Origin: Candidatus Saccharimonadales bacterium
GTDB taxonomy: Bacteria; Patescibacteriota; Saccharimonadia; Saccharimonadales; JANWIN01
DNA length: 64,000 bases
Reading direction: 5' to 3'
NCBI GenBank assembly: GCA_025449905.1
Contig: JANWIN010000012.1
Location: 109,318-173,317 of the forward strand
In this document: positions 1 to 64,000 of the stretch, one piece after another
How the letters are laid out: each line of letters opens with the position of its first letter
Numbering within the stretch: the stretch's first letter is position 1
Notes under the pieces: model-generated
Told to the model about the DNA's origin: nothing
What the model saw: the letters and a program-made list of their open reading frames with translations, nothing else
The model's database searches: none
Made by a program: the position numbers and the translations under genes

Positions 1-2
1 TA

Positions 3-503
3 ATGCACGAGCTTGATTTTGAAATTCAGAGAGAATCAATTCAAGAAACCCCCAAGTTTGAAGCCAGCTGGCTTAAAAGAAGCATAGGTCTTCGTAGGAT
101 AGCGACGCGGCTAGCAGCTGTGGGACTTAGTGCCGGGGCGGCGAGCTGTGTGGGTCCGCCACCTCCAGGCAAATTCCCTGAAGCGGGCAGGGGCTGTACA
201 GCTGCTAAAGAATATATTTCAACCTATGCTTCTAAAAGTGTTGTCGGCATCCCGATTAAATGGCGAGTAGAATGTCCTTACCCGGTACCTGGTGGACACC
301 AAGCAATGACTTGCGCTAATTCGCCAGGTTACTGCGAAGGTTTTTTAATTGCTTTTAGAGATTTAAATGTTTGCCCAGCAGCAATAATGAATGAAGCATC
401 AAACAGTTTTTATAAGCGCAACCCACAGACAGGTGCAATCGTACATGAATATTTAAATGATCCTTTCGGTTATTGTGGTCAACCCGGCAATCCGCGAGGC
501 TAA
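3..503 (+). CDS. hypothetical secreted Cys-rich protein, possible lipoprotein
   Basis: From the ORF track. The N-terminal hydrophobic segment LAAVGLSAGAASC resembles a signal peptide/lipobox and is followed by PPPPG. The ATG lies 2 nt from the window edge, so the true start is uncertain. Confidence 0.45.
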   Translation: MHELDFEIQRESIQETPKFEASWLKRSIGLRRIATRLAAVGLSAGAASCVGPPPPGKFPEAGRGCTAAKEYISTYASKSVVGIPIKWRVECPYPVPGGHQAMTCANSPGYCEGFLIAFRDLNVCPAAIMNEASNSFYKRNPQTGAIVHEYLNDPFGYCGQPGNPRG

Positions 504-532
504 CACTTAACAGAGCTTTTTCAAAGCTTTGG

Positions 533-1609
533 TTATTTATGTACTACAACTTTGGTGCCGATGGGTGCCCAGTAGTAAACCCACTGGGCTTCGGAGTTGA
601 TGATACCTAAGCAGCCGTGTGAGCTGTTAACGCTGCCAAAATAACTCAGTGGTCGCCAGTAATTGCCGTGAATGGCATCACTGCCATTGAAGTAACTAAC
701 CCATTCAACATCCGGCTGAAAATACTTAGTACCGTCTGCATTAAAGCCTTTCATATCCTGAATGCGCACTTTGGAATAAATACTAAAATCACCGGTAGCT
801 GTAGGTGTGGCTGGTGCACCGGCGGTAATTAGAAAAGTTTTAACTAGCTCGCCGTTTTCATATGCATACATCCGCTTGGTGCTAATATTAGCCTCCAGCA
901 ATTTATCGCCAAAACCATTAATAGCAATGCTGCTGAAGGCAATGTGATGGCTGGGAATGGTGAACTTTGTCTTGTCACCAATCAGCAAGAGCTTACTTAG
1001 CTTATTTACTACAGATGCATTAACATCCAGCGAAAAACCACTAACTCCTTGAACCAAAATTGTTTTAGCACCATCTGACGCGACCGAATAAATTTGCTCA
1101 TGCGGCGAGCGGGCATAGGCTTTAGCCAAATCATCTAAATAATGCCCCAAAGCCTTTTTATTTACGCTTATAATTACACCCTTTGCTTTAAACCATCTAC
1201 TTTTTACTTTAGTGCTAGCTAAAATTTTCGTATCGCCAAATTTAAGGGCGACTGACTGTCTTACATAACTTCTTAAACCTTTTGGCTTAACCGATTCTTG
1301 CACTGAGCTGCCAGTCTCTACTTGATTGCTGGTTTTAGACAATTGTTCGGCAGCAACAAAGGTGCCAAGCAGTACTACTAATGAGATGGCAAAATATAGT
1401 AGCTGTTTCTTATTAAAATTAAAGGGCTTAAAGAGCCACTTTTTACCCGCAAATGGGGCGCCGAAAACAACTAGACCAGATGTAGGTGCTGCGCTATTAG
1501 CTCGGAGGAGCTTAAAAGGAAAATCCACCGGTGCCTGAACCTTTGGACCGACGATATCGTTACCAACTAAAGCCAAAGAATGGCTAGACTTTTTGTTGTT
1601 TTTTCCCAT
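533..1609 (-). CDS. L,D-transpeptidase (YkuD-domain) with N-terminal membrane anchor
   Basis: The C-terminal domain carries IHG and SSHGCLGI, matching the YkuD catalytic SHGC(I/L)R-type motif. A TM segment LLYFAISLVVLLGTFVAA lies near the N-terminus. Confidence 0.8.
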   Translation of the reverse strand: MGKNNKKSSHSLALVGNDIVGPKVQAPVDFPFKLLRANSAAPTSGLVVFGAPFAGKKWLFKPFNFNKKQLLYFAISLVVLLGTFVAAEQLSKTSNQVETGSSVQESVKPKGLRSYVRQSVALKFGDTKILASTKVKSRWFKAKGVIISVNKKALGHYLDDLAKAYARSPHEQIYSVASDGAKTILVQGVSGFSLDVNASVVNKLSKLLLIGDKTKFTIPSHHIAFSSIAINGFGDKLLEANISTKRMYAYENGELVKTFLITAGAPATPTATGDFSIYSKVRIQDMKGFNADGTKYFQPDVEWVSYFNGSDAIHGNYWRPLSYFGSVNSSHGCLGIINSEAQWVYYWAPIGTKVVVHK

Positions 1610-1708
1610 CTCATTTTTATTGTGAGGACTCTCTAAGGATCAATATAAGTATAAGCATAAAAGGGATACATATGCAAGACAGAAAAGCCAATAGTCAATG
1701 GCTGATAA

Positions 1709-2251
1709 CTAAATATTAATACAGCTAGCTTCTATCTGGACATCAGCCCTGAACGGGTCGGGCGATCCAGGCGGTATAGCGAGCGTGGCTACCATTTCAC
1801 GACTTTCATTGACGGCGATACGACCAACAACAATACCATTACGCTGTGGCAAGAGATCAATTCTTGAAACTGTTTTCGGTTCATCAATACTTGAATAAAC
1901 CCTGAAGACATCTAGGCTCGGTTGTGAAATATTTAAAGTAACGAGATTGTTTTCCGCTTGGCTGTGCTCGGCCGTGGTCGTCACAATAACTTCACCACCT
2001 TCAACGATTGGTATAATCTCGGTTTGACCTTCGACCTCACAACCAATGACAAGGGGAACTGCGGCTGTGCCTATTGCTGATTTAGCTGCTTCGGTTGGCG
2101 GTTTCTTACCTAAGGTAGGGCGTTCTAATCCACCAAGCCTGCCTGATAAAATGCTGGCTCCCGTCATTGCTATAGCTGAAGCTGTGAATGTACCAATAGC
2201 GATGATAGCCGCCTCTTTGAGACCCAAATTTTGCTTATTCTTTTCGGACAT
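1709..2251 (-). CDS. hypothetical membrane-anchored protein
   Basis: 180-aa ORF with an N-terminal hydrophobic helix AAIIAIGTFTASAIAMTGASIL. No recognisable motif. Confidence 0.5.
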   Translation of the reverse strand: MSEKNKQNLGLKEAAIIAIGTFTASAIAMTGASILSGRLGGLERPTLGKKPPTEAAKSAIGTAAVPLVIGCEVEGQTEIIPIVEGGEVIVTTTAEHSQAENNLVTLNISQPSLDVFRVYSSIDEPKTVSRIDLLPQRNGIVVGRIAVNESREMVATLAIPPGSPDPFRADVQIEASCINI

Positions 2252-2286
2252 ATAAATTCTATGATAACAAAATATTTAAGATAAGA

Positions 2287-3564
2287 ATGTACAATATCGT
2301 CATGCAGCAGGTAAACAATTTTTCTGAGGTTCATGAGGTTTTAGCTGGCTTTGTACCGCCGGCGCGTTCAATGCGGGCCAAATACAGCTTGGAAAGAATG
2401 CTCAAACTTATGGACGAATTGGGCAATCCGCAGGAGAGTTTTAAGACTATCCATGTGGCCGGCACGTCGGGGAAGACTTCAACCTGCTATTACATTGCCG
2501 CGCTTCTAGGAGCAACTGGTAAAAAAATTGGCGTGACCGTCTCGCCGCATATTGATGAAGTTAATGAGCGTCTGCAAATAAACCTGACCCCCCTGTCCGA
2601 ACAAGAATTTTGCCAAGAGCTGAATGAATTTCTAAAAATACTTAACAGGTTAAGCGTTAAGCCAACTTACTTTGAGCTATTAATAGCTTTTGCTTATTGG
2701 CAGTTCGCTAAACAAAAAGTTGACTATGCCGTCATTGAGGTTGGTCTGGGCGGCCTGCTGGATGGCACCAATGTTATTAATCGAGCTGATAAAGTTTGTG
2801 TTATTACTGATATCGGGCTAGATCATACCAGCGTACTGGGGAACACTGTAGAAAAAATAGCCGCTCAAAAAGCCGGCATCATACAATCCAAGAATCAAGT
2901 AATTATGAACGCCCAAGACCCGGAAATAATGACAGTGATAAAACAAAGGCAAGGTGAAAAACAAGCTAGTCTAATAATAGTTGAGACCGACGAAGCAATT
3001 ACGCAAAACGATATGCCGTGGTTTCAGCATAGAAATTGGCAGTTAGCCTATGCGGTTTATAAGTACGTCAGCAATCGCGATGGTTTGGAGGACTTAGATA
3101 CTAACCAAATTAATAAAGCTATGAAGACCTATATTCCGGCGCGGATGGAAATTGTTAATAAAAACGGACAGACCATCATTATGGACGGCGCCCATAACCC
3201 GCAGAAAGTTGGCGCACTAGTGCGCAGTCTGCAAAGTAAGTTTCCTAATCAAAAAATGCAGGTCGTGATGGGTTTGTTGAGCGACAAAGAAGTAAAAGGA
3301 GTTCTTGAACAGCTAAAACCAGTTACTAAATCTTTATATGCAACTTATTTTGATGCCGAACAAGATATGCCGCGCTCGGCAATCCAGCCAGCTGAAATAG
3401 CCGAGGCGGCGAAAGCGCTAGGCATTGAGGCTTTAGAAATTAAAGAGCCGGAAAAAGCATTTAAGGAGTCTCTTAAGACAAACGATTCGGTGTTGGTCGT
3501 TGGTTCATTTTTCTTGCTCAATCACATCAGACCAATACTTAAGCGTGATAACCTATTAGTATGA
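2287..3564 (+). CDS. folC: folylpolyglutamate synthase / dihydrofolate synthase (Mur-ligase family)
   Basis: P-loop HVAGTSGKTST, Mur-ligase central and C-terminal regions (DGAHNP), and a typical length. It overlaps the downstream DHFR gene by 4 nt. Confidence 0.85.
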   Translation: MYNIVMQQVNNFSEVHEVLAGFVPPARSMRAKYSLERMLKLMDELGNPQESFKTIHVAGTSGKTSTCYYIAALLGATGKKIGVTVSPHIDEVNERLQINLTPLSEQEFCQELNEFLKILNRLSVKPTYFELLIAFAYWQFAKQKVDYAVIEVGLGGLLDGTNVINRADKVCVITDIGLDHTSVLGNTVEKIAAQKAGIIQSKNQVIMNAQDPEIMTVIKQRQGEKQASLIIVETDEAITQNDMPWFQHRNWQLAYAVYKYVSNRDGLEDLDTNQINKAMKTYIPARMEIVNKNGQTIIMDGAHNPQKVGALVRSLQSKFPNQKMQVVMGLLSDKEVKGVLEQLKPVTKSLYATYFDAEQDMPRSAIQPAEIAEAAKALGIEALEIKEPEKAFKESLKTNDSVLVVGSFFLLNHIRPILKRDNLLV

Positions 3565-4043
3565 TTAGAGCCATTGTTGCAGCTGATGAAAAACGCGGTA
3601 TTGCCGATGACCATGGTATTCCCTGGCAGGGCAAAATACCATCGGATGTTAAGTATTACCGAGACAAAATAACCAGCGGCACGCTATTGATGGGCTATGG
3701 ACTCTATAAAGAACTCAGCCATCCGTACCCGGGCGGCGTTAACTATGTAGCGACAGACAAAAAAGAAGAGAAATTTCCAGATGGCTTTGAACCCGTTTAT
3801 GATGCCCGCGAATTTTTAAAAAAAGTTAAAGGTGACGCCTGGAATCTGGGTGGTGCAGGTATTATTGCCAGCACTTTTGATTTAATTGACGAACTTTACA
3901 TTACCCAACTGGAAGGTGATTTTCACTGCACCAAGTTCATACCTGAATACGAACAAGAATTTCAAAAAATCTCTGAATCTGAACCATTAACTGAAAACGC
4001 CATAACCTTTCGTTTTACGGTCTGGAAACGTAAAACTCGCTAG
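3561..4043 (+). CDS. folA: dihydrofolate reductase
   Basis: The N-terminus MIRAIVAADEKRGIADDHGIPW is DHFR-like, the length is 160 aa, and the ATGA overlap suggests translational coupling to folC. Confidence 0.75.
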   Translation: MIRAIVAADEKRGIADDHGIPWQGKIPSDVKYYRDKITSGTLLMGYGLYKELSHPYPGGVNYVATDKKEEKFPDGFEPVYDAREFLKKVKGDAWNLGGAGIIASTFDLIDELYITQLEGDFHCTKFIPEYEQEFQKISESEPLTENAITFRFTVWKRKTR

Positions 4044-4063
4044 ATTAGGTATACTAGATAAAC

Positions 4064-4798
4064 ATGCTAAATTTATTCGGTTCAGGAATTAAGTATAAAA
4101 TCTCCAGTTTTACAATCGGGCTAGCTACATTAGTTTTTACAGCTGGTGTAGCCATGGCTCAAGGTCAATATGTTAGGGGATCTACGGGCGTTGACGTTAG
4201 TTATCCTAACTGCAGCCAAAAAATTCCAAAAGTTGTTTTTGGAATAGTTGGCGTCAATGGTGGGCTAAATTTTTCCAAGAACCCGTGTTTGGCCAGCCAA
4301 TCTGCAAATTTTAAAAATCTAAGCTTGTATGTCAATACGGGCTACCCAGGTCAAAGCTACGGCTTGAAATATCAAAATTCTCCCAAAATCTGTTCAGGCT
4401 CAGACTTAAATTGCTTGGCTTACAATTACGGTTATAACGCTGGTCTTTATTCGGTCAATTATGCCAATAGCCTAAATGTACGAAGTTCGACTTGGTGGTT
4501 AGATGTTGAGAATGTTAACAGTTGGACCAATGATCCTCAGCAAAACCGTAATAGCCTGCAAGGCCAATACGAAGCAATAATTGCTTCGGGGGCCAGCACT
4601 GTTGGAGCCTACAGCACTACTGCCCAGTGGAATAGCATTACCGGGACCTGGCGCAATAATTGGCCGTCTTGGGGTGCCACTACTTGGACTACCGCCAAAC
4701 AAGCTTCAAAATATTGTACGGGACATGAATTTACTGGCGGTCCTTCTTATCTAATGCAATACAAGCCACGCGGCATCGACCAGGACTACGCCTGTTAA
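4064..4798 (+). CDS. secreted protein, possible GH25/DUF1906-like glycoside hydrolase fold
   Basis: It has a signal-like N-terminus. GVDVSYPNC and WWLDVE resemble the GIDVS...LDxE pattern of GH25-type TIM barrels. The assignment is tentative. Confidence 0.45.
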   Translation: MLNLFGSGIKYKISSFTIGLATLVFTAGVAMAQGQYVRGSTGVDVSYPNCSQKIPKVVFGIVGVNGGLNFSKNPCLASQSANFKNLSLYVNTGYPGQSYGLKYQNSPKICSGSDLNCLAYNYGYNAGLYSVNYANSLNVRSSTWWLDVENVNSWTNDPQQNRNSLQGQYEAIIASGASTVGAYSTTAQWNSITGTWRNNWPSWGATTWTTAKQASKYCTGHEFTGGPSYLMQYKPRGIDQDYAC

Positions 4799-4883
4799 TT
4801 TATTCTCAACCTTGGCGTAAGAAATCTTACTGAACGCTTATTATTTAGTCGTTAAACTAGAGATTATTAACAAGGAGGCTGAT

Positions 4884-5033
4884 ATGTTAATAACAATAGC
4901 TATAGTTTTAGGGCTTTTATGGTTGGTGGGGTTGTTGGGTCACGTTGGCGGCAATCTAGTACATCTTGTGCTGTTTGTCGCGATTGTGATACTTATTTAT
5001 GATTTCGTAACCGGTCGTCGCCACGAAGTTTAA
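4884..5033 (+). CDS. small membrane protein, lmo0937-family-like (49 aa)
   Basis: Hand-translated as MLITIAIVLGLLWLVGLLGHVGGNLVHLVLFVAIVILIYDFVTGRRHEV. An AAGGAGG Shine-Dalgarno lies at 4872-4878, 5 nt upstream of the ATG. The ORF falls below the track size cutoff. Confidence 0.6.
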   Translation: MLITIAIVLGLLWLVGLLGHVGGNLVHLVLFVAIVILIYDFVTGRRHEV

Positions 5034-5080
5034 AGTTGTAAAAACAGGGGTAATTTGCTAAAGTCCTCAGGAGTTTGACT

Positions 5081-5253
5081 GCCAGACAGTTTGGCTTTAG
5101 GCTAATGCTAGGAAAGCCTTTATTTGAGAGGTTGGGTGTATTTATATACATCTAGCCGACAAAATAAAGAAGCTTGACACAGCAGTAGCCAAAGAGCACA
5201 AACAGAATTTCTAAGTCTGTTAGAGAGCAGGTTTGTGTGGCCAAACTGTCTGG
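5081..5253 (+). other. 173-bp unit bounded by a perfect 14-bp inverted repeat; candidate structured ncRNA or MITE-like insert abutting tRNA-Lys
   Basis: CCAGACAGTTTGGC (5081-5094) is the exact reverse complement of GCCAAACTGTCTGG (5240-5253). Nested internal hairpins are present, for example cacaaacaga...tctgtt...gtttgtgtg. There is no ORF. Confidence 0.3.
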
Positions 5254-5330
5254 GGGCCCATAGCTCAGCTGGTTAGAGCACCTGCCTCTTAAGCAGGGTG
5301 TCGAGGGTTCGAGTCCCTCTGGGCCCTCCA
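5254..5330 (+). tRNA. tRNA-Lys (anticodon CTT), CCA encoded
   Basis: Cloverleaf read by hand: acceptor GGGCCCA/TGGGCCC, D-arm GCTC-AGCTGGTTA-GAGC, anticodon arm CCTGC-CTCTTAA-GCAGG, T-arm GAGGG-TTCGAGT-CCCTC. Confidence 0.95.
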
Positions 5331-5340
5331 AATTAGCAGT

Positions 5341-5868
5341 ATGATTAATTATTCAGAAAAATATTCATTGTGGATGCCTCCTGCCGGGGAGTCAGGCGAG
5401 AGACTAGAAGTATTGGTTGATAAAATTGCAGGTGAAAACCAAGCCCCTGCTTTCGTTCCTCATTTAACCTTAGTTGGGAATGTAATTACTGAGGCCATCA
5501 ACGCAAGCGAAGCTAAGAAAAGGGTGGAAGAACTAGCAGGAAAGGTAGACAGATTTACTTTAACACTAGAGGGCTACGGCTATAAAGATGAGGAAAGGCG
5601 TTCATTGTATCTATTAGCTAATGCAGTGCAACTGGAGTTTGTTTTCGAAGAGGCAGCTAAACTATTCCCACAGGTTAACTCAGAACATTTTAGAACTGTA
5701 CCTCACTTAAGCATTTTATATGGTAATTATCCTGAAGCTTTGAAGCAGCAAATCATAAATGAAGATCCTATGTTTCGAGCAGAATGCTCGATAGAATCCT
5801 TTGATCTTTACAATACCGCCGGTCCAATTTCAGAATGGCGCCCGGAACAGACTTTCTTATTACAATAG
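5341..5868 (+). CDS. 2H phosphoesterase superfamily protein (LigT / cyclic phosphodiesterase-like)
   Basis: Two H-x-T/S-x motifs (PHLTLV and PHLSIL) lie about 80 aa apart, which is the hallmark of the 2H fold. Confidence 0.65.
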   Translation: MINYSEKYSLWMPPAGESGERLEVLVDKIAGENQAPAFVPHLTLVGNVITEAINASEAKKRVEELAGKVDRFTLTLEGYGYKDEERRSLYLLANAVQLEFVFEEAAKLFPQVNSEHFRTVPHLSILYGNYPEALKQQIINEDPMFRAECSIESFDLYNTAGPISEWRPEQTFLLQ

Positions 5869-5949
5869 CGCTCGTGTCGCATTTATTTCGCTTATGCTTT
5901 CCCAGCCTGTTTGCTATAGTGGTTAGAGAAGTGGGGACAACTAATATTT

Positions 5950-7296
5950 ATGGGCAAAAGCAGCTCGCACTTATCAAAAAATAAAAACGGATTATTTTCT
6001 ACAACCTCCAAGGCTATATCTATTTTCTTATTTGGCCTACTCATAGCAGCTTTAGTTGTGATGTACGTAAATTCCAACTACCGAAAAAGTTTAATTGAGA
6101 AAGCCAACACCATCTCTGCAGTAATTGATTCTGAAAAGGTCGCCAGTCTCAAAAATCCTAGCTCACCAACACTTAATGAGGATTATGATTACCTAAAAGC
6201 CAAACTAGCAGCCGCTAAAGCAGCCAATCATGGTACGCGCTTTACATATTTAATGGATAAAACGCAAGAAAAGGGTGTTTATTTCTTGGCTGATTCTGAA
6301 CCAAAAGATAGTGAAGATTATTCACCGTTAGGACAGGAGTATCCGGAGGCCACTCAAGCACTGCAGGATATTTTTAGCAACAAACGAGCTTTTATTGAAG
6401 GGCCGGTGCATGATCGCTGGGGCACCTGGCTTTCAGTTTTAACGCCGGTTTATAGTAATGACGGTCAATTAGTAGCTATTGCTGGGATGGATATTCCGGC
6501 CAAGGAGTACATAGTTTTGCTGGTAGTTTCGGCCGTGGTGCCGTTGAGCCTAGCTATTGCTATTGCGGCGCTTCTGATAATTGGCGACCGTATTCGTAAA
6601 CGTCAACTAGACGGCATGCTGTTTCGTTCGGAACTTATTTCTATCGCCTCACATGAGCTTTATACGCCATTGACTGGTATTCGCTGGGGAGCCGAAAGTG
6701 TACTGCGCTATCCGCTGGGTGACAATCAGCGTTACCGTGTGGAGTCGATTTATAGCAGCGTCGTTAGACTGCAAGAAAGTATTGAAGAGATTTTGCAGTT
6801 GGCCCGACTGCAAAATGTTAGAGGCCGCGAACTAGAAATACTACCCGCAGACTTAACTGCGATGATAAGTAATGTTTTATCGGTCCAAAAATTGCCGGCC
6901 GCTCAACGCAATGTCAAACTACAATTTACCCAAGATTGGCCCAAATCATTGTCTATAAATTGTGATGAATCACAGCTAAGGCGCGTATTTAATAATATTA
7001 TTTCAAACGCCATTAAATATACCCGCGAAAATACTATTGTTAGTGTTGGCTACCAGCAAACCCCCAAAGCGCACATTATAACTATTACAGATCAGGGCAT
7101 CGGTATACCAAAAGCAGAGCAGAAAAAAGTTTTCGGCGGATTTTACCGAGCCAGCAATGCTATTAGTGAACACACCAGCGGCAGCGGCATGGGCCTATAT
7201 TTATCAAGAAGTGTCGTCGAGCAGCATGGTGGCAAACTATGGTTCCAGTCCGAACAGGGCAAAGGCACAACCGTTTTCATACAACTGCCTCTGTAA
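5950..7296 (+). CDS. sensor histidine kinase with extracytoplasmic sensor domain
   Basis: H-box SIASHELYTPLTGI, N-box NAIKYT and G-box GSGMGLYLS, with two TM segments flanking a ~150-aa sensor domain. Confidence 0.85.
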   Translation: MGKSSSHLSKNKNGLFSTTSKAISIFLFGLLIAALVVMYVNSNYRKSLIEKANTISAVIDSEKVASLKNPSSPTLNEDYDYLKAKLAAAKAANHGTRFTYLMDKTQEKGVYFLADSEPKDSEDYSPLGQEYPEATQALQDIFSNKRAFIEGPVHDRWGTWLSVLTPVYSNDGQLVAIAGMDIPAKEYIVLLVVSAVVPLSLAIAIAALLIIGDRIRKRQLDGMLFRSELISIASHELYTPLTGIRWGAESVLRYPLGDNQRYRVESIYSSVVRLQESIEEILQLARLQNVRGRELEILPADLTAMISNVLSVQKLPAAQRNVKLQFTQDWPKSLSINCDESQLRRVFNNIISNAIKYTRENTIVSVGYQQTPKAHIITITDQGIGIPKAEQKKVFGGFYRASNAISEHTSGSGMGLYLSRSVVEQHGGKLWFQSEQGKGTTVFIQLPL

Positions 7297-7327
7297 TTCA
7301 TATTTAACTAATGTAGAATAAGCAGGT

Positions 7328-8125
7328 ATGAAAATACTGAACGGCAGTGAACTAGCAGGTTATATAAAAGAGCGGCAGGCTCGCGAAGTCCGCAGCTTGA
7401 TTCAAGCAAAGGGTATCAAACCTAAGCTAGCTATTGTTCAGGTTAAAGATGATCCAGTTATAAATACCTATGTTCGGCTAAAAAAAGCTTATGGGGCCGA
7501 TATTCAGATTGACGTTGATATTCATTTTATTTCTCAGGTTGAAATTGCAAAGAATTTGCAAAAACTAAATGAAGATAAATCTGTTCATGGCATCATTGTT
7601 CAACTGCCACTGATGGATACTAGCCAGACTGAAGAAATAGTTAATATGGTAGCACCCGAAAAAGATGTTGACGCGTTGGGCGCGCAAGCAAAGTTTGAAC
7701 CAGCTACGCCGATGGCTATAATGTGGCTGCTATCCGGTTATAACGTTGAGCTAAACGGCAAACAAATTTTATTAGTCGGCCGAGGAAAGTTAGTAGGGGC
7801 GCCATTAGAGAAAATACTAAAAGCTTCCGGCCACAAGGTTGAAGTTATTGACCGAGGCGCCAAAGATCTAGGCGACCATACTAAAAAAGCAGATATTGTT
7901 ATCACCGCGACTGGAAGTCCGGCCATTTTATATTCCGATATGATTAAAGAAAACGCCGTAGTAGTTGATGCTGGCGTAGCCAGTGAGTCTGGCAAAACCG
8001 TTGGCGATTTATCAGTAGATGTTTACGAGCGCGAGGATTTAACTATTACACCAAAGAAAGGTGGAGTAGGACCTCTGACGGTATGCGCACTGTTTGAGAA
8101 TACTATTAGAGCGGCTAGGAATTAA
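7328..8125 (+). CDS. folD: bifunctional methylenetetrahydrofolate dehydrogenase / methenyl-THF cyclohydrolase
   Basis: The N-terminus MKILNGSELAGYIKERQ, YVRLKKK-like region, GIIVQLPL and GRGKLVGAPL (NAD(P) site) are typical of FolD. Confidence 0.9.
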   Translation: MKILNGSELAGYIKERQAREVRSLIQAKGIKPKLAIVQVKDDPVINTYVRLKKAYGADIQIDVDIHFISQVEIAKNLQKLNEDKSVHGIIVQLPLMDTSQTEEIVNMVAPEKDVDALGAQAKFEPATPMAIMWLLSGYNVELNGKQILLVGRGKLVGAPLEKILKASGHKVEVIDRGAKDLGDHTKKADIVITATGSPAILYSDMIKENAVVVDAGVASESGKTVGDLSVDVYEREDLTITPKKGGVGPLTVCALFENTIRAARN

Positions 8126-9404
8126 AAACTGATTCAACAATTTTGAAAATTTCTTCTGGTATACTATTCGGCCCGAGTTTTTTATAGTCATAATCTTCTG
8201 GTAAATCAAAAACGTACTTATTAAGTTCTGGATACTTAGCTTGCGCTAGCTTCATTGCAGCGCGGCTTTCTTTAACCTCGCCGACGCAATCAAGCGGCTT
8301 ATGACCTTCAATGCCTAATAACTGGCGATAGGTTGACTCAAGTTCATTAGTAAGTAGCAGGTTTTTACCCCCAAATAAAGTCTCTAGCTCTTGTTGCTCG
8401 ACAAAAGGCGTCAAAATAAGAAAGGTGAAAGCGCACTTAGGGCATTCGCCACACCAAAAAATTTTGTCACTGCTGTGAATAAAAGCCCGGTTGCAAGAAC
8501 TAAATACCCTTTTGTATTTATTAAAACCAATTTTAGAAAATAATTCGGCAATTCTAACTTCGCTTAATGGTCTAAGCAGGGAATAGTAGCGTAAGTTATC
8601 ACCAAAGCAATGGCTTAAATATTGTTGGTAGTCCTTTTCGAATTCTAAAGATTTAGAGTACTGATGATTAATAGCCACTCCCTGATAGTGTAGATTCGGC
8701 TCACTGGCTGAACTTTCGTTGGAAACTACATTATCTTGGTAGCCACTTAATAATGCTACAATTGTGCCGACACAGGCAAAAATAGCCGAAATAGGGATAT
8801 GGCCGTTTAGAGCACCTTGCTTATTAAGCTCTAAAAGTTGCCTATCCCACTGACGTTCAACCCAAAAATGCTTGGTACCAATGGTTTGAACCAAAGGTTC
8901 AAGCTGCGAACGATGTGACAAACTCCAAGTAGCAACTTTGGGCTGATTCTTCAGCAGTTCGATGCTAACTAATGAATCTTTGCCACCGCCAATCCCGCTA
9001 AGCTGTCCTTCCCCTTCATTACTTAACATGTTAAGTGTCGAGTCACTATTAGTCGGAAAAACTATTACCGTATTCGGACTTAGCTTGTTTACGTATAAAA
9101 ACTCCCCTAGCCCCTTTTGATAAGTTTTGCTAAAAAAATCTGCGCTTGCTTGATCCAGATAACCTTTTTTTATTTCAATACCTGAGGGCATATAGGTTTT
9201 GTAGTATGAAACTCCGGCCATAAAAAATAAGGACTGAAAAGCTCGATCTAAAGCTTCTGTATTCATAGTTTTATAAAAATCAAAGTTGAACTGATAAGTT
9301 TCAGTAAAATTAAGCTGACTATCAAGACTATATTTTAGGGTTAAAGTTTTAGTAGCTTCCTCTAAACTATAATCCTCAAAAATAAAGTTTTGAAACTTAC
9401 TCAT
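8115..9404 (-). CDS. PP-loop ATPase-like protein coupled to murD; candidate MurL (UDP-MurNAc-L-Ala-L-Glu epimerase)
   Basis: SGIGGGKDS is a PP-loop-like motif (SGGxDS), and a C-terminal Cys cluster SSCNRAF...WCGECPKCAF is present. The start overlaps the murD stop by 4 nt (9401-9404). Confidence 0.5.
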   Translation of the reverse strand: MSKFQNFIFEDYSLEEATKTLTLKYSLDSQLNFTETYQFNFDFYKTMNTEALDRAFQSLFFMAGVSYYKTYMPSGIEIKKGYLDQASADFFSKTYQKGLGEFLYVNKLSPNTVIVFPTNSDSTLNMLSNEGEGQLSGIGGGKDSLVSIELLKNQPKVATWSLSHRSQLEPLVQTIGTKHFWVERQWDRQLLELNKQGALNGHIPISAIFACVGTIVALLSGYQDNVVSNESSASEPNLHYQGVAINHQYSKSLEFEKDYQQYLSHCFGDNLRYYSLLRPLSEVRIAELFSKIGFNKYKRVFSSCNRAFIHSSDKIFWCGECPKCAFTFLILTPFVEQQELETLFGGKNLLLTNELESTYRQLLGIEGHKPLDCVGEVKESRAAMKLAQAKYPELNKYVFDLPEDYDYKKLGPNSIPEEIFKIVESVFNS

Positions 9405-10702
9405 AACTTATTTACCGCTTCTCTAAATTGGTTACCACGCTCCTCAAAGTTTTTAAACATGTCAAGACTGGCAAAACCTGGCGATAAAACCACGGCGCCA
9501 CCTGTTATTGCTAAGTCACGGGCTTCTTTAACAATTTCGGACATAGTCCTACTAGTTGAAAGCTGATAGGCGGTAAAACCAGACTTGACTAGACTTTCCG
9601 ATACCCGCTTGGCTGAAGCCCCAATTAATAAAACTTTATGTACGGAACTACTATTTTTAATTTGTTCTGCAAGATTTTGTAGATTCAAGCCTCGCTCGAA
9701 GCCACCAATTATGATGACTTTTTGTTTTGGTATGGCATCAATAGCAGCAATCGTAGCCTCTGGACCAGAAGAGAAGGAGTCATTGTAATAGTCTACATCT
9801 TCAAAAGTCCGCACCAACTCTAGGCGGTTTGGCAGACCGCTAAATTCTGTGATGGCTTTTCTAAGAGCGTCGGGGTTGGGGCTGAGCTGCCACACTGCAG
9901 TCACCGCGGCACAAACATTTTGCCAGTTGTGCTTGCCGAGCAGTTTTATCTCGCTGATGTCGCAAATGGTGTGGCCTTCAATGACGACTTTATTTTCAAT
10001 AACGTCAGCGCCGGGCGTGTGCATATATGGGATCTTATGACCCTTGCTGACGCTGGCAATATGAGTTGAGTATTGATTTTGAGCGAAGTATATAGCAAAG
10101 TCGTCAACATTTTGATGAATGAAGAGCTGCTGCTTGGCGGTTATGTATTCGTTGACGTCAGCATGCCAATCCAAGTGCTCTTCAACAACCATTAGACAAA
10201 CGGCAACCGACGGCGAGTAGCGAAGATCAATAAGCTGAAAGTTGGCTAGTTCCAAGATAACCCAGTCGTCGGTTTGAATACTGGCTTTTAACATATCAAG
10301 TGGCGGTTTACCGATGTTGCCTCCTAGATGAACTTTTTTGCCTTCGGCTTCTAACATTTTGACAATCAGGGTTGAAGTTGTTCCTTTGCCTTTAGTACCA
10401 GTTACGCCAATGATATTTTTACTGGGACTAACCCGAAAAAATTCGTTAGTGACGCTGGTAACTTTTTTATAAATTTCCGCTGAATTAGCGGCAACAATAT
10501 CCGCCGGATGAACGATTGGTGAGCGAACAATAAGGTCAAACTGGTCAAGATTTTTTAAATGTTCTGGACCCAGCTGTTTTTGCACATCAGATGGTAGGTC
10601 TAGATTTTCATCTTGGTCACAAATAGTAACCTCGTTGCCATTTTTCCAATATTCATAGGCCGAGCGACCCTGCTTGCCAAAGCCCAGTATGGCGACTTTC
10701 AT
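9401..10702 (-). CDS. murD: UDP-N-acetylmuramoyl-L-alanine--glutamate ligase (MurD or MurD2)
   Basis: Rossmann-like N-terminus MKVAILGFGKQG and Mur-ligase P-loop GVTGTKGKGTTSTL, with a typical 433-aa length. Confidence 0.85.
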   Translation of the reverse strand: MKVAILGFGKQGRSAYEYWKNGNEVTICDQDENLDLPSDVQKQLGPEHLKNLDQFDLIVRSPIVHPADIVAANSAEIYKKVTSVTNEFFRVSPSKNIIGVTGTKGKGTTSTLIVKMLEAEGKKVHLGGNIGKPPLDMLKASIQTDDWVILELANFQLIDLRYSPSVAVCLMVVEEHLDWHADVNEYITAKQQLFIHQNVDDFAIYFAQNQYSTHIASVSKGHKIPYMHTPGADVIENKVVIEGHTICDISEIKLLGKHNWQNVCAAVTAVWQLSPNPDALRKAITEFSGLPNRLELVRTFEDVDYYNDSFSSGPEATIAAIDAIPKQKVIIIGGFERGLNLQNLAEQIKNSSSVHKVLLIGASAKRVSESLVKSGFTAYQLSTSRTMSEIVKEARDLAITGGAVVLSPGFASLDMFKNFEERGNQFREAVNKL

Positions 10703-10714
10703 CCCGTCAGAAAT

Positions 10715-10737
10715 CCAATCTTCTGCCAGAAGATTGG
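10715..10737 (-). terminator. perfect 11-bp-arm palindrome between the receiver gene and murD (terminator or attenuator candidate)
   Basis: CCAATCTTCTG-C-CAGAAGATTGG. It lies between the stop of the upstream minus-strand gene (10795) and the murD start (10702). Only a weak T-tract follows. Confidence 0.4.
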
Positions 10738-10794
10738 CAGATTTGATTCCTGATCAAATGCTTATTTCCTACGGGATTCATAACTGTTATTCTA

Positions 10795-11226
10795 TCAAGT
10801 TTGTGGAGGATTAGTTGGCGCTGGGTTGGGCGGAGCTGGCGGCGCGGTGTTTTGGCTTAATTGCTTCTTGACCAGTTCAGCCACTTGGCGGGGGGTCATA
10901 TCAGCTTTTAGAATAAAGGCGCTAACCCCTAGCTGTTTAATATTTTCTGGAACTTCCTGTTCGCCCATGTTGGTTAATATTACCACCTTGATGTTTTTGC
11001 CCCACGGCAGTTTGCGCAGTTCCCCCAACATAACGTCGCCGTTCATTTCCGGCATCATCAAATCAAGCAAAATAATATCGGGCCGCATTTTTTCAGCTAG
11101 GGCCAATCCTAACTTGCCATTTTCGGCAGTTTCAACTTCATAGCCATTAGCCTCGAACTTAATTCGATACATCTGGCTGATAGCCTGGTCATCCTCAATT
11201 ATTGCGATCTTTGGCACTGCGCTCAT
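10795..11226 (-). CDS. stand-alone response regulator receiver protein with Pro-rich tail
   Basis: CheY-like receiver: IAIIEDD, phospho-acceptor context DIILLDLMMPEMNG, and KVVILT. It has no output domain and ends in a PAPPNPAPTNPPQT tail. Confidence 0.85.
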   Translation of the reverse strand: MSAVPKIAIIEDDQAISQMYRIKFEANGYEVETAENGKLGLALAEKMRPDIILLDLMMPEMNGDVMLGELRKLPWGKNIKVVILTNMGEQEVPENIKQLGVSAFILKADMTPRQVAELVKKQLSQNTAPPAPPNPAPTNPPQT

Positions 11227-11315
11227 ATTACACCGCCGTAAAACGCTCGTCTAGGATAGCGGTTGTGTTTAATCTGGATTTTGCTATCATAAACTTGACT
11301 AGTTAAAATAAAGAT

Positions 11316-11789
11316 ATGGTTATACACATTGCAGCCGGTACAGGAACAGGGCCTACGAAAATGGCGGCCTTTGATGCGGCCCTACTTAAAGCCGGCATAG
11401 CCAACCATAACTTGATACGGCTTAGTTCAATAGTTCCGCCGGCAAGCGAAATCGCTGTGCATGATGGGCCGATAACAGAAAAACTTGGAGAATGGGGAGA
11501 CAGGCTATATATAGTAATGGCCGATATGCGGGTGGCCTCGCCAAACGTAGAAGCCTGGGCTGGCATAGGCTGGACGCAGGATAAAGAAACCGGCAAAGGA
11601 TTATTTGTCGAACACGAAGGCGCTAACGAAGAAACTGTTAAGCGAGATATTCAGCAAAGTCTTGAGGCCTTAATGAGAAATCGCAAAGTAGATTTTGGGC
11701 CTATAAGTATGAAGGTTGTGGGGAAGACTTGTCTGCATGAACCAGTTTGCGCATTGGTAATTGCGGCTTTTAAAGCCGAAGACTGGTAA
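11316..11789 (+). CDS. pdaD: pyruvoyl-dependent arginine decarboxylase
   Basis: AAGTGTGPTKMAAFDAALLKAGIANHNLIRLSSIVP matches the PvlArgDC family, including the Ser-Ser self-cleavage site. The length is 157 aa. Confidence 0.85.
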   Translation: MVIHIAAGTGTGPTKMAAFDAALLKAGIANHNLIRLSSIVPPASEIAVHDGPITEKLGEWGDRLYIVMADMRVASPNVEAWAGIGWTQDKETGKGLFVEHEGANEETVKRDIQQSLEALMRNRKVDFGPISMKVVGKTCLHEPVCALVIAAFKAEDW

Positions 11790-11857
11790 TAAACACTGAC
11801 CATTGTGAATAGATAAGTGTTGCTATTGGCTGACTAAAACCGTACTTTATAAGGTAA

Positions 11858-12757
11858 ATGGATTGGTTTTTACTAGCCCTACTTGCCCCGCTTTTTTTTG
11901 CCGTAGTAAATTTAATAGACGATAACCTAATTCATCATGTCTATCGGGGGCCTTATTTTGCGGTGATTATTTCGGGTTTGTTTGGTGCCATACCTTTAAT
12001 TAGCCTGCTTTTTAAAGAATTAGAACCGCTTTCTGCTAGCTTAGCAGTCGCGGGTATGACAGCCGGTTTTCTAACCGCCGTTTATTACTATTTTTATTTC
12101 AAGGCTTTAGAGGTTGAGTATCCATCGGTGGTTATTGCCATGTTTAGTCTAACACCGGCGACGGTGCCGATACTGGCTTACTTTTTCTTGGATGAACGAC
12201 TATCTTACATGCAGCTTCTCGGCTTCATGATAGTTTTACTAGCTTCCCTGGGACTTGCTTTAACAGAAGTTAAAAAGATGAAATTTACAAAAGCCTTAGT
12301 ACCAGTCCTGATTGCAGCCTCGATATTTGATGTTGTTGCCATACTCTCAAAATATACTTATGACCACACCACTTTTTATAACGGCTACATGCTTTTTAGC
12401 CTGGGCATGGGACTGGGCGCTCTGTTTTTCATGTTCATACTTAGGTATCTAAAGACTGAAAATGTTCTCAAGGACTTGAAGCGAAACTCATTTAAGATAA
12501 TAACTTTAATGGTTATTGCCGAGGCTATCGCTATTGCCGCTGAATTTACCCAAAACCTAGCTATTAGCCGCGGCCCGGTATCTCTAGTAAAAGTCATTGA
12601 AGGCATCCAGCCAATCTACGTACTACTCATAGCGCTAATTTTCTATCCGGTTGTTCCAAAATATTTCCGCGAAGCCAAAGAAGGCAACTTGGTAAAGAAA
12701 TTTTCACTTATGGCCATGATTGTTTTTGGTTTGTACCTGATCAGTACCACGGTCTAG
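11858..12757 (+). CDS. EamA/DMT-family transporter
   Basis: About 10 predicted TM helices in two similar halves, and a 299-aa length typical of DMT permeases. Confidence 0.7.
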   Translation: MDWFLLALLAPLFFAVVNLIDDNLIHHVYRGPYFAVIISGLFGAIPLISLLFKELEPLSASLAVAGMTAGFLTAVYYYFYFKALEVEYPSVVIAMFSLTPATVPILAYFFLDERLSYMQLLGFMIVLLASLGLALTEVKKMKFTKALVPVLIAASIFDVVAILSKYTYDHTTFYNGYMLFSLGMGLGALFFMFILRYLKTENVLKDLKRNSFKIITLMVIAEAIAIAAEFTQNLAISRGPVSLVKVIEGIQPIYVLLIALIFYPVVPKYFREAKEGNLVKKFSLMAMIVFGLYLISTTV

Positions 12758-13647
12758 ACCTTACTGGTCACAGTATATTTTTTTAAGAAAAACTCTGGGC
12801 GATAGGCTAATTTGGATTTCTTCAGTCGCTCAATGCCCAAATCTTGTTCCCAATTTAGATATTTGCACTCGTAATCTAGAAGTTTCTCGGCGGCTTTATA
12901 AGCCAGAAAAGTAGGAGTGTAAGCTGGCACGTGGCTGGCTTTTTCCAAGTGAGCAATAGCATAGTCGCTTGATAAAATCTCTTGAATAGAACAACCAATA
13001 ATTTTATCTTCTAAGCCGATAGTAATAAAAAGTAGATCAAGGCTAGCAGCATGAGAAAGTAGTCGTTTTAGCATGATACTTTCAGTGGCAGAATCGGCTG
13101 GTGATTGGTGGGCGATTTGAGCCCACTCTTCGAACAAGACTAGAATTTGTTCGGCCTGATGATGGGTCGGCACTTTAAAATGGTTTATTTGCAGATTGGT
13201 GGTTTGTTGCCGCTGGAAGGCATTTAGCTTATGTCTTATTTTTTTATATCTATCGCCTTCTAGTTTCATAAAATCGGCCAAATTATATATGTAGTCGTGA
13301 TTATTAAAATCTTCTTCGACCTTAAATCGAGTAGGATCTTTAATTGCTTGAACTGTAGTTTCAGGAACCATCTCTAACTTGTCGCTGTCAGCAAGCAGCT
13401 TGGCTAGCGAATTATCAATTTTGTTTTCACCAAGTAACGATGTCATCAGTTTGCCGCTAGCGTAGTGAGGTAGTTTAATTACCAGGTTGTCATTTAAAAG
13501 CGAAACTTTGGTTAAATCATCTGCATCCCACGTAAACAAACTAGTGAAGTTAAAATCTGAGTATGGGGGGAAATTTTTACTAAATTCGTCAATTTCTGCC
13601 TTATGGCTGATTTTAAGCTTAGAAAAAGCCGGATATTTTTTAATCAT
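12754..13647 (-). CDS. DUF2156-domain protein (MprF C-terminal-like, aminoacyl-tRNA-dependent transferase fold)
   Basis: Matches to the DUF2156 pattern: NFTSLFTWD, DYIYNLADFMKLEGDRYKKIRHKLNAF, and NWEQDLGIERLKKSKLAYRP. Confidence 0.65.
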   Translation of the reverse strand: MIKKYPAFSKLKISHKAEIDEFSKNFPPYSDFNFTSLFTWDADDLTKVSLLNDNLVIKLPHYASGKLMTSLLGENKIDNSLAKLLADSDKLEMVPETTVQAIKDPTRFKVEEDFNNHDYIYNLADFMKLEGDRYKKIRHKLNAFQRQQTTNLQINHFKVPTHHQAEQILVLFEEWAQIAHQSPADSATESIMLKRLLSHAASLDLLFITIGLEDKIIGCSIQEILSSDYAIAHLEKASHVPAYTPTFLAYKAAEKLLDYECKYLNWEQDLGIERLKKSKLAYRPEFFLKKYTVTSKV

Positions 13648-13747
13648 GTCTTTATTTTAATTATAGTGATTTTTTTAAACAAAGCGCACCCTAAAGTTTA
13701 ATCGGTTTATTGCTCAGTCCCTTTCTGTTAAAATTAACAAAAGAAGT

Positions 13748-14626
13748 TTGGGAATGAAAAGAAATAAATTATTGGTTATCACCGCGTCGCTAATCTTTGC
13801 GGTTTTTTTTGGCTTTTGGATAGTACTGGGCGCTAAAGGCTGGCGAGGTGAAAGTGATCAAGCTGAACTATTTAGTGCACTTTACGGTCTCATGGCCCTG
13901 TTTGGCGGCGTCGCGGGTTTATTTATCAGCAAGAAATGGGGTGGCCATAAAAGTTATATTGGACGGGCGGTTCTACTTGTTTCGTTGGGGTTGTTGGCCC
14001 AAGAATTTGGTCAAATCACCTATTCTGCTTATACCTATCTGTTTCACCAGGAAATTCCTTATCCCTCACTTGGTGACCTTGGCTATTTTGGCAGTGTTAT
14101 TTTCTACATTTTTGCAGTCATTAACATTATTAAAGCCACGTCACTCAAAATTAGTTTAGGTTCACTTAAGAAAAAAACTGTAGTAGTACTGATTCCACTC
14201 GCCTTATTGGCCGGTTCTTATTTTATGTTTTTAAGGGGTTACGAATTTGATTTTAGTCAGCCGCTGACGGTCTTTCTAGATTTAGGCTACCCCTTAGGAC
14301 AAGCCTTCTACATTGCGCTGGCTATTTTAGCGTTTTTACTATCGCGAAAATATTTAGGCGGATTAATGCGACCGGTCATATTGTTTTTACTTTTCGCTTT
14401 AGTCTGGCAGTACGCAGCTGACTTCACATTTTTATATCAAGTAAGTCGAGAAACATGGGAAACTGGTGGCAGCAATGAACTTATATATTTAATAGCTTAT
14501 TTTGTCATGACCCTAGCCCTGGTTCGCTTCAACGTAGTTATAAGTAAGCTCTCGGGTAAAAAAGATGATATTGATGAACTTGAAGCTACCAAAAGCCAAA
14601 AACAACCCTTACAGGAGGCAGTATGA
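13748..14626 (+). CDS. polytopic membrane protein, unknown function
   Basis: 292-aa ORF with about 8 hydrophobic helices. The start is TTG in the track, with an in-frame ATG at 13754. Confidence 0.6.
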   Translation: MGMKRNKLLVITASLIFAVFFGFWIVLGAKGWRGESDQAELFSALYGLMALFGGVAGLFISKKWGGHKSYIGRAVLLVSLGLLAQEFGQITYSAYTYLFHQEIPYPSLGDLGYFGSVIFYIFAVINIIKATSLKISLGSLKKKTVVVLIPLALLAGSYFMFLRGYEFDFSQPLTVFLDLGYPLGQAFYIALAILAFLLSRKYLGGLMRPVILFLLFALVWQYAADFTFLYQVSRETWETGGSNELIYLIAYFVMTLALVRFNVVISKLSGKKDDIDELEATKSQKQPLQEAV

Positions 14627-14970
14627 TGGCCGGCCCAACAGTCCCTCCAAAGCTAAATCCCGCACAAGACGCTACTGGCACCAATAACTCTACAGCTATT
14701 TTTGATCAAATCGCAACGAGAATTATTAAACAACAAGAGGCCATTATTGGTCCGGTGGCAATTGAACAGGCTAAAAAAGTTCAAGGTATCAACGTAGATT
14801 GGGTGCAACATGAAGTCGATATTAAAGGCAATCCGCAAAGTGCTATTGATGGCCTGGTCAAACAGTATAAAGAGTTATTTGGCCAAATTGCCGTAGAAAC
14901 CTGTAAGCAAGCTGCGGCCGGTATGCTAGCAAAACTTGGCCAAGACCAGGTTCCGGCTTCGCTGAAGTAG
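14623..14970 (+). CDS. hypothetical soluble protein
   Basis: 115-aa ORF whose start overlaps the upstream stop (ATGA), placing it in an operon with the membrane protein and kinase genes. Confidence 0.5.
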   Translation: MMAGPTVPPKLNPAQDATGTNNSTAIFDQIATRIIKQQEAIIGPVAIEQAKKVQGINVDWVQHEVDIKGNPQSAIDGLVKQYKELFGQIAVETCKQAAAGMLAKLGQDQVPASLK

Positions 14971-15012
14971 TAAAAACGCTTATACTAGTTATGGTAATGA
15001 GGCCTTATCTAG

Positions 15013-16488
15013 GTGGCTGACATAATTAATCCAAAACCAAACATTATTGGGCGGCGCAAACAGCTGGAGGCTGATCTTGAGCATGTTACTCAGGAGATGT
15101 ACCGCCGCAACAAAGAGTTGGTTGATATCAACCGTACTCTGTCGCTACTGCGCACCATTGATAATTTGGTGCTCGGTTCGCGCCAGTCACTTCATATTTT
15201 ATGTGAGCAAATTGCCTCATCAATTGCCGCCACCGCCGAATATCCGTTTGTGGCCATTTTGGCCCGACCGGCCATAGATAATCTAGCCAAAGAACTTCAG
15301 GTATATGGCTGGGGCTTAGGCGGTGAACTTCAGAACGAAGATTTGAGCGACCTATCTAAAATTAGAGTTAGTCCAGATAACCCCTGGTTAAAAGCCAACA
15401 CTAAATCAGCACTGGTGAATTTAAGCCAAATTCCAAAGGAACAAATAGCCAGCTATTTAGGCTGCTCGGTAGAAGTAGTAACTAATCTGCAGGCGGCCTT
15501 ACCCTTGAATTCGGCATATGTGACTAAGCTAATGGCCCGCGAAGGTTTGGTAGGGCTAATGGTGGTTTGCTTTGGCGAAACCATTACTGTCCTAGACCAA
15601 TCAACTAATTTGCTTTTGGAGCGTTTAAGCGAAGCCGTCGGTATCGCCATAGATAACAAACTACTATTTGAAGAAAACCAATATGTATTAAAGCAACTTC
15701 AGCAAAACAACCAAAAACTGCGGGAATTGGACGAAACCAAAGATGAATTCATCAGCATGGCCTCGCATCAGCTTCGGACGCCGCTGACCTCTGTTAAGGG
15801 CTATGTTAGCATGGTTTTAGAAGGCGACGCTGGCCAGATAACCAAACAACAAAGCCAGTTATTAAATCAGGCTTTTGTTAGTGCTCAACGGATGGTTTAC
15901 TTGATTGCCGATCTGTTAAATGTCTCACGTCTAAAAACCGGCAAATTTGTTATTCAGTGGCAGCAAACCCAGCTAGCCGATGTTATAGAGGGCGAAATAG
16001 CCCAATTAACCGCCACCGCCAAAGGCCGAAAGCTGGAGATGGTTTATCATAAACCAACTAATTTCCCGATAATCTGGTTGGACGAAACCAAGATTCGCCA
16101 AGTGATTATGAACTTTGCCGATAACGCCATCTATTACACGCCAGCTGGCGGCCATATTGATATCAATCTAGTGGATAAAGGTGAAACGATAGAATTTACA
16201 GTGGTAGATAACGGCATTGGTGTGCCTAAAAGCGAGCAAAAAAGCATGTTTACCAAGTTTTATAGAGCAGCCAATGCTCAAAAAGCCCGCCCCGATGGCA
16301 CCGGACTGGGACTATTTATGGCCCAAAAAGTCATTGTCGCTCAAGGTGGAGCCGTGATATTTCACTCCGAAGAGGGCAAAGGCAGTACTTTTGGCTTTAG
16401 TTTTGCCAAAGCCAAGCTGGAAGAATTAGCCAAAACACCCCAAACAAAACCGGCTGCACCACCCCCGCAACCGCCCAAAACAGCTTAA
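15013..16488 (+). CDS. cytoplasmic sensor histidine kinase (GAF-like N-terminal region)
   Basis: H-box SMASHQLRTPLTSVKGY, N-box NAIYYT and G-box GTGLGLFMA. GTG start. Pro-rich C-terminal tail. Confidence 0.85.
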   Translation: MADIINPKPNIIGRRKQLEADLEHVTQEMYRRNKELVDINRTLSLLRTIDNLVLGSRQSLHILCEQIASSIAATAEYPFVAILARPAIDNLAKELQVYGWGLGGELQNEDLSDLSKIRVSPDNPWLKANTKSALVNLSQIPKEQIASYLGCSVEVVTNLQAALPLNSAYVTKLMAREGLVGLMVVCFGETITVLDQSTNLLLERLSEAVGIAIDNKLLFEENQYVLKQLQQNNQKLRELDETKDEFISMASHQLRTPLTSVKGYVSMVLEGDAGQITKQQSQLLNQAFVSAQRMVYLIADLLNVSRLKTGKFVIQWQQTQLADVIEGEIAQLTATAKGRKLEMVYHKPTNFPIIWLDETKIRQVIMNFADNAIYYTPAGGHIDINLVDKGETIEFTVVDNGIGVPKSEQKSMFTKFYRAANAQKARPDGTGLGLFMAQKVIVAQGGAVIFHSEEGKGSTFGFSFAKAKLEELAKTPQTKPAAPPPQPPKTA

Positions 16489-16524
16489 AATGCTTGTGTT
16501 TTTACGAAAATATTATAAAAAGTA

Positions 16525-16553
16525 TTGACAATAATAAACGCTTGTGGTAGAGT
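16525..16553 (+). promoter_or_regulatory. sigma70-like promoter TTGACA-N17-TAGAGT
   Basis: TTGACA at 16525-16530, a 17-nt spacer, and TAGAGT at 16548-16553. It lies upstream of the surface-protein gene pair. Confidence 0.5.
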
Positions 16554-16565
16554 AGTTATGTTAAT

Positions 16566-16636
16566 GGTGGGCTACCTCTATACAACAGAGGTGGGAATTA
16601 TTTAACAGAGGTGGAACTTCGGTTCCAATAAGGGAG
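16566..16636 (+). promoter_or_regulatory. structured 5' leader with duplicated AACAGAGGTGG motif and a UUCG-capped hairpin
   Basis: CTACCTCT (16572-16579) can pair with AGAGGTGG of repeat 1 (16587-16594) or with the same sequence in repeat 2 (16607-16614). GGAAC-TTCG-GTTCC lies at 16613-16626 and the SD AGGGAG at 16631-16636. Confidence 0.35.
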
Positions 16637-16646
16637 AAATAATTAT

Positions 16647-17696
16647 ATGACACATGCAAGTCCAGAAGTAGCAATCCAACCACACGTTGGCGAAACGCAA
16701 CTTCCTTTACCTGATCAAGCGCAATTAAATGCTTTTGACCGTGCTCGAGAATGGGCGCGTGGCAAATTACTGCCAATTGCCTTATCTGCAGGTCTAGCAA
16801 TAGGCGCAGTTGCTTGCGGCGAAAGCGGTGCTGATACAACCAAAGCTCATGAAAAAGACCCCATTGGTTTAGCTCCGACTGAAGCATGTCCCACAAGCTG
16901 GGAAATACACGATCTTAACAATGCTGGCAACAGGTTATTTGCAGATGGTATTCCTAAAATTTGGACTGCCGAGACTGACGATCAAGCACGAGAAGCTATG
17001 GATGATGTTATGTCAGCAGCACAAGCCGACCCTGAAATTTTTGCTGGATTTATAAAAGCAACTATAGGCGAAGATATTGATCCTACTACCTTAGCTGATG
17101 CAGAGCGCAAGTGTGCTACTCCATTGGCTCAGCAAAAAACAACCCAAGTAGTTACATATCTTGCTCAGAGTAGAATGTCACCGGATCAAGCTCCGGCTAA
17201 CGGCTTAAACAGTGGCGCAAACGCTGCAACTGGTGAAGTAACCCAAGCTTATCAGCCTGGAATTAGCGGTGATCGCAAAGCAATTAGGATTGTGGGTCCA
17301 GACGGTAAAGAGTTTTGGGTAATGGCCCGGTGCGGAAACATAGTTGTTCTTACGCCAATATTTCCTCCTGGCCCAACCGAAGAACAAGAAACCCCTCCTA
17401 CAACTACAACCATTCCTAACACTCCAACAACAACTGTCCCTGGCCCTAAACCACCTACAGACTTTGAATATCAGCAGAACCAGACACCTGCTCGACAAAA
17501 CCCTCAAAATAATACTACTTCCGGTGTGCCGGTTGGCCCTACCCCAGGTGCTCCTAGTGTAGCCCCTCCTCCTGCAGGTCGCCCAGAAGGTGACCCTAAT
17601 GGTGGTAGCGGAGATGGCGGCGCAACACCTGAAGGCCCTGTGGATCACACACATGGCGGCGATGAAACTAGTGGAACGGTTCCAACACCAGCTTAA
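16647..17696 (+). CDS. secreted Pro/Thr-rich protein, possible lipoprotein
   Basis: The hydrophobic segment LLPIALSAGLAIGAVAC ends in Cys (lipobox-like). The C-terminal third is low-complexity P/T/G-rich. Confidence 0.6.
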   Translation: MTHASPEVAIQPHVGETQLPLPDQAQLNAFDRAREWARGKLLPIALSAGLAIGAVACGESGADTTKAHEKDPIGLAPTEACPTSWEIHDLNNAGNRLFADGIPKIWTAETDDQAREAMDDVMSAAQADPEIFAGFIKATIGEDIDPTTLADAERKCATPLAQQKTTQVVTYLAQSRMSPDQAPANGLNSGANAATGEVTQAYQPGISGDRKAIRIVGPDGKEFWVMARCGNIVVLTPIFPPGPTEEQETPPTTTTIPNTPTTTVPGPKPPTDFEYQQNQTPARQNPQNNTTSGVPVGPTPGAPSVAPPPAGRPEGDPNGGSGDGGATPEGPVDHTHGGDETSGTVPTPA

Positions 17697-17720
17697 GGCA
17701 AAGTAAAGGAGAATAATTAG

Positions 17721-19136
17721 ATGAAGAATTTATGGAAAAAAGTAGCAAGCAAATACAAAAAACTATTGCTAGTATTTGGTTTAGTTGCTGCTGCAGTTGT
17801 CATACCATTTCACGCAGTTGCCGCTGATCAAGTGCTAATTGAGAGTTCATTAGGTGTTGCCAATGTAACCAAGGGTGATACTCTTTACAAGCATTCTGTT
17901 GACGCATCTTACGACCAAGTAGTAAAGTTCCAAGTTTTCTACCACAACCGTGAACAACCTGATTCAGGAAAAGTTGCTAAAAATGTTCGAGTAAAAGTTG
18001 ACCTACCTGAAAATGTAGGTGCAACCCAAGTAGTTAAATCTACTGTTAAGGGTGATAACACCAATACCGTTGAAAGTACTGCAACCGTAAATCTTGACCG
18101 TTCTGATGCTAAACTGGACTTCATGCCAGGAAGTGTTGTTTGGAAACACAACATTGGTACTAACTCAAATGTAAATTACGTCGAGCAAAAGCTTAGCGAT
18201 AACACGATCCTTCAAGGGTTACCGATAGAAAACGAAAAACCTTGTCACAACTTTGAGGCTACAGTCACTTTCCTAATGCGAGTACATGTTCCTTCAGTAA
18301 GCATTGTTAAGCAAGTACGTGAAAAGGGTACGACTACTCGCGTCACCAACCTAACGGTTAAACCGGGCGCAACTGTTGAATACCTAATAAGCTTTAAAAA
18401 CCTTGGTAACACTGATCTTACTCACCTAACTGTTAACGACAAACTGCCGGAGCACATAACTTTTGTTCCTGGCACTGTAAAACTTTACAATGGTCCAAAC
18501 CCAGGTGGTGCTGTCATAAATAACGATTTCCTATTCAGGGGCGGAGTAGATGGGGGTACCTTCAAGCCTGGAAGCAATGGCTTCGTTGGTTTCGATGCTA
18601 AGGTTGACGAAGAAAAAGATCTTGAGTGTGGCACAAACGTTCTTAAAAACATTGCCGTTGTTGACACAGATCAAACCGGCAACTACCACAACTCAGCTAC
18701 TGTAAACGTAGAGAAAAAATGTGCAAACGTACCTTCATTTAGCTGTGATCTTCTTAGTGCTGATAAAATTAGTAACCGAACTTTCAAATTCACAGTTAAT
18801 ACAAGTGCTGCGAACGGAGCAACTATAAGTAGATACTTCTACAACTTTGGTGACGGAACTGATGAACTTACAACTGACCAAGCAAGTGTGACTCACACAT
18901 ACTCACATAACGGTACCTTTGCAGTAAGCGCAAAAGTAGAGTTCAAAGTTAACGGGGAAACTAAAGTAGTTGATGGTGAAGCTTGTAAAACAGTCATCAA
19001 GACTAACAAGCCACCAGTAACTCCTCCTAAAGAACTGCCAAACACTGGTGCAGGTGATGTAGCTGGAATCTTCAGCGCGGTAACTATTGCCGGCGCAACT
19101 TTCCACCGCTTCTTCCTACGACGCAACCTAGTCTAA
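17721..19136 (+). CDS. LPXTG-anchored cell-surface protein (DUF11-like repeats plus PKD-like domain)
   Basis: It has an N-terminal signal peptide. The C-terminal sorting signal is LPNTG, then a hydrophobic stretch AGDVAGIFSAVTIAGATF, then RRNLV. YFYNFGDGT resembles a PKD domain. Confidence 0.8.
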   Translation: MKNLWKKVASKYKKLLLVFGLVAAAVVIPFHAVAADQVLIESSLGVANVTKGDTLYKHSVDASYDQVVKFQVFYHNREQPDSGKVAKNVRVKVDLPENVGATQVVKSTVKGDNTNTVESTATVNLDRSDAKLDFMPGSVVWKHNIGTNSNVNYVEQKLSDNTILQGLPIENEKPCHNFEATVTFLMRVHVPSVSIVKQVREKGTTTRVTNLTVKPGATVEYLISFKNLGNTDLTHLTVNDKLPEHITFVPGTVKLYNGPNPGGAVINNDFLFRGGVDGGTFKPGSNGFVGFDAKVDEEKDLECGTNVLKNIAVVDTDQTGNYHNSATVNVEKKCANVPSFSCDLLSADKISNRTFKFTVNTSAANGATISRYFYNFGDGTDELTTDQASVTHTYSHNGTFAVSAKVEFKVNGETKVVDGEACKTVIKTNKPPVTPPKELPNTGAGDVAGIFSAVTIAGATFHRFFLRRNLV

Positions 19137-19142
19137 GAAACT

Positions 19143-19151
19143 TGTGGATAA
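19143..19151 (-). promoter_or_regulatory. perfect DnaA-box 9-mer (TTATCCACA on the minus strand)
   Basis: The + strand reads TGTGGATAA, 7 nt after the LPXTG gene stop. Confidence 0.3.
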
Positions 19152-19241
19152 GCACTGGCGTTAATAAGCAAAAGATGCTAAAGTCAGTATTGTTGAAAGA
19201 GCAAGACTGACCGCTCGAAAAACAAACCACCTCTCGAATAT

Positions 19242-19271
19242 CCCCGCCCAAAGAGCGGGGATTCTCTTTTT
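19242..19271 (+). terminator. rho-independent terminator
   Basis: CCCCGC-ccaaaga-GCGGGG followed by attctcttttt. Confidence 0.7.
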
Positions 19272-19426
19272 ACCCCTGTTCGTGCTACAATTTCGAAGTC
19301 TTATATCCTGTACCAAAAACGCAAACCAAGCGAAGCTGTATGCGTTTTTGAGAGGAGGAAGCGACTAGAAGGTGAAGCAGGAGAAATTAGATTTCTTATG
19401 TGAAAGCTGACCGTCGATTCCGACGA

Positions 19427-19501
19427 GGCCTCATCGTCTAACGGTTAGGACACCAGGTTTTCATCCTGGCAATAGGGGTTCGATTCCCCTTGAGGTCACC
19501 A
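19427..19501 (+). tRNA. tRNA-Glu (anticodon TTC), CCA encoded
   Basis: Acceptor GGCCTCA/TGAGGTC (one G-U pair), D-arm GTCT-AACGGTTA-GGAC, anticodon arm CCAGG-TTTTCAT-CCTGG, T-arm AGGGG-TTCGATT-CCCCT. Confidence 0.95.
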
Positions 19502-19552
19502 TTTTTGATTTCTTACTTTCAACCTTGTTCTACGTAACCATAAGCAAGTAGA

Positions 19553-20995
19553 ATGTGGGGGATGGATGTTACCAGTCGTATTCCTAATGTTCCGCTATCT
19601 GGTTTTAAGCGTACTAAGATTATTGCTACGCTTGGCCCAGCAACTAATAGTTATGAAGCCGTCTTTGGTTTGATTGAAGCTGGCGCCAATGGCCTGCGGC
19701 TTAACTTTTCTCATGGCTCGCACGCAGAGCATGAACAGCAAATAAAATGGATACGCAAAGCCAGCAGGCTTTACGGCAAGCCGGTGGCTATAATTCAAGA
19801 CTTGCAAGGACCCAAAATTCGTCTTGGTGATTTCGAGGGTATTATAAACGTTCAAAAAGGTCACAGCCTAAGGCTTGGGCTTAATGCTGATTATGCTCAA
19901 AGCGGCATTATTCCGACTCAATATGACCTAAGTAAAAAGGTGAAACGCGGGGAAAAGCTATACCTTTACGACGGTACGATTCACACCACCATCACCAGCG
20001 TAGCCGACAAGATAGTTCACTTGAAAGCTGAAAATGACGGTATTTTAGTGATGCGAAAAGGCATTAATTTGCCGGATACCGATTTTGGTGGTGATGTAAT
20101 CACTGCCAAAGATCGTCAGGATATTATTTTTGGCTCGGCTCATGATATTGACTATATTGCCCAGAGTTTTGTCCAAAAAGCTGAAGATGTTAGCAAGCTT
20201 CGTTCAATAATTCAAAGTATCGGCAGCCAAGCCAGAATAATAGCCAAAGTTGAAACAGCCGCCGCTATTGAAAATCTGGAAGCCATTATTCAAGAAGCCG
20301 ATGCAGTGATGGTCGCTCGCGGTGATCTTGCCCAGGAAACACTGCCAGAGGCGGTGCCGATTGCTCAACGCCAAATTATTGGCTTGGGCTTGCATTATGC
20401 CAAGCCGACAATTGTCGCCACGCAGCTGCTAGCCAGTATGGTTGATAACCCTCAACCCACACGCGCCGAAGTTTCTGACATCGCCAGTGCGGTGGTTTTA
20501 GGCACCGACTGCGTAATGCTAAGCGACGAAACGGCTGTCGGCCGCCACCCAACTGAAGCGGTGAAAGTTATGAAGCGCATCATTATTTACATTGAAAAAA
20601 ATAATCCGGTGGAAGTTGACTTTCCCGATATTGATAAGCCCAGCCACAGCCAAAATGCCATACCCAAAGCTATTATTAATTTGGCACGAAATGTTAACGC
20701 TCTGGCAATTGTCGCCGAAACTAAATCCGGAGCGACAGCTCTAAATATTGCCTCGCGCCGGCCAACTATTCCAATTATTGCTGTGACTTCTGATGCCCGC
20801 GTGGCCCAGCAACTAGCCTTAGTTTACGGTACTAAAAGTTATGTCCGGCCGGTTGATAAATTTGCCGCCACCAAACTAACTAACTGGTTGCTTAAGAATA
20901 AAGTTTTAAAAACCGGCGATATGATTATTACAGCCTCAGGCCAATACCCGGGCGTAATTGGCACGACCGACACAATTAAAGTACGAATGCTGTAA
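19553..20995 (+). CDS. pyk: pyruvate kinase
   Basis: KIIATLGPAT, NFSHGS, and MVARGDL (the catalytic MVARGDLG-type motif). 480 aa. An alternative ATG at 19562 is possible. Confidence 0.9.
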   Translation: MWGMDVTSRIPNVPLSGFKRTKIIATLGPATNSYEAVFGLIEAGANGLRLNFSHGSHAEHEQQIKWIRKASRLYGKPVAIIQDLQGPKIRLGDFEGIINVQKGHSLRLGLNADYAQSGIIPTQYDLSKKVKRGEKLYLYDGTIHTTITSVADKIVHLKAENDGILVMRKGINLPDTDFGGDVITAKDRQDIIFGSAHDIDYIAQSFVQKAEDVSKLRSIIQSIGSQARIIAKVETAAAIENLEAIIQEADAVMVARGDLAQETLPEAVPIAQRQIIGLGLHYAKPTIVATQLLASMVDNPQPTRAEVSDIASAVVLGTDCVMLSDETAVGRHPTEAVKVMKRIIIYIEKNNPVEVDFPDIDKPSHSQNAIPKAIINLARNVNALAIVAETKSGATALNIASRRPTIPIIAVTSDARVAQQLALVYGTKSYVRPVDKFAATKLTNWLLKNKVLKTGDMIITASGQYPGVIGTTDTIKVRML

Positions 20996-21000
20996 AATAA

Positions 21001-22287
21001 ATGAACTTCAACAAGAAAACCATTCGCGATATTGAACTGAAGAATAAAAAAGTACTATTGCGCGCCGATTATAACGTGCCGATTAAAAATGGCATCATTA
21101 CTGATGATTACCGACTGCGCCGATCTTTGCCAACCATTCAGTATTTATTAAAAGAGGGTGCTGCAGTAGTAATACTATCGCATATGGGACGACCCAAGGG
21201 CCCAAACGATCACGACTTAAGTCTTAAACCGGTGGCTCATCGTTTAGGTGAGCTGTTAAAAAAACTAGTTGGTTTTGCTCATGACTGCGTTGGACAGGAG
21301 GCTGAACAAGCCATTAAAGCCCTTAAGCCGGGACAAATCTTAATGCTAGAGAATTTACGCTTCCATCCGGAGGAGGAAACCAATGACCGGGAGTTTGCGC
21401 ACGACCTTGCCAGCAATGTCCAAATCTTTGTCCAAGATGGTTTTGGCGTGGTTCATCGGGCGCATGCCTCAACTGATGCCATCACCAAATATTTACCGAG
21501 TGTTGGCGGCCTACTGCTGCAGAAGGAAGTCGAAACTATTGAGCAAGTTATGAAAAAGCCCGAGCGGCCATTAGTGGCCATAATTGGCGGCGCCAAGATT
21601 GCCGATAAAATAGAAGTTTTAAAGACCTTCGTGACCAAAGCTGATGTGGTGGCCGTTGGCGGTGCCATGGCCAACACCTTTTTACTAGCTAAGGGTGTGA
21701 AAATAGGCAAAAGCGTAGCCGATAAATCCGAAGTGCCACTAGCCAAAGACATTCTGCATTTGGTTAAAGCCGAGTCTGCCAAGCGGCCTTTTGTCTTTTA
21801 CTTGCCGCAAGATGGTGTGGTAGCCCACAGCCTGAACAAAACTACCCATACGCGAATTGTCGACTGGAGCGCCAATATTATTGCCGAAATCGAGAGTTAT
21901 CCGAAGCGACCGCCGCATGCTAGCAGTCAGGTTAAAGACGACGAGTTAATTTTAGATATTGGCCCATTTTCTGGTGCTTTTATTGCTGGGACAATTCAAC
22001 TGGCCAATACCGTTATTTGGAATGGCACGATGGGTGTGACTGAAACACCGGCACTTCATGGATCGATTGGTCCTTTCTCACAAGGGACAGAACTAATTGT
22101 TGAAGCAATGCTTGGCCAATTTGGGCATCGACCATTTAGCCTTGTTGGCGGCGGTGATACAGCCGGCTACGTTGAACAACGCAAACTAACCGAGGCTTTT
22201 GATCATGTTTCAACCGGCGGGGGCGCCAGCCTAGAGTTAATGATTGGCAAAAAGCTGCCCGGTTTAGAGGCTCTACAAGATAAGTAA
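21001..22287 (+). CDS. pgk: phosphoglycerate kinase
   Basis: LLRADYNVP, SHMGRPKG, and STGGGASLE near the C-terminus. Confidence 0.95.
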   Translation: MNFNKKTIRDIELKNKKVLLRADYNVPIKNGIITDDYRLRRSLPTIQYLLKEGAAVVILSHMGRPKGPNDHDLSLKPVAHRLGELLKKLVGFAHDCVGQEAEQAIKALKPGQILMLENLRFHPEEETNDREFAHDLASNVQIFVQDGFGVVHRAHASTDAITKYLPSVGGLLLQKEVETIEQVMKKPERPLVAIIGGAKIADKIEVLKTFVTKADVVAVGGAMANTFLLAKGVKIGKSVADKSEVPLAKDILHLVKAESAKRPFVFYLPQDGVVAHSLNKTTHTRIVDWSANIIAEIESYPKRPPHASSQVKDDELILDIGPFSGAFIAGTIQLANTVIWNGTMGVTETPALHGSIGPFSQGTELIVEAMLGQFGHRPFSLVGGGDTAGYVEQRKLTEAFDHVSTGGGASLELMIGKKLPGLEALQDK

Positions 22288-22312
22288 TTATGATAAACTG
22301 AGCGTAAGCGTT

Positions 22313-23122
22313 ATGAGCGATAGAACTCTTATAGTGGGCAACTGGAAGATGAATCTTAATACTTCCGAGGCTAGCGTGCTACTGCATCGGCTGGAGGAGA
22401 GGATTAAGGCCCATCAAGATATAGAAGTGGTTTTAGCGCCTAGCACGTTAGTTATTCAACCGTTGTCGCTACAAATTGACCGCCACAAATTCCGGCTGGC
22501 GGCTCAAAACGCTTTTTTCAAAGACGAAGGGCCTTTTACTGGCGAAGTGTCATTTACTCAACTGCGCGACCTTGTCCACTACGTCATTATCGGTCACAGC
22601 GAGCGGCGCCTGCATTTTGAGGAAAGCCTAGGTATTGTGCGTGATAAAGTTGCCGCCAGTTTTAGGAACGATATTATTCCTATTTTATGTGTCGGCGAGA
22701 CTCAAAGTGAACGCCGAGCCGGTGAGACGAGGCAGGTACTACACGATCAAGTCACTAGCGCCCTTAGTAACTTAACGGCGAATGAAGTCGAGGATATGGT
22801 TATTGCCTACGAGCCAGTCTGGGCCATAAGTACTTTTGGCGGTATTTTAGCTAAGCCTGATGAAGTAAAAAAAGAGATGGATTTTATTAGGCATCAGGTA
22901 AGGGAGCTATATGGTGCCAAAGCTGCCAAAAGAGTAAGAGTGCTTTATGGCGGCAGCGTTGATGATCAAATCGTCGGCGGTTATTTAGAAATTGATGGCT
23001 GCGACGGTGTTTTAGTGGGCGCAGCCAGCCTTAATTATCATAAATTTGCTGGTATTGTCGACCGCGCCTATCATATCAACCGTCAACCAAAAGAAAAACC
23101 TAATGAACCCGACGAAAAATAA
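22313..23122 (+). CDS. tpiA: triosephosphate isomerase
   Basis: VGNWKMN, IIGHSERR, and AYEPVWAI (catalytic Glu context). It has a Lys/Pro-rich C-terminal extension. Confidence 0.9.
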   Translation: MSDRTLIVGNWKMNLNTSEASVLLHRLEERIKAHQDIEVVLAPSTLVIQPLSLQIDRHKFRLAAQNAFFKDEGPFTGEVSFTQLRDLVHYVIIGHSERRLHFEESLGIVRDKVAASFRNDIIPILCVGETQSERRAGETRQVLHDQVTSALSNLTANEVEDMVIAYEPVWAISTFGGILAKPDEVKKEMDFIRHQVRELYGAKAAKRVRVLYGGSVDDQIVGGYLEIDGCDGVLVGAASLNYHKFAGIVDRAYHINRQPKEKPNEPDEK

Positions 23123-23636
23123 CCCTGAGCCCACTGAACCTCAAAAAGTAGTTGTTGAAAAGCGGGGCATGCTGCCGCAAAAATCGGTTAAGAGTGGTGA
23201 TAAAGAAAAACCGATTGCCGGCGGCGACCTACAAGATGGTGAAGAAAAACAGCCCTTGGCCGATCATAAGCTCAAGCTTACACCCAATAAAAATGCTCCG
23301 ACTGTAAAAGCTGCTCCGGCTGTGGCTAAAGTTAAGCCCGAACTTGAAACTGACGAAGCAACCTCTCCAGACTCAAGTAAAAAAGCCTCCACTAAAGCAG
23401 CACCGCCAAAACCCGATCCCGAAGAAGCGGCTAAAAAGGAAGCTATCCAAAAACTGATTGAAGATAAAAAATATGCTGTGCCGATTACCCACAATAAAAG
23501 CCATCGCTCAACTCGTCAGTTTGCGATAACTTTTGTATTAGTTTTAGTCGTCGGGCTACTTGCTATAGACTTATTAATAGACGCGGGAATAATAAAAAGC
23601 GGCATAAAACCACCAATTAATTTAATAAATAACTAA
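23103..23636 (+). CDS. hypothetical Lys/Pro/Ala-rich protein with C-terminal TM anchor
   Basis: The track ORF starts at 23046, but the ATG at 23103 (MNPTKNN...) is the more plausible start and overlaps the tpiA end by 20 nt. The C-terminal helix is FAITFVLVLVVGLLAIDLLI. Confidence 0.5.
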   Translation: MNPTKNNPEPTEPQKVVVEKRGMLPQKSVKSGDKEKPIAGGDLQDGEEKQPLADHKLKLTPNKNAPTVKAAPAVAKVKPELETDEATSPDSSKKASTKAAPPKPDPEEAAKKEAIQKLIEDKKYAVPITHNKSHRSTRQFAITFVLVLVVGLLAIDLLIDAGIIKSGIKPPINLINN

Positions 23637-23644
23637 GGAATAAA

Positions 23645-24388
23645 ATGAAAAAACTAAACCAGCAAGGTATAGCCCATCTAACAATCATCGGACTAATTTT
23701 AATAATTAGCATTATAGGTTTTGTTGGCTGGCGAGTTTGGGATGTTAGAAAAGACGCAGATCAAAAATTTAATGATGGCAAAACTAGTCAAACTAGCCCC
23801 CAAAATCTTATTTATAATGAAAACGGTTCGTCAACTGTAAAAGGCGAACTTATAATTTACAAGAACAGCAACAGGGGGTTTAAGTTTAGTTATCCGAAAG
23901 TGTACGGAAATCTTAAAGTTGTAGACCAAGAAGATAGCAGCATCTTACTTTTCCCCAGTCTTTCAACTGGTAGTCCTAAAGTTCCAATATATGAAGGCAT
24001 TGAAGGTTCAATCGCTGTAAGCACGGGCGATAAAAACAAAGCAACTTACACTAGAAAATATGGTCCTTCCGTGAAGTTAACTAACGGCAAATGGATTATT
24101 ATGGAAACTAACGAGGGTGATCCAGTAAAAGAAAAAGTTGGCGATACATATAAAGACTATAAATCTCAGAAGAACGGAAATTTAACTATTTATACTTTTG
24201 AATCAGGTGACGAAGGCGCTATTTGGTACAACCTAACGTTTATTGCCAATGGCTATATGAGCAATATTGGTCTACCATATTTTGATACAGGCAATGGTTT
24301 AGGAGATGGTCCGCTGAAGTTGAATGATCCGAAACCGTATAACGAATTATATAAACAAGTAATAAATAGCATCGTAACTTACCCTTAA
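23645..24388 (+). CDS. hypothetical membrane-anchored extracytoplasmic protein
   Basis: N-terminal TM IAHLTIIGLILIISIIGFVGW followed by a ~200-aa domain with no recognisable motif. Confidence 0.5.
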   Translation: MKKLNQQGIAHLTIIGLILIISIIGFVGWRVWDVRKDADQKFNDGKTSQTSPQNLIYNENGSSTVKGELIIYKNSNRGFKFSYPKVYGNLKVVDQEDSSILLFPSLSTGSPKVPIYEGIEGSIAVSTGDKNKATYTRKYGPSVKLTNGKWIIMETNEGDPVKEKVGDTYKDYKSQKNGNLTIYTFESGDEGAIWYNLTFIANGYMSNIGLPYFDTGNGLGDGPLKLNDPKPYNELYKQVINSIVTYP

Positions 24389-24424
24389 GAAGATCTACCC
24401 CATCTATTTTGCTAAAATGATTAG

Positions 24425-26563
24425 GTGTTAGACAAGGTTTTAGTTGACTTAAACCCAGAGCAAAAACGGGCGGTTGAAACTACCAACGGCCCATTATTAA
24501 TTTTGGCTGGCGCTGGCAGCGGCAAAACCAAAACACTAACCCACCGCATTGCTTTCATACTTATTAAAAAATTAGCTCGCCCGGAAGAGATTTTATCAGT
24601 AACCTTTACTAACAAAGCAGCCCAAGAAATGCGGGCTCGTATTGCCAAGTTATTGGGTCAAAATTCCAACAATCGGGCTTTTATGCCGTTCATGGGCACC
24701 TTCCACAGCATTTGTGTACGACTTTTACGCCAAGATGGTGAGCACATTGGCGTACCTCGCAACTTTGTTATTTTTGATGAGCAAGACAGACTAAGCGCCA
24801 TCAAACAAGCCAGCAAAGAGTTGCAAATTGATGAAAAGAGTTTTCCGCCCAGGGTTATTGCTTCAATTATTAGTAGCGCTAAAAATGAACTATTAACTGC
24901 AGTTGAAACGAACGAAATGGCCAGTGGCCCCGCTAATAAAATTGCTGCGCAGATTCATCCAGTTTATGAGCGCATTTTAAAACAGGCTCACGGCTTGGAC
25001 TTTGATGATTTGATTGGCCGCACCGTCAGCTTGCTGCAAACCACCCCAGCCATAAAGGACAAATGGCGCAGTCAATTTAAATTCGTAATGATTGACGAGT
25101 ATCAAGACACCAACGCCGCCCAGTATCAACTAATAAAACTCCTAACTGCTAAACACAAAAACTTAGCAGTAGTCGGTGATGATTGGCAAAGTATTTACTC
25201 TTGGCGTGGCGCTGATTTTAGAAACATTTTAAATTTTGAAAAAGATTATCCAAAGTGCGCTGTAATTAAGTTAGAGCAAAACTACCGCAGCACTAAACAT
25301 ATTTTAGAGGCCGCCCATGGCGTGATTACCAAAAACACCAAGCGCTCTAATAAAAATTTGTGGACTGAAAGTAAGGGCGGCCTGCCGGTTCAGCTTCTTA
25401 ATGTTATGAGCGAGCGCAGCGAAGGCGAAGCGATTGTTCGGCGGATCCAATCCGGCTTGGACAGCGGCCGGCATTACCGCGAATTTGCAGTCTTGTATCG
25501 TACCAATGCCCAAAGCCGCAGCTTAGAGGAGACTCTGCTAAAACGCGGCATCCCATACCGCATTGTAGGTGGTGTCCGTTTTTATGACCGCGCTGAAATC
25601 AAAGATATACTGGCCTACCTGCGTTTGCTGTATCAACCAGAAGACACCATAAGTTTTGAACGAATTGTTAATGTACCAACGCGCGGCATCGGCAATACTT
25701 CACTAAACAAATTTCAGCAGTGGCGTTCTTCAAATAAATTAGGACTTGAAGCTGGTCTGGCCCAAGTGCCAAGTTGTGATAGCCTAACAACAAAAGCCAA
25801 AAACGGCTTGTTTGAACTTGGCGAGCTGCTTAGTTCGATGCGCAAGGTTGCCAAAGACGCCAGCGTGCCTGGTCTGCTGGATTCGCTAATACGTCGATTG
25901 GATTATTACAAGTATCTAGACGATGGCACGCCAAAAGGTGAATCTCGCCAAGAAAATGTTAAGGAACTTATAAGCGTGGCCAAAGAGTATAACGAACTTG
26001 GGCTGAACGGCTTCTTAGAAGAAGTGGCGCTAATTAGCGATATAGAAAATAACCGCAATGATCTAAACGATTTAGTAACACTTATGACTTTGCACGCCGC
26101 TAAGGGCTTGGAATTTCCAGTAATTTTTATGGTGGGCATGGAAGAAACAATCTTTCCGCACTCACGGGCACTCTATGACCAGGGCGAGATGGAAGAGGAG
26201 CGGCGTCTATGCTACGTGGGCATGACTAGGGCAAAGCAGGAACTTTACCTGATTGCCGCCAGCAGCCGGATGCTTTACGGCGGATTGCAGCACAATCCAC
26301 CGTCGCGCTTTTTATCAGATATCGAAAACCTCAAGGTCGAATCTGAAGATTTTTATGCTGCGCCTCAAGCTGGCCTTGACTTAGATATAGACCAGTCCGA
26401 AGTTCACTACCTTCCCGAACTAAACGCTGGCGATCGAGTTAAACATAAATTGTTTGGCGAGGGGATAGTCAGTGAAATCAGTGGCGATGAGGCGGTTATA
26501 AATTTTAAGAAGAAGGGCTTCAAAAAATTAAATGTAGCCTTCGCGCCCTTAGAGCGAATCTGA
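24425..26563 (+). CDS. pcrA: ATP-dependent DNA helicase PcrA/UvrD (SF1)
   Basis: Walker A AGAGSGKT, DEYQDTN, YRSTKHIL and TLHAAKGLEF helicase motifs. GTG start. Confidence 0.9.
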   Translation: MLDKVLVDLNPEQKRAVETTNGPLLILAGAGSGKTKTLTHRIAFILIKKLARPEEILSVTFTNKAAQEMRARIAKLLGQNSNNRAFMPFMGTFHSICVRLLRQDGEHIGVPRNFVIFDEQDRLSAIKQASKELQIDEKSFPPRVIASIISSAKNELLTAVETNEMASGPANKIAAQIHPVYERILKQAHGLDFDDLIGRTVSLLQTTPAIKDKWRSQFKFVMIDEYQDTNAAQYQLIKLLTAKHKNLAVVGDDWQSIYSWRGADFRNILNFEKDYPKCAVIKLEQNYRSTKHILEAAHGVITKNTKRSNKNLWTESKGGLPVQLLNVMSERSEGEAIVRRIQSGLDSGRHYREFAVLYRTNAQSRSLEETLLKRGIPYRIVGGVRFYDRAEIKDILAYLRLLYQPEDTISFERIVNVPTRGIGNTSLNKFQQWRSSNKLGLEAGLAQVPSCDSLTTKAKNGLFELGELLSSMRKVAKDASVPGLLDSLIRRLDYYKYLDDGTPKGESRQENVKELISVAKEYNELGLNGFLEEVALISDIENNRNDLNDLVTLMTLHAAKGLEFPVIFMVGMEETIFPHSRALYDQGEMEEERRLCYVGMTRAKQELYLIAASSRMLYGGLQHNPPSRFLSDIENLKVESEDFYAAPQAGLDLDIDQSEVHYLPELNAGDRVKHKLFGEGIVSEISGDEAVINFKKKGFKKLNVAFAPLERI

Positions 26564-26581
26564 TAAACTGGGGTGGACTAG

Positions 26582-27823
26582 ATGAAATTCAAAAAACAAG
26601 CCCGACAGTATAAAAAAGAAGCTAAAGATTACGCTCGGATGCAAAAACGCCGAGCTCGCAATATTCAGGGCCACCCGTTTGTTGTCCCGGTACTAACTTT
26701 TTTGTTTTTGTTTTTCGTATCAATGATAGCTTTTATTGGCCTTAACGCTCAAACCATCGGTGCTGGTGATGCCCATGTTGTTCAGTTTTCCATCGACGGC
26801 GAAAAACAAGTTCTACCGACCCGGGCCAGCACGGTTGGCAAATTGCTAAATCGTCTTGAAATAAAAGTTGGCAAGCATGATGTTATCGAGCCGCCGCTGG
26901 ACACGCCGATTTTAGAAGATAATTTCAAAATCAATCTTTACCGCGCCAAGCCGGTGATTGTAGTCGAGGGCAAAAAAGAAGTTTCAATGCTAACAGCCAT
27001 AACTAGTCCCAAAAATGTTGTGACTAAAGCCGGTTTTAAATTATTTCCTGAAGATAGAGTGGTCTTAGCCAGTGCTGATGACGTTTTAAACGAAGGCGTT
27101 ATTGGGCACAAAATTATTATTGAGCATGCCACGCCTGTAAAACTAAATCTTTTTGGGCGCATGCTTAGTCTTAGAACCCATTCTAAAACTGCTCGAGAAC
27201 TTTTAAAAGAACGCGGCGTAGACGTCTCGGGAGTTAATGTCTTTCCTTCTATCAGTGCAAATCTAAAAAAAAATTCGGTGGTGTTTGTGACCAAACCGGG
27301 AATTGTTGTTAAATTCCAAGAAGTTAGTCTGCCGTTTGGCCAAAGTTTTGTTGATGATTATAGTCTGCCCTACGGCGTCACCAAAGTACGCAGCGCCGGT
27401 GAAAATGGTAAAAAGGTAATTGTATTTTCGGCACCAAAAAAGCATCCTGAACAAAAACACAAGCTTCAAGAAGTTTTGGTTAGTAGGCCGGTAAACGCGG
27501 TTATCGCCCGCGGGCGCCGCATCAATACTTCAAGTGTTTCTGGCGATCGGGCCGCTTTAATGGCCGCCGCCGGCATTTCATCTGGCGATTATTACGCCGT
27601 TGACTTTATTATTAGTCACGAATCCGGCTGGCGTCCTGGCGCTCTTAGCGGTAGTGGCTGCGCAGGGCTGGGCCAGGCTTGCCCGGGCTCAAAAGTTATA
27701 AGTGCTTGCCCTAACTGGTCTAACAATGCTGTTTGCCAGCTGCGCTTCTTTAGCGGTTATGCCCAGAGGTATGGGGGATGGCAGCAGGCGTATTTTGTGT
27801 GGCAAAATCAGGGCTGGTGGTGA
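26582..27823 (+). CDS. DUF348/G5-domain cell-wall protein with C-terminal transglycosylase-like domain
   Basis: An N-terminal TM is followed by DUF348-like repeats and a G5-like region (VRSAGENGKKV). The C-terminal ISHESGWRPGA...GLGQ...GWW resembles the Apf/SLT-like muralytic domain. Confidence 0.7.
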   Translation: MKFKKQARQYKKEAKDYARMQKRRARNIQGHPFVVPVLTFLFLFFVSMIAFIGLNAQTIGAGDAHVVQFSIDGEKQVLPTRASTVGKLLNRLEIKVGKHDVIEPPLDTPILEDNFKINLYRAKPVIVVEGKKEVSMLTAITSPKNVVTKAGFKLFPEDRVVLASADDVLNEGVIGHKIIIEHATPVKLNLFGRMLSLRTHSKTARELLKERGVDVSGVNVFPSISANLKKNSVVFVTKPGIVVKFQEVSLPFGQSFVDDYSLPYGVTKVRSAGENGKKVIVFSAPKKHPEQKHKLQEVLVSRPVNAVIARGRRINTSSVSGDRAALMAAAGISSGDYYAVDFIISHESGWRPGALSGSGCAGLGQACPGSKVISACPNWSNNAVCQLRFFSGYAQRYGGWQQAYFVWQNQGWW

Positions 27824-27838
27824 TCTGAGCAATGTGAC

Positions 27839-27881
27839 GTGCTGACCTGTTTTCGGGCAGAGCCCGAAACTCTGTCAGCAC
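27839..27881 (+). terminator. two-tier hairpin after the G5 gene (terminator candidate without U-tract)
   Basis: GTGCTGAC-ctgt-TTTCGGGC-aga-GCCCGAAA-ctct-GTCAGCAC. Confidence 0.45.
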
Positions 27882-27982
27882 TCTTGACGAATCGCTGTGT
27901 CAGTAACGCTCTGTCGCTCAGTCATCGTATTGGAATACGATTCCTTCGTTCCTCGCTACTTCCTAGCGCTTCATCCAAGCAC
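27881..27982 (+). repeat. copy A of the ~103-nt intergenic element family
   Basis: Alignable by eye with 42917-43019 and 53208-53310. Shared blocks are TCTTG(G/A)C, GC.G.GT, the hairpin ATCGTATT-gg-AATACGAT, TTCG..CTCG, CCTAGCGC, and C(A/C)(C/-)TC(C/A)AAG. Confidence 0.6.
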
Positions 27983-28019
27983 ATCGCTCAGGCGCCCCAT
28001 AGGGTACAATTAGCTCACA

Positions 28020-28832
28020 ATGGAAGATTTAGTAGCTAAGAAGTCGTTGGGGCAGCACTGGTTAACAGATAGCAACACCTTAGAGGCTATGTGTGATGCT
28101 GCCGCTGTTGTGACAGGGGACAATATTCTGGAAATAGGGCCGGGAAGGGGGTCTTTGACTGCTTCCCTATTAAGTCGCGGGGCAAAAGTGGTGGCGGTTG
28201 AATTAGATGAGCGTTTAGCGACTGATTTAAAGCGTAAATTTAAAGATCAACCCTTCACACTTAACATGTTAAGTATTATAGATTATGATTTATCCTCAAT
28301 GCCAGCTGATTATAAAATTGTTGCCAATATCCCTTATTATTTGACCAATCACCTGCTCCGCCTGCTGGTTGACACTTCCGCCCAGCCGCTTCAAGCCGCG
28401 CTTTTAGTTCAAAAAGAAGTCGCCGAGCGCGTCGTGGCAAAGCCAGGGGAGATGTCAATTGTCGCTGTGGCTGTTCAGCTTTTTTATAAACCAAGTCTTG
28501 GGCGCATTGTGCCGGCCCAACTGTTTGAGCCGCCGCCAAAAGTCGATTCACAAATTCTAATGCTCAAAAGGCGAAAACAACCACTGTTTGACGACACAGA
28601 AACCGATAAATTTATGAGAATAGTTAAAGCCGGCTTTAGCGCCAAACGCAAAAAACTACGCAGCAGCTTGGCTGGTGGCTTAAGAATCACAAAGCCCGAA
28701 GCTGAAAAATTATTACAAAAGGCAAAGATTGATCCCAACCAGCGTGCCCAGGAACTGACGCTGAATAACTGGCACGACCTCTACAAAATTGTACAACTTA
28801 GTGACGATCGTCAATATCTTGTACAATTTTAA
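28020..28832 (+). CDS. rsmA: 16S rRNA (adenine1518/1519-N6)-dimethyltransferase
   Basis: KSLGQHWL, the SAM motif LEIGPGRGSLT, and NIPYY. There is no SD. A TACAAT box at 28005-28010 lies 9 nt upstream of the ATG. Confidence 0.9.
   Translation: MEDLVAKKSLGQHWLTDSNTLEAMCDAAAVVTGDNILEIGPGRGSLTASLLSRGAKVVAVELDERLATDLKRKFKDQPFTLNMLSIIDYDLSSMPADYKIVANIPYYLTNHLLRLLVDTSAQPLQAALLVQKEVAERVVAKPGEMSIVAVAVQLFYKPSLGRIVPAQLFEPPPKVDSQILMLKRRKQPLFDDTETDKFMRIVKAGFSAKRKKLRSSLAGGLRITKPEAEKLLQKAKIDPNQRAQELTLNNWHDLYKIVQLSDDRQYLVQF
28787..28828 (+). repeat. 42-nt nested palindromic element, copy 1 (inside the rsmA 3' end)
   Basis: AATTGTACAA-ctta-GTGACGATCGTCA-atatc-TTGTACAATT. It is 37/42 identical to 47135-47176. 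Confidence 0.7.
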
Positions 28833-28848
28833 GCCCGTCTCCCCCGCT

Positions 28849-28882
28849 GATACTTGACATGTTAAGTATCACAAGCTAAAAT
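28849..28882 (+). promoter_or_regulatory. promoter TTGACA-N17-TAAAAT with an overlapping palindrome (candidate MarR operator)
   Basis: The palindrome GATACTTgACATGTtAAGTATC (28849-28870) covers the -35 TTGACA (28854-28859). The -10 TAAAAT is at 28877-28882. Confidence 0.5.
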
Positions 28883-28895
28883 AGCATTAGCATTT

Positions 28896-29354
28896 TTGTT
28901 TATGAGCGCCATAGATAATATCGGTTATGTACTTCATCACCTCTCTTTTGTTCTAGACCGTCAATCTGACCAAGTTTTACAGGAACAGCTTGGTATTGGT
29001 TTCTCGCAGTTTAAGATATTAATGGTGCTGAAGTGGAACCCTTCGGTTCAGCAAAAGACCATTGCTGATAACTTGGGCCAAACCGAAGCCAGTGTTAGTC
29101 GGCAGATTAAACTGCTTAAAAATAAGAACTTAATCACGCCTAAAGTTAATCCTAGGAACAAGCGTCAGCACATAACTACGCTAACTACTAAAGGCGAAAG
29201 ATTGACTGAAGCAGCTTTGGAAATTTTGAACAAATACCACTCGCCAATTTTTGCTCGCCTTAGCGAAAAACAGAGAGCAGAGATACTTAATTCGCTAAAT
29301 ATTATGCATTCTGCGGCTTGCGGCGAGCACGAAACAAATGTGCTAAACTATTAA
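28896..29354 (+). CDS. MarR-family transcriptional regulator
   Basis: Winged-HTH pattern FSQFKILMVL...QKTIADNLGQTEASVSRQIKLLKNKNLI...DKRQ-like NKRQHITTLTTKG. The probable ATG start is at 28902. Confidence 0.8.
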   Translation: MFMSAIDNIGYVLHHLSFVLDRQSDQVLQEQLGIGFSQFKILMVLKWNPSVQQKTIADNLGQTEASVSRQIKLLKNKNLITPKVNPRNKRQHITTLTTKGERLTEAALEILNKYHSPIFARLSEKQRAEILNSLNIMHSAACGEHETNVLNY

Positions 29355-29359
29355 GCTGA

Positions 29360-30658
29360 ATGGCAAAAAACCTCAACGATAGACTGGAAGGCAGGGCTCT
29401 GCCTATAGTTCTATCGATTATCTTTTTAGACGTACTGGGCATTGGTATATTGTTTCCAGTCTTGCCCCAGCTTATTTTCCAGATTTTTATCCCGGCTGGG
29501 CATAGTTACTCCGGTTCACTGATAATGCTGGGCTGGCTGGTTGGTATTTATCCCTTGATGCAATTCGTGGCTACACCAATTTTAGGCCAGCTAAGCGACC
29601 GCTTTGGCCGAAAACCAGTTCTGGGTATAAGCGTGGCCGGTACGGCTTTGGGGTATGTCTTATTTGCCATTGGTATAATCACCAAAAATATCCCGTTGTT
29701 GTTTTTTGCTAGAGCCTTTGACGGGATTACGGGAGGAAATCTTAGTGTCGCCCGGGCGGTGATTGCTGATGTCAGCTCTCCAGAGCACCGCACCCGCAAC
29801 TTTGGTTTTATCGGGGCGGCGTTTGGTATGGGCTTTGTTATGGGGCCCTATCTGGGTGCCCGCTTAGCTACGCCAGGTGCCAATTTTTTTGGACTGTTTA
29901 ATACCCCGCATTGGTTTAATGCCGCTACACCGTTTTGGTTCACGGCTATTTTGAGCCTTATGAATGTGCTTCTGATAATGTTTATTTTGCCGGAAACACA
30001 TAAGCACATACAAAAACACGTCAAGATTATTTGGTCCAAGTCGCTAAGCAATATTAAAAAGGCCGCTACCAGCCCGACGCTTCGGGTTATCTTTGGTTCG
30101 GAGTTTTTGTTTTGGAGCGGCTTCACCTTCTTTACGACCTTCTTCCAGGTCCTGTTAATTCAAAAGCTGCATTTTACTCCGGCCAATGTCGGTGACTTTT
30201 TTGCCTACATTGGTATTTGGCTGGCTGTGTCACAGGCTACCTTAACGGTTGCTCTAGCCAAACGCTATAAAAACTGGACAGTCCTAAAATTTGGCTTTAT
30301 AGCGGCCGGGCTAACCCTCTATGCCATGCTGTGGCCGGTCAATACAACTCAGCTGTTAATTGTGACGCCTTTCTTCGCGATGTTTGCCGGGCTGGTTATT
30401 GCCAACGCTACGGCTTTAGTAAGCCTGTCGGCAGATAAGACCATTCAAGGCGAAGTATTAGGTATAGATTTTAGCGTTCAGGCCCTAGCTCAAGCTATAC
30501 CGGCCATCATTGCCGGCTATATAGCTACTATGGGAATTAACGTGCCGGTGATAGTTGGCGGTTCGGTAGTTATACTTGGCGGTATTTTCTTCAATATCTT
30601 TTATCGTCCTCCGAAGCATTTGCTACATCAAGATGCTGATCAAGCCACTCTTGGGTAG
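29360..30658 (+). CDS. MFS transporter (drug:H+ antiporter-like)
   Basis: 12 TM helices and MFS motif A GQLSDRFGRKPVL. It lies directly downstream of marR. Confidence 0.85.
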   Translation: MAKNLNDRLEGRALPIVLSIIFLDVLGIGILFPVLPQLIFQIFIPAGHSYSGSLIMLGWLVGIYPLMQFVATPILGQLSDRFGRKPVLGISVAGTALGYVLFAIGIITKNIPLLFFARAFDGITGGNLSVARAVIADVSSPEHRTRNFGFIGAAFGMGFVMGPYLGARLATPGANFFGLFNTPHWFNAATPFWFTAILSLMNVLLIMFILPETHKHIQKHVKIIWSKSLSNIKKAATSPTLRVIFGSEFLFWSGFTFFTTFFQVLLIQKLHFTPANVGDFFAYIGIWLAVSQATLTVALAKRYKNWTVLKFGFIAAGLTLYAMLWPVNTTQLLIVTPFFAMFAGLVIANATALVSLSADKTIQGEVLGIDFSVQALAQAIPAIIAGYIATMGINVPVIVGGSVVILGGIFFNIFYRPPKHLLHQDADQATLG

Positions 30659-30665
30659 GTATTGA

Positions 30666-30724
30666 CCCCGCCAGTTAGATTGATAGACGTTGTCTTGCGC
30701 AGCAAATCAATCTAACAGGCGGGG
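30666..30724 (+). terminator. long imperfect hairpin after the MFS gene (terminator candidate, no U-tract)
   Basis: CCCCGCC-aGTTAGATTGAT...ATCAATCTAACa-GGCGGGG, that is 7 + 11 bp with one mismatch. Confidence 0.45.
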
Positions 30725-30753
30725 TTGACAAAAATGTGCTTATGGTTTATTAT
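30725..30753 (+). promoter_or_regulatory. near-consensus sigma70 promoter of ssrA (TTGACA-N17-TATTAT)
   Basis: TTGACA at 30725-30730 and TATTAT at 30748-30753. The mature tmRNA 5' end lies 10 nt downstream. Confidence 0.7.
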
Positions 30754-30763
30754 TATTTGTTAC

Positions 30764-31178
30764 GGGGCTGAATTAAGCTTGACGTTAGTACTTTATCGGT
30801 TAGATCAGCAGGTCGCTTGTCAGCGTTATAGGCAAAACCCAAGTAATTGCAAAATTTCTTGACCGCGTAGCTACTGCTTTCGAGAACGCACGTGCAAACG
30901 TTGCTTCTCTCTTTAGCAATCTAGCTTACGCACCAATTGCAGCTTAATATTATCTGCAATCGCGCCTAACATGACATCAGATAACGCTAGTGCGTGTCAT
31001 ATCATCTGGTTGCGCAGACTTTACGGTCCGTAAATCTGCTAAGACTTTAGGACACACAGAGAATGACTTTTTGGCTGTTTATCGGTCATTCTTTGTTCAA
31101 AGCTAAATAGCCTAAACCTGTAGGAAGACTAACTAATAAACTAAACGGACGCCGGAGCATTACCGGCCAGCTCCACCA
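30764..31178 (+). ncRNA. ssrA: tmRNA (transfer-messenger RNA)
   Basis: The 5' GGGGCTG pairs with the 3' CAGCTCC-A-CCA, including the G3:U70 alanine identity pair. The 3' end GGACGCCGGAGCATTACCGGCCAGCTCCACCA aligns with E. coli GGACGCGGGTTCAACTCCCGCCAGCTCCACCA. An internal tag frame ends ...LAYAPIAA-TAA (stop 30945-30947). Confidence 0.9.
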
Positions 31179-31183
31179 TAAAC

Positions 31184-31208
31184 GCTCGAGTTAGGCTCGA
31201 GCTTTTTT
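31184..31208 (+). terminator. rho-independent terminator of ssrA
   Basis: GCTCGAG-ttagg-CTCGAGC followed by TTTTTT. Confidence 0.8.
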
Positions 31209-31222
31209 GTTACTATGTAGAG

Positions 31223-31636
31223 GTGCATGAAGAGAGAATTATGAAGGAGTTAAAAGCTGCTGGTGTTACCAGGTATGGCATGAAAAAGTTTGCAGTTAAA
31301 TATTTGCCAAAAATTATCCATGAAAAAGAGCACGTACACGGCGTAATATATGGACGGTACGCTGACAATGAAGGTAGTTTGACGCTAAATGAAGGTGTCT
31401 TGGTTGCCACCGATAAAAAGATAATATTTGTTGATCATAAGCCCGGCTTCACCAACACTGATGAAATAACTTACGATGTGGTTTCAGGAATAAAAAAAAC
31501 GACAGCACTATTTTCGGCAGTGAGTCTTCACACAAGACTTGGCGATTATTCTTTTAGATTTATAAATCCAAAATGCGCAAACACATTTGTTGCTTATGTT
31601 GAAAAAAAACGCCTGGAAGCCAGCAATAATAAATAA
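31223..31636 (+). CDS. hypothetical protein, bacterial PH-domain-like (YokE-like)
   Basis: 137-aa ORF. The pattern LPKIIHEKEHVHGVIYGRY...GVLVATDKKIIFVD resembles bacterial PH-like domains. The gene is AT-rich with AGA/AGG Arg codons. Confidence 0.45.
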   Translation: MHEERIMKELKAAGVTRYGMKKFAVKYLPKIIHEKEHVHGVIYGRYADNEGSLTLNEGVLVATDKKIIFVDHKPGFTNTDEITYDVVSGIKKTTALFSAVSLHTRLGDYSFRFINPKCANTFVAYVEKKRLEASNNK

Positions 31637-31645
31637 AATCTATCA

Positions 31646-32416
31646 ATGATTCTTAATTACACAGTAAAAGGTGATGGGCCGCCCATTTTATTAATTCATG
31701 GTATGGCGGCAAGCTTGCGTTATTGGGAAGCCTATATGGAAGAGCTGGCTAAAAATCATAAAGTCATAGCTATTGACTTACTGGGTTTTGGACATTCGCC
31801 AACACCAAAAATTGGCTATACACCCGAAGACCATGTAAAAGCCATTCAAGAAACCCTGCAATCATTAAAAATTGCTGGCTCCATGACTGTAGTTGCTCAC
31901 TCTATGGGCGCGCTAATAGCCCTAAGATATGCCACAATTTATCCCACCCTGGTTTCTAAACTCATTTTAATTGGCATGCCAATTTATAAAAGTCCTGGTG
32001 AGGCCAAAGCCGACATTACACGCTCCAAAAGTAGCTTGCGATTTACCTACTACGGGCGCACTTCACAAATTCTATGCACCACCTGGTGCCGCTTGCTTCG
32101 GCCGGTTACTAAACACTTGGCGCCGCTTTATCTGCCAAAACTGCCAAAACATGTTGCCCAAGACAGCTTGCTGCATACTTGGAATGCTTATTCCCAAAGC
32201 TTGCACGAGGTTATTGAAAACCAGCACGTTGAAAAAGATCTAAATCAACTGAGCATGCCTATTAATTTGATTTATGGCGACAGCGAATCTAAACTGGCGC
32301 AGGCCAATTTAGCCGACATCAAGCTGGGCCCAAATATGAAAAAAATAGTTTTACCCGGGACACACAGCCTGCCATTGGAGCGAGTTGAAGAACTCTCGAA
32401 GATAATTTTGGCTTAG
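31646..32416 (+). CDS. alpha/beta-fold hydrolase
   Basis: Oxyanion region ILLIHGMAAS and nucleophile elbow AHSMGA (G-x-S-x-G type), with a C-terminal GTHSLPLE histidine region. Confidence 0.75.
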   Translation: MILNYTVKGDGPPILLIHGMAASLRYWEAYMEELAKNHKVIAIDLLGFGHSPTPKIGYTPEDHVKAIQETLQSLKIAGSMTVVAHSMGALIALRYATIYPTLVSKLILIGMPIYKSPGEAKADITRSKSSLRFTYYGRTSQILCTTWCRLLRPVTKHLAPLYLPKLPKHVAQDSLLHTWNAYSQSLHEVIENQHVEKDLNQLSMPINLIYGDSESKLAQANLADIKLGPNMKKIVLPGTHSLPLERVEELSKIILA

Positions 32417-32625
32417 GATTTTTTACGGAGCATCAGCTTCAAGTTCGAAATATAATGTTTAGGATTTAGAGTCGGGTGCGCTTTTAAATAAGCCAAGTGC
32501 GTTTCAACAAATGTAATTCGATTAGTAGGCCAAAGTATAGTATTAGCTCGGTAAGCTGATTCGGTTACAAAAGTCGGGTCTTTTTCCATAGAACGTAGTT
32601 CTGACAATATCTCAGTTTCTTCCAT
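32413..32625 (-). CDS. hypothetical small protein (70 aa)
   Basis: From the ORF track only. It is convergent with the hydrolase gene and overlaps it by 4 nt. Confidence 0.4.
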   Translation of the reverse strand: MEETEILSELRSMEKDPTFVTESAYRANTILWPTNRITFVETHLAYLKAHPTLNPKHYISNLKLMLRKKS

Positions 32626-32666
32626 CTTTAACTATATTATGCGCTCATCGGGAGTAAAAACCTAAT

Positions 32667-33566
32667 CTAGACCACTTGTTTTATGTCTTTGACAACCCGA
32701 CCGTCTCGCATATGAATAACGCGTTTACAGGCTTTTGCTACTTCGGGATTGTGGGTAACGATGATAAAAGTCTGCCCATTAGCATTCAGTTTTTTAATGA
32801 GTTTCATTATTTGGGCGGTCATTTTAGAGTCTAGCTCGCCGGTCAACTCATCGCCTAAAATAATAGACGGCTTGTTAACAATTGAACGTGCAATAGCTAC
32901 GCGCTGCTGCTGACCGCCAGAAAGTTCACTAGGGGTGTGTTTAATTCGTTCTTCGAGCCCAACTTGTTGCAATGCTTCTGCAGCAGTTTTTCGTCTTTTT
33001 CTAATGTGCATTCCACTGTAGCGCAACGGCAGCATCACATTTTCAAGTGCGGTTAGTGTCGGCACTAGGTTGAAAGACTGAAAAACAAAGCCTAGCTCAC
33101 GAGAGCGAATTTCGGGCAGTTCATTATGGCTAATTGAGGCAACACTTTTACCGTTCAAGAACATCTGTCCTGATGATGGATCATCTAATAGGCCGAGCAT
33201 ATTGAGCAGAGTTGATTTACCACTACCAGAAGGGCCAATTACGGCTACCAGATCACCCTTATTAATTCTTAGGTCGACGCTGTTTAGAGCGTGAATCACC
33301 GAACCGCGGTCGCGCGGCCGTTTACGCAGCGACTTTCCCGTGACGGTTTTGTAGCTGGCCTCGTACTGCTCGTTAGCAAATAATGTTTGAGCTTTTTGCA
33401 AAACTCTAGCCACTTTCTTTGCTTCTAATTCATTATTTTTGGCAATAAATTTTTCATATTTCTTTTGCAACGCGGAAATAGCTTTTTGGGCACGCTTAGC
33501 ATTTTTACGTCTGCCGACAATGTAGGTTTTGGTCAAGTTGTTAAGTTTTAAAATTGGCTCAGTCAT
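32667..33566 (-). CDS. ABC transporter ATP-binding protein (MacB/LolD-type) with an N-terminal ~70-aa insertion
   Basis: Walker A GPSGSGKST, signature LSGGQQQR, Walker B IILGDELTG and H-loop THN. A basic helical insert separates LNNLTKTY from VIHALNSVDL. Confidence 0.85.
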   Translation of the reverse strand: MTEPILKLNNLTKTYIVGRRKNAKRAQKAISALQKKYEKFIAKNNELEAKKVARVLQKAQTLFANEQYEASYKTVTGKSLRKRPRDRGSVIHALNSVDLRINKGDLVAVIGPSGSGKSTLLNMLGLLDDPSSGQMFLNGKSVASISHNELPEIRSRELGFVFQSFNLVPTLTALENVMLPLRYSGMHIRKRRKTAAEALQQVGLEERIKHTPSELSGGQQQRVAIARSIVNKPSIILGDELTGELDSKMTAQIMKLIKKLNANGQTFIIVTHNPEVAKACKRVIHMRDGRVVKDIKQVV

Positions 33567-33568
33567 AG

Positions 33569-34732
33569 CTATTCGTTCCTCAGAGCTTTAACAATATTGA
33601 TTTTGGCCGCATGAAAAGCCGGATAAAAACCGGCAATAATTCCAAGTACAACCGCAAAGGCAATGGCAAAAATTGAAATTCGTGCACTTAGTAAAAATAT
33701 TACATTACCGCTATCTTCCAGTGCGCCGTTTACGAGGGTTATAACCAGTGCACCTAATCCCCAACCAATTAAACCGCCCAATAGTCCAATCAATCCGGCC
33801 TCGGTTAGGTACTCGGCCAAGATATTTTTGGTTTTAGCACCCATAGCTTTTTTAATACCAATTTCACGAGTTCGCTCCGAGATAGACATAGTCATAGTGT
33901 TGATGACGCTCAGACCGCCGACAATCAGTGATATTATGGCAACGCCAAATAAGATGGCATTAAAAATACCGGTGGCTTTACCTATTTGTTCTTCAAAATC
34001 TTTCGGCCCAAAAGCATGGGCTTCTTTGACCTGTTCGTTTATTGACTTAGCTACTTCGTTTGGATCATTACCCTCTTTAATATAAACCGTGAAACCATTG
34101 ACAATGTCAGATGGCTTAGTTTGGGCGCGTATAACTTCTGGCTGTTCGTCGTAATAAATTTGCTGAGCATCGTGAAGCGTCATGAAAACTTCATTATCGG
34201 GCGTAGTCAGGGTTTTATTCATGATACCAACCACTTCATAATTTTTACCGCGAATTTCAACGCTTCCGCCGACTTTAGCGTCCAACTTCTTGACTAAGTC
34301 CGTACCAACTGTAACTTTGCCGTTGTCGCCCTCTTTTAGAGCCCGACCGTTGTAAGTAATCTTAAAAGTTTCGTAAGGAATGCTATTAAATTCGGTAGCT
34401 ACAATTGCCGCTGGCGGCCCAAGACTAACCTCATCAAACTTTTCTTCTAGACTCGTAAAGACAGTTCCTGAAACCTGAGAAACGCCTTCGACTCGGGCAA
34501 TTTCTTTAGCCTTGGAAGTACTCATGGGCGGCTGGACTATGAATGAATCAGTCTGGCTAACCGTAACCTTGTCTTTATAATAATCAGTCCCGCCGCTAAC
34601 TAGCAGGCTAATCTTTTCGGCCATCGAGCCCATAACGGTGAAAGCAAAAATGCCAATTGTAATACCAAAAACCGTCAGCATCGTCCTGGTTTTACGGCGC
34701 ATCATATTTTTTAAGGCTTCGCGCATAGCCAT
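33569..34732 (-). CDS. ABC transporter permease (FtsX/MacB family)
   Basis: An N-terminal TM, a large periplasmic-type domain, and a C-terminal FtsX-like 3-TM bundle (RTREIGIKKAMGA). Confidence 0.8.
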   Translation of the reverse strand: MAMREALKNMMRRKTRTMLTVFGITIGIFAFTVMGSMAEKISLLVSGGTDYYKDKVTVSQTDSFIVQPPMSTSKAKEIARVEGVSQVSGTVFTSLEEKFDEVSLGPPAAIVATEFNSIPYETFKITYNGRALKEGDNGKVTVGTDLVKKLDAKVGGSVEIRGKNYEVVGIMNKTLTTPDNEVFMTLHDAQQIYYDEQPEVIRAQTKPSDIVNGFTVYIKEGNDPNEVAKSINEQVKEAHAFGPKDFEEQIGKATGIFNAILFGVAIISLIVGGLSVINTMTMSISERTREIGIKKAMGAKTKNILAEYLTEAGLIGLLGGLIGWGLGALVITLVNGALEDSGNVIFLLSARISIFAIAFAVVLGIIAGFYPAFHAAKINIVKALRNE

Positions 34733-34775
34733 AGTATAAACTATCGGCTTTTTTAGTTTGCTATCATAAGAACAA

Positions 34776-35402
34776 ATGAATAAAGAGCAAAAAATTCAGG
34801 TTTTTGCTTGGTCGCTCAGCGCTACAGTGGCCATATTAGCCATTATCGCTTGGGGCGGTGACATTAATTGGAAAATTTTTGACGTTTCTACCTACCAGCT
34901 GTTTCCAGTATTTGGCTTGCTAGCTTTTAGCCTTATGTGGGCACATTACATGGCCAGTGCCGCGCGGCAACACCTGAATGTTGATAGAGAAGTCTTAAAA
35001 CAGTGCTTTGAAGTAACCAGTTGGCTGGTTTTAGTACTCATTTTTCTACATCCCGGGCTTTTGACCTACCAGTTGTGGCGCGATGGGCTAGGTCTGCCAC
35101 CGGGCAGTGTTACAAAAAATTATGTGGCACCTGGACTGGGTTGGGTAGTAGTCTTAGCAGAAGTTAGCCTTTTAATATTTCTGGCGTATGAGCTTAGGCG
35201 CTGGTTCGATAAAAAATCTTGGTGGAAATACGTACAATACTCCAGCGATGCAGCAATGTTGGCTATTTTTTATCACGGGCTGCGACTGGGTGGTCAACTG
35301 CAGGGCGGCTGGTTTCGCTACTTGTGGTTCTTCTACGGCATCACCCTATTTATTGTTTTGATTTATAAATATTTCCGGAAATTATCTTCTAATAAGTCTT
35401 GA
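34776..35402 (+). CDS. polytopic membrane protein, unknown function (His-containing helices)
   Basis: 208 aa with about 6 TM helices and conserved-looking His residues (WAHYM, FLHPG, FYHGL). A ferric-reductase-like TM domain is possible but unproven. Confidence 0.5.
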   Translation: MNKEQKIQVFAWSLSATVAILAIIAWGGDINWKIFDVSTYQLFPVFGLLAFSLMWAHYMASAARQHLNVDREVLKQCFEVTSWLVLVLIFLHPGLLTYQLWRDGLGLPPGSVTKNYVAPGLGWVVVLAEVSLLIFLAYELRRWFDKKSWWKYVQYSSDAAMLAIFYHGLRLGGQLQGGWFRYLWFFYGITLFIVLIYKYFRKLSSNKS

Positions 35403-35436
35403 CCCTGAATGGTTAGAAGCTTAGGCTGAAAAGATA

Positions 35437-36693
35437 ATGCTAAAACGCACACTTTCTAAAGCTAAAAGATTTGTTTTACGCGATAAGCCGGGCCTCTACG
35501 TTGAAGACGTGCAAGAGGCGCGGGAATATATCAATGGCTATTGGTCGCGCCTGAAACGCTTTCACCCAAAGGACGATGAAACGCTGCTGGGTTTGCCGTA
35601 TCCCTATTTAGTTCCAGCTTATGAACAAGACCACGAGTTCGATTTTAAAGAGATGTACTATTGGGATAGTTACTTTACGATTCAGGGGATGCTGGATGAG
35701 AAGCATAAAGAACTGGTCATGGGAATTTTAGAGAATCTGCTGCACATGCAGAAAAAATTCCACGCCATTCCTAATGCTTCGCGTACCTATTTAACCGGTC
35801 GTTCACAACCACCGCTGTTAACCAGCTTCATCTTTGATGTGTACGATGCCTATAACCCCGGCAAGCGCTGGCTAAAAAAAGCTATGGATAGGGCCAAGGA
35901 TGAATATCATTCAGTCTGGATGGGCACCGAAAAGCCCAACGCCCGGCTGGTTTATGAAGGCTTGAGCCGTTACTACGACATTAATTACCTGCACGACCTG
36001 GCCGAGGCCGAAAGCGGCTGGGATATGACGCCTCGCTTTGGGCGTAAGGCTATGAATTATGTGCCGGTTGATTTAAACGCTCTGCTTTATAAATATGAAG
36101 TGGATTTTGCTCGAACGGCTCAAATTTTAGGTGACGAGCAAGAAGCCAGCAAATGGCAGGCGGCTTCGCGCCGGCGCCAAAAAAATATGGATAGTTTAAT
36201 GTGGAGCCAAACCCGCAACCTCTATTACGATTATAATTTTGTCAAAACCCGCAAGTCAGCCGTAGCATCGTTAGCTAGCTACTACCCAATGTGGGCCGGT
36301 ATGGTTGATAAAAAAAGAGCTGCTGAATTAGTCAGGAGTCTTAAAAAGTTTGAGCAAAAAGGCGGTCTTAGTGCGACTGACGCGACCCAACTTGGCCAAC
36401 TTGTACCAGGCAGTGTGCCTACTCAATGGGCCTATCCAAATGGCTGGGCGCCGCTGCACTTTATCGTTATACAGGGACTTCGCCGTTATGGTTATGATGA
36501 CGTGGCTCGGCGCATAGCCCTTAAATGGCTTAAGACCAATAACAACTGGTTCAAAAAAGACCACGTCTTTCTGGAAAAGTACAATGTTGTCCAACCTGAC
36601 AAACCACCAGTCAAAGGACTTTATCCGTCACAAACCGGTTTTGGTTGGACTAATGCTATCTTTGAACGTTTCTGCCGCGATTTTCTGGACTAA
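35437..36693 (+). CDS. alpha,alpha-trehalase (GH37)
   Basis: YYWDSYF, RSQPPLL and QWAYPNGWAPLH correspond to the two GH37 trehalase signature regions. Confidence 0.8.
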   Translation: MLKRTLSKAKRFVLRDKPGLYVEDVQEAREYINGYWSRLKRFHPKDDETLLGLPYPYLVPAYEQDHEFDFKEMYYWDSYFTIQGMLDEKHKELVMGILENLLHMQKKFHAIPNASRTYLTGRSQPPLLTSFIFDVYDAYNPGKRWLKKAMDRAKDEYHSVWMGTEKPNARLVYEGLSRYYDINYLHDLAEAESGWDMTPRFGRKAMNYVPVDLNALLYKYEVDFARTAQILGDEQEASKWQAASRRRQKNMDSLMWSQTRNLYYDYNFVKTRKSAVASLASYYPMWAGMVDKKRAAELVRSLKKFEQKGGLSATDATQLGQLVPGSVPTQWAYPNGWAPLHFIVIQGLRRYGYDDVARRIALKWLKTNNNWFKKDHVFLEKYNVVQPDKPPVKGLYPSQTGFGWTNAIFERFCRDFLD

Positions 36694-36746
36694 TTTTGTA
36701 GTATACTTGGCTTATATAAATAGCGGGTGGAGAAAAGCGAGGGTAA

Positions 36747-37520
36747 ATGGCCATAAAGTCATTAGAAGAAATTAATGCTCCACAAGATAGAATCATAGGT
36801 GCTTTTGATCAGGACTCATGGGCAGAAGCCAGAGCTGGAATGGCTGAATATGGAAGTTATATTGGCTTAGGAAAAACAAACTCACTTTGTGATGAATTAG
36901 GTGTACCCGCTACTGTTAAAGAGCTGGCTAAATTCAACTTGCTTTCAATGATAGATCTGAAGGTTTACGATATTGACGACACAAATAGAAGGCGAACAAG
37001 AGTCGCTACATCAGCTGGGGCCTCAATGGTTACTTTGCATGCATCCAACTCAACTAAGGCCCTAAAGGATGCTGTTAAGGGAGTTGAGGAAGCAATGGCA
37101 TTGGACTCAACCTTGGCTAAACCTTGGCTATTGGGCGTAACTGTTTTAACCTCAATAAGAGATGATGGTGAAGAAACTTGCGAAAGTATATTTGGAGGCG
37201 ACAGAATGACAAAAGTCAGACAATTTGCTCACAAGGCTGCTGATGCTGGATTTGATGGAGTTGTTTGCTCTCCACAAGAAGCAGAAATGGTCAGAGACGA
37301 TAAGTATACAGAACATATGAAACTAGTTTTACCGGCGATCAGGCCGGTCTATGCCGTGAAGCCTGATGAGCAAGCAACTGCTACAACACCAAAAATTGCA
37401 ATAGAAGCCGGTGGTGACTTTTTGGTGGTCGGACGTCCATTAATTAAATCATATGATTATCATTTAACAGGTATTGAGGCAGCTCAAATAATCGCTCAAG
37501 AAATTGCGGAGGCAGCATAA
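36747..37520 (+). CDS. pyrF: orotidine-5'-phosphate decarboxylase
   Basis: IDLKVYDIDDT (the DxKxxDI motif), TLHAS, and a C-terminal VVGRPL phosphate-binding loop. Confidence 0.7.
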   Translation: MAIKSLEEINAPQDRIIGAFDQDSWAEARAGMAEYGSYIGLGKTNSLCDELGVPATVKELAKFNLLSMIDLKVYDIDDTNRRRTRVATSAGASMVTLHASNSTKALKDAVKGVEEAMALDSTLAKPWLLGVTVLTSIRDDGEETCESIFGGDRMTKVRQFAHKAADAGFDGVVCSPQEAEMVRDDKYTEHMKLVLPAIRPVYAVKPDEQATATTPKIAIEAGGDFLVVGRPLIKSYDYHLTGIEAAQIIAQEIAEAA

Positions 37521-38200
37521 TGGCAGAATACGAACATCTAGAAGAGCTAACCATCGGCTTATTTGATCGTGGTGAGCTAGGCTATGCTCAGACAGAGGAT
37601 GAATTCATACAATTGAAGTCCGGAAGATGGTCGCCAAACTTTTTTAATGGCAGAGGCATCATGTCTTTTTCGCCTAAATTAGAAATGCCCATTACGGCTC
37701 AAAAAAGATTGGCTAGACTTACGGTTGAGGGCTATGCTCATGGGCTTGACCAAGCAAAAAATCCCCTCGACCACATGATAAATTTGCCTCAGGCGGTTAA
37801 TCCGATTGTGGGTGCAGTCGCATTATTAAGCGGTAGGTCTTTGTTATATCTCAGGACACCTGAAGGTGAAAAAGGATATGGAAAACATTCCCCGATCGAG
37901 GGAGAGTACTCGGATGGAGACTCAGTTGCTGGCATTGATAATGTAATTAGCGACGGTGCAACTAAAAAAGAAGTTACGGAGCCCATTGAAGGAGCTGGAT
38001 TAGAACTTCCTGAATTTATTGTGCTTCTTAATAGGGAAGAGGGTGGGGAAGCGGCCCTAAAAAAACGCGGTTATGACTTAACATCTGTGGTTGGTATGGG
38101 TTTAGCAACCCAAATATTGTTCGATGCTGGCAGGATTCAACATCAACAGGCAGAGTGGTCATTTACTTATATTGATAGATACGACGTGCCTGTAGAATAG
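37520..38200 (+). CDS. pyrE: orotate phosphoribosyltransferase-like protein
   Basis: FIQLKSGRWSPNFFN resembles F.LKSGR.SP.YFN of OPRTase, and the PRPP loop is GIDNVISDGATK. The start overlaps the pyrF stop. Confidence 0.55.
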   Translation: MAEYEHLEELTIGLFDRGELGYAQTEDEFIQLKSGRWSPNFFNGRGIMSFSPKLEMPITAQKRLARLTVEGYAHGLDQAKNPLDHMINLPQAVNPIVGAVALLSGRSLLYLRTPEGEKGYGKHSPIEGEYSDGDSVAGIDNVISDGATKKEVTEPIEGAGLELPEFIVLLNREEGGEAALKKRGYDLTSVVGMGLATQILFDAGRIQHQQAEWSFTYIDRYDVPVE

Positions 38201-38204
38201 AGCA

Positions 38205-38732
38205 GTGGCTAAACAAAGTGCGGGAATTTTGGTTTATCGAAAGAAAAATGACGGGGTTGAAGTATTTTTAGTTCACGCCGGTGGGCCATTTTGGGCCAAG
38301 AAAGACGATTATGCTTGGTCCATGCCAAAAGGTGAGTATCAAGATGACGAAAATCCTTTTGAGGTCGCTAAACGTGAATTTGAAGAAGAAATTGGTCAGC
38401 CTGCCCCTGACGGCAAGTATGATGAGCTTGGCGAGGTTAAGCTTAAGAGCAGCAAAGTTGTGACTTGTTGGACGGTAGAAAAAGATCTGGGTGAAGTAGA
38501 AGTCAAAAGCAATACTTTCACCCTGGAGTGGCCGCCAAAATCTGGGAAAATCCAGAAATTTCCCGAAGTTGACCGCGGCCAATGGTATAATCTTTCAACC
38601 GCTAGCCGAAAAATTCACCCAGGCCTGGGTGAATTTCTAAAACGCTTGGCCAAAAAACTTAATACTTCCTATAAAGATCAAAGCGATTATGGAGAGCGCA
38701 AGCTGAGCGACAAGCAAATCTCCCTGTTATAA
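38205..38732 (+). CDS. NUDIX hydrolase
   Basis: The Nudix box GEYQDDENPFEVAKREFEEEIG fits GX5EX7REUXEEXGU. GTG start. Confidence 0.75.
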   Translation: MAKQSAGILVYRKKNDGVEVFLVHAGGPFWAKKDDYAWSMPKGEYQDDENPFEVAKREFEEEIGQPAPDGKYDELGEVKLKSSKVVTCWTVEKDLGEVEVKSNTFTLEWPPKSGKIQKFPEVDRGQWYNLSTASRKIHPGLGEFLKRLAKKLNTSYKDQSDYGERKLSDKQISLL

Positions 38733-38739
38733 TACTCGA

Positions 38740-40197
38740 GTGAATTACTTTATTACGACTTCAATACCCTATGTTAATGGCGACCCGCACATTGGCCATG
38801 CCCTTGAGTTTGTAATGAGTGATGTTTTAGCACGCGCTGCCCGCCAGCGCGGCACGCCAACCATTTTCAGCACCGGCACTGATGAACACGGCAGCAAGGT
38901 TGCCGAAAAGGCTGCCGAGCTCAAGGTAGAACCCAAAGCCTTTACCGATCAAGTTAGCGCTAAATTTAAAGAAGTACTGAGCTTACTCAACATAAGTAAC
39001 GACCGCTTTATTCGAACTACCGATCCGGCCCACGAACAACGGGCCCAAATTATTTGGAAAAACCTAAGTGCTGATATCTATAAAGGTAAATACTCCGGCC
39101 TGTATTGCACCGGCTGCGAGGCTTTTGTAACCGAGGCCGTGGCGAAGGAAAACAAGGGTGTTTGCCCGCATCATAATCAACCCTATCAAAAGATAGAGGA
39201 AGAAAACTACTTTTTTAAACTGTCCAAATATGCACCTCAGATTCAACAAGCCATTGAGACCGATAGTTTTAAGATTTATCCCGATACCCGAAAACACGAA
39301 ATTTTGCAGGTTATAAAGAAGGGACTGGAAGATATCAGCATTTCGCGCCCCAAGCAATCAATAAGCTGGGGCATACCGGTGCCTGGCGATGAAACACAGG
39401 TTATGTATGTTTGGTTTGAGGCCCTAATGAACTACTTGACAGTGCTGGGCTATCCAGAGAATAAAGACTTTAAAGACTATTGGCCAGCGAATGTACAGGT
39501 GATTGGCAAGGATATCCTGCGCTTTCATGCAGCTATCTGGCCGGGTATGCTGTTGGCGCTCAAATTGCCCCTGCCTGAGCTGCTGTTTGTCCATGGCTTT
39601 GTAAATGTTGAAGGCAAAAAGATGAGTAAAAGTCTAGGCAATGTGATTGCACCGGCCGAAGTAGCTAAACGTTATGGCACAGATGCCTTTCGTTATTACT
39701 TCCTACGGCATATTCCCTCCTATAACGATGGTGATTTTAGCTGGAAAAAACTCGACGCCGCTTATAACAATGAACTAGCTGATGAATTAGGTAACACTGT
39801 TCAGCGCACCGCAGCAATGGTTACTCAATATCAAAACGGCATTATCGGTGAAATCCCGCCGCCAGAGCACGACGTGTCCTCATATCAAGAGGCTCTAGCG
39901 GTTTGTCACTTTGACAAGGCTTTAGATGAAGTCTGGCAACAAATCCGGGGCCTTAACCAGTATATTGACGAGCAAAAACCTTGGCTGGTGGCTAAAAGTC
40001 ATGATGAAGAACATCTTAAAGAAGTTCTAGCTTACCAAGTCAGCAGTCTGCTAGAAATTGGTGAGCTCCTTGAGCCGTTTTTACCCGATACGGCTAGCAA
40101 AATTAAGGCCATTTTCTCTACCGGTGTTATCCGTCCGACTAAAGGCACTCTATTTCCCAAGGCTCAAACCCAAAAAGCTTCTAGACCTTCTGCTTAG
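38740..40197 (+). CDS. metG: methionine--tRNA ligase (short form)
   Basis: The HIGH motif PHIGHALE, KMSKS as KKMSKSLGN, and a CxxC...CPHH knuckle. GTG start. Confidence 0.9.
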   Translation: MNYFITTSIPYVNGDPHIGHALEFVMSDVLARAARQRGTPTIFSTGTDEHGSKVAEKAAELKVEPKAFTDQVSAKFKEVLSLLNISNDRFIRTTDPAHEQRAQIIWKNLSADIYKGKYSGLYCTGCEAFVTEAVAKENKGVCPHHNQPYQKIEEENYFFKLSKYAPQIQQAIETDSFKIYPDTRKHEILQVIKKGLEDISISRPKQSISWGIPVPGDETQVMYVWFEALMNYLTVLGYPENKDFKDYWPANVQVIGKDILRFHAAIWPGMLLALKLPLPELLFVHGFVNVEGKKMSKSLGNVIAPAEVAKRYGTDAFRYYFLRHIPSYNDGDFSWKKLDAAYNNELADELGNTVQRTAAMVTQYQNGIIGEIPPPEHDVSSYQEALAVCHFDKALDEVWQQIRGLNQYIDEQKPWLVAKSHDEEHLKEVLAYQVSSLLEIGELLEPFLPDTASKIKAIFSTGVIRPTKGTLFPKAQTQKASRPSA

Positions 40198-40303
40198 GCT
40201 TCTCTCCGTAAACTACATAGCCGCCAATTTCTTTAAACGGCTTATAGCTATAGATCTTAGCTTTACCCTTAAATTTAGTTTTTTTTCGTAGGATTGCATT
40301 CAT
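40181..40303 (-). CDS. candidate small basic protein (40 aa), second gene of the small-ORF cassette
   Basis: Hand-translated as MNAILRKKTKFKGKAKIYSYKPFKEIGGYVVYGEKPKQKV. The ATG lies 1 nt after the upstream ORF stop (TAAAATG). It overlaps the metG 3' end by 17 nt on the opposite strand. Confidence 0.3.
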   Translation of the reverse strand: MNAILRKKTKFKGKAKIYSYKPFKEIGGYVVYGEKPKQKV

Positions 40304-40304
40304 T

Positions 40305-40484
40305 TTAAATGTGTGTCGACTCCTTGTGAGGAAAAGTTAGCATTGCTGGCACCGCTCGCCGCCTGGTAATCTCTTTATAACGCACAGTTTTGTCCGCATC
40401 GTATAAAGATTTGATGAAAGTGTTTGTTTGTTCAAAACTTTTAAGCTGGAGCTTTTTCCGCCTTATTGTTCCTACACTATTCAT
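40305..40484 (-). CDS. candidate small basic protein (59 aa), possible DNA-binding protein
   Basis: Hand-translated as MNSVGTIRRKKLQLKSFEQTNTFIKSLYDADKTVRYKEITRRRAVPAMLTFPHKESTHI. A strong SD GAGGGGG lies 5 nt upstream of the ATG. The ORF is 1 aa below the track cutoff. Confidence 0.45.
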   Translation of the reverse strand: MNSVGTIRRKKLQLKSFEQTNTFIKSLYDADKTVRYKEITRRRAVPAMLTFPHKESTHI

Positions 40485-40521
40485 TTTTACCCCCTCACTT
40501 ATTGTTAACCTTACACTAAGT

Positions 40522-40558
40522 ACTATAAACGGTCTGTTCGTGTGAAGTCAACACGAAC
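40522..40558 (-). promoter_or_regulatory. minus-strand promoter TTGACT-N18-TATAGT with a palindrome over the -35
   Basis: The -35 is the reverse complement of 40546-40551 and the -10 the reverse complement of 40522-40527. The palindrome GTTCGTGT-gaagtca-ACACGAAC spans 40536-40558. Confidence 0.45.
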
Positions 40559-40570
40559 TACTAAAATTGC

Positions 40571-40579
40571 TGTGGATAA
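40571..40579 (-). promoter_or_regulatory. perfect DnaA-box 9-mer (TTATCCACA on the minus strand)
   Basis: The + strand reads TGTGGATAA. It lies between the NrtR-like gene stop and the small-ORF cassette promoter. Confidence 0.3.
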
Positions 40580-40606
40580 CCTTGATTCAAATCTGTAAAA
40601 TAGGGT

Positions 40607-41299
40607 CTACAAGGCTTCGTCAAAACTACGCGACAAATATTCTATGCCATGCTTGTTAAAGCGGTATAACTTAGCTGGACGGTGAGCGCCGTTCATATGA
40701 TACTCGTTGGTAGGCTTAATTAAGTCTAAGCTTAAATACTTCTTTCGAAAGTTGCGCTTATCTAATTTTCTACCCAGTATTGCCTCGTATGCTTCTTGTA
40801 AACGGCTTAGTGTAAAAAGACGAGGTAAGAGGGCAAAGGTAATGTTTGAATACAATATTTTAGAAGCCAGTCTATCTTTGGCGTGCTCAATAATTAGGTT
40901 GTGATCAAAAGCCAGCTGGGGTATGTCATTAACGGGAAAAAATTGCGGATTCCAAGTTGACTTACTGGCCTTAGGTACGAGGTTACGCGATAAACCTAAG
41001 TAAGCAAGTGTGACTGCCGGTCCTCTGGGGTCTCTGTCTGTATTATCAAAGGTATAAAGCTGCTCTATAAGCTCAAGTCTTTCGGTTTTTATGCCGGCTT
41101 TTTCAAAAAGTGAACGGCTTATGGCCTGACTGGCGGTTTCACCAACAGGATTATGGCCTCCGGGAAGAGCCCATTTGCCCTCATACGGATCTCGGGCCCG
41201 TTTTACTAACAAAACCGACAGCTCGTTATCAATTAATTGAAATATAACAACGTCAACAAACACGTTAGGAGATACAAGCTCGTCATCTAGCTTTTGCAT
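40607..41299 (-). CDS. NrtR-like protein (NUDIX domain fused to C-terminal winged-helix domain)
   Basis: The Nudix-like region is ALPGGHNPVGETASQAISRSLFEKAGI. The C-terminal FTLSRLQEAYEAILGRKLDKRNFRKK...PAKLYRFN matches the NrtR wHTH pattern. Confidence 0.7.
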   Translation of the reverse strand: MQKLDDELVSPNVFVDVVIFQLIDNELSVLLVKRARDPYEGKWALPGGHNPVGETASQAISRSLFEKAGIKTERLELIEQLYTFDNTDRDPRGPAVTLAYLGLSRNLVPKASKSTWNPQFFPVNDIPQLAFDHNLIIEHAKDRLASKILYSNITFALLPRLFTLSRLQEAYEAILGRKLDKRNFRKKYLSLDLIKPTNEYHMNGAHRPAKLYRFNKHGIEYLSRSFDEAL

Positions 41300-41384
41300 T
41301 ATTGTATACTCTACATTAACTGTATTGCTTTTAAAAGTACTTAAGCTTACATAGAAAGTACAGGCATGTGTAGAATGTATAAGT

Positions 41385-42188
41385 ATGGAATTAATTGATA
41401 CTCACTGTCACATACATTTTCCCGATTACGAATTGGACCCGGATGAAGTTATAAAGTCTGCAGTCAAAGAGGGTGTTAAAGAATTGCTGTGTGTTGGTTG
41501 CACAGTTCATGACAGCCAGCGAGCAATCGAATTCGCGGCAAAACATCCTAATATCTGGGCTAGTGTTGGCATGCACCCCCACGAAGGTGCGGTTTATGTT
41601 AATGACACGGCTGCGCTGCAATTATTCCGTGAGCTAGCCACTAAGCCGAAAGTTGTGGCAATTGGCGAAACTGGGCTGGACTACCACTACATGCACTCAC
41701 CGAAGGAAGATCAAAAAAAACTGTTTCGCTTTCAACTTGATCTAGCAATAGAGCACAGTTTACCGCTTATTTTTCACGTACGCGACCCACAGCCCATGCA
41801 CTCAAAGGCTGGACTATCGGCTTTTGACGATTTTTTTGACATTCTGGACCAATACAAAGGCATCAAGGGCGTGGTCCATAGTTTTACGGCCGATAAAGCC
41901 GCTCTTGATAAAATTCTGGCCCGCGAGCTTTATGTAGGCATTAACGGCATCGTCACCTTCGCTAAAGACGCTGAACTCCTCGAAACGGTCAAGATAATAC
42001 CCTTGAATCGCTTATTACTAGAAACTGACGCCCCCTTCTTGACGCCTGCGCCCTTTCGTGGTAAAGTGTGTGAGCCTAAATATGTGAGAGTAGTAGCGGA
42101 GTTTATGGCAAAACTTCGGGGGGAATCCATCGAAACTCTTGCCGGGGCCACGAGCAATAACGCTCGGGCTCTTTTTAATCTAAGGTGA
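41385..42188 (+). CDS. tatD: TatD-family metal-dependent hydrolase/DNase
   Basis: LIDTHCHI, GETGLDY, and HSF...ETDAPFL are characteristic TatD motifs. Confidence 0.85.
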   Translation: MELIDTHCHIHFPDYELDPDEVIKSAVKEGVKELLCVGCTVHDSQRAIEFAAKHPNIWASVGMHPHEGAVYVNDTAALQLFRELATKPKVVAIGETGLDYHYMHSPKEDQKKLFRFQLDLAIEHSLPLIFHVRDPQPMHSKAGLSAFDDFFDILDQYKGIKGVVHSFTADKAALDKILARELYVGINGIVTFAKDAELLETVKIIPLNRLLLETDAPFLTPAPFRGKVCEPKYVRVVAEFMAKLRGESIETLAGATSNNARALFNLR

Positions 42189-42195
42189 AATAATA

Positions 42196-42510
42196 ATGAA
42201 CCAACAACTACCAGCAATGAACGATGTCCAGAAGAGAATGGTGACATTATCTATCGGTGTAGACCGAAAAACTACCATTAAAGCTTCGGTTTTATACATT
42301 GGTGACAGCGTTGTGGCTAGCAATAAACATAGCGAAGTCACGAGCGCAAAAGAAGTATCAGAGCAAGCTCCAGCAGTTGAGGCTAAAAAACTGACTTCAG
42401 AGCCTGAATTGATCGAGGCGGAGGAAGTCAGCATCCAAGAGAAACAGGCGCGGAGCGCAGTTTTTGAATCATTTAACGTAGGGAATCAAAATGTTCAAGA
42501 AGCCGTTTGA
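42196..42510 (+). CDS. hypothetical protein
   Basis: From the ORF track only (104 aa). It overlaps the next ORF by 20 nt. Confidence 0.4.
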   Translation: MNQQLPAMNDVQKRMVTLSIGVDRKTTIKASVLYIGDSVVASNKHSEVTSAKEVSEQAPAVEAKKLTSEPELIEAEEVSIQEKQARSAVFESFNVGNQNVQEAV

Positions 42511-42859
42511 TAAAATTATTTCGCAAAATCTAGAGAGAAAACGAACAAAGCTCTACCAAGCATATCTGAAGACCGAAGCTAAAGCTGGCGGCTATTTATT
42601 TGGCCAAGTACCACGAGGGATTCAACGAGAATTTTACTGCTTAGATGAGCAGAATTGGGTATGGCGCGAGCGCTGGTTGGACATGGACGGCCAAGTTCAG
42701 GTACACACCACCGAGTATCTTATTAAACAGGACGGCATCTTTAAATCTGAAAATAAAGCAGACTACCAGCGCGTAAGTAAAGATGAAGCCGAAAGTCTTT
42801 ACGATGCGGCTAAAGCGTACGAACAGACAATTGGCCAAGAAATCTACAACTTCGTCTAG
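42491..42859 (+). CDS. hypothetical protein
   Basis: From the ORF track only (122 aa, Trp/Tyr-rich). Confidence 0.45.
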   Translation: MFKKPFDKIISQNLERKRTKLYQAYLKTEAKAGGYLFGQVPRGIQREFYCLDEQNWVWRERWLDMDGQVQVHTTEYLIKQDGIFKSENKADYQRVSKDEAESLYDAAKAYEQTIGQEIYNFV

Positions 42860-42916
42860 AGAATTGTCGTCGCACGTAAACCTGCCAAATAGTAAAGCTA
42901 TTTGCACTGTTTCCTG

Positions 42917-43019
42917 CTCTTGGCGGACTGCGGTGTTGCAGGCTCCACTACTCGTTCATCGTATTTTATATACGACTCGCTCCGTTGCTCACCTGCGCCT
43001 TGCATTCCACTCAAGCGCC
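42917..43019 (+). repeat. copy B of the ~103-nt intergenic element family
   Basis: Alignable with copies A and C. The hairpin is TCGTAT-tttat-ATACGA. A TAAAAT box at 43039-43044 lies 10 nt upstream of the ATG at 43055. Confidence 0.6.
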
Positions 43020-43054
43020 AATCCTATAGATAGATTGCTAAAATAGGAAAGATA

Positions 43055-44200
43055 ATGGGAAAAATAATATATCTTGATCACGCTGCAGCTACTCCGGTTG
43101 ATCCGCGGGTTATGGCAGTAATGCAGCCGTATTTTTCTGAGGATTTTTATAATCCCTCAGCTATTTACTTAGCGGCTAAAAAAGTAAAAAAAGATATAGA
43201 AGCCTCCCGAGCTAAAGTTGCTGCTTGGATGGGTGCTCGCCCCAGTGAAATAACTTTTACGGCTGGCGGTACTGAGGCTAACAACCTGGCAATTAAAGGC
43301 GTCATGAGCCAGTTTCTGGCTGCAAACATTGTTATTAGCGAAATTGAGCATGAATCTGTCTTAAAACCGGCTCAGCAGCATAAATATAAAGTTGTTGGCG
43401 TAAAGCAGGATGGCTTAATTGATTTAGATAAGCTCGAGGCGTCAATAGACAGCAAAACGGTCCTAGTTAGTGTCATGCTGGCCAACAATGAAATTGGCAC
43501 GATTCAGCCCATCCGCAAAATCGGCCAACTGCTGGAAAAGCTAAGACAAGAACGTCTAACTAAAGGCAATAAAACCCCACTCTATTTTCACACCGATGCC
43601 TGCCAAGCCGCTAATTATATTGACTTGCACGCTAATCGCTTGGGGGTGGATTTGATGACAATTAACGGGGGTAAAATCTATGGCCCAAAACAGAGCGGCG
43701 CACTATTTATCAGAACCGGTACTAATTTAAAGCCGCAGATCTTGGGTGGCGGGCAAGAATCAGGTGTTAGATCTGGCACCGAAAATGTTGCCGGAATAAT
43801 TGGTTTGTCAAAAGCTCTGGATTTAGTACAGAAAAACCACCACGTCGAAACAGTTCGTTTGCAAAAATTGCAGCAACTCTTTTTTGAGCTTATTAATAAA
43901 CAAATGCCTCCTGCCCAAATTGTCGGCTCAGTCAAAAATCGGTTACCCAACAATGTCCATATCACTATTGCTGGCCAAGATAACGAACGACTAATTATGG
44001 AGCTCGATGAGCGTGGCGTTTTGTGTGCCGCCGGTTCAGCCTGCAGTGCCAGCAACGAAGATCCTTCACATGTACTTAAAGCCATCGGCTTATCAGATGA
44101 AGAGGCCCAAAGCTCACTGCGCTTTACTATGGGCCAAAGTACCACTGAATCTGATGTTAAACAGACCGTAAAAACTCTGGCTGGACTCGTTAATGGCTAA
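43055..44200 (+). CDS. cysteine desulfurase (NifS/IscS class V aminotransferase)
   Basis: YLDHAATTP, TSGGTE-like FTAGGTEANN, a PLP-Lys region, and the active-site loop GSACSA. Confidence 0.85.
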   Translation: MGKIIYLDHAAATPVDPRVMAVMQPYFSEDFYNPSAIYLAAKKVKKDIEASRAKVAAWMGARPSEITFTAGGTEANNLAIKGVMSQFLAANIVISEIEHESVLKPAQQHKYKVVGVKQDGLIDLDKLEASIDSKTVLVSVMLANNEIGTIQPIRKIGQLLEKLRQERLTKGNKTPLYFHTDACQAANYIDLHANRLGVDLMTINGGKIYGPKQSGALFIRTGTNLKPQILGGGQESGVRSGTENVAGIIGLSKALDLVQKNHHVETVRLQKLQQLFFELINKQMPPAQIVGSVKNRLPNNVHITIAGQDNERLIMELDERGVLCAAGSACSASNEDPSHVLKAIGLSDEEAQSSLRFTMGQSTTESDVKQTVKTLAGLVNG

Positions 44201-45236
44201 AGTATACGTCGGTTTAAGCGGCGGTGTTGATTCCTCGGTCACAGCTGCGCTGTTGAAACAGCAGGGCTACGATGTAACGGGGGTTTATATGAAGAACTGG
44301 ACTAAGGACATGCCAGGTTTTCCGTGCCCCTGGAAGGAAGATTATCAGGACGCCAAGCGGGTGGCGGTCCAGCTGGGTATTCCATTCAAAGTTTATGACT
44401 TCCAGACCAAGTATAAGCAGCTAGTTGTTGATTACATGATTGATGAGTATAAATCTGGCCAAACACCCAACCCTGATATTATTTGCAACCAAGAAGTTAA
44501 ATTTAAGCTGTTTTTGAATGCGGCCTTAAAAGATGGGGCCGATATGATTGCCACTGGCCACTATGCGCGGGTAAAAAACGGCCAGCTTTTGACGGCTAAA
44601 AATAAAGATAAGGACCAAACTTACTTTTTGTACATAGTTAGCGAAGACGCGCTTAAGAAAACGCTGTTTCCAATTGGTGAATTTACAGACAAAAAGCAGG
44701 TTAGAGAAATGGCTAAAAAGTTTGGCTTGGTTACGGCCGCCAAAAAGGATAGTCAGGGCATTTGTTTTGTGGGCCAGGTTGGGATTAAAGAATTTTTAAG
44801 CCAATACGTAAAAACTAAACCCGGCAAAATCATAGATGAAAACAACAAAATAATCGGCGAGCATGAAGGGGCAATTTTCTATACCATTGGCCAACGTCAT
44901 GGCCTAGATGTGGGAGGCGGATTGCCGTATTACGTAACCGGCAAAGATATGAAGAAGAATGAAGTTTATGTGACAACCAACTTAGACGATAAGCAGATTT
45001 GGGGCAGAGAAATTAAACTGACAGATGTTCACTGGATAAATGATGAGCCAAATGCTAAGAAAACTTATCAAGTACGAACTCGCCACAGAGCACCGCTTAT
45101 AAAAGGGACACTTAACAAGTTAAGTAATAAAACTTGGCAGATAAAATTAACAGATGAAGTCCGAGCTTTAACGGCTGGCCAATCAGCTGTAATTTATAAT
45201 GGCCAACACATTCTCGGTGGTGGCGTAATCGTCTGA
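44193..45236 (+). CDS. mnmA: tRNA 2-thiouridine(34) synthase
   Basis: PP-loop VGLSGGVDSSV and the KDQTYFL motif. It overlaps the desulfurase gene by 8 nt. Confidence 0.9.
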   Translation: MAKVYVGLSGGVDSSVTAALLKQQGYDVTGVYMKNWTKDMPGFPCPWKEDYQDAKRVAVQLGIPFKVYDFQTKYKQLVVDYMIDEYKSGQTPNPDIICNQEVKFKLFLNAALKDGADMIATGHYARVKNGQLLTAKNKDKDQTYFLYIVSEDALKKTLFPIGEFTDKKQVREMAKKFGLVTAAKKDSQGICFVGQVGIKEFLSQYVKTKPGKIIDENNKIIGEHEGAIFYTIGQRHGLDVGGGLPYYVTGKDMKKNEVYVTTNLDDKQIWGREIKLTDVHWINDEPNAKKTYQVRTRHRAPLIKGTLNKLSNKTWQIKLTDEVRALTAGQSAVIYNGQHILGGGVIV

Positions 45237-45251
45237 TACAATTAACAGATA

Positions 45252-47129
45252 ATGACAACGGCGGAAATTCGTACAGCTTATTTAGATTTTTTTGTAAAAA
45301 ATGGGCACAAAGTTATCCCGCGGGCGCGGATTGTGCCGGATAATGATCCAACCACGCTTTTTACTGGTTCAGGCATGCAGCCGCTGATGCCATACTTGCT
45401 TGGCGAAAAACACCCGGCAGGCACTCGAGTTACAGATACGCAAACTGTCTTTAGAGCAGATGATATTGATGAAATTGGGGACAACCGCCACACGACGTTT
45501 TTTGAAATGCTGGGCAACTGGAGCTTCGGTGATTACTTTAAAAAGGAACAAATACCTTGGTTTTGGGAATTTTTAACCGAAATTGTAAAACTCGACCCCA
45601 AAAAACTTTATGTAACTTGTTATAGCGGCGATGAAAAACTAGAGATTCCTAAAGATACTGAATCAGCAGAAATCTGGAAAAAGCTTTTTGAAGCAAAGGG
45701 CATTGAAGTTCAAGAAGCTGACATGAAAACCGAAGTCGAAGGTTATAAGATTGGCATGAAAGATGGCCAGCGGATTTTTTATTATCGTGACAAAAACTGG
45801 TGGAGTAGAGTCGGTGAACCGGATAATATGCCAGCAGGTGAACCGGGTGGCCCAGACACAGAAGTCTTTTTTGATACAGGCGCTGAGCACAATAAAAATT
45901 ATGGTGAACATTGCCACCCCAACTGTGACTGTGGTCGTTGGATAGAAGTCGGCAACTCAGTTTTTATGCAGTACATCAAAAATGACAAGGGCGGCTTTGA
46001 CGAGTTACCAAATAAAAATGTTGACTTCGGTGGCGGTCTGGAGCGAATAGCATCGGCAAGTATTGGCGGCCATGATATGTTCAAAATTGATCTGCTTTGG
46101 CCGATTATTGAAAAGCTACAGGAAATGTCAGGCAAGAAGTATGAAGATCACGTTGAAGCTAAGCGTATTATTGCTGATCATCTTAGGGCCGCTGTTTTCA
46201 TGGCCGGGGATGGAGTAACACCAAGTAACAAAACCCAAGGTTATATTTTGCGCCGATTGCTTCGCCGGGCTATACGCCAGGGCCACGAACTTGGAATTGA
46301 AGACGGTCTTTTCCGAGTGGTTGCACCAATGGTTATGGACATGTACCGTGAACCATTTCCTGAAGTTGCTAAAGATGAAAAAATTGTCATTTCAGTACTA
46401 GAGAAAGAAGAAAAACTCTTTCGTCAGACACTTCGCAAAGGCCTGCGCGAGTTTGAGAAAATTATTAAGAAAGGTTTGGACGGTAAAACCATTTTTACGC
46501 TGTTTGATACCTACGGTTTTCCGCCCGAGCTATCTGTTGAAGAGGCCAAAAAACGCAGTATTGGCGTACCTGAAAATTGGCAAAAAGACTATGAAGCCGA
46601 ACTGGAAAAACAACGTGAGCGTTCGCGCACGGCCGCCGCTGGTATGTTCAAGGGCGGTTTGGCTGAACACTCCAAACAAACCATCAAGTACCACACTGCC
46701 ACCCATCTAATGTATAAAGCTTTGCGGCTAGTTCTGGGCGACCATGTTGAACAGCGCGGCAGTAACATTACTAGCGAGCGTCTACGTTTTGATTTTAACC
46801 ACCCGCAAAAAATGACTGATGAGGAAATCAAAAAAGTTGAAAACATTGTTAATGAGCAAATTGATAAAGATTTGACGGTAACCTGGAAAGAAATGCCGAC
46901 CAAAGAGGGCTTGGCAACAGGGGCGCGCGGCCACTTTGGCGAAAAATACGGCGACACCGTGAAGGTTTACATAATGGGTCCAGAAGACAATCCCTACACA
47001 ATGGAACTGTGCGGTGGTCCGCACGTTGAGCACACCGGAATACTAGGCGAAGATGGCAAGCATTTCAAAATCATCAAAGAAGAATCTAGCGCCGCTGGCA
47101 TCCGCCGCATCAAAGCCGTTTTAGGGTAA
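45252..47129 (+). CDS. alaS: alanine--tRNA ligase, short form lacking the C-Ala domain
   Basis: The class II AlaRS N-terminus is IRTAYLDFFVKNGHKVIP...FTGSGMQP. Editing-domain motifs HTATHL and CGGPHV are present. The protein ends at 625 aa, right after the editing domain. Confidence 0.85.
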   Translation: MTTAEIRTAYLDFFVKNGHKVIPRARIVPDNDPTTLFTGSGMQPLMPYLLGEKHPAGTRVTDTQTVFRADDIDEIGDNRHTTFFEMLGNWSFGDYFKKEQIPWFWEFLTEIVKLDPKKLYVTCYSGDEKLEIPKDTESAEIWKKLFEAKGIEVQEADMKTEVEGYKIGMKDGQRIFYYRDKNWWSRVGEPDNMPAGEPGGPDTEVFFDTGAEHNKNYGEHCHPNCDCGRWIEVGNSVFMQYIKNDKGGFDELPNKNVDFGGGLERIASASIGGHDMFKIDLLWPIIEKLQEMSGKKYEDHVEAKRIIADHLRAAVFMAGDGVTPSNKTQGYILRRLLRRAIRQGHELGIEDGLFRVVAPMVMDMYREPFPEVAKDEKIVISVLEKEEKLFRQTLRKGLREFEKIIKKGLDGKTIFTLFDTYGFPPELSVEEAKKRSIGVPENWQKDYEAELEKQRERSRTAAAGMFKGGLAEHSKQTIKYHTATHLMYKALRLVLGDHVEQRGSNITSERLRFDFNHPQKMTDEEIKKVENIVNEQIDKDLTVTWKEMPTKEGLATGARGHFGEKYGDTVKVYIMGPEDNPYTMELCGGPHVEHTGILGEDGKHFKIIKEESSAAGIRRIKAVLG

Positions 47130-47134
47130 TCTGA

Positions 47135-47176
47135 AATTGTACAACTTTGTGACGATCGTCACGATTATGTACAATT
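47135..47176 (+). repeat. 42-nt nested palindromic element, copy 2 (5 nt after the alaS stop)
   Basis: AATTGTACA-acttt-GTGACGATCGTCAC-gatta-TGTACAATT. It is 37/42 identical to 28787-28828. Confidence 0.7.
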
Positions 47177-47216
47177 TGGCTGGTGCGAAAACAGTAAAAG
47201 CGTTATTATTTAGATC

Positions 47217-47516
47217 ATGATTAGCGTTTATGGGCAAGCAAAACCCAATCAAATAGGCGGAGCGCTGTTTGACACCACAAAAATATTTTTTGAAGATCAC
47301 GAGCTGGCTCGGCGACAGGCTTTTGAAGAACACTTACCCAGAGCAGACTTGAATTATAAGAGAAGGCTATTCCCGGAGGAGCTGGTTTTATGGGGGATTG
47401 TGGAAAGAGAAGACATTTTAGCGGTTATCCAGGGTGAAAGAAATAAAACAGTGGGCCGCCGCGTTCCAGCAAGCAGAGCTTCTGAGAAAGTTGGAGTGTC
47501 AGAAGACTACCTCTAA
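47217..47516 (+). CDS. hypothetical protein
   Basis: From the ORF track only (99 aa). Confidence 0.4.
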   Translation: MISVYGQAKPNQIGGALFDTTKIFFEDHELARRQAFEEHLPRADLNYKRRLFPEELVLWGIVEREDILAVIQGERNKTVGRRVPASRASEKVGVSEDYL

Positions 47517-47551
47517 AAACTTGCTACCCCTGAAATGATATAATCAAAAGC

Positions 47552-48829
47552 GTGTTAAATAAGATAAAGAATCTTAAGGGACTTAAGCCCAAAAAAAACA
47601 GCAAACAGTATTTAGTGGCACTGGACATTGGAACTGAAAATGTTAAGGCCTTAGTGGCCGAAGCCAAAGATAATACAATTGAGATTATCGGTGTTGGTCG
47701 AGCTCATCAAGGATTATCGGACATGCAGGCTGGCGCCATTTCGGACATTGCCGGGGTAGTCAAAAACTGTGACGATGCCTTGAATCAAGCCGAACAGCAA
47801 GCTGGTGCCAGTGCCCGCCCGGCAGTTATTGGCATCGCTGGTGAGTTAGTAAAAGGTACAACTACCACTGTGCGGGTGCGTCGCAAGGATCCAGCTAAAG
47901 AACTGGATTTTGACGAAGTTGAGCGAATTATCACTTTGGTCCAAAAACGTGCCCAAGAGCGAGCCAAACAACAATTAGTCTGGGAGTTGGGTGGCAAAGA
48001 AGTTGAAACCCGACTGGTTAATAGCGCGCTAGTAAATATTGAAATTGATGATTATGCAGTTACCAATCCGGTCGGTTTTAAGGGCAAGGACGTGGTTGTC
48101 CAGTTGTATACGGCCTTTGCGCCGATGATACATATTGGCGCGTTGGAGCGCACCGCTAAAGAACTAGATTTAGATTTGTTAGCCGTAGCCGCCGAACCTT
48201 TTGCCGTGGCTCGCTCGGTAGTTGGCAATGACCCAAATAAAGCGATGAGTGCTGTTTTGATGGACGTCGGCGGCGGAACAACCGACATAGCAGTTATTAA
48301 TGAAGGCGGCGTGCAAGGTACAAAAATGTTTGGCATTGGCGGCCGGGCTTTTACACGCGCGGTTGAGCGCGACCTTGGGGTTAATTTTGATTCAGCCGAA
48401 CAGATGAAAATAGGCCTATCCACCAACCAAGCACCCCGAGCACAAATTCCATCAATTGAAGCGGCGCTTCGCAAAACCTTGGAAGTTTGGGCCAGCGGTG
48501 TATCTTTAGCCCTCGGCGAGTTTACCCAACTCGATAATCTACCCAATAAATTACTGCTCTGCGGTGGCGGCTCCTCACTGGAAATGTTGATGCACAAGCT
48601 AAACGAGGCCAGCTGGTCACATGAATTACCTTTTACCCAAAAACCATCGGTCCAGCATATTAAGCCCGAAGAAGTCTTGGGCATTGTTGATAAAACCGGC
48701 CACGTTGCCGACCATACCTTTATCACCGCTATGGGCCTGTTACGTGTTGGACTAGACACCCTGCAACAGGATGAAGAGGTTGAAGGAGATTCAATTCGTG
48801 AGAAAATAGATAGATTGCTAAGAGTATAA
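47552..48829 (+). CDS. ftsA: actin-like ATPase, FtsA-like cell-division protein
   Basis: Phosphate-1 VALDIGTENVKA, phosphate-2 DVGGGTTDIAVI, and adenosine motif LCGGGS. GTG start. Confidence 0.7.
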   Translation: MLNKIKNLKGLKPKKNSKQYLVALDIGTENVKALVAEAKDNTIEIIGVGRAHQGLSDMQAGAISDIAGVVKNCDDALNQAEQQAGASARPAVIGIAGELVKGTTTTVRVRRKDPAKELDFDEVERIITLVQKRAQERAKQQLVWELGGKEVETRLVNSALVNIEIDDYAVTNPVGFKGKDVVVQLYTAFAPMIHIGALERTAKELDLDLLAVAAEPFAVARSVVGNDPNKAMSAVLMDVGGGTTDIAVINEGGVQGTKMFGIGGRAFTRAVERDLGVNFDSAEQMKIGLSTNQAPRAQIPSIEAALRKTLEVWASGVSLALGEFTQLDNLPNKLLLCGGGSSLEMLMHKLNEASWSHELPFTQKPSVQHIKPEEVLGIVDKTGHVADHTFITAMGLLRVGLDTLQQDEEVEGDSIREKIDRLLRV

Positions 48830-48830
48830 A

Positions 48831-50495
48831 ATGGCAGATTCCAAAGATACAATTTATATAGATATTGATGATGAAATCACCTCCATCATTGACAAGATGC
48901 GCTCCAGCGACAAGAAGATTGTGGCGTTAGTGCTGCCTAAGCGGGCAACGGTGCTGCAGAGCATCGTTAATATGAAACTGCTTAAAAAGACGGCGGAAAA
49001 GGCTGATAAAAATGTCGTGCTGATAACTTCCGAAGAAGGACTATTACCGCTGGCCGGCGCCGTGGGTGTGCATGTAGCTTCAACGCTGCAGAGTAAACCA
49101 GAAATACCACCCCCTCCTGACACCCTACCAGTTGGCGAAAAGCCAATACATGAAGAAGTCCCCGAAGACCCGAATCATAAAGTTGGAAAAGCTGAAGCGG
49201 CTGCGGCGGTGGCTGGCGCGGCGGCATTAAAGGCTCAAGCTAAGGATCACCCCAAGGAAGAAACCGTTGAGCTGGATGATAGTGAGAAATCCGCCGGTAA
49301 AAAACCAGCCAGCAAATCTAAAGATAAGAAAACCAAAGTACCCAACTTTGACAAGTTTAGAAAGCGACTGGTTATTGGTGCCCTAGCGGCTGTTGCCTTT
49401 ATTGTGCTATGGATTCTTGCTTTTGGCACACTCCAAAAAGCCACAATTATTATTAAAACAGACACAACTAATCAAGATATAAATCCGGATATTACGGTTG
49501 ATACTGATGCCAAATCGGTTAGCGTAGGCAGCGGCATTGTTCCAGGACATGTTAAGGAAATTAAGCATTCCGATTCACAAAGCGCACCGGCGACCGGCGA
49601 GAAAAATAAAGGCAGTAAAGCCACCGGTCAATTAACTGCTACCAACTGTAATTCACTCAGCCACCCCACGGTACTGGCCGGCTCAAAGTTCACTTCTGAC
49701 GGCGGCAAAGTCTTTACCAACAACTCTTCATTTACGCCAAGTACAGCACTTGTAAATGGTTCTATATGTTATACAGCTACATTTGGCGTAACAGCGGTCG
49801 AAGGCGGCGCCAGCTACAATTTACCTTCCTCTACTTCTTATACTAGTTCTTCACTAAAAGACTATGACATCAGTGGTAAAACTAGCGGTGGCACTGACCA
49901 AATTGTAAAAGTGGTTAGCCAAGCCGATATCGACAGCGCTAAACAAAAGACAACCAGTGATAAAGATGAAGCCAAAGCTGATCTTAAAAAGGCACTGGAA
50001 GAAGACGGCCTGTATGCAATTACCGACAGTTTTAATGGCGGGAAAGCTACTGTAAGCAGCTCGCCGCAAGTTGGGCAAGAGGCCGATAGTGTTAATGTAA
50101 CTTCAACAATTACTTACACCATGCTGGGGGTAAAAGAAGAAAGTCTTGAAAAAATAATTGATAACAGCGTAAAAGGCGAAATTGACACTAAAACTCAGTC
50201 GGTCCAAGACTATGGGCTAGATAACGCCAACTTTACTGTTAATGATAAAAACGGCAATCAAACCAGAATGTCGATGCAAACCACCATTGCCATTGGCCCC
50301 AAACTTAATGTTGATGAAGTCAAGCAACAGGTAGCTGGCAAAGAAAAAGGCACTATTCAGGATGAAATAGGCAACGTTGAAGGGGTTAAAGAAGTAATAG
50401 TCGACTTCAGTCCGTTTTGGGTACATAAGGCGCCTAAAAACCCTGCCAAGATAAATGTCGTAATTGAAAGTGCTAATGAGTCAGGAACCCCCTAA
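48831..50495 (+). CDS. bitopic membrane protein coupled to ftsA, unknown function
   Basis: The start lies 1 nt after the ftsA stop. A ~90-aa cytoplasmic domain is followed by a Pro/Lys-rich linker, a TM LVIGALAAVAFIVLWILAFG, and a ~350-aa Ser/Thr-rich exodomain. Confidence 0.6.
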   Translation: MADSKDTIYIDIDDEITSIIDKMRSSDKKIVALVLPKRATVLQSIVNMKLLKKTAEKADKNVVLITSEEGLLPLAGAVGVHVASTLQSKPEIPPPPDTLPVGEKPIHEEVPEDPNHKVGKAEAAAAVAGAAALKAQAKDHPKEETVELDDSEKSAGKKPASKSKDKKTKVPNFDKFRKRLVIGALAAVAFIVLWILAFGTLQKATIIIKTDTTNQDINPDITVDTDAKSVSVGSGIVPGHVKEIKHSDSQSAPATGEKNKGSKATGQLTATNCNSLSHPTVLAGSKFTSDGGKVFTNNSSFTPSTALVNGSICYTATFGVTAVEGGASYNLPSSTSYTSSSLKDYDISGKTSGGTDQIVKVVSQADIDSAKQKTTSDKDEAKADLKKALEEDGLYAITDSFNGGKATVSSSPQVGQEADSVNVTSTITYTMLGVKEESLEKIIDNSVKGEIDTKTQSVQDYGLDNANFTVNDKNGNQTRMSMQTTIAIGPKLNVDEVKQQVAGKEKGTIQDEIGNVEGVKEVIVDFSPFWVHKAPKNPAKINVVIESANESGTP

Positions 50496-50904
50496 AACGG
50501 TGTTAGCTTTAGACTATGGTGAAAAACGCATAGGAGTGGCTATTGCCAACACTTTGAGCCGTTTACCAAGTCCGCTAACTACTGTTAATAACACCGAAAA
50601 TGCCCTTCAGACGCTTGTAGAGCTCGCTAGAACGCATAATGCTTATGCGGTGGTAGTTGGGCTGCCTAAGGGCTTAAAAGGGCAGGAAACACCACAAACT
50701 AGCCTTATACGCCAATTTATTAAATCATTATCTAAATCTTTATCTGTTCCAGTTTATACCCAAGATGAAACCTTAAGTTCAGTCCGTGCCGAAGAAGAGC
50801 TTAAACAGCGCAATGTCGGGTATAATAAAAGCTCTGTGGATGAACTGGCGGCAACTTATATTCTGGAAGACTTTTTAACGGAGCATAGCCAAATCAGCGT
50901 ATGA
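50464..50904 (+). CDS. ruvX: Holliday-junction resolvase-like RuvX/YqgF
   Basis: VLALDYGEKRIGVAIAN is the canonical YqgF N-terminal motif. The real start may be the ATG at 50476. Confidence 0.8.
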   Translation: MKVLMSQEPPKTVLALDYGEKRIGVAIANTLSRLPSPLTTVNNTENALQTLVELARTHNAYAVVVGLPKGLKGQETPQTSLIRQFIKSLSKSLSVPVYTQDETLSSVRAEEELKQRNVGYNKSSVDELAATYILEDFLTEHSQISV

Positions 50905-51947
50905 AGACGAAACCTAAAGCCCGACGCGGCATTTGGCTAAAAAGAGCCGTAACAGCCTTAATAGTAGCGGCTTTGATATTTGTAATTGGCGGGGTAGTAG
51001 CCCACTATGTTTACAATCAAAACTTAAAACCAGTCAGCTCAACTCAAAAAATTATGATCGTCAAAATACCGCTGGGCTCATCACTCGATGAAATTGGCAA
51101 AATCTTTAAAGATGCTGGCGTAATTAAAAGTGAGTGGGCTTTTAAGCAATATGTTCGCAATCAGGGTGCTGACAACGACATCAAAGCCGGCACTTATGAG
51201 CTTAGTCCGGGTTACAGCGTGCAAGAAATAGTCTCAATTATTACCGAAGGCAAGATTAAAACTAACCTAGTAACTATCCTGCCAGGTCAAACCGTAAAGC
51301 AAATAAAGGAAACGTTTATTAATCATGGTTTTTCTAAATCAGAGGTAGACAGTGCCTTTCAGGCCGACAATTATAAAAACCACCCAGCTCTAGTGGACAA
51401 GCCCGTAAGTGCCGACTTAGAGGGCTATCTCTACCCAGAATCCTATCAAAAAGATGATAACACTAGCGCCAAGGATATAATTACCTTAGCTCTAGATGAA
51501 ATGCAGCAACGTTTAACTCCAGACGTGCGAACAGCCTTAGCCAAGCAAGATCTGTCTGTTTACGAGGGGATAGTTTTAGCCTCAATTATTACCAAGGAAG
51601 TCGATAAGCCTTCGGATCAGGCTCAAGCCGCCCAAGTATTTCTAAAGCGGCTACGCAGTGATATGCTGCTCGGCTCGGATGTTACAGCTTACTATGGTGC
51701 TCAAAAAGCCGGCCATCCGCGTTCCCTGAGCTACGATTCACCGTACAATACCCACTTGCATAAAGGCTTGCCAAAGGGTCCAATCAGTAATATTACAGAT
51801 ACAGCTTTAAATGCCGTAGTTCATCCGGCGAAGACTGACTGGTTATTTTTTGTCGCCGGCGATAACGGCACGACCTACTTTTCTAGAACGCTTGAGGAGC
51901 ATAAAAAGCTAGTTGAGCAATACTGTAAGAAATTATGCGCAAATTAA
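50901..51947 (+). CDS. mltG: endolytic murein transglycosylase MltG (YceG-like)
   Basis: An N-terminal TM, a LysM-like fold region, and YLYPESY, ASIITKE and YNTHL...GLPKGPISN motifs of the YceG family. Confidence 0.85.
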   Translation: MKTKPKARRGIWLKRAVTALIVAALIFVIGGVVAHYVYNQNLKPVSSTQKIMIVKIPLGSSLDEIGKIFKDAGVIKSEWAFKQYVRNQGADNDIKAGTYELSPGYSVQEIVSIITEGKIKTNLVTILPGQTVKQIKETFINHGFSKSEVDSAFQADNYKNHPALVDKPVSADLEGYLYPESYQKDDNTSAKDIITLALDEMQQRLTPDVRTALAKQDLSVYEGIVLASIITKEVDKPSDQAQAAQVFLKRLRSDMLLGSDVTAYYGAQKAGHPRSLSYDSPYNTHLHKGLPKGPISNITDTALNAVVHPAKTDWLFFVAGDNGTTYFSRTLEEHKKLVEQYCKKLCAN

Positions 51948-51992
51948 GAGAAATAACAGAGGTAGAACAGGGGTCACAGGGCTTGAAATTAA

Positions 51993-53153
51993 GTGTTGTC
52001 TTTGTTACTATTTATCGGACTCACCACCAGTGGTGAGCAGGAGAAGTATATTCGTACCTCATCAAGAACTATCAATCAGTTAGCTCAAGATAAGTTACAA
52101 GCTCAATCCGATCAGTACAAACGCTTAAGTAAGCGTATTTTTAAACAGTACAAAAAAAGAATTGTTCGCTATAGCGTTCTAGCGGCCAACGCCGCCTTGT
52201 TAGTATTAGTTTTAGTAGTGGTCCATTCGCCAGATACAGGCCAGTCAATTGCTAAATCGGCAGTTTCAGCTAGCAGCTCAGATACAGTCAATGCCGTAGA
52301 TCAATTGTCTTCAGCCGATATTGCCGTAAACGTTGCCAAGATGACCAATCTGGCAGAATCAACTTCGGTAGCTAATAATGCCGACAGTGTTAATATACGT
52401 CTGGCTTTAGCAAATTCTAGCGAAACTGTTATTGGCAAGCCGCAGGTTATTAGCACCGATATTAAGTCGCGTAGTGATATCCAGACCTACGTTGTTCAAA
52501 GCGGCGACACGATTAGCTCATTGGCCTCTAAGTTTAACGTTACCTCCGACACACTGCGCTGGTCTAACGCCATTTCCGGCGACAGCTTAGAGCCCGGTAG
52601 TGTGCTAAGGGTTTTGCCCGGTGTAAATGGCATTATTTATCTGGTTCGCGGCGGTGATACGCCAGAATCTTTGGCCAGCCGTTTCCAGGTTAGCAAAGAC
52701 ATCATCATTGCTTATAACGATGCCGAAGTCGGCGGCCTGCCGGTAGGCGGCTATATTATTATTCCTGGCGGCACGCCGGCCATAGTCGGCACACCGGCAA
52801 GCAGTAATACGGTAGCTGGCTTTACGCCGAGCTATGGTTATAACGGCTATGATTACGGTTGGTGTACTTGGTACGTAGCTTCTAAGATTTCAGTACCAAC
52901 TAACTGGGGCAATGCCAATACTTGGAGCGTTTATGCGCCATCTAGCGGCTGGTCTGTCAGCCAGGCCCCTCGAGCAGGCGGTATTGGCCAGACAACTGGC
53001 GGTTGGGCTGGTCACGTTGCTTATATCGAAGCCGTGTCTCCAGATGGCAGTATGGTTAAATTCTCTGATATGAACGGTTTAGCTGGCTGGGGTCGAGTTG
53101 GTAGAAGCGACTGGGTGCCGGCTTCACACTTCGACAACTACATCTACCGCTAG
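51993..53153 (+). CDS. peptidoglycan hydrolase with two LysM domains and a C-terminal CHAP domain
   Basis: LysM repeats YVVQSGDTISSLASKFNV and YLVRGGDTPESLASRFQV. CHAP Cys context WCTWYV and His context GHVAYIE. GTG start in the track. Confidence 0.8.
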   Translation: MLSLLLFIGLTTSGEQEKYIRTSSRTINQLAQDKLQAQSDQYKRLSKRIFKQYKKRIVRYSVLAANAALLVLVLVVVHSPDTGQSIAKSAVSASSSDTVNAVDQLSSADIAVNVAKMTNLAESTSVANNADSVNIRLALANSSETVIGKPQVISTDIKSRSDIQTYVVQSGDTISSLASKFNVTSDTLRWSNAISGDSLEPGSVLRVLPGVNGIIYLVRGGDTPESLASRFQVSKDIIIAYNDAEVGGLPVGGYIIIPGGTPAIVGTPASSNTVAGFTPSYGYNGYDYGWCTWYVASKISVPTNWGNANTWSVYAPSSGWSVSQAPRAGGIGQTTGGWAGHVAYIEAVSPDGSMVKFSDMNGLAGWGRVGRSDWVPASHFDNYIYR

Positions 53154-53166
53154 AAGCTATGTAACA

Positions 53167-53207
53167 TTCTAGCCTGCTCCTGAGCAGAACTCAGGATTCT
53201 GCTAGAA
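53167..53207 (+). terminator. two-tier hairpin after the LysM-CHAP gene (terminator candidate without U-tract)
   Basis: TTCTAGC...CCTGAG-cagaa-CTCAGG...GCTAGAA. Confidence 0.45.
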
Positions 53208-53310
53208 TTCTTGGCACGCTGCGTTGTTAACTTCCTGTGCGACTCAATCACCGTATTTCATATACGGCTCTTTCGCTACTCGTTGTTTCCTAGCAGCGCA
53301 CTCAAGTACA
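53208..53310 (+). repeat. copy C of the ~103-nt intergenic element family
   Basis: Alignable with copies A and B. The hairpin CCGTAT-ttcat-ATACGG carries compensatory T>C and A>G changes. A TATAAT box at 53330-53335 lies 11 nt upstream of the ATG at 53347. Confidence 0.6.
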
Positions 53311-53346
53311 TAACTTCTAGTATTTCGCATATAATTATAACTAGAG

Positions 53347-54609
53347 ATGTTTGTAGACACTGTAAAAATAAAGCTTGAGGCTGGCAAAGGTGGTGATGGC
53401 GCAGTTAGTTTTCGGCATGAAAAATATGTTGACCGCGGCGGACCGGATGGTGGTGATGGCGGTAGGGGTGGCGATATTATCCTAGAGGCCAGCCGTAATC
53501 AAAACACGCTGGCAGCTTTTCGGCATAAGAAATTATTAAAAGCTCAAGATGGCCAAACTGGCAGTAAGGTAAAGCGTCATGGCAAAAGCGGCCAGAATTT
53601 AATCGTACCCGTGCCGATTGGAACGGTGGCAATTGATAAAACCGGCAAGGTTTTAGCTGATCTAACAAACGATAACCAACAAACGGTAATTGCTAACGGC
53701 GGACAGGGTGGTTTTGGCAATGCTCACTTTGTGTCATCGCGCCGTCAAGCTCCACGCATAGCTGAAAATGGTGAGAAGGGTGACAAGCTGGAAGTTAGCT
53801 TGGAGCTTAAATTAATAGCTGATGTGGGCATTGTTGGCCTGCCAAATGCCGGTAAAAGCACCCTGCTGTCAGTAATTAGTCATGCTCGGCCGGAAATCGC
53901 CGATTATCCATTTACAACTCTAGCGCCTAACTTGGGGATGGTTGATATTGATAAAAAAACCAGCCTGTTATTTGCAGATATCCCCGGATTGATTGCCGGC
54001 GCTAGCCACGGCAAGGGTTTGGGCGATGAATTTTTACGGCACGTTGAGCGCACTAGTGTACTGGTGCACTTAATCGATGTTTATGAGAACGTCACCAGGG
54101 CTTACAAAATAATTCAAAAAGAATTGAAGGATTACAAAATCGACTTGTCCAAGCGGCCGCAAATTATCGCGCTTACCAAAACCGAGGGCCTAAATAAAAA
54201 GGAGATTAGTGCCGTGACTCGTGAGCTAAAGCCGTTTTTACCCAAGAAGACTCCACTACTGGCTATTTCTGCCCAGAGCCACGAAAATCTGGACAAACTG
54301 CTTTATAAAGCCAAAGAACTGGTAGCCAAACACAAAGTCGCCAAACCCAAACAAGGCAAGAAGAAATTGCCGGTGTTGCGTCTACCTCGCAGCCTAGATT
54401 CTTGGAAGGTTGTGAGGCGGGGCGATAAATATATAATTTCTGGTCGCAAGATTGAGCGCTTTGCAGAGCGGACGGATTTTGATAATCCCGAAGCCGTTGC
54501 CAGGTTGAGGAATATTATAAAAAAAATGGGTATTGCTCACGAACTAATCAGGCAAGGCATCAAATCTAACGAAACGATTGTAATTGGTAAGAGCAGCCTC
54601 AAATGGTAG
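53347..54609 (+). CDS. obgE: GTPase ObgE/CgtA
   Basis: Obg fold MFVDTVKIKLEAGKGGDG with Gly-rich repeats, G1 GLPNAGKST, G3 DIPGL, and a C-terminal OCT-like domain. Confidence 0.9.
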   Translation: MFVDTVKIKLEAGKGGDGAVSFRHEKYVDRGGPDGGDGGRGGDIILEASRNQNTLAAFRHKKLLKAQDGQTGSKVKRHGKSGQNLIVPVPIGTVAIDKTGKVLADLTNDNQQTVIANGGQGGFGNAHFVSSRRQAPRIAENGEKGDKLEVSLELKLIADVGIVGLPNAGKSTLLSVISHARPEIADYPFTTLAPNLGMVDIDKKTSLLFADIPGLIAGASHGKGLGDEFLRHVERTSVLVHLIDVYENVTRAYKIIQKELKDYKIDLSKRPQIIALTKTEGLNKKEISAVTRELKPFLPKKTPLLAISAQSHENLDKLLYKAKELVAKHKVAKPKQGKKKLPVLRLPRSLDSWKVVRRGDKYIISGRKIERFAERTDFDNPEAVARLRNIIKKMGIAHELIRQGIKSNETIVIGKSSLKW

Positions 54610-54611
54610 GG

Positions 54612-55148
54612 TTATAGACAGTGGGTGTAGTTTAAGCTTGTAACCGGCAGCTTATCGACAAGGATCTTGTCTTTGCCGCTGCTAAGAAGCAGCTTAATAC
54701 TGACAGATTCTGTAGCCTTAACACTATCTAAATCAATACCATTCGCAAGCTCGCCCCACCAGCCAGTTGACCAGCCCTGTTTTGGTTTGTTTTTAATGTG
54801 TTTACTGCCTTGGTAAACCGATACTTTTACGCCTTCGACCTTAACAGGCCTGGAACGCGACGGTTTGGCGCGGAATGTAGTTACATGAAGTGCGTACTTG
54901 CTTGAATATATATTTTTGGGGTCTGACTGCCCCTTAAAGACAACATAATAATATGACTCAGCATCCTTGTAGTTATCCGGAAAGACTGTCCAGCTGCAAG
55001 CTTCTGATTTTGGTTTGGACTTTATTTGGTTATAAATAGCATATCCGATTACAGTTACGACAAACAGAACGATTAAAACTAAGAAAACCTTTATGTAGTT
55101 ATTTTTTGACATAGTTTTTGCCATAGTTTGTTTCTTTGCTCTTTTCAT
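54612..55148 (-). CDS. membrane-anchored exported protein, tandem paralog 3 of 3
   Basis: A Lys-rich N-terminus is followed by a single TM, one Cys shortly after the TM (SEAC), a GWSTGWWGE block, and a Cys two residues from the C-terminus (THCL). Confidence 0.55.
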   Translation of the reverse strand: MKRAKKQTMAKTMSKNNYIKVFLVLIVLFVVTVIGYAIYNQIKSKPKSEACSWTVFPDNYKDAESYYYVVFKGQSDPKNIYSSKYALHVTTFRAKPSRSRPVKVEGVKVSVYQGSKHIKNKPKQGWSTGWWGELANGIDLDSVKATESVSIKLLLSSGKDKILVDKLPVTSLNYTHCL

Positions 55149-55154
55149 AATTTT

Positions 55155-55622
55155 TTAACAATTTCTAATTGAGTTTAGTGGCCAAGGATCTCCGGAAGTA
55201 ATATTCGTAAAGAACCTAACAGTGTTTACAGGATTCACTGGATAGTATTCAACATATGCTTGGGTAGCATAAAGACCATACCAATTACTACTGCTCTTTG
55301 CTTTTGAGCCCCTTTCGCTTGTACTAAGATAGATTGTCTTATATGCCGTGGAGTATCGAGTGGTAAAGTTTTTTACTAGGTATTTATTTGGCGCGCGAAA
55401 TGATTTGCAGGCTTGGATTTTTAGACCATAGTACCCGGGATTAATTGTAGTTAGTCCACCAGCTTGGGCTTTATAGATTTTGTCATACGCTACAAGCCCT
55501 GTTGAGGCTAGTACTAAAACTAAAGCCAGGGACAGAAATATTTTTTTGGGCTTTGAGTCGGTCTTGAACCAACCGGCGTACAGTTTACCTTGAGTATTTT
55601 TCTTTGTTACTTTTTGAGCCAT
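55155..55622 (-). CDS. membrane-anchored exported protein, tandem paralog 2 of 3
   Basis: Same architecture: Lys-rich N-terminus, TM, Cys (IQAC), an SSNWYG block, and a terminal Cys (IRNC). Confidence 0.55.
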   Translation of the reverse strand: MAQKVTKKNTQGKLYAGWFKTDSKPKKIFLSLALVLVLASTGLVAYDKIYKAQAGGLTTINPGYYGLKIQACKSFRAPNKYLVKNFTTRYSTAYKTIYLSTSERGSKAKSSSNWYGLYATQAYVEYYPVNPVNTVRFFTNITSGDPWPLNSIRNC

Positions 55623-55647
55623 TTGCGTTTTCGACTGCTACTAAACA

Positions 55648-56208
55648 TTAACAGTCTTTTATCTCACTTGAAGAGAAATATTTACTTGATATTATTTTAC
55701 TCGCTTTAACTTCTTTCAAAGTTTTCGAATCAATTAGCACTTCAAATCTTACGCTCTTGCCTGACGCGATGCTTCTTTGACTGCTATTTGCTACTCCAAA
55801 CCACCAACTAGTTGACCATTCATCGAGCAAAACTTCATTACTATTGTGACTTGGAATGATACGAATGCCATAAACATTAGGCGAGTATCTAATGGTCCAA
55901 GACCTTATGCTATAAAGTCCAGAAGTGCCGCCGTATTTACAAACAGCAACTGTAGCAGGCACATTTTCATTGAATTTGACTACTGTATAGTTGTTATTAA
56001 ATGCCCGAGTATTAATTTGGCGTTCTTTAACTTTGCTATAAGCAGTAAAACCAGCTGTAGCTAAAATTAAAACTAAAACAGCAGCTAAAAACCCCTTCAG
56101 CCATTTGGGTTGTTTTTTTATTGAACCACCAACTTTGGCCAAGCTATTTGTTTTTTTATTCGTTTTCATGTTTTTATTTTTTGTGAGCTTATAAGTAAAC
56201 ATTAGCAC
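55648..56208 (-). CDS. membrane-anchored exported protein, tandem paralog 1 of 3
   Basis: Same architecture: Lys-rich N-terminus, TM, Cys (VAVC), an EWSTSWWFG block, and a terminal Cys (IKDC). The likely start is the internal MKTNKK. Confidence 0.55.
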   Translation of the reverse strand: MLMFTYKLTKNKNMKTNKKTNSLAKVGGSIKKQPKWLKGFLAAVLVLILATAGFTAYSKVKERQINTRAFNNNYTVVKFNENVPATVAVCKYGGTSGLYSIRSWTIRYSPNVYGIRIIPSHNSNEVLLDEWSTSWWFGVANSSQRSIASGKSVRFEVLIDSKTLKEVKASKIISSKYFSSSEIKDC

Positions 56209-56244
56209 GTTTTACAGATTAAACAAGAAGGGAAAATTGTCCGC

Positions 56245-56253
56245 TGTGGATAA
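56245..56253 (-). promoter_or_regulatory. perfect DnaA-box 9-mer (TTATCCACA on the minus strand)
   Basis: The + strand reads TGTGGATAA, in the divergent promoter region between the paralog operon and lepB. Confidence 0.3.
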
Positions 56254-56287
56254 GTTAAACAGCTAATGCTCTACTATATAAGCAGTA

Positions 56288-57832
56288 ATGTTAGGAAGAA
56301 CAAAAAAACTGGCCATCCTTTTTGGGTTGATCGAGCTTTTTGCAACCTTTGGCTTCTTATTAAAACCCGCGGCAGCATTGCCTCTATCTACTAGTTGCGG
56401 CTCTAACCTCATTAACTATACAGCTCTGTATCCGCTGGAAGCTGATACTTACGATGTCTATGTTCGTTTGGGCAAACGCGACCAAACCGCTAAAGCAGCA
56501 CTTTATTTACAGCCATTAGATTCAGAAAGCTGCCAAAAACTGGTTGACTCTAAGGTAAACGGCAAAAAGTGGACCCGTGCTGGCACTATAGAAAATACCC
56601 AGCCAACCCAAGCCACCTTGACTCTCGCTTCCAGCGAGTTTGAAGACTTACCGAGCGCCAATAGTCCCACGGTTATGCTGGTACCTCGTTCTGCTCCAGT
56701 CTGCCAGCCAACCACCGAATGTTTTGTAAATATTAACGGTAAGCGGGGAGTTGTACATGCCACCGGCACAAAACTTGGCCAGGATTCGCTGCATGTGGTG
56801 GTGCCTAAAAACCCCGCCAACGATAAACTTCTATCTGTCGACTATTACATTGACAACAAGCTTGCCTATTCTTTGAGCGAAATTAAACCTTTTAATATGC
56901 GCTATGTTGGCGGCGGTGAACACACCTTAGCGACAGTCGCCACCTATGATTCACAGCAACAAATTGTCTTTAGCGAGCAAATTAAACAAAACGCCTATGA
57001 TGACTTGGACAATTTATTATTCAGCGGTTGGCATAAATATAAACCGGTTTTTATTATTGGTATCTCACTGCTGTTCATCTACGCCGTTTTTACCCTGTGC
57101 CTTTACGTGGCCCGCAAAGTCTATCAAAAACGGTTGTGGGAAAAACTTCACGATGTTTCTATTAAGACGCTTGATGCTACGGCGCCTGACCAGTCGCAAA
57201 TAACCACCATAAAACTAAAATTCCTAGCGATTAATCCGGATTTGAGAAAAGTTGCCAAACGCTCCGCAATTTTTATTGCTATTCTGGCCAGCTCTGTGGT
57301 GCTAATTATTGTCGCCAACAACTGGGTTTTACAATTATACGAGGTTGACGGACCGAGTATGAAAAGTACTTTGCAAAATGGCGACGGCATCGTAGTCAAT
57401 AAATTTGGCAAGGCTTGGCAGGGTATACTCGGCAAACCATACATACCCAAGAGAGGCGAGGTAGTGGTCTTTAGCCGTGCACAGGATGTTTTATATGAGC
57501 CGGTTGAAAGCAGCGCTCCGACATATTTAGTTAAACGTGTAGTTGGTCTACCGGGTGAGCGGGTTGTGGTAAAAGAGGGTAAGGTAACAGTTTATAATGA
57601 CGCCAATAAAAATGGTTTTAACCCGGACGATTCTAAAGACTGGACCAAAGATTTGCACTTGAGCCAGTACGATCGCATCGATCTTACAGTTGGCCCTGAC
57701 GAGATTTTTGTTTGCGGCGATAACCGCGAAGAGTCGATTGATTCACGTTCGTTCGGACCGATTAAGATAAATCAGGTGGTAGGAGATGTTGCTTTTAGAC
57801 TTTCGCCGCTAAGTCATATACGTATACTTTAA
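56288..57832 (+). CDS. lepB: signal peptidase I with a ~330-aa N-terminal extension
   Basis: The C-terminal SPase I boxes are GPSMKSTL (Ser), VKRVVGLPGE (Lys) and GDNREESIDSRSFG. They are preceded by an extra exodomain and two TM segments. Confidence 0.8.
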   Translation: MLGRTKKLAILFGLIELFATFGFLLKPAAALPLSTSCGSNLINYTALYPLEADTYDVYVRLGKRDQTAKAALYLQPLDSESCQKLVDSKVNGKKWTRAGTIENTQPTQATLTLASSEFEDLPSANSPTVMLVPRSAPVCQPTTECFVNINGKRGVVHATGTKLGQDSLHVVVPKNPANDKLLSVDYYIDNKLAYSLSEIKPFNMRYVGGGEHTLATVATYDSQQQIVFSEQIKQNAYDDLDNLLFSGWHKYKPVFIIGISLLFIYAVFTLCLYVARKVYQKRLWEKLHDVSIKTLDATAPDQSQITTIKLKFLAINPDLRKVAKRSAIFIAILASSVVLIIVANNWVLQLYEVDGPSMKSTLQNGDGIVVNKFGKAWQGILGKPYIPKRGEVVVFSRAQDVLYEPVESSAPTYLVKRVVGLPGERVVVKEGKVTVYNDANKNGFNPDDSKDWTKDLHLSQYDRIDLTVGPDEIFVCGDNREESIDSRSFGPIKINQVVGDVAFRLSPLSHIRIL

Positions 57833-57835
57833 GTA

Positions 57836-59254
57836 ATGAATTTTTATTTTTATGATTTAGAAACTAGTGGTTTTAAACCTCGCGAAGCGAGAATTATGCA
57901 GTTCGGCGGCCAGCGAACCGATATGAACCTCCAGCCGATTGGCGAACCGGATAATTATTTCATAAAACTCACCGAAGACATTTTGCCAGACCCAGAGGCT
58001 ATTTTGGTAACTGGCATTACCCCTCAGCTAACCCACACCAAAGGCCTGACAGAAGCCGAATTTTTAAAATTTTTTTTTAAAGACATCAACCAGCCTAACA
58101 CCATATTCGTTGGCTATAACAGCATACGTTTTGATGATGAGTTTATGCGTTTTTTGATGTATCGAAACTTTTATGATGCCTATGAATGGCAGTGGAAAGA
58201 CGGCAATAGCCGCTGGGACTTGCTGGATCCGGTGCGTATGACCCGAGCGCTAAGGCCCGAAGGCCTTAAATGGCCGCTTAATAGCGAGGGCATTCAGACC
58301 AATCAACTGGGATTATTGGCGAGCATTAATAAGCTTAATCACACCAATGCGCACGACGCCTTAAGTGATGTTATGGTGACGATTGATTTAGCGCGCTTGT
58401 TAAAATCCAAGCAGCCTAAGCTATTTGAGTATCTACTTAAGATGCGCAGCAAAAGCAATATCGCCAAGCTAGCTAAGTCTGGCGAACCATTTGTATACAC
58501 TTCGGGAAAATATCACAGCCGTTTTGAGAAAACGACTATCGTTAGCGCGGTTGCCAATCATCCACAGCGAGCGGCTACCCTAGTTTATGATTTACGCCAT
58601 GACCCCGCAGAGTTTGCCGATATGTCAGCCGATGAGCTAGCCTCTATTTGGCGCCGGCCGATAGATGAAAACGAAGTCGTGTTGCCGGTCAAAACGCTGC
58701 AATTTAATCGTTGCCCGGCTGTCGCGCCAATCAGCGTTTTGGACAAGGCCGCCATAAAAAGACTACAGCTGGATATGGAACAAGTCGAAGAAAACCAGAC
58801 TCGACTAAAGTCTATGAAAGACTGGCCAGCTAAATTGCAGGCAGCTTTAGATATTTTAAATGACAGCCAACAAACAAAACTTATAGAGGATGAACGAGTT
58901 GATAACAAGCTTTATGATGGATTCTTGAGCGACTATGATCGGGTCATATCTAAAAAAATCCGTGAAGCGATGCCCGATGAACTGCGGGAAATAGCCAAAC
59001 GCTGCAAGGACGAACGATTAACAAATTTGGCTCCGCTTTATAAGGCTAGAAATTTTCCTGATGATTTAAATGACGACGAAAAAAATCTATGGCTTCAGTA
59101 TTGCCGGGGTCAATTAATAGACAATAAACGACTTGATAATTATTTTGACCAGCTTGACGAATTAAAAACTCGAACAGGCTTAACTAAGGCTCAGCAAAAC
59201 TTGCTTCGGGATCTCGAAGATTATGGTCACAACCTCAAGGCCAAGTTAACCTAG
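57836..59254 (+). CDS. sbcB: exodeoxyribonuclease I
   Basis: DEDDh ExoI motifs FYFYDLETSG, YNSIRFDDEF and HDALSDV. The 472-aa length is typical of SbcB. Confidence 0.85.
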   Translation: MNFYFYDLETSGFKPREARIMQFGGQRTDMNLQPIGEPDNYFIKLTEDILPDPEAILVTGITPQLTHTKGLTEAEFLKFFFKDINQPNTIFVGYNSIRFDDEFMRFLMYRNFYDAYEWQWKDGNSRWDLLDPVRMTRALRPEGLKWPLNSEGIQTNQLGLLASINKLNHTNAHDALSDVMVTIDLARLLKSKQPKLFEYLLKMRSKSNIAKLAKSGEPFVYTSGKYHSRFEKTTIVSAVANHPQRAATLVYDLRHDPAEFADMSADELASIWRRPIDENEVVLPVKTLQFNRCPAVAPISVLDKAAIKRLQLDMEQVEENQTRLKSMKDWPAKLQAALDILNDSQQTKLIEDERVDNKLYDGFLSDYDRVISKKIREAMPDELREIAKRCKDERLTNLAPLYKARNFPDDLNDDEKNLWLQYCRGQLIDNKRLDNYFDQLDELKTRTGLTKAQQNLLRDLEDYGHNLKAKLT

Positions 59255-59382
59255 TCTTCTTTATGGAATCGCCTAGAGGCAAAAGCCAATGCTAAAAGTC
59301 CCACTAAAATTAGCCAATAGAAGGTAAATTGCCAGTGGGTACCAGGAATTAGACCAAGTACAATAAACTTTAGCATGACCAT
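59251..59382 (-). CDS. candidate small hydrophobic protein (43 aa)
   Basis: Hand-translated as MVMLKFIVLGLIPGTHWQFTFYWLILVGLLALAFASRRFHKED. It is convergent with sbcB and shares the overlapping CTAG at the stops. The SD is weak. Confidence 0.3.
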   Translation of the reverse strand: MVMLKFIVLGLIPGTHWQFTFYWLILVGLLALAFASRRFHKED

Positions 59383-59527
59383 GCCCCTTAATTAGGGGTT
59401 ATTATACATTTAATTGCGGATACGTCAATAATATATATTCTATGCTTATGGTATTTGCGTGTTGTCAATAAACTGCTAAAATAAATTTAAGTGGTGGGCA
59501 AAACTTAGCTCGGTCAAGAAAATCAAT

Positions 59528-60130
59528 ATGAAACAAACACACAGAAGACCAAGAGACAGCTTAAATTCAAACGGAAATTCGCGAATGGGAAAAAGTATTT
59601 CAAACGGTTTTGGCATAGTACGCAGGTTAACCCCTCCATCTCAACAGGAGCTTTTTGAGCATTTAGACGAAGCTGAAATAAATAATTCTATGGTTCGTCG
59701 CAGGACGCCCAGTCACTTAACAGTTATTCAATTTCTTAAATTATCTAAACACGAACAAAAGGCACTACATGTTGGTTTTAATATTGGTCGTTTAGAACAT
59801 AGATTAGAAAATGGCAACGGCAACGGTGATGGCGTACCTAGAAGAGCATTAACCGTAGAGCTGGGAGCAGTGGCATACTTAGGTAATTTTATTTATGCAG
59901 AAGTAGGTAATTCTGAGATAGATGACGAACAACTAAAACTAGCTGGTCAAATTGCCTTACACGGGATTTCACCCGTCAAGATAAACAGAAAAATTGTACC
60001 GCCCCATATCGGCATAGGCCATGCTCAACAAGGACCAATCGAAGAAATGCGCGAAAAAGTAGAAGATGCACTTAGCGGACAACATGTCGCCCTACAGCGC
60101 TGGCAGGTTTATCCAGATAGATACGCTTAG
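59528..60130 (+). CDS. hypothetical protein (possible degenerate 2H-phosphoesterase-like)
   Basis: 200-aa ORF, AT-rich. SHLTV and PHIGI lie about 87 aa apart and loosely resemble paired HxT/Sx motifs. It has a GNGNGNGDG low-complexity loop. Confidence 0.45.
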   Translation: MKQTHRRPRDSLNSNGNSRMGKSISNGFGIVRRLTPPSQQELFEHLDEAEINNSMVRRRTPSHLTVIQFLKLSKHEQKALHVGFNIGRLEHRLENGNGNGDGVPRRALTVELGAVAYLGNFIYAEVGNSEIDDEQLKLAGQIALHGISPVKINRKIVPPHIGIGHAQQGPIEEMREKVEDALSGQHVALQRWQVYPDRYA

Positions 60131-60174
60131 ACACTAGAATTTCTCTCTGTTTTAGCGTATAATCTTTTGTTCAA

Positions 60175-62985
60175 ATGAGCGACGATATTGTAGTTAAAGG
60201 TGCCCGCGAGCATAACCTCAAGAACGTTGATGTTACCATCCCGCGCGGCAAATTAGTGGTTATTACTGGCCTTTCCGGTTCCGGAAAGTCCAGCCTGGCT
60301 TTTGACACCATTTATGCCGAAGGCCAGCGTCGCTACGTTGAGTCGCTAAGTTCTTATGCCCGCCAGTTTTTAGGGCTGATGGAAAAACCAGATGTCGACC
60401 AAATTGACGGACTTAGCCCGGCTATTTCTATTGATCAAAAATCTACCAGCCGCAACCCGCGCTCCACGGTAGCGACAGTCACCGAAATTTATGATTACCT
60501 GCGTCTGCTGTTCGCCCGCATCGGCACGCCGCACTGCCCAGTTTGCGGCAAACCGGTTACCAGGCAAACATCGGCCGCTATTGTAGAGCAGATTGCCAGC
60601 AATGATAAGAAAGCGCGGTTAATGGTACTTGCGCCGGTAGTTATAGACAAGAAAGGCGCTTTTGAACACATCCCCGAGCAATATATGCGGGCCGGTTTTG
60701 CCCGAGTAAGAGTTGATAACGTGGTTTACTCGCTTGATGAATTTCCTACGTTGGACAAAAAGTACAAACACACTATTGAAGTGGTGGTTGACCGTCTGGT
60801 GAATGACGAAGATAGCCACGGACGCCTAGTCCAGTCGGTTGAGCAGGCTCTCGACATAGCTGACGGTAAAGTCACAGTCGTAGATGCTGAGAACAAGCAC
60901 GAGAAAAGCTATAGCCTGATGTATGCCTGCATTGACCATCCCGAAGTGGCTATCCCGGAGCTCGAGCCGCGAACTTTCAGTTTCAACTCGCCGCATGGTG
61001 CTTGTCCGGTTTGTACCGGATTGGGCTCTAAGCTGGAAGTTGACCCCGAACTGGTTATTCCAAATGGACGATTGACGATTATGGAAGGCGCCATTCGTCC
61101 CTTTAATCGCATTAATACCGATGCTTGGTATACGAAAAAATTGCAGGCGGTGGCTGACGCCCACGGTTTTAGCCTGCACGTGCCAACCGGTGAGCTGAAA
61201 AAAGACGATCTAGATAAAATTCTCTATGGCACCGGCGAGGAAAAATATCGCGTCTCAATTGGTATTGGCCGCTCGTTTTCCACGACTTATGAAGGTGTGA
61301 TTCCCAACCTGGAACGCCGTCATAAAGAAACCGAAAGTGATTTTATGCGCCGTGACATCGAACGCTTTATGCATGAGCTGCCGTGCCACGCCTGCAAGGG
61401 CCTGCGCTTAAAGCCCGAAGTTTTGGCTGTGACGGTGGCAGACAATTCCATAATGGACGTTTGCCAGTTATCAATTGATGACGCTGTTAAATTTTTCGCT
61501 GATATTAAATTGAATGATAAAGAGATGCAAATTGCTCACCAGATATTGAAGGAAATCAAAGCTCGCTTAAAGTTTATGCAAGATGTCGGACTAGAATATT
61601 TAAACTTATTACGGAGCGCCGTGACATTGTCTGGCGGTGAGGCCCAGCGCATTCGTTTGGCCACTCAAATTGGTTCCGGACTAATGGGTGTGCTGTATGT
61701 GCTGGATGAGCCGTCAATTGGCCTGCACCAGCGCGATAACGCTCGCTTGCTTAATACCCTTAGACATCTGCGTGATATCGGTAACAGTGTGATTGTCGTG
61801 GAGCATGATGAAGAGACTATTCGCTCAGCCGATTACTTGTTGGATATTGGGCCGGGCGCTGGTATCCACGGTGGCAAAATTGTGGCCCAAGGCGCGCCCA
61901 CGGCAGTAGCTAAAGCCAAAAACAGTATTACCGGTCAATACCTGCGCGGTGAAAAGAAAATCGCCGTGCCTAAAAAACGACGAGCGGGCAACGGCAAAAA
62001 TCTTACCATCATTGGCGCCCGCGAAAACAACCTAAAAAGTATTAATGTTGAAATTCCACTAGGACAGTTAGTTGTGGTTAGCGGTGTTTCCGGCTCCGGC
62101 AAATCAAGCCTAATTAATGATATCTTAGCTAAAGAATTATCGGCACGTTTGCACCGGGCCAACTCCGTACCTGGTAAACATGACGACATTGAAGGCATTG
62201 AGCACTTAGACAAAGCAATTATCATTGATCAATCGCCAATTGGCCGCACACCGCGCTCTAATCCGGCAACTTATACCGGATTGTTTACGCCAATTCGCGA
62301 ACTATTTGCGGCTACACCAGAAGCCAAACTACGTGGCTACGCACCAGGCCGCTTTAGCTTCAATGTCCGGGGCGGACGCTGCGAAAACTGCAGTGGCGAC
62401 GGCATTATCAAGATTGAAATGCACTTTTTACCGGATGTTTACGTAACCTGTGAGGTTTGCAAAGGCAAGCGCTACAACCGTGAGGCGCTGGAAATTCACT
62501 ATAAAGGCAAGACTATTGCCGATGTGCTGGAAATGACCTGCGAACAAGCTTTGGAGTTTTTCACCAACATTCCTTCAGTGGCCCGCAAACTTCAAACATT
62601 GGTTGACGTCGGCCTTGGCTATATTGGATTGGGTCAGCCGGCTACAACTTTGTCAGGCGGAGAGGCCCAGCGCATAAAGCTGGCTAGCGAGCTGTCTCGC
62701 CGCGCCACTGGCCGTACGCTTTACATTTTGGACGAACCAACCACTGGTTTGCATATGGCTGACGTTGAAAAGCTATTGCAGGTTTTACACGCTCTAGTCG
62801 AAAGCGGCAATAGTATTATTGTCATCGAGCATAACTTGGACGTTATTAAATCAGCTGATCACATTATAGATATGGGGCCAGCTGGCGGCGCCGCCGGCGG
62901 GGAAATTGTGGCCAAAGGGACGCCCGAAGCAGTTAGCAAAAACTCCAAGTCTTTTACCGGCCAATATTTAAGGAAAATGCTTTGA
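60175..62985 (+). CDS. uvrA: excinuclease ABC subunit A
   Basis: Two ABC modules (GLSGSGKSS and GVSGSGKSS), two LSGGE signatures, and zinc-finger CxxC pairs. 936 aa. Confidence 0.95.
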
Positions 62986-62997
62986 GCGCTATTAACA

Positions 62998-63543
62998 TTA
63001 ATCAATTGTGGAGCCAGGGGCAGGGGTATAGAATCCTAATTTCCTCATTCTTGGTCTAAGTTTCGCAGCGACAAAGCCTGCGTATCTAGTCTCGTCATGA
63101 GCTTGAACATTCTCGCCTAAGATCTTGCGAGCTTGGATTATGGATCCCTCTCCGTAGCGCATTTTTCTAAGATAGATTTTTGACTCTAAAGTATAAAATA
63201 CACTATCTGTAACAAGCGTAGATAGCAAATTAATATGCTGGTTACGCACAAAATATATATCAGCTGGTTTAGTTGGCTCCACAAAAGTGGCTCTACACTC
63301 TGATTCCTTTGCTAATTTGGCGATTGGTTCAAATCTTGCCGCAACAGTCGCGTTAGAGTGGGGTGGATATAAGGTTTCAACAGGATTATCATATTTGAAC
63401 TCAGGATGTTGACTCTGAAGTCCCTCTAGTAAAAGAGAGCCCGCACTTTTTACTAGTTGGTCAAAGTCAGCAGGAATTCTTAGGCCTGTTATGGTTTCAC
63501 CAGGCTGCACATTTTCAATTGATAAACTGTCTACACCGACCAT
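62998..63543 (-). CDS. hypothetical protein
   Basis: From the ORF track only (181 aa). No recognisable motif. Confidence 0.45.
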   Translation of the reverse strand: MVGVDSLSIENVQPGETITGLRIPADFDQLVKSAGSLLLEGLQSQHPEFKYDNPVETLYPPHSNATVAARFEPIAKLAKESECRATFVEPTKPADIYFVRNQHINLLSTLVTDSVFYTLESKIYLRKMRYGEGSIIQARKILGENVQAHDETRYAGFVAAKLRPRMRKLGFYTPAPGSTID

Positions 63544-63589
63544 ATAAAACTAACTATAACATCTATAATGTACTTTTACAAACTAATTC

Positions 63590-64000
63590 TTAACTTCTAC
63601 GACTTTTAACCATGTGATAGGCTGCTGGGCCAAAACTGAAGATTACAGCCAAACCTAAAACCGGCAGCAGGTATTTATCAATATTAGGCACCTTGTTGCC
63701 CAGCCAATAGCCTAGCAATGTGACACTAATAGCCCAGCCAATAGCGCCAACTATATTAAATATCGTAAAGCGAGTCTGATTCATTTTGGCTGCCCCGGCC
63801 ACTACCGGGGCAAAAGTTCGCACAAAAGGTGTAAAACGGGCCATTATTATAGTTTTGCCACCGTGCTTTTCATAAAATTTTTCGGCTCTTATTAGGTGTT
63901 CGTGCTTGAACCAGGCATCATCCTTTTTCTTGAATATTCTCGGTCCGGCCTTTTTACCAATCTGGTAGCCAATTTGGTCCCCAACAATAGCTGCCACAAT
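63590..64000 (-). CDS. DedA-family membrane protein (N-terminus beyond the window end)
   Basis: GDQIGYQIGKKAGPRIF, FYEKHGGKTIIMARFTPFVRTFAPVVAG and FNIVGAIGWA match the DedA/SNARE-associated domain. The ORF stays open to the window edge. Confidence 0.75.
   Translation of the reverse strand: MVAAIVGDQIGYQIGKKAGPRIFKKKDDAWFKHEHLIRAEKFYEKHGGKTIIMARFTPFVRTFAPVVAGAAKMNQTRFTIFNIVGAIGWAISVTLLGYWLGNKVPNIDKYLLPVLGLAVIFSFGPAAYHMVKSRRS

Follow-up and report, generated by a model that had tools for sequence, protein, structure and literature searches.

A three-armed palindromic repeat of Patescibacteria, probably RPE-like, ahead of a cysteine desulfurase-mnmA pair in Candidatus Saccharimonadales

The 103-base "element" that a preliminary description had singled out ahead of a cysteine desulfurase-mnmA gene pair in a Candidatus Saccharimonadales genome is the long arm of a repeat of about 170 bases that folds into three arms. 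We consider this copy, here called copy B, to be one insertion of a non-autonomous, dispersed family of palindromic repeats of Patescibacteria that resembles the Rickettsia palindromic elements (RPEs), and put the probability of this reading at about 0.58. A control region specific to cysteine desulfurase and mnmA is not supported.

Extent and arms of the repeat

When the window, i.e., the whole analysed stretch of 64,000 nucleotides, was searched with the full-length model R2, copy B was aligned on the minus strand at 42850-43033 (146 bits, E 1e-38). Together with an MFE fold into a three-way junction, this match delimits the whole unit P1-H1-H2-P1' to 42857-43028, minus strand, on which all its parts are read. 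The closing stem begins with the 5' strand of P1, UAUAGGAUUGGCG (43016-43028), which is defined by the R2 alignment and whose columns covary across 58 copies. The long hairpin H1 of 97 nt follows at 42919-43015; nhmmer and the covariance model R1 find it at 42915-43019 with 102 bits and an E-value of 6e-25. It is characterised by GA-rich internal loops and a conserved apex, GAGYCGUAU-loop-AUACGRUGA. The second hairpin, H2, comprises 46 nt (42872-42917, from the R2 alignment) and shows compensatory changes at all its pairs. Its apex reads AAATAGC-TTT-ACTATTT on the minus strand of copy B and is identical with the small plus-strand "terminator-like" hairpin "upstream" of each copy. The 3' strand of P1 (42857-42869, R2 alignment) completes the unit, and its last three bases are the plus-strand TAG stop (42857-42859) of the ORF 42491-42859. 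Outside the element, a native spacer is left on the plus strand before the iscS-like gene (43029-43054). It contains the SD-like AGGAAAG (43045-43051) and the -10-like TAAAAT (43039-43044), the latter 10 nt ahead of the ATG at 43055, as described before.

That the repeat is real and of the same family as the sequence at 27881-27982 had been recognised correctly: by nhmmer and R1 it is homologous to 27879-27983 and 53206-53310. Its boundaries had been drawn too narrowly, however, as the 103 nt correspond to arm H1 only and not to the core of 42857-43028, and the plus strand, on which it had been read, is the one that does not fold, while the minus strand does. The pairing proposed between TTGGCG (42920-42925) and CGCCAA (43016-43021) is correctly located and complementary, but it is at odds with the conserved structure. 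It represents a shifted register peculiar to copy B. The family instead pairs CTTG (42919-42922) with CAAG (43012-43015), a pairing that is maintained in copies A and C through covariation, and uses GGCG (43016-43019, minus strand) as part of P1.

Copies in the window

R2 finds exactly four copies in the 64-kb window. Copy A is a full unit on the minus strand (27824-27992; R2 27817-27997, 144 bits), which starts 1 nt past the TGA stop (27821-27823) of a G5-domain gene; 27 nt separate its other end from the ATG of rsmA. Copy C, likewise a full unit on the minus strand (53151-53319; R2 53144-53324, 148 bits), shares its terminal TAG (53151-53153) with the stop codon of a LysM/CHAP gene, and obg starts at 53347. 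By Pfam, the neighbours are a G5/DUF348 protein and RsmA for copy A, orf122 without a family followed by an Aminotran_5 cysteine desulfurase and MnmA for copy B, and a LysM/CHAP protein and Obg for copy C. Copy D, on the plus strand, is complete but diverged (5082-5253; R2 5077-5260, 83 bits, E 3e-21), and R1 sees it only with the filters off, at 34 bits; its MFE is -50.3 kcal/mol (z -9.95), and its last base (5253) adjoins a tRNA-Lys gene of the same strand (5254). Copy D is the only one that adjoins a tRNA; two tRNAs in locus L009 lie about 3.7 kb from the nearest copy there.

The copies of the window are mutually 51-60% identical. An HMM built from A, B and C recovers 27877-27989, 42915-43025 and 53204-53315 at E-values of 1e-28 to 3e-30, and no other part of the window rises above noise. 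A degenerate pattern of the core, 29-31 nt long, occurs at these three sites of the window only, the number expected from shuffles being 0.00.

The family and its consensus fold

The core pattern, run over a single genome of each GTDB species, yielded 13 loci, of which nine are labelled Saccharibacteria, Paceibacterota or Patescibacteria and two just "bacterium"; the other two lie in low-GC MAGs labelled Gammaproteobacteria, the labels being taken unchecked. A metagenome scan gave 95 stretches, and R1 found 94 further matches in the 80 of them that were listed. By pattern scan and covariance model combined, more than 100 copies are seen in MAGs, most of them labelled Saccharibacteria, Paceibacterota or Patescibacteria.

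With 15 copies, RNAalifold predicts a hairpin of 31 pairs with -32.4 kcal/mol in the purine-rich orientation versus -17.7 kcal/mol for the complement. Across the H1 arms of 83 distinct copies, standard pairs fill 94.6% of the cells, as compared to 71.1% in column shuffles; the observed value is reached by none of 500 shuffles, only 26-42% are obtained if the partners are slid by 1-3 columns, and double-sided changes occur at 27 of the 31 pairs. These figures stem from a model-fitted alignment, and the independent MAFFT/RNAalifold result agrees with them. In a MAFFT alignment of 58 full-length copies, RNAalifold finds 59 consensus pairs distributed over P1, H1 and H2, and 52 of these are compensatory. 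The flanks are part of the structure: the purine strand 5' of H1 pairs with sequence about 50 nt 3' of H1 to form P1, and H2 is enclosed. When about 90 extended copies were folded, the three-way junction recurred as the MFE structure, with energies of -60 to -100 kcal/mol. Some lineages, mostly low-GC ones, do without H2, and there P1 continues H1 directly; locus L010 contains 4.4 tandem copies of this H2-less form with a period of 130 nt. Conservation peaks at the apex and the loops and bottoms at the base, the P1 termini being the least conserved part; unpaired columns score 0.62-0.90 and paired ones 0.46-0.67.

Searching the window and the 13 loci against Rfam 15 at the gathering threshold returned tRNA and tmRNA only, and the best match of copy B in an Rfam E-value search was a 27-nt fragment with E 0.45. 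A number of resemblances were followed and dismissed. Integron attC sites have conserved R/L boxes at the base, a variable apex and cassette arrays; they were rejected because conservation in the repeat is greatest at the apex and smallest at the base, and because it is core housekeeping genes that flank it. With domain V of group II introns the repeat shares a GAGCCGUAU 9-mer only, and Rfam gives no match. A 5S rRNA-like topology has the wrong arm sizes, the "spacers" of presumed TIGR arrays are identical between tandem copies, and a resemblance to the T7 promoter is confined to L010, where it arises by chance. The idea of a CsrA sponge was dropped; the GGA motifs sit in internal loops.

The folding strand

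As RNA, the core of copy B folds with -54.9 kcal/mol (z -2.7) on the minus and with -41.3 kcal/mol (z -1.3) on the plus strand; the minus strand as DNA yields -28.5 kcal/mol (z -2.6). Single-sequence folding of three copies gave z-scores of -2.9, -3.1 and -4.2 for the minus and of -0.35, -2.5 and -2.8 for the plus strand. Family-wide, the purine strand is the more stable one in 75 of 78 copies, the means being -37.6 versus -28.9 kcal/mol. At paired positions, 214 G.U are met versus 47 A.C, although composition would predict slightly more A.C, and G.U is conserved at two positions of H1. The G.U excess, the stability of the purine strand and the two conserved G.U pairs therefore identify one strand as the selected fold. 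The orientation of the folding strand depends only weakly on the replication strand, at 41:27 when judged by local GC skew.

Relation to the neighbouring genes

To describe the repeat by its place upstream of the cysteine desulfurase-mnmA pair is not supported, since four orthologous loci lack it and its orientation to the neighbours varies. Nor is a fixed tie to any downstream gene supported, given the variable orientation to flanking genes and the unrelated genes that carry copies in frame. The IscS-like protein of the window, for which a look-up by exact sequence returned no record, has homologues in Candidatus Saccharimonadales, one of them 100% identical and the next best 75%. In the orthologous loci L109-L112 (69-75% IscS identity), the spacers between the upstream gene and iscS measure 105, 2, 5 and 35 nt, as compared to 195 nt in the window, and R1 with the filters off detects no element at these iscS sites. 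The same search over the whole ~50 kb from L109-L112 detects one copy, which resides in tatD of L110. L111 also lacks an equivalent of copy C: its CHAP gene and obg are only 65 nt apart. Related genomes thus differ in whether they carry the element at a given site, although these relatives are only 69-75% identical in IscS. The orthologous orf122 of L109 ends likewise with ...FV-TAG, and the orf122 protein is therefore unaltered.

In a crude ORF map over about 107 copies, the purine strand is antisense to both flanking genes in 37 cases, sense to both in 21, placed between convergent genes in 16 and between divergent ones in 8. Sense-oriented copies are found, e.g., in L065 between ComEC and YebC and between RuvC and RuvA; in L084 the element flanks ftsX. 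What recurs is proximity to a stop codon: an upstream gene terminates within about 0-15 nt of one end of the element. The equal distance of 26-27 nt to the ATG in copies A, B and C is that of the short native spacers, left over after insertion at the upstream stop, and no spacing rule of the element.

A promoter/terminator scan of copy B revealed neither a sigma-70-like promoter nor an intrinsic terminator above chance. The doubt raised earlier about TAAAAT as a promoter proved reasonable: the promoter scan found one site with 1.1 expected by chance. No conserved promoter or motif was seen by eye 5' of 92 copies. A cis-regulatory RNA leader or riboswitch was discarded for want of a conserved position and orientation before orthologous or related genes, and an independent sRNA gene for want of a conserved motif 5' of the 92 copies and of a terminator-like site at copy B.

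Copies inside genes and reading frames

The single copy of L110 lies inside tatD, the product of which comprises 322 aa versus 267 aa in the window. In a BLASTP alignment of the two proteins, the gaps total 54 residues exactly at the element, and the frame resumes thereafter. A screen of all copies for a frame that is open across H1 and at least 60 codons on either side, which by design selects for open frames, retrieved nine such genic copies, all with the purine strand as the sense strand and all in one common frame. The hosts are TatD (2), LigA (2), YchF, a MurC-like ligase, Fpg, TsaD and a methyltransferase. The two TatD copies (L047 and L110) occupy the identical site, the two LigA copies (L043 and L009) different ones, and one of the latter is found about 10 residues before the KxDG lysine motif.

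The consensus of the purine strand has a single stop-free frame. The peptide read from it, ...LD.VQGAGEQRTEPYMKYGEGAAQ.ATQ.SAKSASG..., is hydrophilic (GRAVY -0.55) and about 54 residues long, and the stretch ...EQRTEPYMKYGEGA... probably belongs to the insert in TatD, LigA or PrmC. In the pyrimidine-strand consensus all three frames are open, and two of them encode hydrophobic peptides rich in Cys and Leu (GRAVY +0.65 and +0.71), which plausibly explains the 9:0 orientation of the genic copies. None of the 13 sense-oriented intergenic copies that abut or lie near ORFs, examined as a control for removal or bypass, splits a gene, and the idea of an intron or a bypass was given up on these grounds. 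Judging indirectly, from the open frames, the frame-keeping lengths of the inserts and the lack of split genes, the inserted peptide may be translated and tolerated.

A profile of the peptide was built from short "hypothetical proteins", which are gene calls on intergenic copies. An exhaustive search of 1.84 billion representative proteins with this profile gave 235 matches at E <= 1e-3, while a word-indexed protein search returned only 10 short ORFs. Most of the 235 are ORFs of 50-100 aa. The long ones comprise PrmC (3), an S4/RluA-type pseudouridine synthase, FolD, DHFR, NrdR, MsrA and Ogt (2), further a DNA methylase, a Y-family polymerase, malic enzyme, Dus and GATase. In these, the peptide is placed between or within the domains of the host, and at least 14 further Pfam-defined types of protein are thereby added.

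The ORF of 87 aa that crosses copy B on its pyrimidine-rich strand (42783-43046, plus strand, from the ORF list) had already been suspected not to be a gene. This suspicion is borne out: Pfam gives no match, no homologue turned up in 5.8 billion proteins, and the ORF extends in a different frame over the end of orf122. Frames open across H1 are common on this strand (211 of 324, versus 55 of 324 on the purine strand) because stop codons are scarce where pyrimidines predominate. The 87-aa ORF is no gene but an artefact of base composition.

Origin of the repeat and rival explanations

The family is present or absent at orthologous sites, lies between genes after stop codons in either orientation, and is found in frame within housekeeping genes. 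The repeat is, or was, probably a non-autonomous mobile element that persists where it is least harmful. Copy B would have inserted at the TAG stop of orf122, inside the string tatD-orf-orf-iscS-mnmA that is tightly packed in relatives, and would have left intact the native spacer of 26 nt with the ribosome-binding site of iscS. It would now be carried passively in the tatD...iscS-mnmA transcript, in the pyrimidine-rich orientation that folds less well. Spread or maintenance could depend on recognition of a folded single strand, be it RNA or ssDNA, and this recognition might rest on the conserved loops, apical as well as internal, and not on the termini.

Some observations do not fit easily. 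None of the loci showed a transposase, a related IS or any other partner gene, and between inverted pairs of copies (L084, L043) there are only ftsX, ligA and membrane proteins. Partial model matches (L049, L089), considered as ends of an autonomous element, turned out to be merely degenerate copies, and viral contigs gave 0 matches. At copies B and C, TA...TA in a CTAG context borders the element; the terminal dinucleotides of A and D are complementary, not direct, and simply extend P1. Any target-site duplication has to be read from noisy MFE boundaries, with no filled/empty pair close enough to align. Young copies were not found, the maximum pairwise identity being 0.80, and pairs at the same locus (0.587 identity) are as diverged as all pairs of the alignment (0.579). 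Between the positional orthologues ComEC/element/YebC (L058, L065), 15 double-changed pairs are still paired and 13 are broken; between those in TatD (L047, L110) the numbers are 17 and 12. Compensated changes at a fixed locus therefore speak for selection on the fold, or for gene conversion, and are not predicted for a decaying selfish insert. Correction of quasi-palindromes by template switching could restore pairing without selection, but would not keep specific G.U pairs or GA-rich internal loops.

Variable termini, the lack of young copies and the compensated orthologues are the reasons to keep in play, as a lesser possibility, that the three-way junction is a functional module. One form of this idea, which we regard as tentative, is a host-maintained family of structured RNAs or cis-acting RNA modules: the purine-strand junction would be functional and protein-bound via its loops, would act on RNA stability, processing or 3'-end formation, and mobility would concern its origin only. 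Strong covariation, conserved G.U pairs and loops, the better conservation of unpaired than of paired columns, the exchanges between positional orthologues and the persistence across several lineages of Patescibacteria all argue for it, as does copy D, which RNase P would free cleanly from the adjoining same-strand tRNA-Lys. Against it stand the folding strand, antisense to both neighbours in about 60% of the copies between co-directional genes and with no conserved promoter 5' of these antisense copies, the orthologous sites and ~40 kb of related genomes without the element, the genic copies constrained to stay in frame, and the absence of an Rfam family. More broadly, a functional single-stranded module might be either a dispersed RNA signal that host selection retains locus by locus, within the mRNAs of essential genes too, or a bacterial SINE-like element copied via purine-strand RNA; we deem this unlikely but worth keeping in mind, because the strand-specific fold, the conserved loops, the variable termini, the lack of young copies and the 15-17 exchanged pairs are compatible with it.

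The termini also weigh on a classical MITE, moved by cut-and-paste through a DDE transposase, e.g., of the IS630/Tc1-mariner type, that recognises terminal inverted repeats. The small size, the terminal inverted repeat P1, the TA...TA in CTAG context around B and C and the preference for intergenic sites are as such a model would have it. The termini, however, vary more than any other part and show covariation in place of conservation, the reverse of inverted repeats bound by a transposase; direct TA repeats are lacking at A and D and a related IS at every locus, and a strand-asymmetric fold has no role in double-stranded cut-and-paste transposition. We consider this origin improbable. The initial framing as a 5' leader or promoter-proximal regulator of the iscS-like/mnmA operon, and likewise of rsmA and obg, has in its favour that copies A, B and C each end 26-27 nt before the ATG of a translation-related gene and are each followed by a -10-like hexamer. 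It has become very improbable: the regions upstream of orthologous iscS and obg genes are free of the element, the folding strand is antisense to iscS-like, rsmA and obg, elsewhere the repeat precedes or interrupts unrelated genes in both orientations, the constant distance follows from insertion at stop codons of short spacers, and the promoter scan stays at chance level. A small protein gene, be it the 87-aa ORF of the plus strand or a frame of 41 codons on the minus strand (DWRLSGMQGAGEQRSESYIKYDERVVEPATPQSAKSRKQCK), would agree with the many intergenic copies that gene callers annotate as hypothetical proteins of 50-75 aa, and the sense frame of copy B is, as it happens, open. Yet the 87-aa ORF has neither homologue nor Pfam match, stop codons interrupt the peptide frame in A and C, an open purine strand across H1 is seen in only about half of all copies, the apical loops of intergenic copies differ in length by non-multiples of three, and the covariation is of the Watson-Crick and G.U type, not at codon level; this explanation is hardly tenable.

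Comparison with known repeats

The RPEs of Rickettsia go back to Ogata et al. (2000, 2002), as summarised in the two articles cited below, and analogous protein-coding palindromes are known in Wolbachia. The preferred reading, a dispersed RPE-like repeat, rests on a close likeness in behaviour. According to two articles, RPEs are long stem-loops of 105-146 bp with terminal inverted repeats, which occur between genes, are fused in frame into 19 conserved genes and also into tmRNA and RNase P RNA genes, and leave target-site duplication uncertain (PMC2229807; PMC10969869). The present family likewise consists of long stem-loop repeats of 100-170 nt with terminal inverted repeats, multicopy in the small, reduced genome of a host-dependent bacterium; it occurs between genes and in frame in many unrelated conserved protein genes, encodes a conserved peptide, and has one copy by an RNA gene, here adjacent to a tRNA. 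A multicopy stem-loop repeat and a common peptide in frame, the marks of an RPE-like element, are both observed. Unlike RPEs, it belongs to a different phylum and to several lineages of Patescibacteria instead of one genus, forms a three-way junction with an optional second arm, and displays extensive covariation, a single-strand G.U signature and compensated changes between positional orthologues. Since taxon and architecture differ, we do not file it as a member of the RPE family; the likeness is one of functional class, not of homology.

ERIC/IRU are enterobacterial and Correia elements neisserial; both are MITE-like, and Correia elements have target-site duplications and an IHF site. With ERIC/IRU and Correia (NEMIS) the repeat shares that it is a dispersed, transcribed, imperfect palindrome of about 100-150 bp, found in either orientation near gene ends, with TA at some termini and the capacity to alter the ends of neighbouring genes. 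Their termini, however, are conserved, whereas the element described here has variable ends, conserved interior loops and frequent in-frame genic copies. The likeness is functional for RPEs and looser for ERIC and Correia; homology to any of them is not shown. REP/REPIN (RAYT, Y1 HUH) and the ends of IS200/IS605 are comparable in being non-autonomous and long-lived within lineages, and recognition of a folded single strand, as in these systems, would explain the strand-asymmetric structure. REPs, however, measure 20-40 nt and have a GTAG or CGTC head, unlike the ~170-nt element, its weak GC-skew bias is unlike that of IS200/IS605, and no RAYT or TnpA gene was seen at the loci. A full-text search of a collection that is limited, and hence no proof, retrieved no description of such a repeat in Patescibacteria, Saccharibacteria or CPR.

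Meaning for Patescibacteria

The genomes of Patescibacteria are among the smallest and most streamlined ones of bacteria. A 170-nt repeat that occurs four times in 64 kb, and also inside essential enzymes, is unexpected there and parallels a trait long thought peculiar to Rickettsia. The finding is not categorically new, but its interest for CPR genomes, mobile DNA and RNA structure is clear. In genomes of Patescibacteria, dozens of annotated "hypothetical proteins" with 50-75 aa are gene calls on this repeat, insertions of about 54 residues in TatD, LigA, PrmC, FolD and others trace to a single origin, and apparently conserved "leaders" ahead of housekeeping genes are insertions. The clean covariation, finally, provides a defined three-armed fold that can be used to seek the protein or enzyme that recognises it.

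Copy D and its surroundings; the tmRNA gene

Copy D (5082-5253, plus strand) is a diverged fourth copy of the element, the dispersed palindromic repeat of about 170 nt. It shares with the other copies the closing stem P1, the short hairpin H2 and the basal part of the long hairpin H1, but differs from them in the H1 apex. It adjoins the gene of tRNA-Lys (5254-5330) on the same strand, and its 3' end meets the first base of the tRNA exactly. Were the two transcribed together, the RNase P cut would fall exactly on the 3' end of copy D. Between a 244-aa ORF and copy D there is a short ORF (4885-5034, plus strand), which is preceded by AAGGAGG and whose predicted product, about 49 aa long, is hydrophobic (MLITIAIVLGLLWLVGLL...); it falls under the cut-off used for the ORF list.

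The gene of tmRNA was found at 30764-31178 on the plus strand by a match over 415 nt to a model of 374 positions. ARAGORN did not call it, and the search of the window for the element revealed no copy inside it.

Other repeats

A 44-nt repeat is present in two copies (28786-28829 and 47134-47177) of 89% identity. It has the form of an inverted repeat, with the arms AAATTGTACAA...TTGTACAATTT and the centre GTGACGATCGTCA. The first copy lies at the extreme end of rsmA and is directly followed by a 14-nt palindrome (at 28850); the second comes shortly after a 625-aa ORF that ends at 47129.

This palindrome, CTTRACATGTYAAG, occurs five times in the window with at most one mismatch (2641-2654, 9022-9035, 28260-28273, 28853-28866 and 45111-45124), as against 0.09 expected occurrences. 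Two further sites lie in another locus carrying the element, L079 (2035-2048 and 2831-2844), and one of them is found immediately 3' of an element copy. Most copies of the palindrome reside in coding regions. An uptake signal, an operator or a methylation site are possibilities for its role.

The element in other genomes

A form of the element that lacks H2 builds tandem arrays in two other loci: 4.4 copies with a period of 130 nt and 97% matches in L010 (2670-3239), and at least two copies with a period of 120 nt in L012 (7796-8000). Both arrays are located in low-GC MAGs. The records of L012 and of L005, likewise a low-GC MAG with the element, are entitled "uncultured Gammaproteobacteria", which may be due to mislabelling or mis-binning. 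The remaining 11 hits carry labels of the Patescibacteria type (nine) or just "bacterium" (two).

The element also occurs in frame within genes of NAD-dependent DNA ligase, in L043 (1303-3492, minus strand) and in L009 (5204-7429, plus strand). The insertion point differs between the two; in L043 it is about 10 residues ahead of the KMDG adenylation motif. Intergenic copies also account for P0121-P0130 and for most of P0131-P0273, which are "hypothetical proteins" of 50-100 aa from public gene calls. Since their sequences are translations of the repeat, they are probably annotation artefacts.

Follow-up and report, generated by a model that had tools for sequence, protein, structure and literature searches.

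The window, as we call the whole 64,000-nt stretch analysed here, belongs to Candidatus Saccharimonadales bacterium (GCA_025449905.1 JANWIN010000012.1:109318-173317). On its + strand, a gene for a LysM+CHAP protein is followed by obgE, both recognised by Pfam, and a palindromic element, designated copy C, lies between the stop codon of the former and the −10 box of the latter, as located by the covariance model (CM) described below, by alignments and by element-free orthologous spacers. The full unit spans 172 nt (53151-53322, +; CM score of 135.7 bits over model positions 1-172) and is composed of three helices, P1, P2 and P3, all given here on the + strand. The outer stem, P1, is formed by the 5′ arm CTAGAAGCTATGTA (53150-53163), which pairs at 13 of 14 positions with the 3′ arm TACATAACTTCTAG (53307-53320), and the TAG stop codon of LysM-CHAP (53151-53153) is contained in the 5′ arm. 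P2 is a two-tier hairpin (53167-53207) with an outer tier TTCTAGC/GCTAGAA, an inner tier TCCTGAG/CTCAGGA and a conserved CCTGC internal loop. According to the folds, the alignment and the pair count, P3 is a long imperfect hairpin (53208-53306) with a conserved pyrimidine-rich internal loop and an apical hairpin at 53251-53267, made up of CCGTAT (53251-53256), the loop TTCAT and ATACGG (53262-53267); in the same helix CGCTGC (53217-53222) stands opposite GCAGCG (53293-53298).

These sequences had been read correctly in an initial annotation of the region, which described a repeat of about 103 nt. The repeat exists, and the length has to be revised: that hairpin is the P3 core of a palindromic element of about 170 nt that also includes the two-tier hairpin and the outer stem. 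Likewise, the two-tier hairpin was well placed at 53167-53207, but it is not a separate terminator of the LysM-CHAP gene, since it is P2 and covaries in all full-length copies (14 of 14 pairs changed on both sides across copies). The TATAAT −10 box of obgE (53330-53335, +) is outside the element, is conserved in relatives (L050-L064) and lies 11 nt before the ATG (53347), with no Shine-Dalgarno sequence, just as had been noted.

The CM detects four copies of the element in the window. Copies A and B had already been reported by their cores (27878-27985 and 42917-43022), both with TCGTAT...ATACGA, and extend over 27824-27995 (+, 139.9 bits) and 42857-43031 (+, 142.4 bits). According to Pfam, copy A is flanked by a DUF348/G5 gene (TGA stop at 27821-27823) and rsmA (ATG at 28020), and copy B by a 122-aa ORF (TAG stop at 42857-42859, within P1) and a class-V aminotransferase gene (ATG at 43055). 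The fourth one, copy D, was missing from the earlier list. It is a diverged copy on the minus strand (5079-5253; 61.6 bits, E 3e-13; outside the seed alignment) that has kept a perfect P1 of 13 bp (5084-5096 with 5240-5252) and has a decayed apical hairpin, and it abuts tRNA-Lys (5254-5330), ending 1 nt away from it. The four copies are only about 65% alike, and at this identity A and B were missed by a repeat search; they were recovered by permissive blastn and an nhmmer profile, and the nhmmer E-values of the window repeat (1e-26 to 1e-29) place it far above chance. When A, B and C were aligned with their flanks, P2 differed in sequence and kept the same shape. On the minus strand, GAGCCGUAU has some likeness to domain V of group II introns, which we take to be coincidental, as its stem has 6 bp and it has neither the bulge nor the length of domain V.

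Two further repeats were observed in the window. The 16-bp perfect palindrome ACTTAACATGTTAAGT has 5 occurrences at up to 2 mismatches (at 2640, 9021, 28259, 28852, and 45110, mostly inside ORFs) and 6 at up to 3 mismatches, against 0.46 expected; its possible roles include those of an operator, of a site related to methylation or restriction, and of an uptake-type motif. A 44-nt two-tier palindrome, AAATTGTACAA..GTGACGATCGTCA..TTGTACAATTT, is located at 28786-28829 and 47134-47177 (89% identity), in both cases just after a gene end, and the first one is directly followed by the palindrome ACTTGACATGTTAAGT. The two occurrences may belong to another family of small intergenic repeats, or they may share a function as terminator or operator.

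The distribution of the element was studied by scanning one genome per GTDB species with a pattern of the core (CGTATTN{2,4}ATACGRYTCN{1,2}TYCGYTNCTC). The scan gave 48 loci in about 45 genomes, nearly all of them Saccharibacteria/Saccharimonadales MAGs; the remaining loci came from a few other Patescibacteria and from a few MAGs with doubtful labels. The aligned copies are 166-176 nt long and have the organisation of copy C, that is, an outer P1 stem of 13-15 bp, a two-tier P2, in which the CCTGC internal loop is conserved and the apical region is of the GCAGAGC type, and a long imperfect P3, which carries the apical CCGTAT hairpin and whose pyrimidine-rich internal loop is highly conserved. 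The RNAalifold structure of 35 full-length copies contained 49 pairs, 41 of which changed on both sides, and the structure is thereby strongly supported. The fraction of cells paired was 89.1%, compared with 65.0% in column-shuffled alignments and 29-39% when the partners were slid by 1-3 columns, and the covariation score was 0.678, compared with 0.232 and 0.10-0.145, respectively; none of 500 shuffles reached the observed value of either quantity. The apical pair whose compensatory exchange had first been pointed out in the initial annotation was C-G in 24 of the 35 copies, U-A in 6, U-G in 1 and unpaired in 4. The rest of the apical stem was fixed by the search pattern and is uninformative in this set, and its covariation is seen in copies outside the pattern selection (CCGTAC..GTACGG in L033, GCTGTAC..GTACAGC in L056). 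A CM built from the 35 copies matched 58 times in the loci, besides the four in the window, with 2-4 copies in single 8-kb loci (e.g., L033 and L021). It was also noted that the apical motif is invariant across distant species.

No Rfam 15 family matched anywhere in the window at the gathering thresholds, and none matched copy C or a well-conserved copy at E≤10. Blastn against phage genomes gave no match to the element, and no viral contig matched the pattern. In the literature that we searched, no paper was found that related palindromic elements, MITEs or insertions resembling the Rickettsia palindromic elements (RPEs) to Saccharibacteria or Patescibacteria. As a separate observation, a core consisting of P3 alone occurs in low-GC Patescibacteria MAGs, some of them labelled Gammaproteobacteria (L025, L040, L011, and L012). 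In L025 it forms a tandem array (2670-3239) of 4.4 units of 130 nt with 97% identity, and in L040 (7745-8000) there are two units 120 nt apart.

We also examined which molecule folds. If selection acted on the RNA of one strand, G·U would be expected to be far better tolerated than A·C. When all pairs were counted, there were 60 mismatches of the G·T/T·G type and 59 of the A·C/C·A type (two columns alternating between G-C and G-U were set aside). The corresponding counts were 24 and 20 in the in-gene copies, for which the mRNA strand is known, 8 and 12 in the copies just downstream of a co-directional gene, 28 and 27 in the other intergenic copies, and 14 and 12 in seven fpg orthologues described below. 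Moreover, the opposite strand folds at least as well as that of copy C, with single-sequence z-scores of −2.9 to −4.6 versus −0.5 to −3.4 and an alignment fold of −42.7 versus −30.2 kcal/mol. An assignment of the structure to one RNA strand is not borne out. The mismatch pattern suggests that G·T and A·C are both transient intermediates, and because it is symmetric we infer, from modest counts, that the constraint acts on DNA, as a hairpin or cruciform, or on both strands.

Orthologous sites with and without the element were then compared. The CHAP-obgE synteny is conserved in at least 12 Saccharibacteria contigs in which the spacer is only 43-105 nt long and has no element, so a link of the element to obgE or to 5′ leaders does not hold; elsewhere it is found in either orientation relative to its neighbours and in coding genes. 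These short spacers usually contain a small hairpin with a T-run, and after it (TGn)TATAAT is found 8-12 nt upstream of the ATG. Since they keep the TATAAT without having the element, copy C is an insertion into a short spacer and the TATAAT is obgE's own. The only relative with an element at CHAP-obgE is L056 (2277-2442), where it is placed directly after the CHAP stop codon and upstream of obgE. That copy is of the other P3 subfamily (TTTTCGG.../...CGAGAAA type) and is probably an independent insertion at the same spot as copy C, which suggests a preferred insertion spot.

Filled and empty sites were also found within genes. The UvrD of the window (24425-26563), 49% identical to that of L010, does not have the insert of about 50 aa present in the latter. 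The three closest relatives of a filled Fpg (75-84% identity) read ...VILTF-KDGRR-LFFND, while the filled protein reads ...VIIEF-YPKK[V SRGMG...AAHGPR]LFFND. At the DNA level, the filled fpg sites exceed the empty ones by 168, 171 or 174 nt, always a multiple of three, and the extra DNA is the whole element, with both P1 arms included. Therefore, the possibility that the P1 arms come from the target, as a pre-existing palindrome or an inverted duplication of the flank, was rejected as a general rule, leaving aside one pair of copies in L033 described below. No target-site duplication was seen at the filled and empty fpg sites, and no direct repeats flanking P1 were consistent across copies.

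In 13 loci, all in relatives and none within the window itself, the element resides in frame within a long ORF, always antisense to the + orientation of copy C. More than 10 gene families are involved: CysRS (insert just before GFPGWHIECSAM), the FGAM synthase PurL (two different sites), UvrD/PcrA, the NAD-dependent DNA ligase LigA, a RluD-type pseudouridine synthase, DinB, exonuclease III (Xth), MsrA, Fpg, Jag and a NYN-domain protein. The antisense translation in a fixed frame gives a conserved peptide of about 57 aa, ..LDAVQGAGEQRTEPY..YGEGAAQ.ATQQSAKS...A.SA.QQAGA.., also written as ..QG.GEQRTEPY..YGEGAAQ..TQQ.AKS.., which was found in many proteins. This frame was open in 12/12 in-gene copies and in only 4/23 intergenic ones (stops interrupt the other 19, including all four of the window), which means that the in-gene copies are under selection for translatability. 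An exhaustive search with a peptide HMM retrieved 241 representative proteins; it was used instead of a word-indexed profile search, which collected few candidates and gave only 4 short ORFs. Most of the matches were ORFans of 50-100 aa on intergenic copies, and such hypothetical proteins (P0001-P0153 among the database matches) are probably gene-caller artefacts. About 30 longer proteins had an internal match, among them PrmC, Dus, a DNA methylase and FolD, in which the insert is located between the two domains. In the AlphaFold model of Fpg, which is too weak (mean pLDDT of 57) for a reliable placement, the insert lies between two strands with a pLDDT of about 30. The element in genes would be read through as a hydrophilic, probably disordered loop of about 57 aa.

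The history of the insertions could be followed at some of these sites. The fpg insert is common to seven species, with 60-88% identity among their Fpg proteins; the CM gave each of these inserts a score of 125-160 bits and found no match in the relative with the empty site. Its divergence follows that of the host gene (Spearman 0.62, p 0.003), which indicates vertical inheritance of one old insertion that was lost in one subclade. Among the seven orthologues, 26/49 pairs underwent compensatory double changes and 296/343 cells were Watson-Crick, and five compensated double changes were counted in an orthologous intergenic pair (L006/L032). Compensatory changes among orthologous inserts mean that pairing is maintained in place, even within coding sequence. 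Gene conversion was considered as the process that keeps the pairing and discarded, given that copies within a genome are not homogenised (A-D are about 65% identical, and the two copies of L079 differ). If the insertion were dead and purely selfish, such maintenance within genes would not be expected, and a function of some sort is thereby indicated.

There are also signs of recent duplication. Two copies of one MAG (L026 and L048) with different flanks are about 93% identical to the last base of P1 and diverge from there on, which indicates a recent duplication and marks the 3′ boundary of the element. The low identity among the window copies, on the other hand, indicates that these are old, and they may no longer move. 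The loci inspected showed neither a transposase nor a target-site duplication nor terminal sequences conserved between copies, and mobility is consequently deduced only from the distribution.

Several regularities were noted in the placement of the element. At least 10 copies in the + orientation have the stop codon of a co-directional upstream gene between −5 and 0 relative to the position where the element starts; A, B and C each follow a stop codon directly, in sense orientation and with an offset between −3 and 0, a placement which also fits a role at transcript 3′ ends. In B, C and one of the L033 copies, this stop codon takes part in the pairing of P1. CTAG is present at both ends of C and of the L056 copy, and CTAG or TA at both ends of only some copies. 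In copy D and in L002, the element lies right against the 5′ end of a tRNA gene. Finally, the two L033 copies mentioned above (a, 2254-2426; b, 4466-4638; 2.2 kb apart) are nearly identical in P2, P3 and inner P1, and yet the outer arms of P1 are not the same in both, although in each copy they can pair with one another (CCTCCCGCAC/GTGCGGGAGG in a and ATGCTTTCCGCAC/GTGCGAAATGCAT in b), a pattern that, from the sequences, simple copy-paste would not explain. These stop-codon, tRNA and L033 patterns may reflect a target preference, the shortening of spacers as the genome is streamlined or the way in which the element inserts.

Taking into account all of the above, we consider it likely that copy C is an RPE-like, non-autonomous palindromic insertion element that is widespread in Saccharibacteria. 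The element has three helices and no ORF of its own, with a P3-only core variant in other Patescibacteria, and it occupies the few places that a compact genome tolerates: short spacers directly after stop codons, positions adjacent to tRNA genes and the interior of housekeeping genes, where a single orientation and a single frame are used. What matters would be the folding of the DNA, or of both strands, as the absence of strand asymmetry in the mismatches suggests. Its invariant apical region (CTCCTTCACCGTAT-loop-ATACGGCTCNGTCCGYTNCTC; also given as CTCCTTCACCGTAT-loop-ATACGGCTCNGTCCG) is a candidate site for protein recognition, and a putative protein recognising the apical loop and hairpin may move or maintain the element. 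At obgE, copy C was inserted between the LysM-CHAP stop codon and the native short-leader promoter, which consists of a −10 box only, and a large hairpin replaces the small terminator hairpin of relatives.

A more daring formulation, which we put forward only tentatively, is that the three helices constitute a DNA module under purifying selection at each locus, even in essential genes, whose apex is recognised by a conserved protein. If this were true, the module would be either a long-term genomic symbiont of the REPIN/RAYT kind or a structural site used by the host, living inside ORFs, and protein-coding palindromes would have originated independently and convergently in a second lineage of reduced-genome symbionts.

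Among the alternatives to an RPE-like insertion, the one that survives best, although we regard it as improbable, is a domesticated DNA-structure module analogous to REP/REPIN-RAYT, in which selection would keep each copy because a host protein (for instance a nucleoid protein, a topoisomerase or a HUH-type protein) binds the hairpin or cruciform, with slow spread and mainly vertical inheritance. The fpg orthologues, which keep pairing through compensatory changes and co-diverge with the host, are in line with this idea, as are the five compensated double changes in L006/L032, the symmetry between G·T and A·C and the invariance of the apical motif across distant species. However, REP/REPIN sequences are strictly extragenic and carry GTAG/CGTC tags, whereas the element is untagged and enters ORFs; neither RAYT nor any other partner gene was found in the loci examined, and many related genomes have no copies at the matching sites.

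The second alternative is a signal for transcript 3′ ends, original or co-opted, acting as a terminator without U-tract, an RNase processing site or an mRNA-stabilising hairpin of the upstream gene, and the element would then stand in for the small intrinsic terminator of relatives. The stop codons at the start of at least ten + copies and the pairing maintained in place would agree with it, and so would the fact that relatives have a hairpin with a T-run in the CHAP-obgE spacer and the window does not. Against this, no U-tract follows the element and no strand-specific wobble signature is seen; in addition, copies occur in reverse orientation, at the 5′ ends of tRNA genes and within genes, where termination would be lethal. 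We therefore find this explanation rather unlikely. In the window, no terminator-like site was found in 53050-53450 and no U-tract follows copy C. An effect of copy C on read-through into obgE is possible, and a terminator or insulator effect on this gene, if any, would be secondary.

The third one, a cis-regulatory RNA of the leader or riboswitch type that would sense a signal within the 5′ UTR of obgE, rsmA and the aminotransferase gene and thereby control the gene downstream, is largely refuted, and we assign it a very low probability. Its attraction came from copies A-C, each lying upstream of a gene in sense orientation and ending 24-28 nt before the ATG, and from the strong covariation and the conserved internal loop. 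But the downstream genes vary by locus and the orientation to neighbours is mixed, thirteen copies lie within ORFs on the antisense strand, orthologous obgE leaders do not have the element, no excess of G·U is detected on the + strand and Rfam gives no match. Furthermore, since the native −10 box of obgE lies downstream of the element, a transcript started there would exclude it. A role of copy C as a regulatory RNA of obgE is not supported, and for the window this removes a candidate obgE riboswitch or leader. Least probable of all is that the functional unit is the peptide of about 57 aa, a mobile protein module for which the DNA palindrome would be incidental: it is conserved in many proteins, but most copies are intergenic, stops interrupt the frame in 19/23 of these (including all four in the window), the nucleotide pairing covaries independently of coding, and the peptide is predicted as coil, with a pLDDT of about 30 in a weak model.

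With regard to promoters, no full sigma-70 promoter was found around copy C. An outward promoter carried by the element was also considered and rejected, because there is no conservation in the 3′ flanks and because relatives show that the −10 box belongs to obgE itself. Independently of the element, the arrangement (TGn)TATAAT located 8-12 nt before the obgE ATG, without a Shine-Dalgarno sequence, was observed in many Saccharibacteria (L050-L064), and a similar layout is present in the window at obgE (53330-53346), rsmA (28004-28019) and the aminotransferase gene (43038-43054). This layout suggests leaderless or very short-leader mRNAs.

We also compared the RPE-like element with systems already described. 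Cis-regulatory RNAs are characterised by a fixed position and orientation to coherent genes and by a strand-specific pairing signature, which the element does not display, and copy C does not have the GC-rich hairpin followed by a U-tract of intrinsic terminators. MITEs such as Correia/NEMIS, ERIC, RUP and QMITE are similar in size, in their terminal inverted repeats and in their occasional in-frame fusion with genes (PMC10969869, PMC2229807). In MITEs, the termini are conserved among copies and flanked by target-site duplications, and the parent IS is often known. In contrast, the P1 arms of the element vary between copies while staying complementary, and no target-site duplication was seen. 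REPs are sequences of 20-40 nt, extragenic, with GTAG or CGTC tags (PMC3733652). The element resembles REP/REPIN in forming hairpins, in being kept for a long time and in conserving structure more than sequence, and REPs are also thought to act as DNA; it differs in its size (about 170 nt), its branched fold, its presence in ORFs, the lack of a GTAG/CGTC tag in the consensus and the lack of RAYT in the loci examined.

The closest likeness is to RPEs (RPE-1 to RPE-8/10; Ogata et al. 2000, 2002, as summarised in PMC10969869 and PMC2229807). RPEs are repeats of 105-150 bp with long stem-loops and terminal inverted repeats of about 12 bp, for which target-site duplication is uncertain and TA is found at the termini only sometimes; they are located between genes and also in frame within many unrelated conserved genes, to which they add a conserved peptide (PMC10969869, PMC2229807). 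In R. bellii, 53 of 526 RPE copies are in genes (PMC1458961). The Rickettsia enzyme Gmk has reportedly been assayed in forms with the insert and lacking it. Like them, the element is short (166-176 bp) and dispersed, forms a long stem-loop with terminal inverted repeats, some of them with TA at the termini, and is both intergenic, with several copies per genome, and in frame in unrelated conserved genes, where it contributes a conserved peptide. Neither a transposase nor a clear target-site duplication is known for either, the element is present or absent at orthologous sites (the obgE spacer, UvrD and Fpg), and its hosts have reduced genomes and a symbiotic lifestyle. Unlike RPEs, it belongs to Patescibacteria/Saccharibacteria, adopts a branched three-helix fold with a strictly conserved apical loop and hairpin, and has copies that abut tRNA genes, although none was seen in an RNA gene. 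The pairing kept in place by compensatory changes within a coding gene was not found stated for RPEs in the literature searched. By analogy of behaviour, the element and RPEs would thus be of the same kind and not of the same family; homology is not expected, taking into account the different phylum and the distinct consensus.

Considered in this way, the element adds to the known protein-coding palindromic repeats a second group of symbionts with reduced genomes, unrelated to the first, with no earlier description in the literature searched and no Rfam match. Until now, repeats of this class have been regarded as particular to Rickettsia, apart from a second case in Wolbachia, another symbiont of reduced genome, in which they are reportedly described by Ogata et al. 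in 2005 (cited in PMC2229807). Coding palindromes may then be a general outcome of compact symbiont genomes. The family would also explain hundreds of hypothetical proteins of 50-100 aa and the insertions of about 57 aa in housekeeping proteins of the candidate phyla radiation (CPR), and such insertions and ORFans affect annotation, phylogenomic alignments and structure prediction. Beyond the likeness to RPEs, the family offers a tractable case in which pairing within coding sequence is kept by compensatory change with no strand bias, and in which it can be asked what keeps palindromes folded.

Follow-up and report, generated by a model that had tools for sequence, protein, structure and literature searches.

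A lineage-private gene triplet for candidate envelope proteins between obg and lepB in a Saccharimonadales bacterium

Three adjacent genes, A186, B155 and C178, lie between obg and lepB in the genome of a Saccharimonadales bacterium and constitute a new private family. It is of a well-known kind, the small exported proteins restricted to single lineages of CPR/Patescibacteria and other symbionts, which is a general class defined by architecture alone and not a curated family. We consider it fairly likely that this family is tandem-duplicated, fast-diverging and private to its lineage, and that its members are bitopic envelope proteins, pinned by a disulfide, which bind wall glycopolymers. All positions given below are those of the window, that is, the whole stretch of 64,000 nucleotides that was analysed.

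The gene triplet and its surroundings

The genes and the sites around them are the following:

53347..54609, plus strand: obg (GTPase), the neighbour convergent with C178 and the anchor for synteny comparisons
54612..55148, minus strand: C178, last gene of the triplet, 178 aa
55155..55622, minus strand: B155, middle gene of the triplet and its most divergent member, 155 aa
55648..56208, minus strand: A186, first gene of the triplet, 186 aa, GTG start
56209..56287, no strand assigned: A186-lepB divergent intergenic region of 79 nt, the presumed promoter region of the triplet operon
56245..56253, minus strand: DnaA-box 9-mer TTATCCACA, a perfect sequence match
56288..57832, plus strand: lepB, S26 signal peptidase I, the divergent neighbour (Peptidase_S26 match, E = 1e-32)

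The arrangement given in the first-pass annotation, three consecutive minus-strand genes of 186, 155 and 178 aa, was reproduced exactly in its coordinates, with gaps of 25 nt between A186 and B155 and 6 nt between B155 and C178. The locus was also described there as wedged between obgE and lepB, and its neighbours are indeed Obg and the S26 signal peptidase. The stop codon of C178 is located 2 nt away from the convergent obg stop. A186, B155 and C178 are real genes, because their tight spacing on one strand is accompanied by ORF lengths that are improbable by chance (p approximately 1e-5 to 1e-6 for each, in a model of the local base composition that expects a stop codon every ~14 codons). A spurious-ORF reading is excluded by these length statistics together with paralogy at the protein level. 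The three genes are probably co-transcribed. In the database copy of A186 (P0001) the start is placed at Met3, giving a protein of 184 aa, and Met14 is a further candidate start; in C178, Met9 and Met13 are alternative candidates. The missing Shine-Dalgarno sequence at the triplet is uninformative, since few genes of this genome (8 of 59) have a Shine-Dalgarno core.

A scan of the intergenic region 56209..56287 for the sigma-70 consensus found no convincing site. The DnaA-box 9-mer that had been reported in this divergent promoter was recovered at the position listed above; TTATCCACA is present in three copies in the window, all three intergenic. The wider neighbourhood encodes Obg, LepB, an SbcB-like exonuclease, a LysM-CHAP protein, YceG and RuvX, and LepB carries an extra N-terminal extracytoplasmic domain of ~250 aa. 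For an actin-like gene at 47552, FtsA scored above PilM.

Paralogy within the triplet and searches for relatives

A186 and C178 are clearly related at the sequence level. Full-length BLASTP gave E = 2.6e-6 for this pair, E = 0.099 for A186 and B155 and E = 2.7 for B155 and C178. A comparison limited to the ectodomains, which excludes similarity contributed by the Lys-rich tail and the helix, was scored against 2000 shuffles and yielded z = 6.6 (Gumbel p ~1e-4) for A186 and C178 and z = 3.4 (p = 0.007) for A186 and B155; between B155 and C178 no ectodomain similarity was detected against the shuffles. The DNA repeat D10 (55801-55818 against 54756-54773), identical in 16 of 18 nt (89%), encodes the WST(S/G)WW of A186 and C178. 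Local duplication followed by strong divergence, as first proposed for the three genes, is therefore borne out by the significant A186-C178 similarity, the modest A186-B155 similarity and the repeat, but not by the pair B155 and C178. The same division emerged from a profile test of mutual similarity, in which leave-one-out profiles were searched against ~1650 decoy ORFs: the profile of B155 and C178 retrieved A186 (E = 9.5e-5) and that of A186 and B155 retrieved C178 (E = 0.02), whereas the profile of A186 and C178 failed to retrieve B155. A186 bridges the family, to which B155 is modestly tied by its similarity to A186, the common architecture, the terminal Cys and adjacency. Identity within the triplet amounts to ~22-28%.

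Elsewhere in the window, at 4064..4798, a Trp-rich protein of 244 aa also ends in Cys; it was rejected as a distant relative of the triplet (HMM E ~1).

An exhaustive HMMER profile scan of 1.84e9 representatives matched the three proteins only, and when A186, C178 and the ectodomain profile were used as queries in a word-indexed search of 5.8e9 clusters, self-matches alone came back, even at E <= 10. Each of the three proteins forms a singleton cluster. Since the collection of 1.84e9 includes the proteins of this genome, the genome probably encodes no further detectable paralogue. Significance at these database sizes requires ~45 bits, which is above the mutual scores of the paralogues, so that homologues at the distance of the sampled Saccharimonadaceae could have escaped detection. 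The scanned viral contigs gave no match. The first-pass annotation recognised no family, and this agreed with the searches of Pfam, NCBIfam, PHROGs, PADLOC and PDB sequence profiles, where no match was significant and the sub-threshold ones fell mostly in the TM/helix or low-complexity region. The best PHROGs match (E = 0.016), located in the TM region of B155, fails to reach significance when all 38,880 models are taken into account, and PADLOC gave zero matches for the triplet. The best Pfam match of A186 was DUF4307 (PF14155) with 12.7 bits, where 27 are required (E = 0.12). It covered residues 35-70, that is, the helix and its flanks, and no ectodomain; membership in DUF4307 was rejected on the score below the gathering threshold and on the match being confined to the helix region.

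Private families of hypothetical envelope proteins are common in CPR genomes. Like other lineage-specific surface or exported proteins of CPR/Patescibacteria and further symbionts, the triplet proteins are small, carry an N-terminal signal or anchor and have no outside homologues, and their genes stand in tandem in a variable slot and diverge rapidly. Within that class they are marked by a signature of their own, which consists of WST-x-WW, the terminal Cys and the strong basicity of the ectodomain.

Topology, cysteines and predicted fold

The features of the three proteins are located as follows:

56035..56094, minus strand: hydrophobic segment GFLAAVLVLILATAGFTAYS of A186, residues 39-58, signal-anchor or signal-peptide h-region
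55485..55541, minus strand: hydrophobic segment IFLSLALVLVLASTGLVAY of B155, residues 28-46
55032..55088, minus strand: hydrophobic segment VFLVLIVLFVVTVIGYAIY of C178, residues 21-39
55795..55821, minus strand: Trp-rich motif EWSTSWWFG of A186, the best-conserved block of the family in the alignment
55275..55292, minus strand: degenerate Trp motif SSNWYG of B155, from the alignment
54750..54776, minus strand: Trp-rich motif GWSTGWWGE of C178, from the alignment

The N-regions of the three proteins contain 7-11 Lys and Arg and 0-1 Asp and Glu, with a net charge of +7 to +11, and in each protein a single stretch of 19-20 uncharged residues follows, which ends in TAY, VAY or AIY. These sequence features support the architecture originally described, a Lys-rich N-terminus and a single TM helix in an exported or anchored protein, and the Trp-rich blocks EWSTSWWFG, SSNWYG and GWSTGWWGE were all confirmed. 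The ectodomains are 110-140 residues long and have a net charge of +8 to +10. Per residue, the proteins carry a net charge of +0.10, ~2.5 sd above the mean of 59 window proteins (0.010 +/- 0.037).

Each protein has exactly two Cys: Cys90 and Cys186 in A186 and Cys72 and Cys155 in B155, the second being the final residue in both, and Cys51 and the penultimate Cys177 in C178. A Cys at or next to the C-terminus had been noted in the contexts IKDC, IRNC and THCL, and all three were found. The internal Cys had been placed 25-45 residues past the TM helix, a spacing that applies to A186 (32 residues) and B155 (26) but not to C178 (12). The internal Cys of C178 is off the alignment column common to A186 and B155, so the geometry of a disulfide need not be shared by all three proteins. 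The retention of the terminal Cys across ~75% sequence divergence argues that it is functionally important.

On these features the following route may be proposed. The strongly basic cytoplasmic N-tail and the helix of 19-20 residues would lead to Sec-dependent insertion as a signal anchor in the N-in/C-out orientation, for which the positive-inside rule and the length of the helix speak, so that the basic, predicted all-beta ectodomain would end up outside the membrane. There the C-terminal Cys would form a disulfide with the single internal Cys, by which the last strand is pinned to the domain; a disulfide between these two residues is probably the simplest reading of the sequences. Extracytoplasmic disulfides are plausible in this clade, because the four Cys of the LepB N-terminal domain are invariant against the LepB of two relatives (L019 and L031; 29% overall identity), and because another secreted protein of the window has six Cys including the last residue. 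The charge excess and the Trp-rich block together suggest a putative surface for binding anionic cell-wall glycopolymers, either those of the cell itself or those of the host.

AF2 modelling of A186 with the three-sequence alignment (mean pLDDT 57) gave ~8 strands after a helix at residues 35-65, where the model scored best, and the C178 ectodomain (mean pLDDT 48) was modelled as all-beta. The ectodomain fold is, by these models, probably all-beta. Foldseek found nothing at E <= 0.001 for the A186 and C178 models in PDB or for the triplet in the viral structure library (BFVD). The best E values were 0.06 for A186 and 0.2 for C178, both from low-confidence models. For A186 (model pLDDT 57) the top list contained FN3/monobody and SoxYZ Ig-like sandwiches at E 0.06-0.5, for C178 it consisted of assorted beta folds, and no single fold class is supported by both models. 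The resemblance of the triplet to FN3/Ig-like surface domains is a predicted one, an all-beta ectodomain with ~8 strands in A186, but the matches are non-significant (E of at least 0.06, TM 0.2-0.3, low-confidence models) and the FN3/Ig-like pattern of the A186 model is not repeated in that of C178. A SoxY-like carrier was rejected: the C-termini are IKDC, IRNC and THCL and not GGCGG, no sox genes are nearby and the matches were at E = 0.2-0.45.

A serious alternative, though the less likely one, is that the proteins are secreted and not anchored. The hydrophobic segment would then belong to a long Sec signal peptide of the Gram-positive type, cut by signal peptidase I, and the basic beta-domains would end up free in the wall or in the medium. 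The enzyme that processes the triplet proteins might be the one encoded by the divergent neighbour lepB. Small or polar residues compatible with the -3/-1 rule come after cores of ~11 residues (LATA-G, ASTG-L and TVIG-Y, the dash marking the cut), and no LPXTG, lipobox or other retention motif is present in the triplet. However, h-regions are usually shorter than the 19-20 uncharged residues seen here, and the low-confidence AF2 model of A186 shows the helix 35-65 running continuously through the candidate sites. Two other modes of attachment were rejected. The lipobox [LVI][ASTVI][GAS]C was absent from the signal end of A186, B155 and C178, contrary to a bacterial lipoprotein, and the LPXTG-like motif that defines sortase substrates was missing from all three proteins, whose C-terminal region carries Cys.

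The obg-sbcB slot and the origin of the triplet

Comparison of loci anchored on Obg placed the source within Saccharibacteria, near Saccharimonas and Saccharimonadaceae MAGs. The closest Obg was 62% identical among 185,579 species genomes and 64% identical in the metagenome collection, and the source lineage is poorly sampled. The orphan status of the triplet is partly due to this undersampling, the closest sampled Obg being just 60-64% identical.

The gene order in the relatives is obg followed by the sbcB-like exonuclease, with uvrA further along. The interval between obg and sbcB is empty in L001, L002, L012, L013 and L033. In L019 and L029-L031 it harbours a lepB that likewise encodes the extra N-terminal domain, together with a 330-aa anchored protein, in L014 and L018 pilin-like genes with GFTLIE, in L007 and L008 a 123-aa secreted protein with a C-terminal Cys, and in L015 a 557-aa anchored protein; L028 has a 259-aa ORF that looks like an endonuclease/exonuclease/phosphatase by eye alone. 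Neither phmmer nor hmmsearch detected triplet homologues in the 57 obg-syntenic loci of relatives or among the window ORFs, and BLASTP against the slot proteins of the relatives gave a best E of 0.13, over a signal-peptide/TM stretch. The obg-lepB/sbcB slot turns over rapidly among relatives and often holds exported genes. The first-pass suggestion of an accessory or fast-evolving locus is upheld by the absence of the family from 57 of 57 obg-syntenic loci, where the slot is occupied by other genes or empty. The family would have arisen by local tandem duplication and subsequent divergence, and it now sits in this rapidly changing slot.

The G+C content of the triplet locus is 37.8% against 43.8% for the window, which makes it the lowest 1.6-kb stretch (0.6th percentile). 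The dip noticed earlier is thus real in the windowed profile, although it is less deep than the value of ~33% first given for it, which came from a small sample. It reflects mostly protein composition, which is rich in Lys, Asn, Ile and Tyr, and codon position 1: GC1 of the triplet genes is 0.35-0.42 against 0.525 +/- 0.052 in 59 gene proxies, and their FYMINK fraction is 0.35-0.36 against 0.28 in the gene proxies. GC3 is low in A186 (0.29), mildly so in B155 (0.34) and 0.43 in C178, compared with 0.405 +/- 0.056. The profile is accordingly not flat, but no consistent foreign codon usage is apparent, C178 having a normal GC3. Low G+C is poor evidence of foreign origin here, because the dip is located mainly at codon position 1 and GC3 is inconsistent.

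Horizontal gain of the triplet as foreign cargo, via a phage moron or the remnant of a mobile element with the low G+C of its donor, is quite unlikely. It would account for the lowest-GC stretch of the window, for a family missing from the syntenic slot of every relative and for the GC3 of A186, ~2 sd below the mean. However, scans for repeats, tRNAs and genes around the triplet found no integrase, transposase, tRNA target or flanking repeats. There was also no match in viral contigs, PHROGs or the viral structure library, no donor-like homologue among 15 billion proteins, and in C178 the GC3 is that of the other genes.

Type IV pilins have to be weighed as well, the triplet proteins then being non-canonical pilin-like or pseudopilin subunits. 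Pilins of Saccharibacteria are 'lollipop' proteins of extreme divergence, and some have no PilD signal. The charged leader, the hydrophobic N-terminal helix, the predicted beta-rich globular part and the Cys pair with one member at the C-terminus make the triplet proteins resemble pilins, and true pilin-like genes occupy the same slot in L014 and L018. Type IV pilins share with the triplet an N-terminal helix, a beta-rich domain, Cys in the C-terminal region and, in Saccharibacteria, a high divergence. A precedent exists in TM7x, where divergent pilins were reported, with minor pilins lacking PilD signals (bioRxiv 10.1101/2024.11.25.624915). Still, the triplet differs from type IV pilins in having neither a PilD signal nor pilus neighbours nor a significant match in sequence or fold. 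The class III signal, in which a short leader precedes Gly at -1, Phe/Met at +1 and Glu at +5, is missing by regex and manual check, and the pilin reading was rejected on this ground: a G-F pair occurs in A186 alone (KG-FLAAV), with Val at +5, B155 and C178 have no Gly before the helix, and the Lys-rich leaders are 20-38 residues long. No pilus assembly genes (PilB/C/D/M-O) are adjacent. In pilins an extended alpha-1 helix of ~50 residues packs on an antiparallel beta-sheet; the low-confidence AF2 model of A186 (pLDDT 57) has a helix of 31 residues and then strands. The sole pseudopilin fold match, to EpsI/J (E = 0.4, probability 0.11), was non-significant and came from the model with pLDDT 48. 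We regard pilin-like subunits as highly improbable. Equally improbable are components of toxin/immunity or anti-phage defence systems, for instance immunity proteins for a secreted wall hydrolase: small membrane-anchored paralogue arrays are typical of immunity genes and the gene for a LysM-CHAP hydrolase lies at a distance of 1.5 kb, but PADLOC gave no matches, no toxin gene is adjacent, obg stands between the triplet and the hydrolase, and the CHAP-LysM gene, beside MltG/YceG, has the appearance of a housekeeping autolysin.

For a private family of anchored envelope proteins, the preferred reading, a bolder version can be formulated, which we consider unlikely: that newborn or hyper-diverging, disulfide-stapled domains with a Trp patch bind host glycopolymers and help to set the host range in an unsampled lineage, and that the obg-sbcB interval is a conserved slot for swapping surface proteins, in which every lineage of Saccharimonadaceae places exported proteins of its own. 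The main yield of the analysis is one more private family of hypothetical envelope proteins, together with the demonstration that the low G+C at its locus mirrors protein composition and is no clear sign of foreign origin. If the proteins are exposed at the surface, they would be candidates for strain-specific factors that determine the contact of the episymbiont with its host or with its own wall, and the obg-sbcB hot spot would be a convenient place to seek such factors in other genomes.

The interval downstream of obg and the signal peptidase I

Among Saccharimonadaceae-like genomes (obg-syntenic loci L001-L019 and L028-L033), the interval from obg to the sbcB-like exonuclease was found to be a variable slot. 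Some of these relatives carry no gene between the two, and in others the slot contains lepB together with an anchored protein, pilin-like genes with GFTLIE, a secreted 123-aa protein with Cys as its last residue, an anchored protein of 557 aa, or a 259-aa ORF which, judged by eye only, looks like a member of the endonuclease/exonuclease/phosphatase family. In the window, the stop codons of the convergent obg and C178, the gene of the orphan triplet facing obg, are just 2 nt apart (54607-54614). No terminator-like hairpin was detected between these stops, and transcripts from each side would therefore enter the other gene antisense.

The lepB of the window encodes a signal peptidase I with an extra N-terminal domain:

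56288-57832, + strand, signal peptidase I with extra N-terminal domain (relatives at 11327-12841 in locus L019 and 3776-5290 in locus L031)

The protein consists of a signal peptide, an extra extracytoplasmic domain of ~250 residues, a TM segment and the S26 domain, in that order. The extra domain had no Pfam match, and its four Cys are invariant relative to the relatives at an overall identity of 29%.

DnaA-box 9-mers

Three perfect DnaA-box 9-mers were identified in the window:

19143-19151, minus strand, TTATCCACA, intergenic
40571-40579, minus strand, TTATCCACA, intergenic
56245-56253, minus strand, TTATCCACA, intergenic

This number compares with an expectation of 0.43 and was reached by only 1 of 100 shuffles. 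All three sites are intergenic in a window that is ~92% coding, and two of them share the extended form TTATCCACAGC..AATTTT. A replication origin is unlikely, since the boxes are single and scattered rather than clustered; the 9-mer may instead be a regulatory motif.

Other reading frames and translation initiation

The following ORFs, all without a Pfam match, were also observed:

4064-4798, + strand, 244-aa secreted-type protein with a clear signal peptide (..AGVAMA/QG)
48831-50495, + strand, sizeable 554-aa ORF
59528-60130, + strand, sizeable ORF
62998-63543, - strand, sizeable ORF

The 244-aa protein contains 3.3% Trp and six Cys, one of which is the C-terminal residue; considered as a relative of the triplet, it proved not to be related. 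The 554-aa ORF directly follows an FtsA/PilM-like actin-fold gene (47552-48829), with a 1-nt overlap.

Across the whole window, a Shine-Dalgarno core (GGAG/GAGG/AGGA) was present upstream of only 8 of the 59 gene proxies, which suggests that initiation in the source genome is largely SD-independent.
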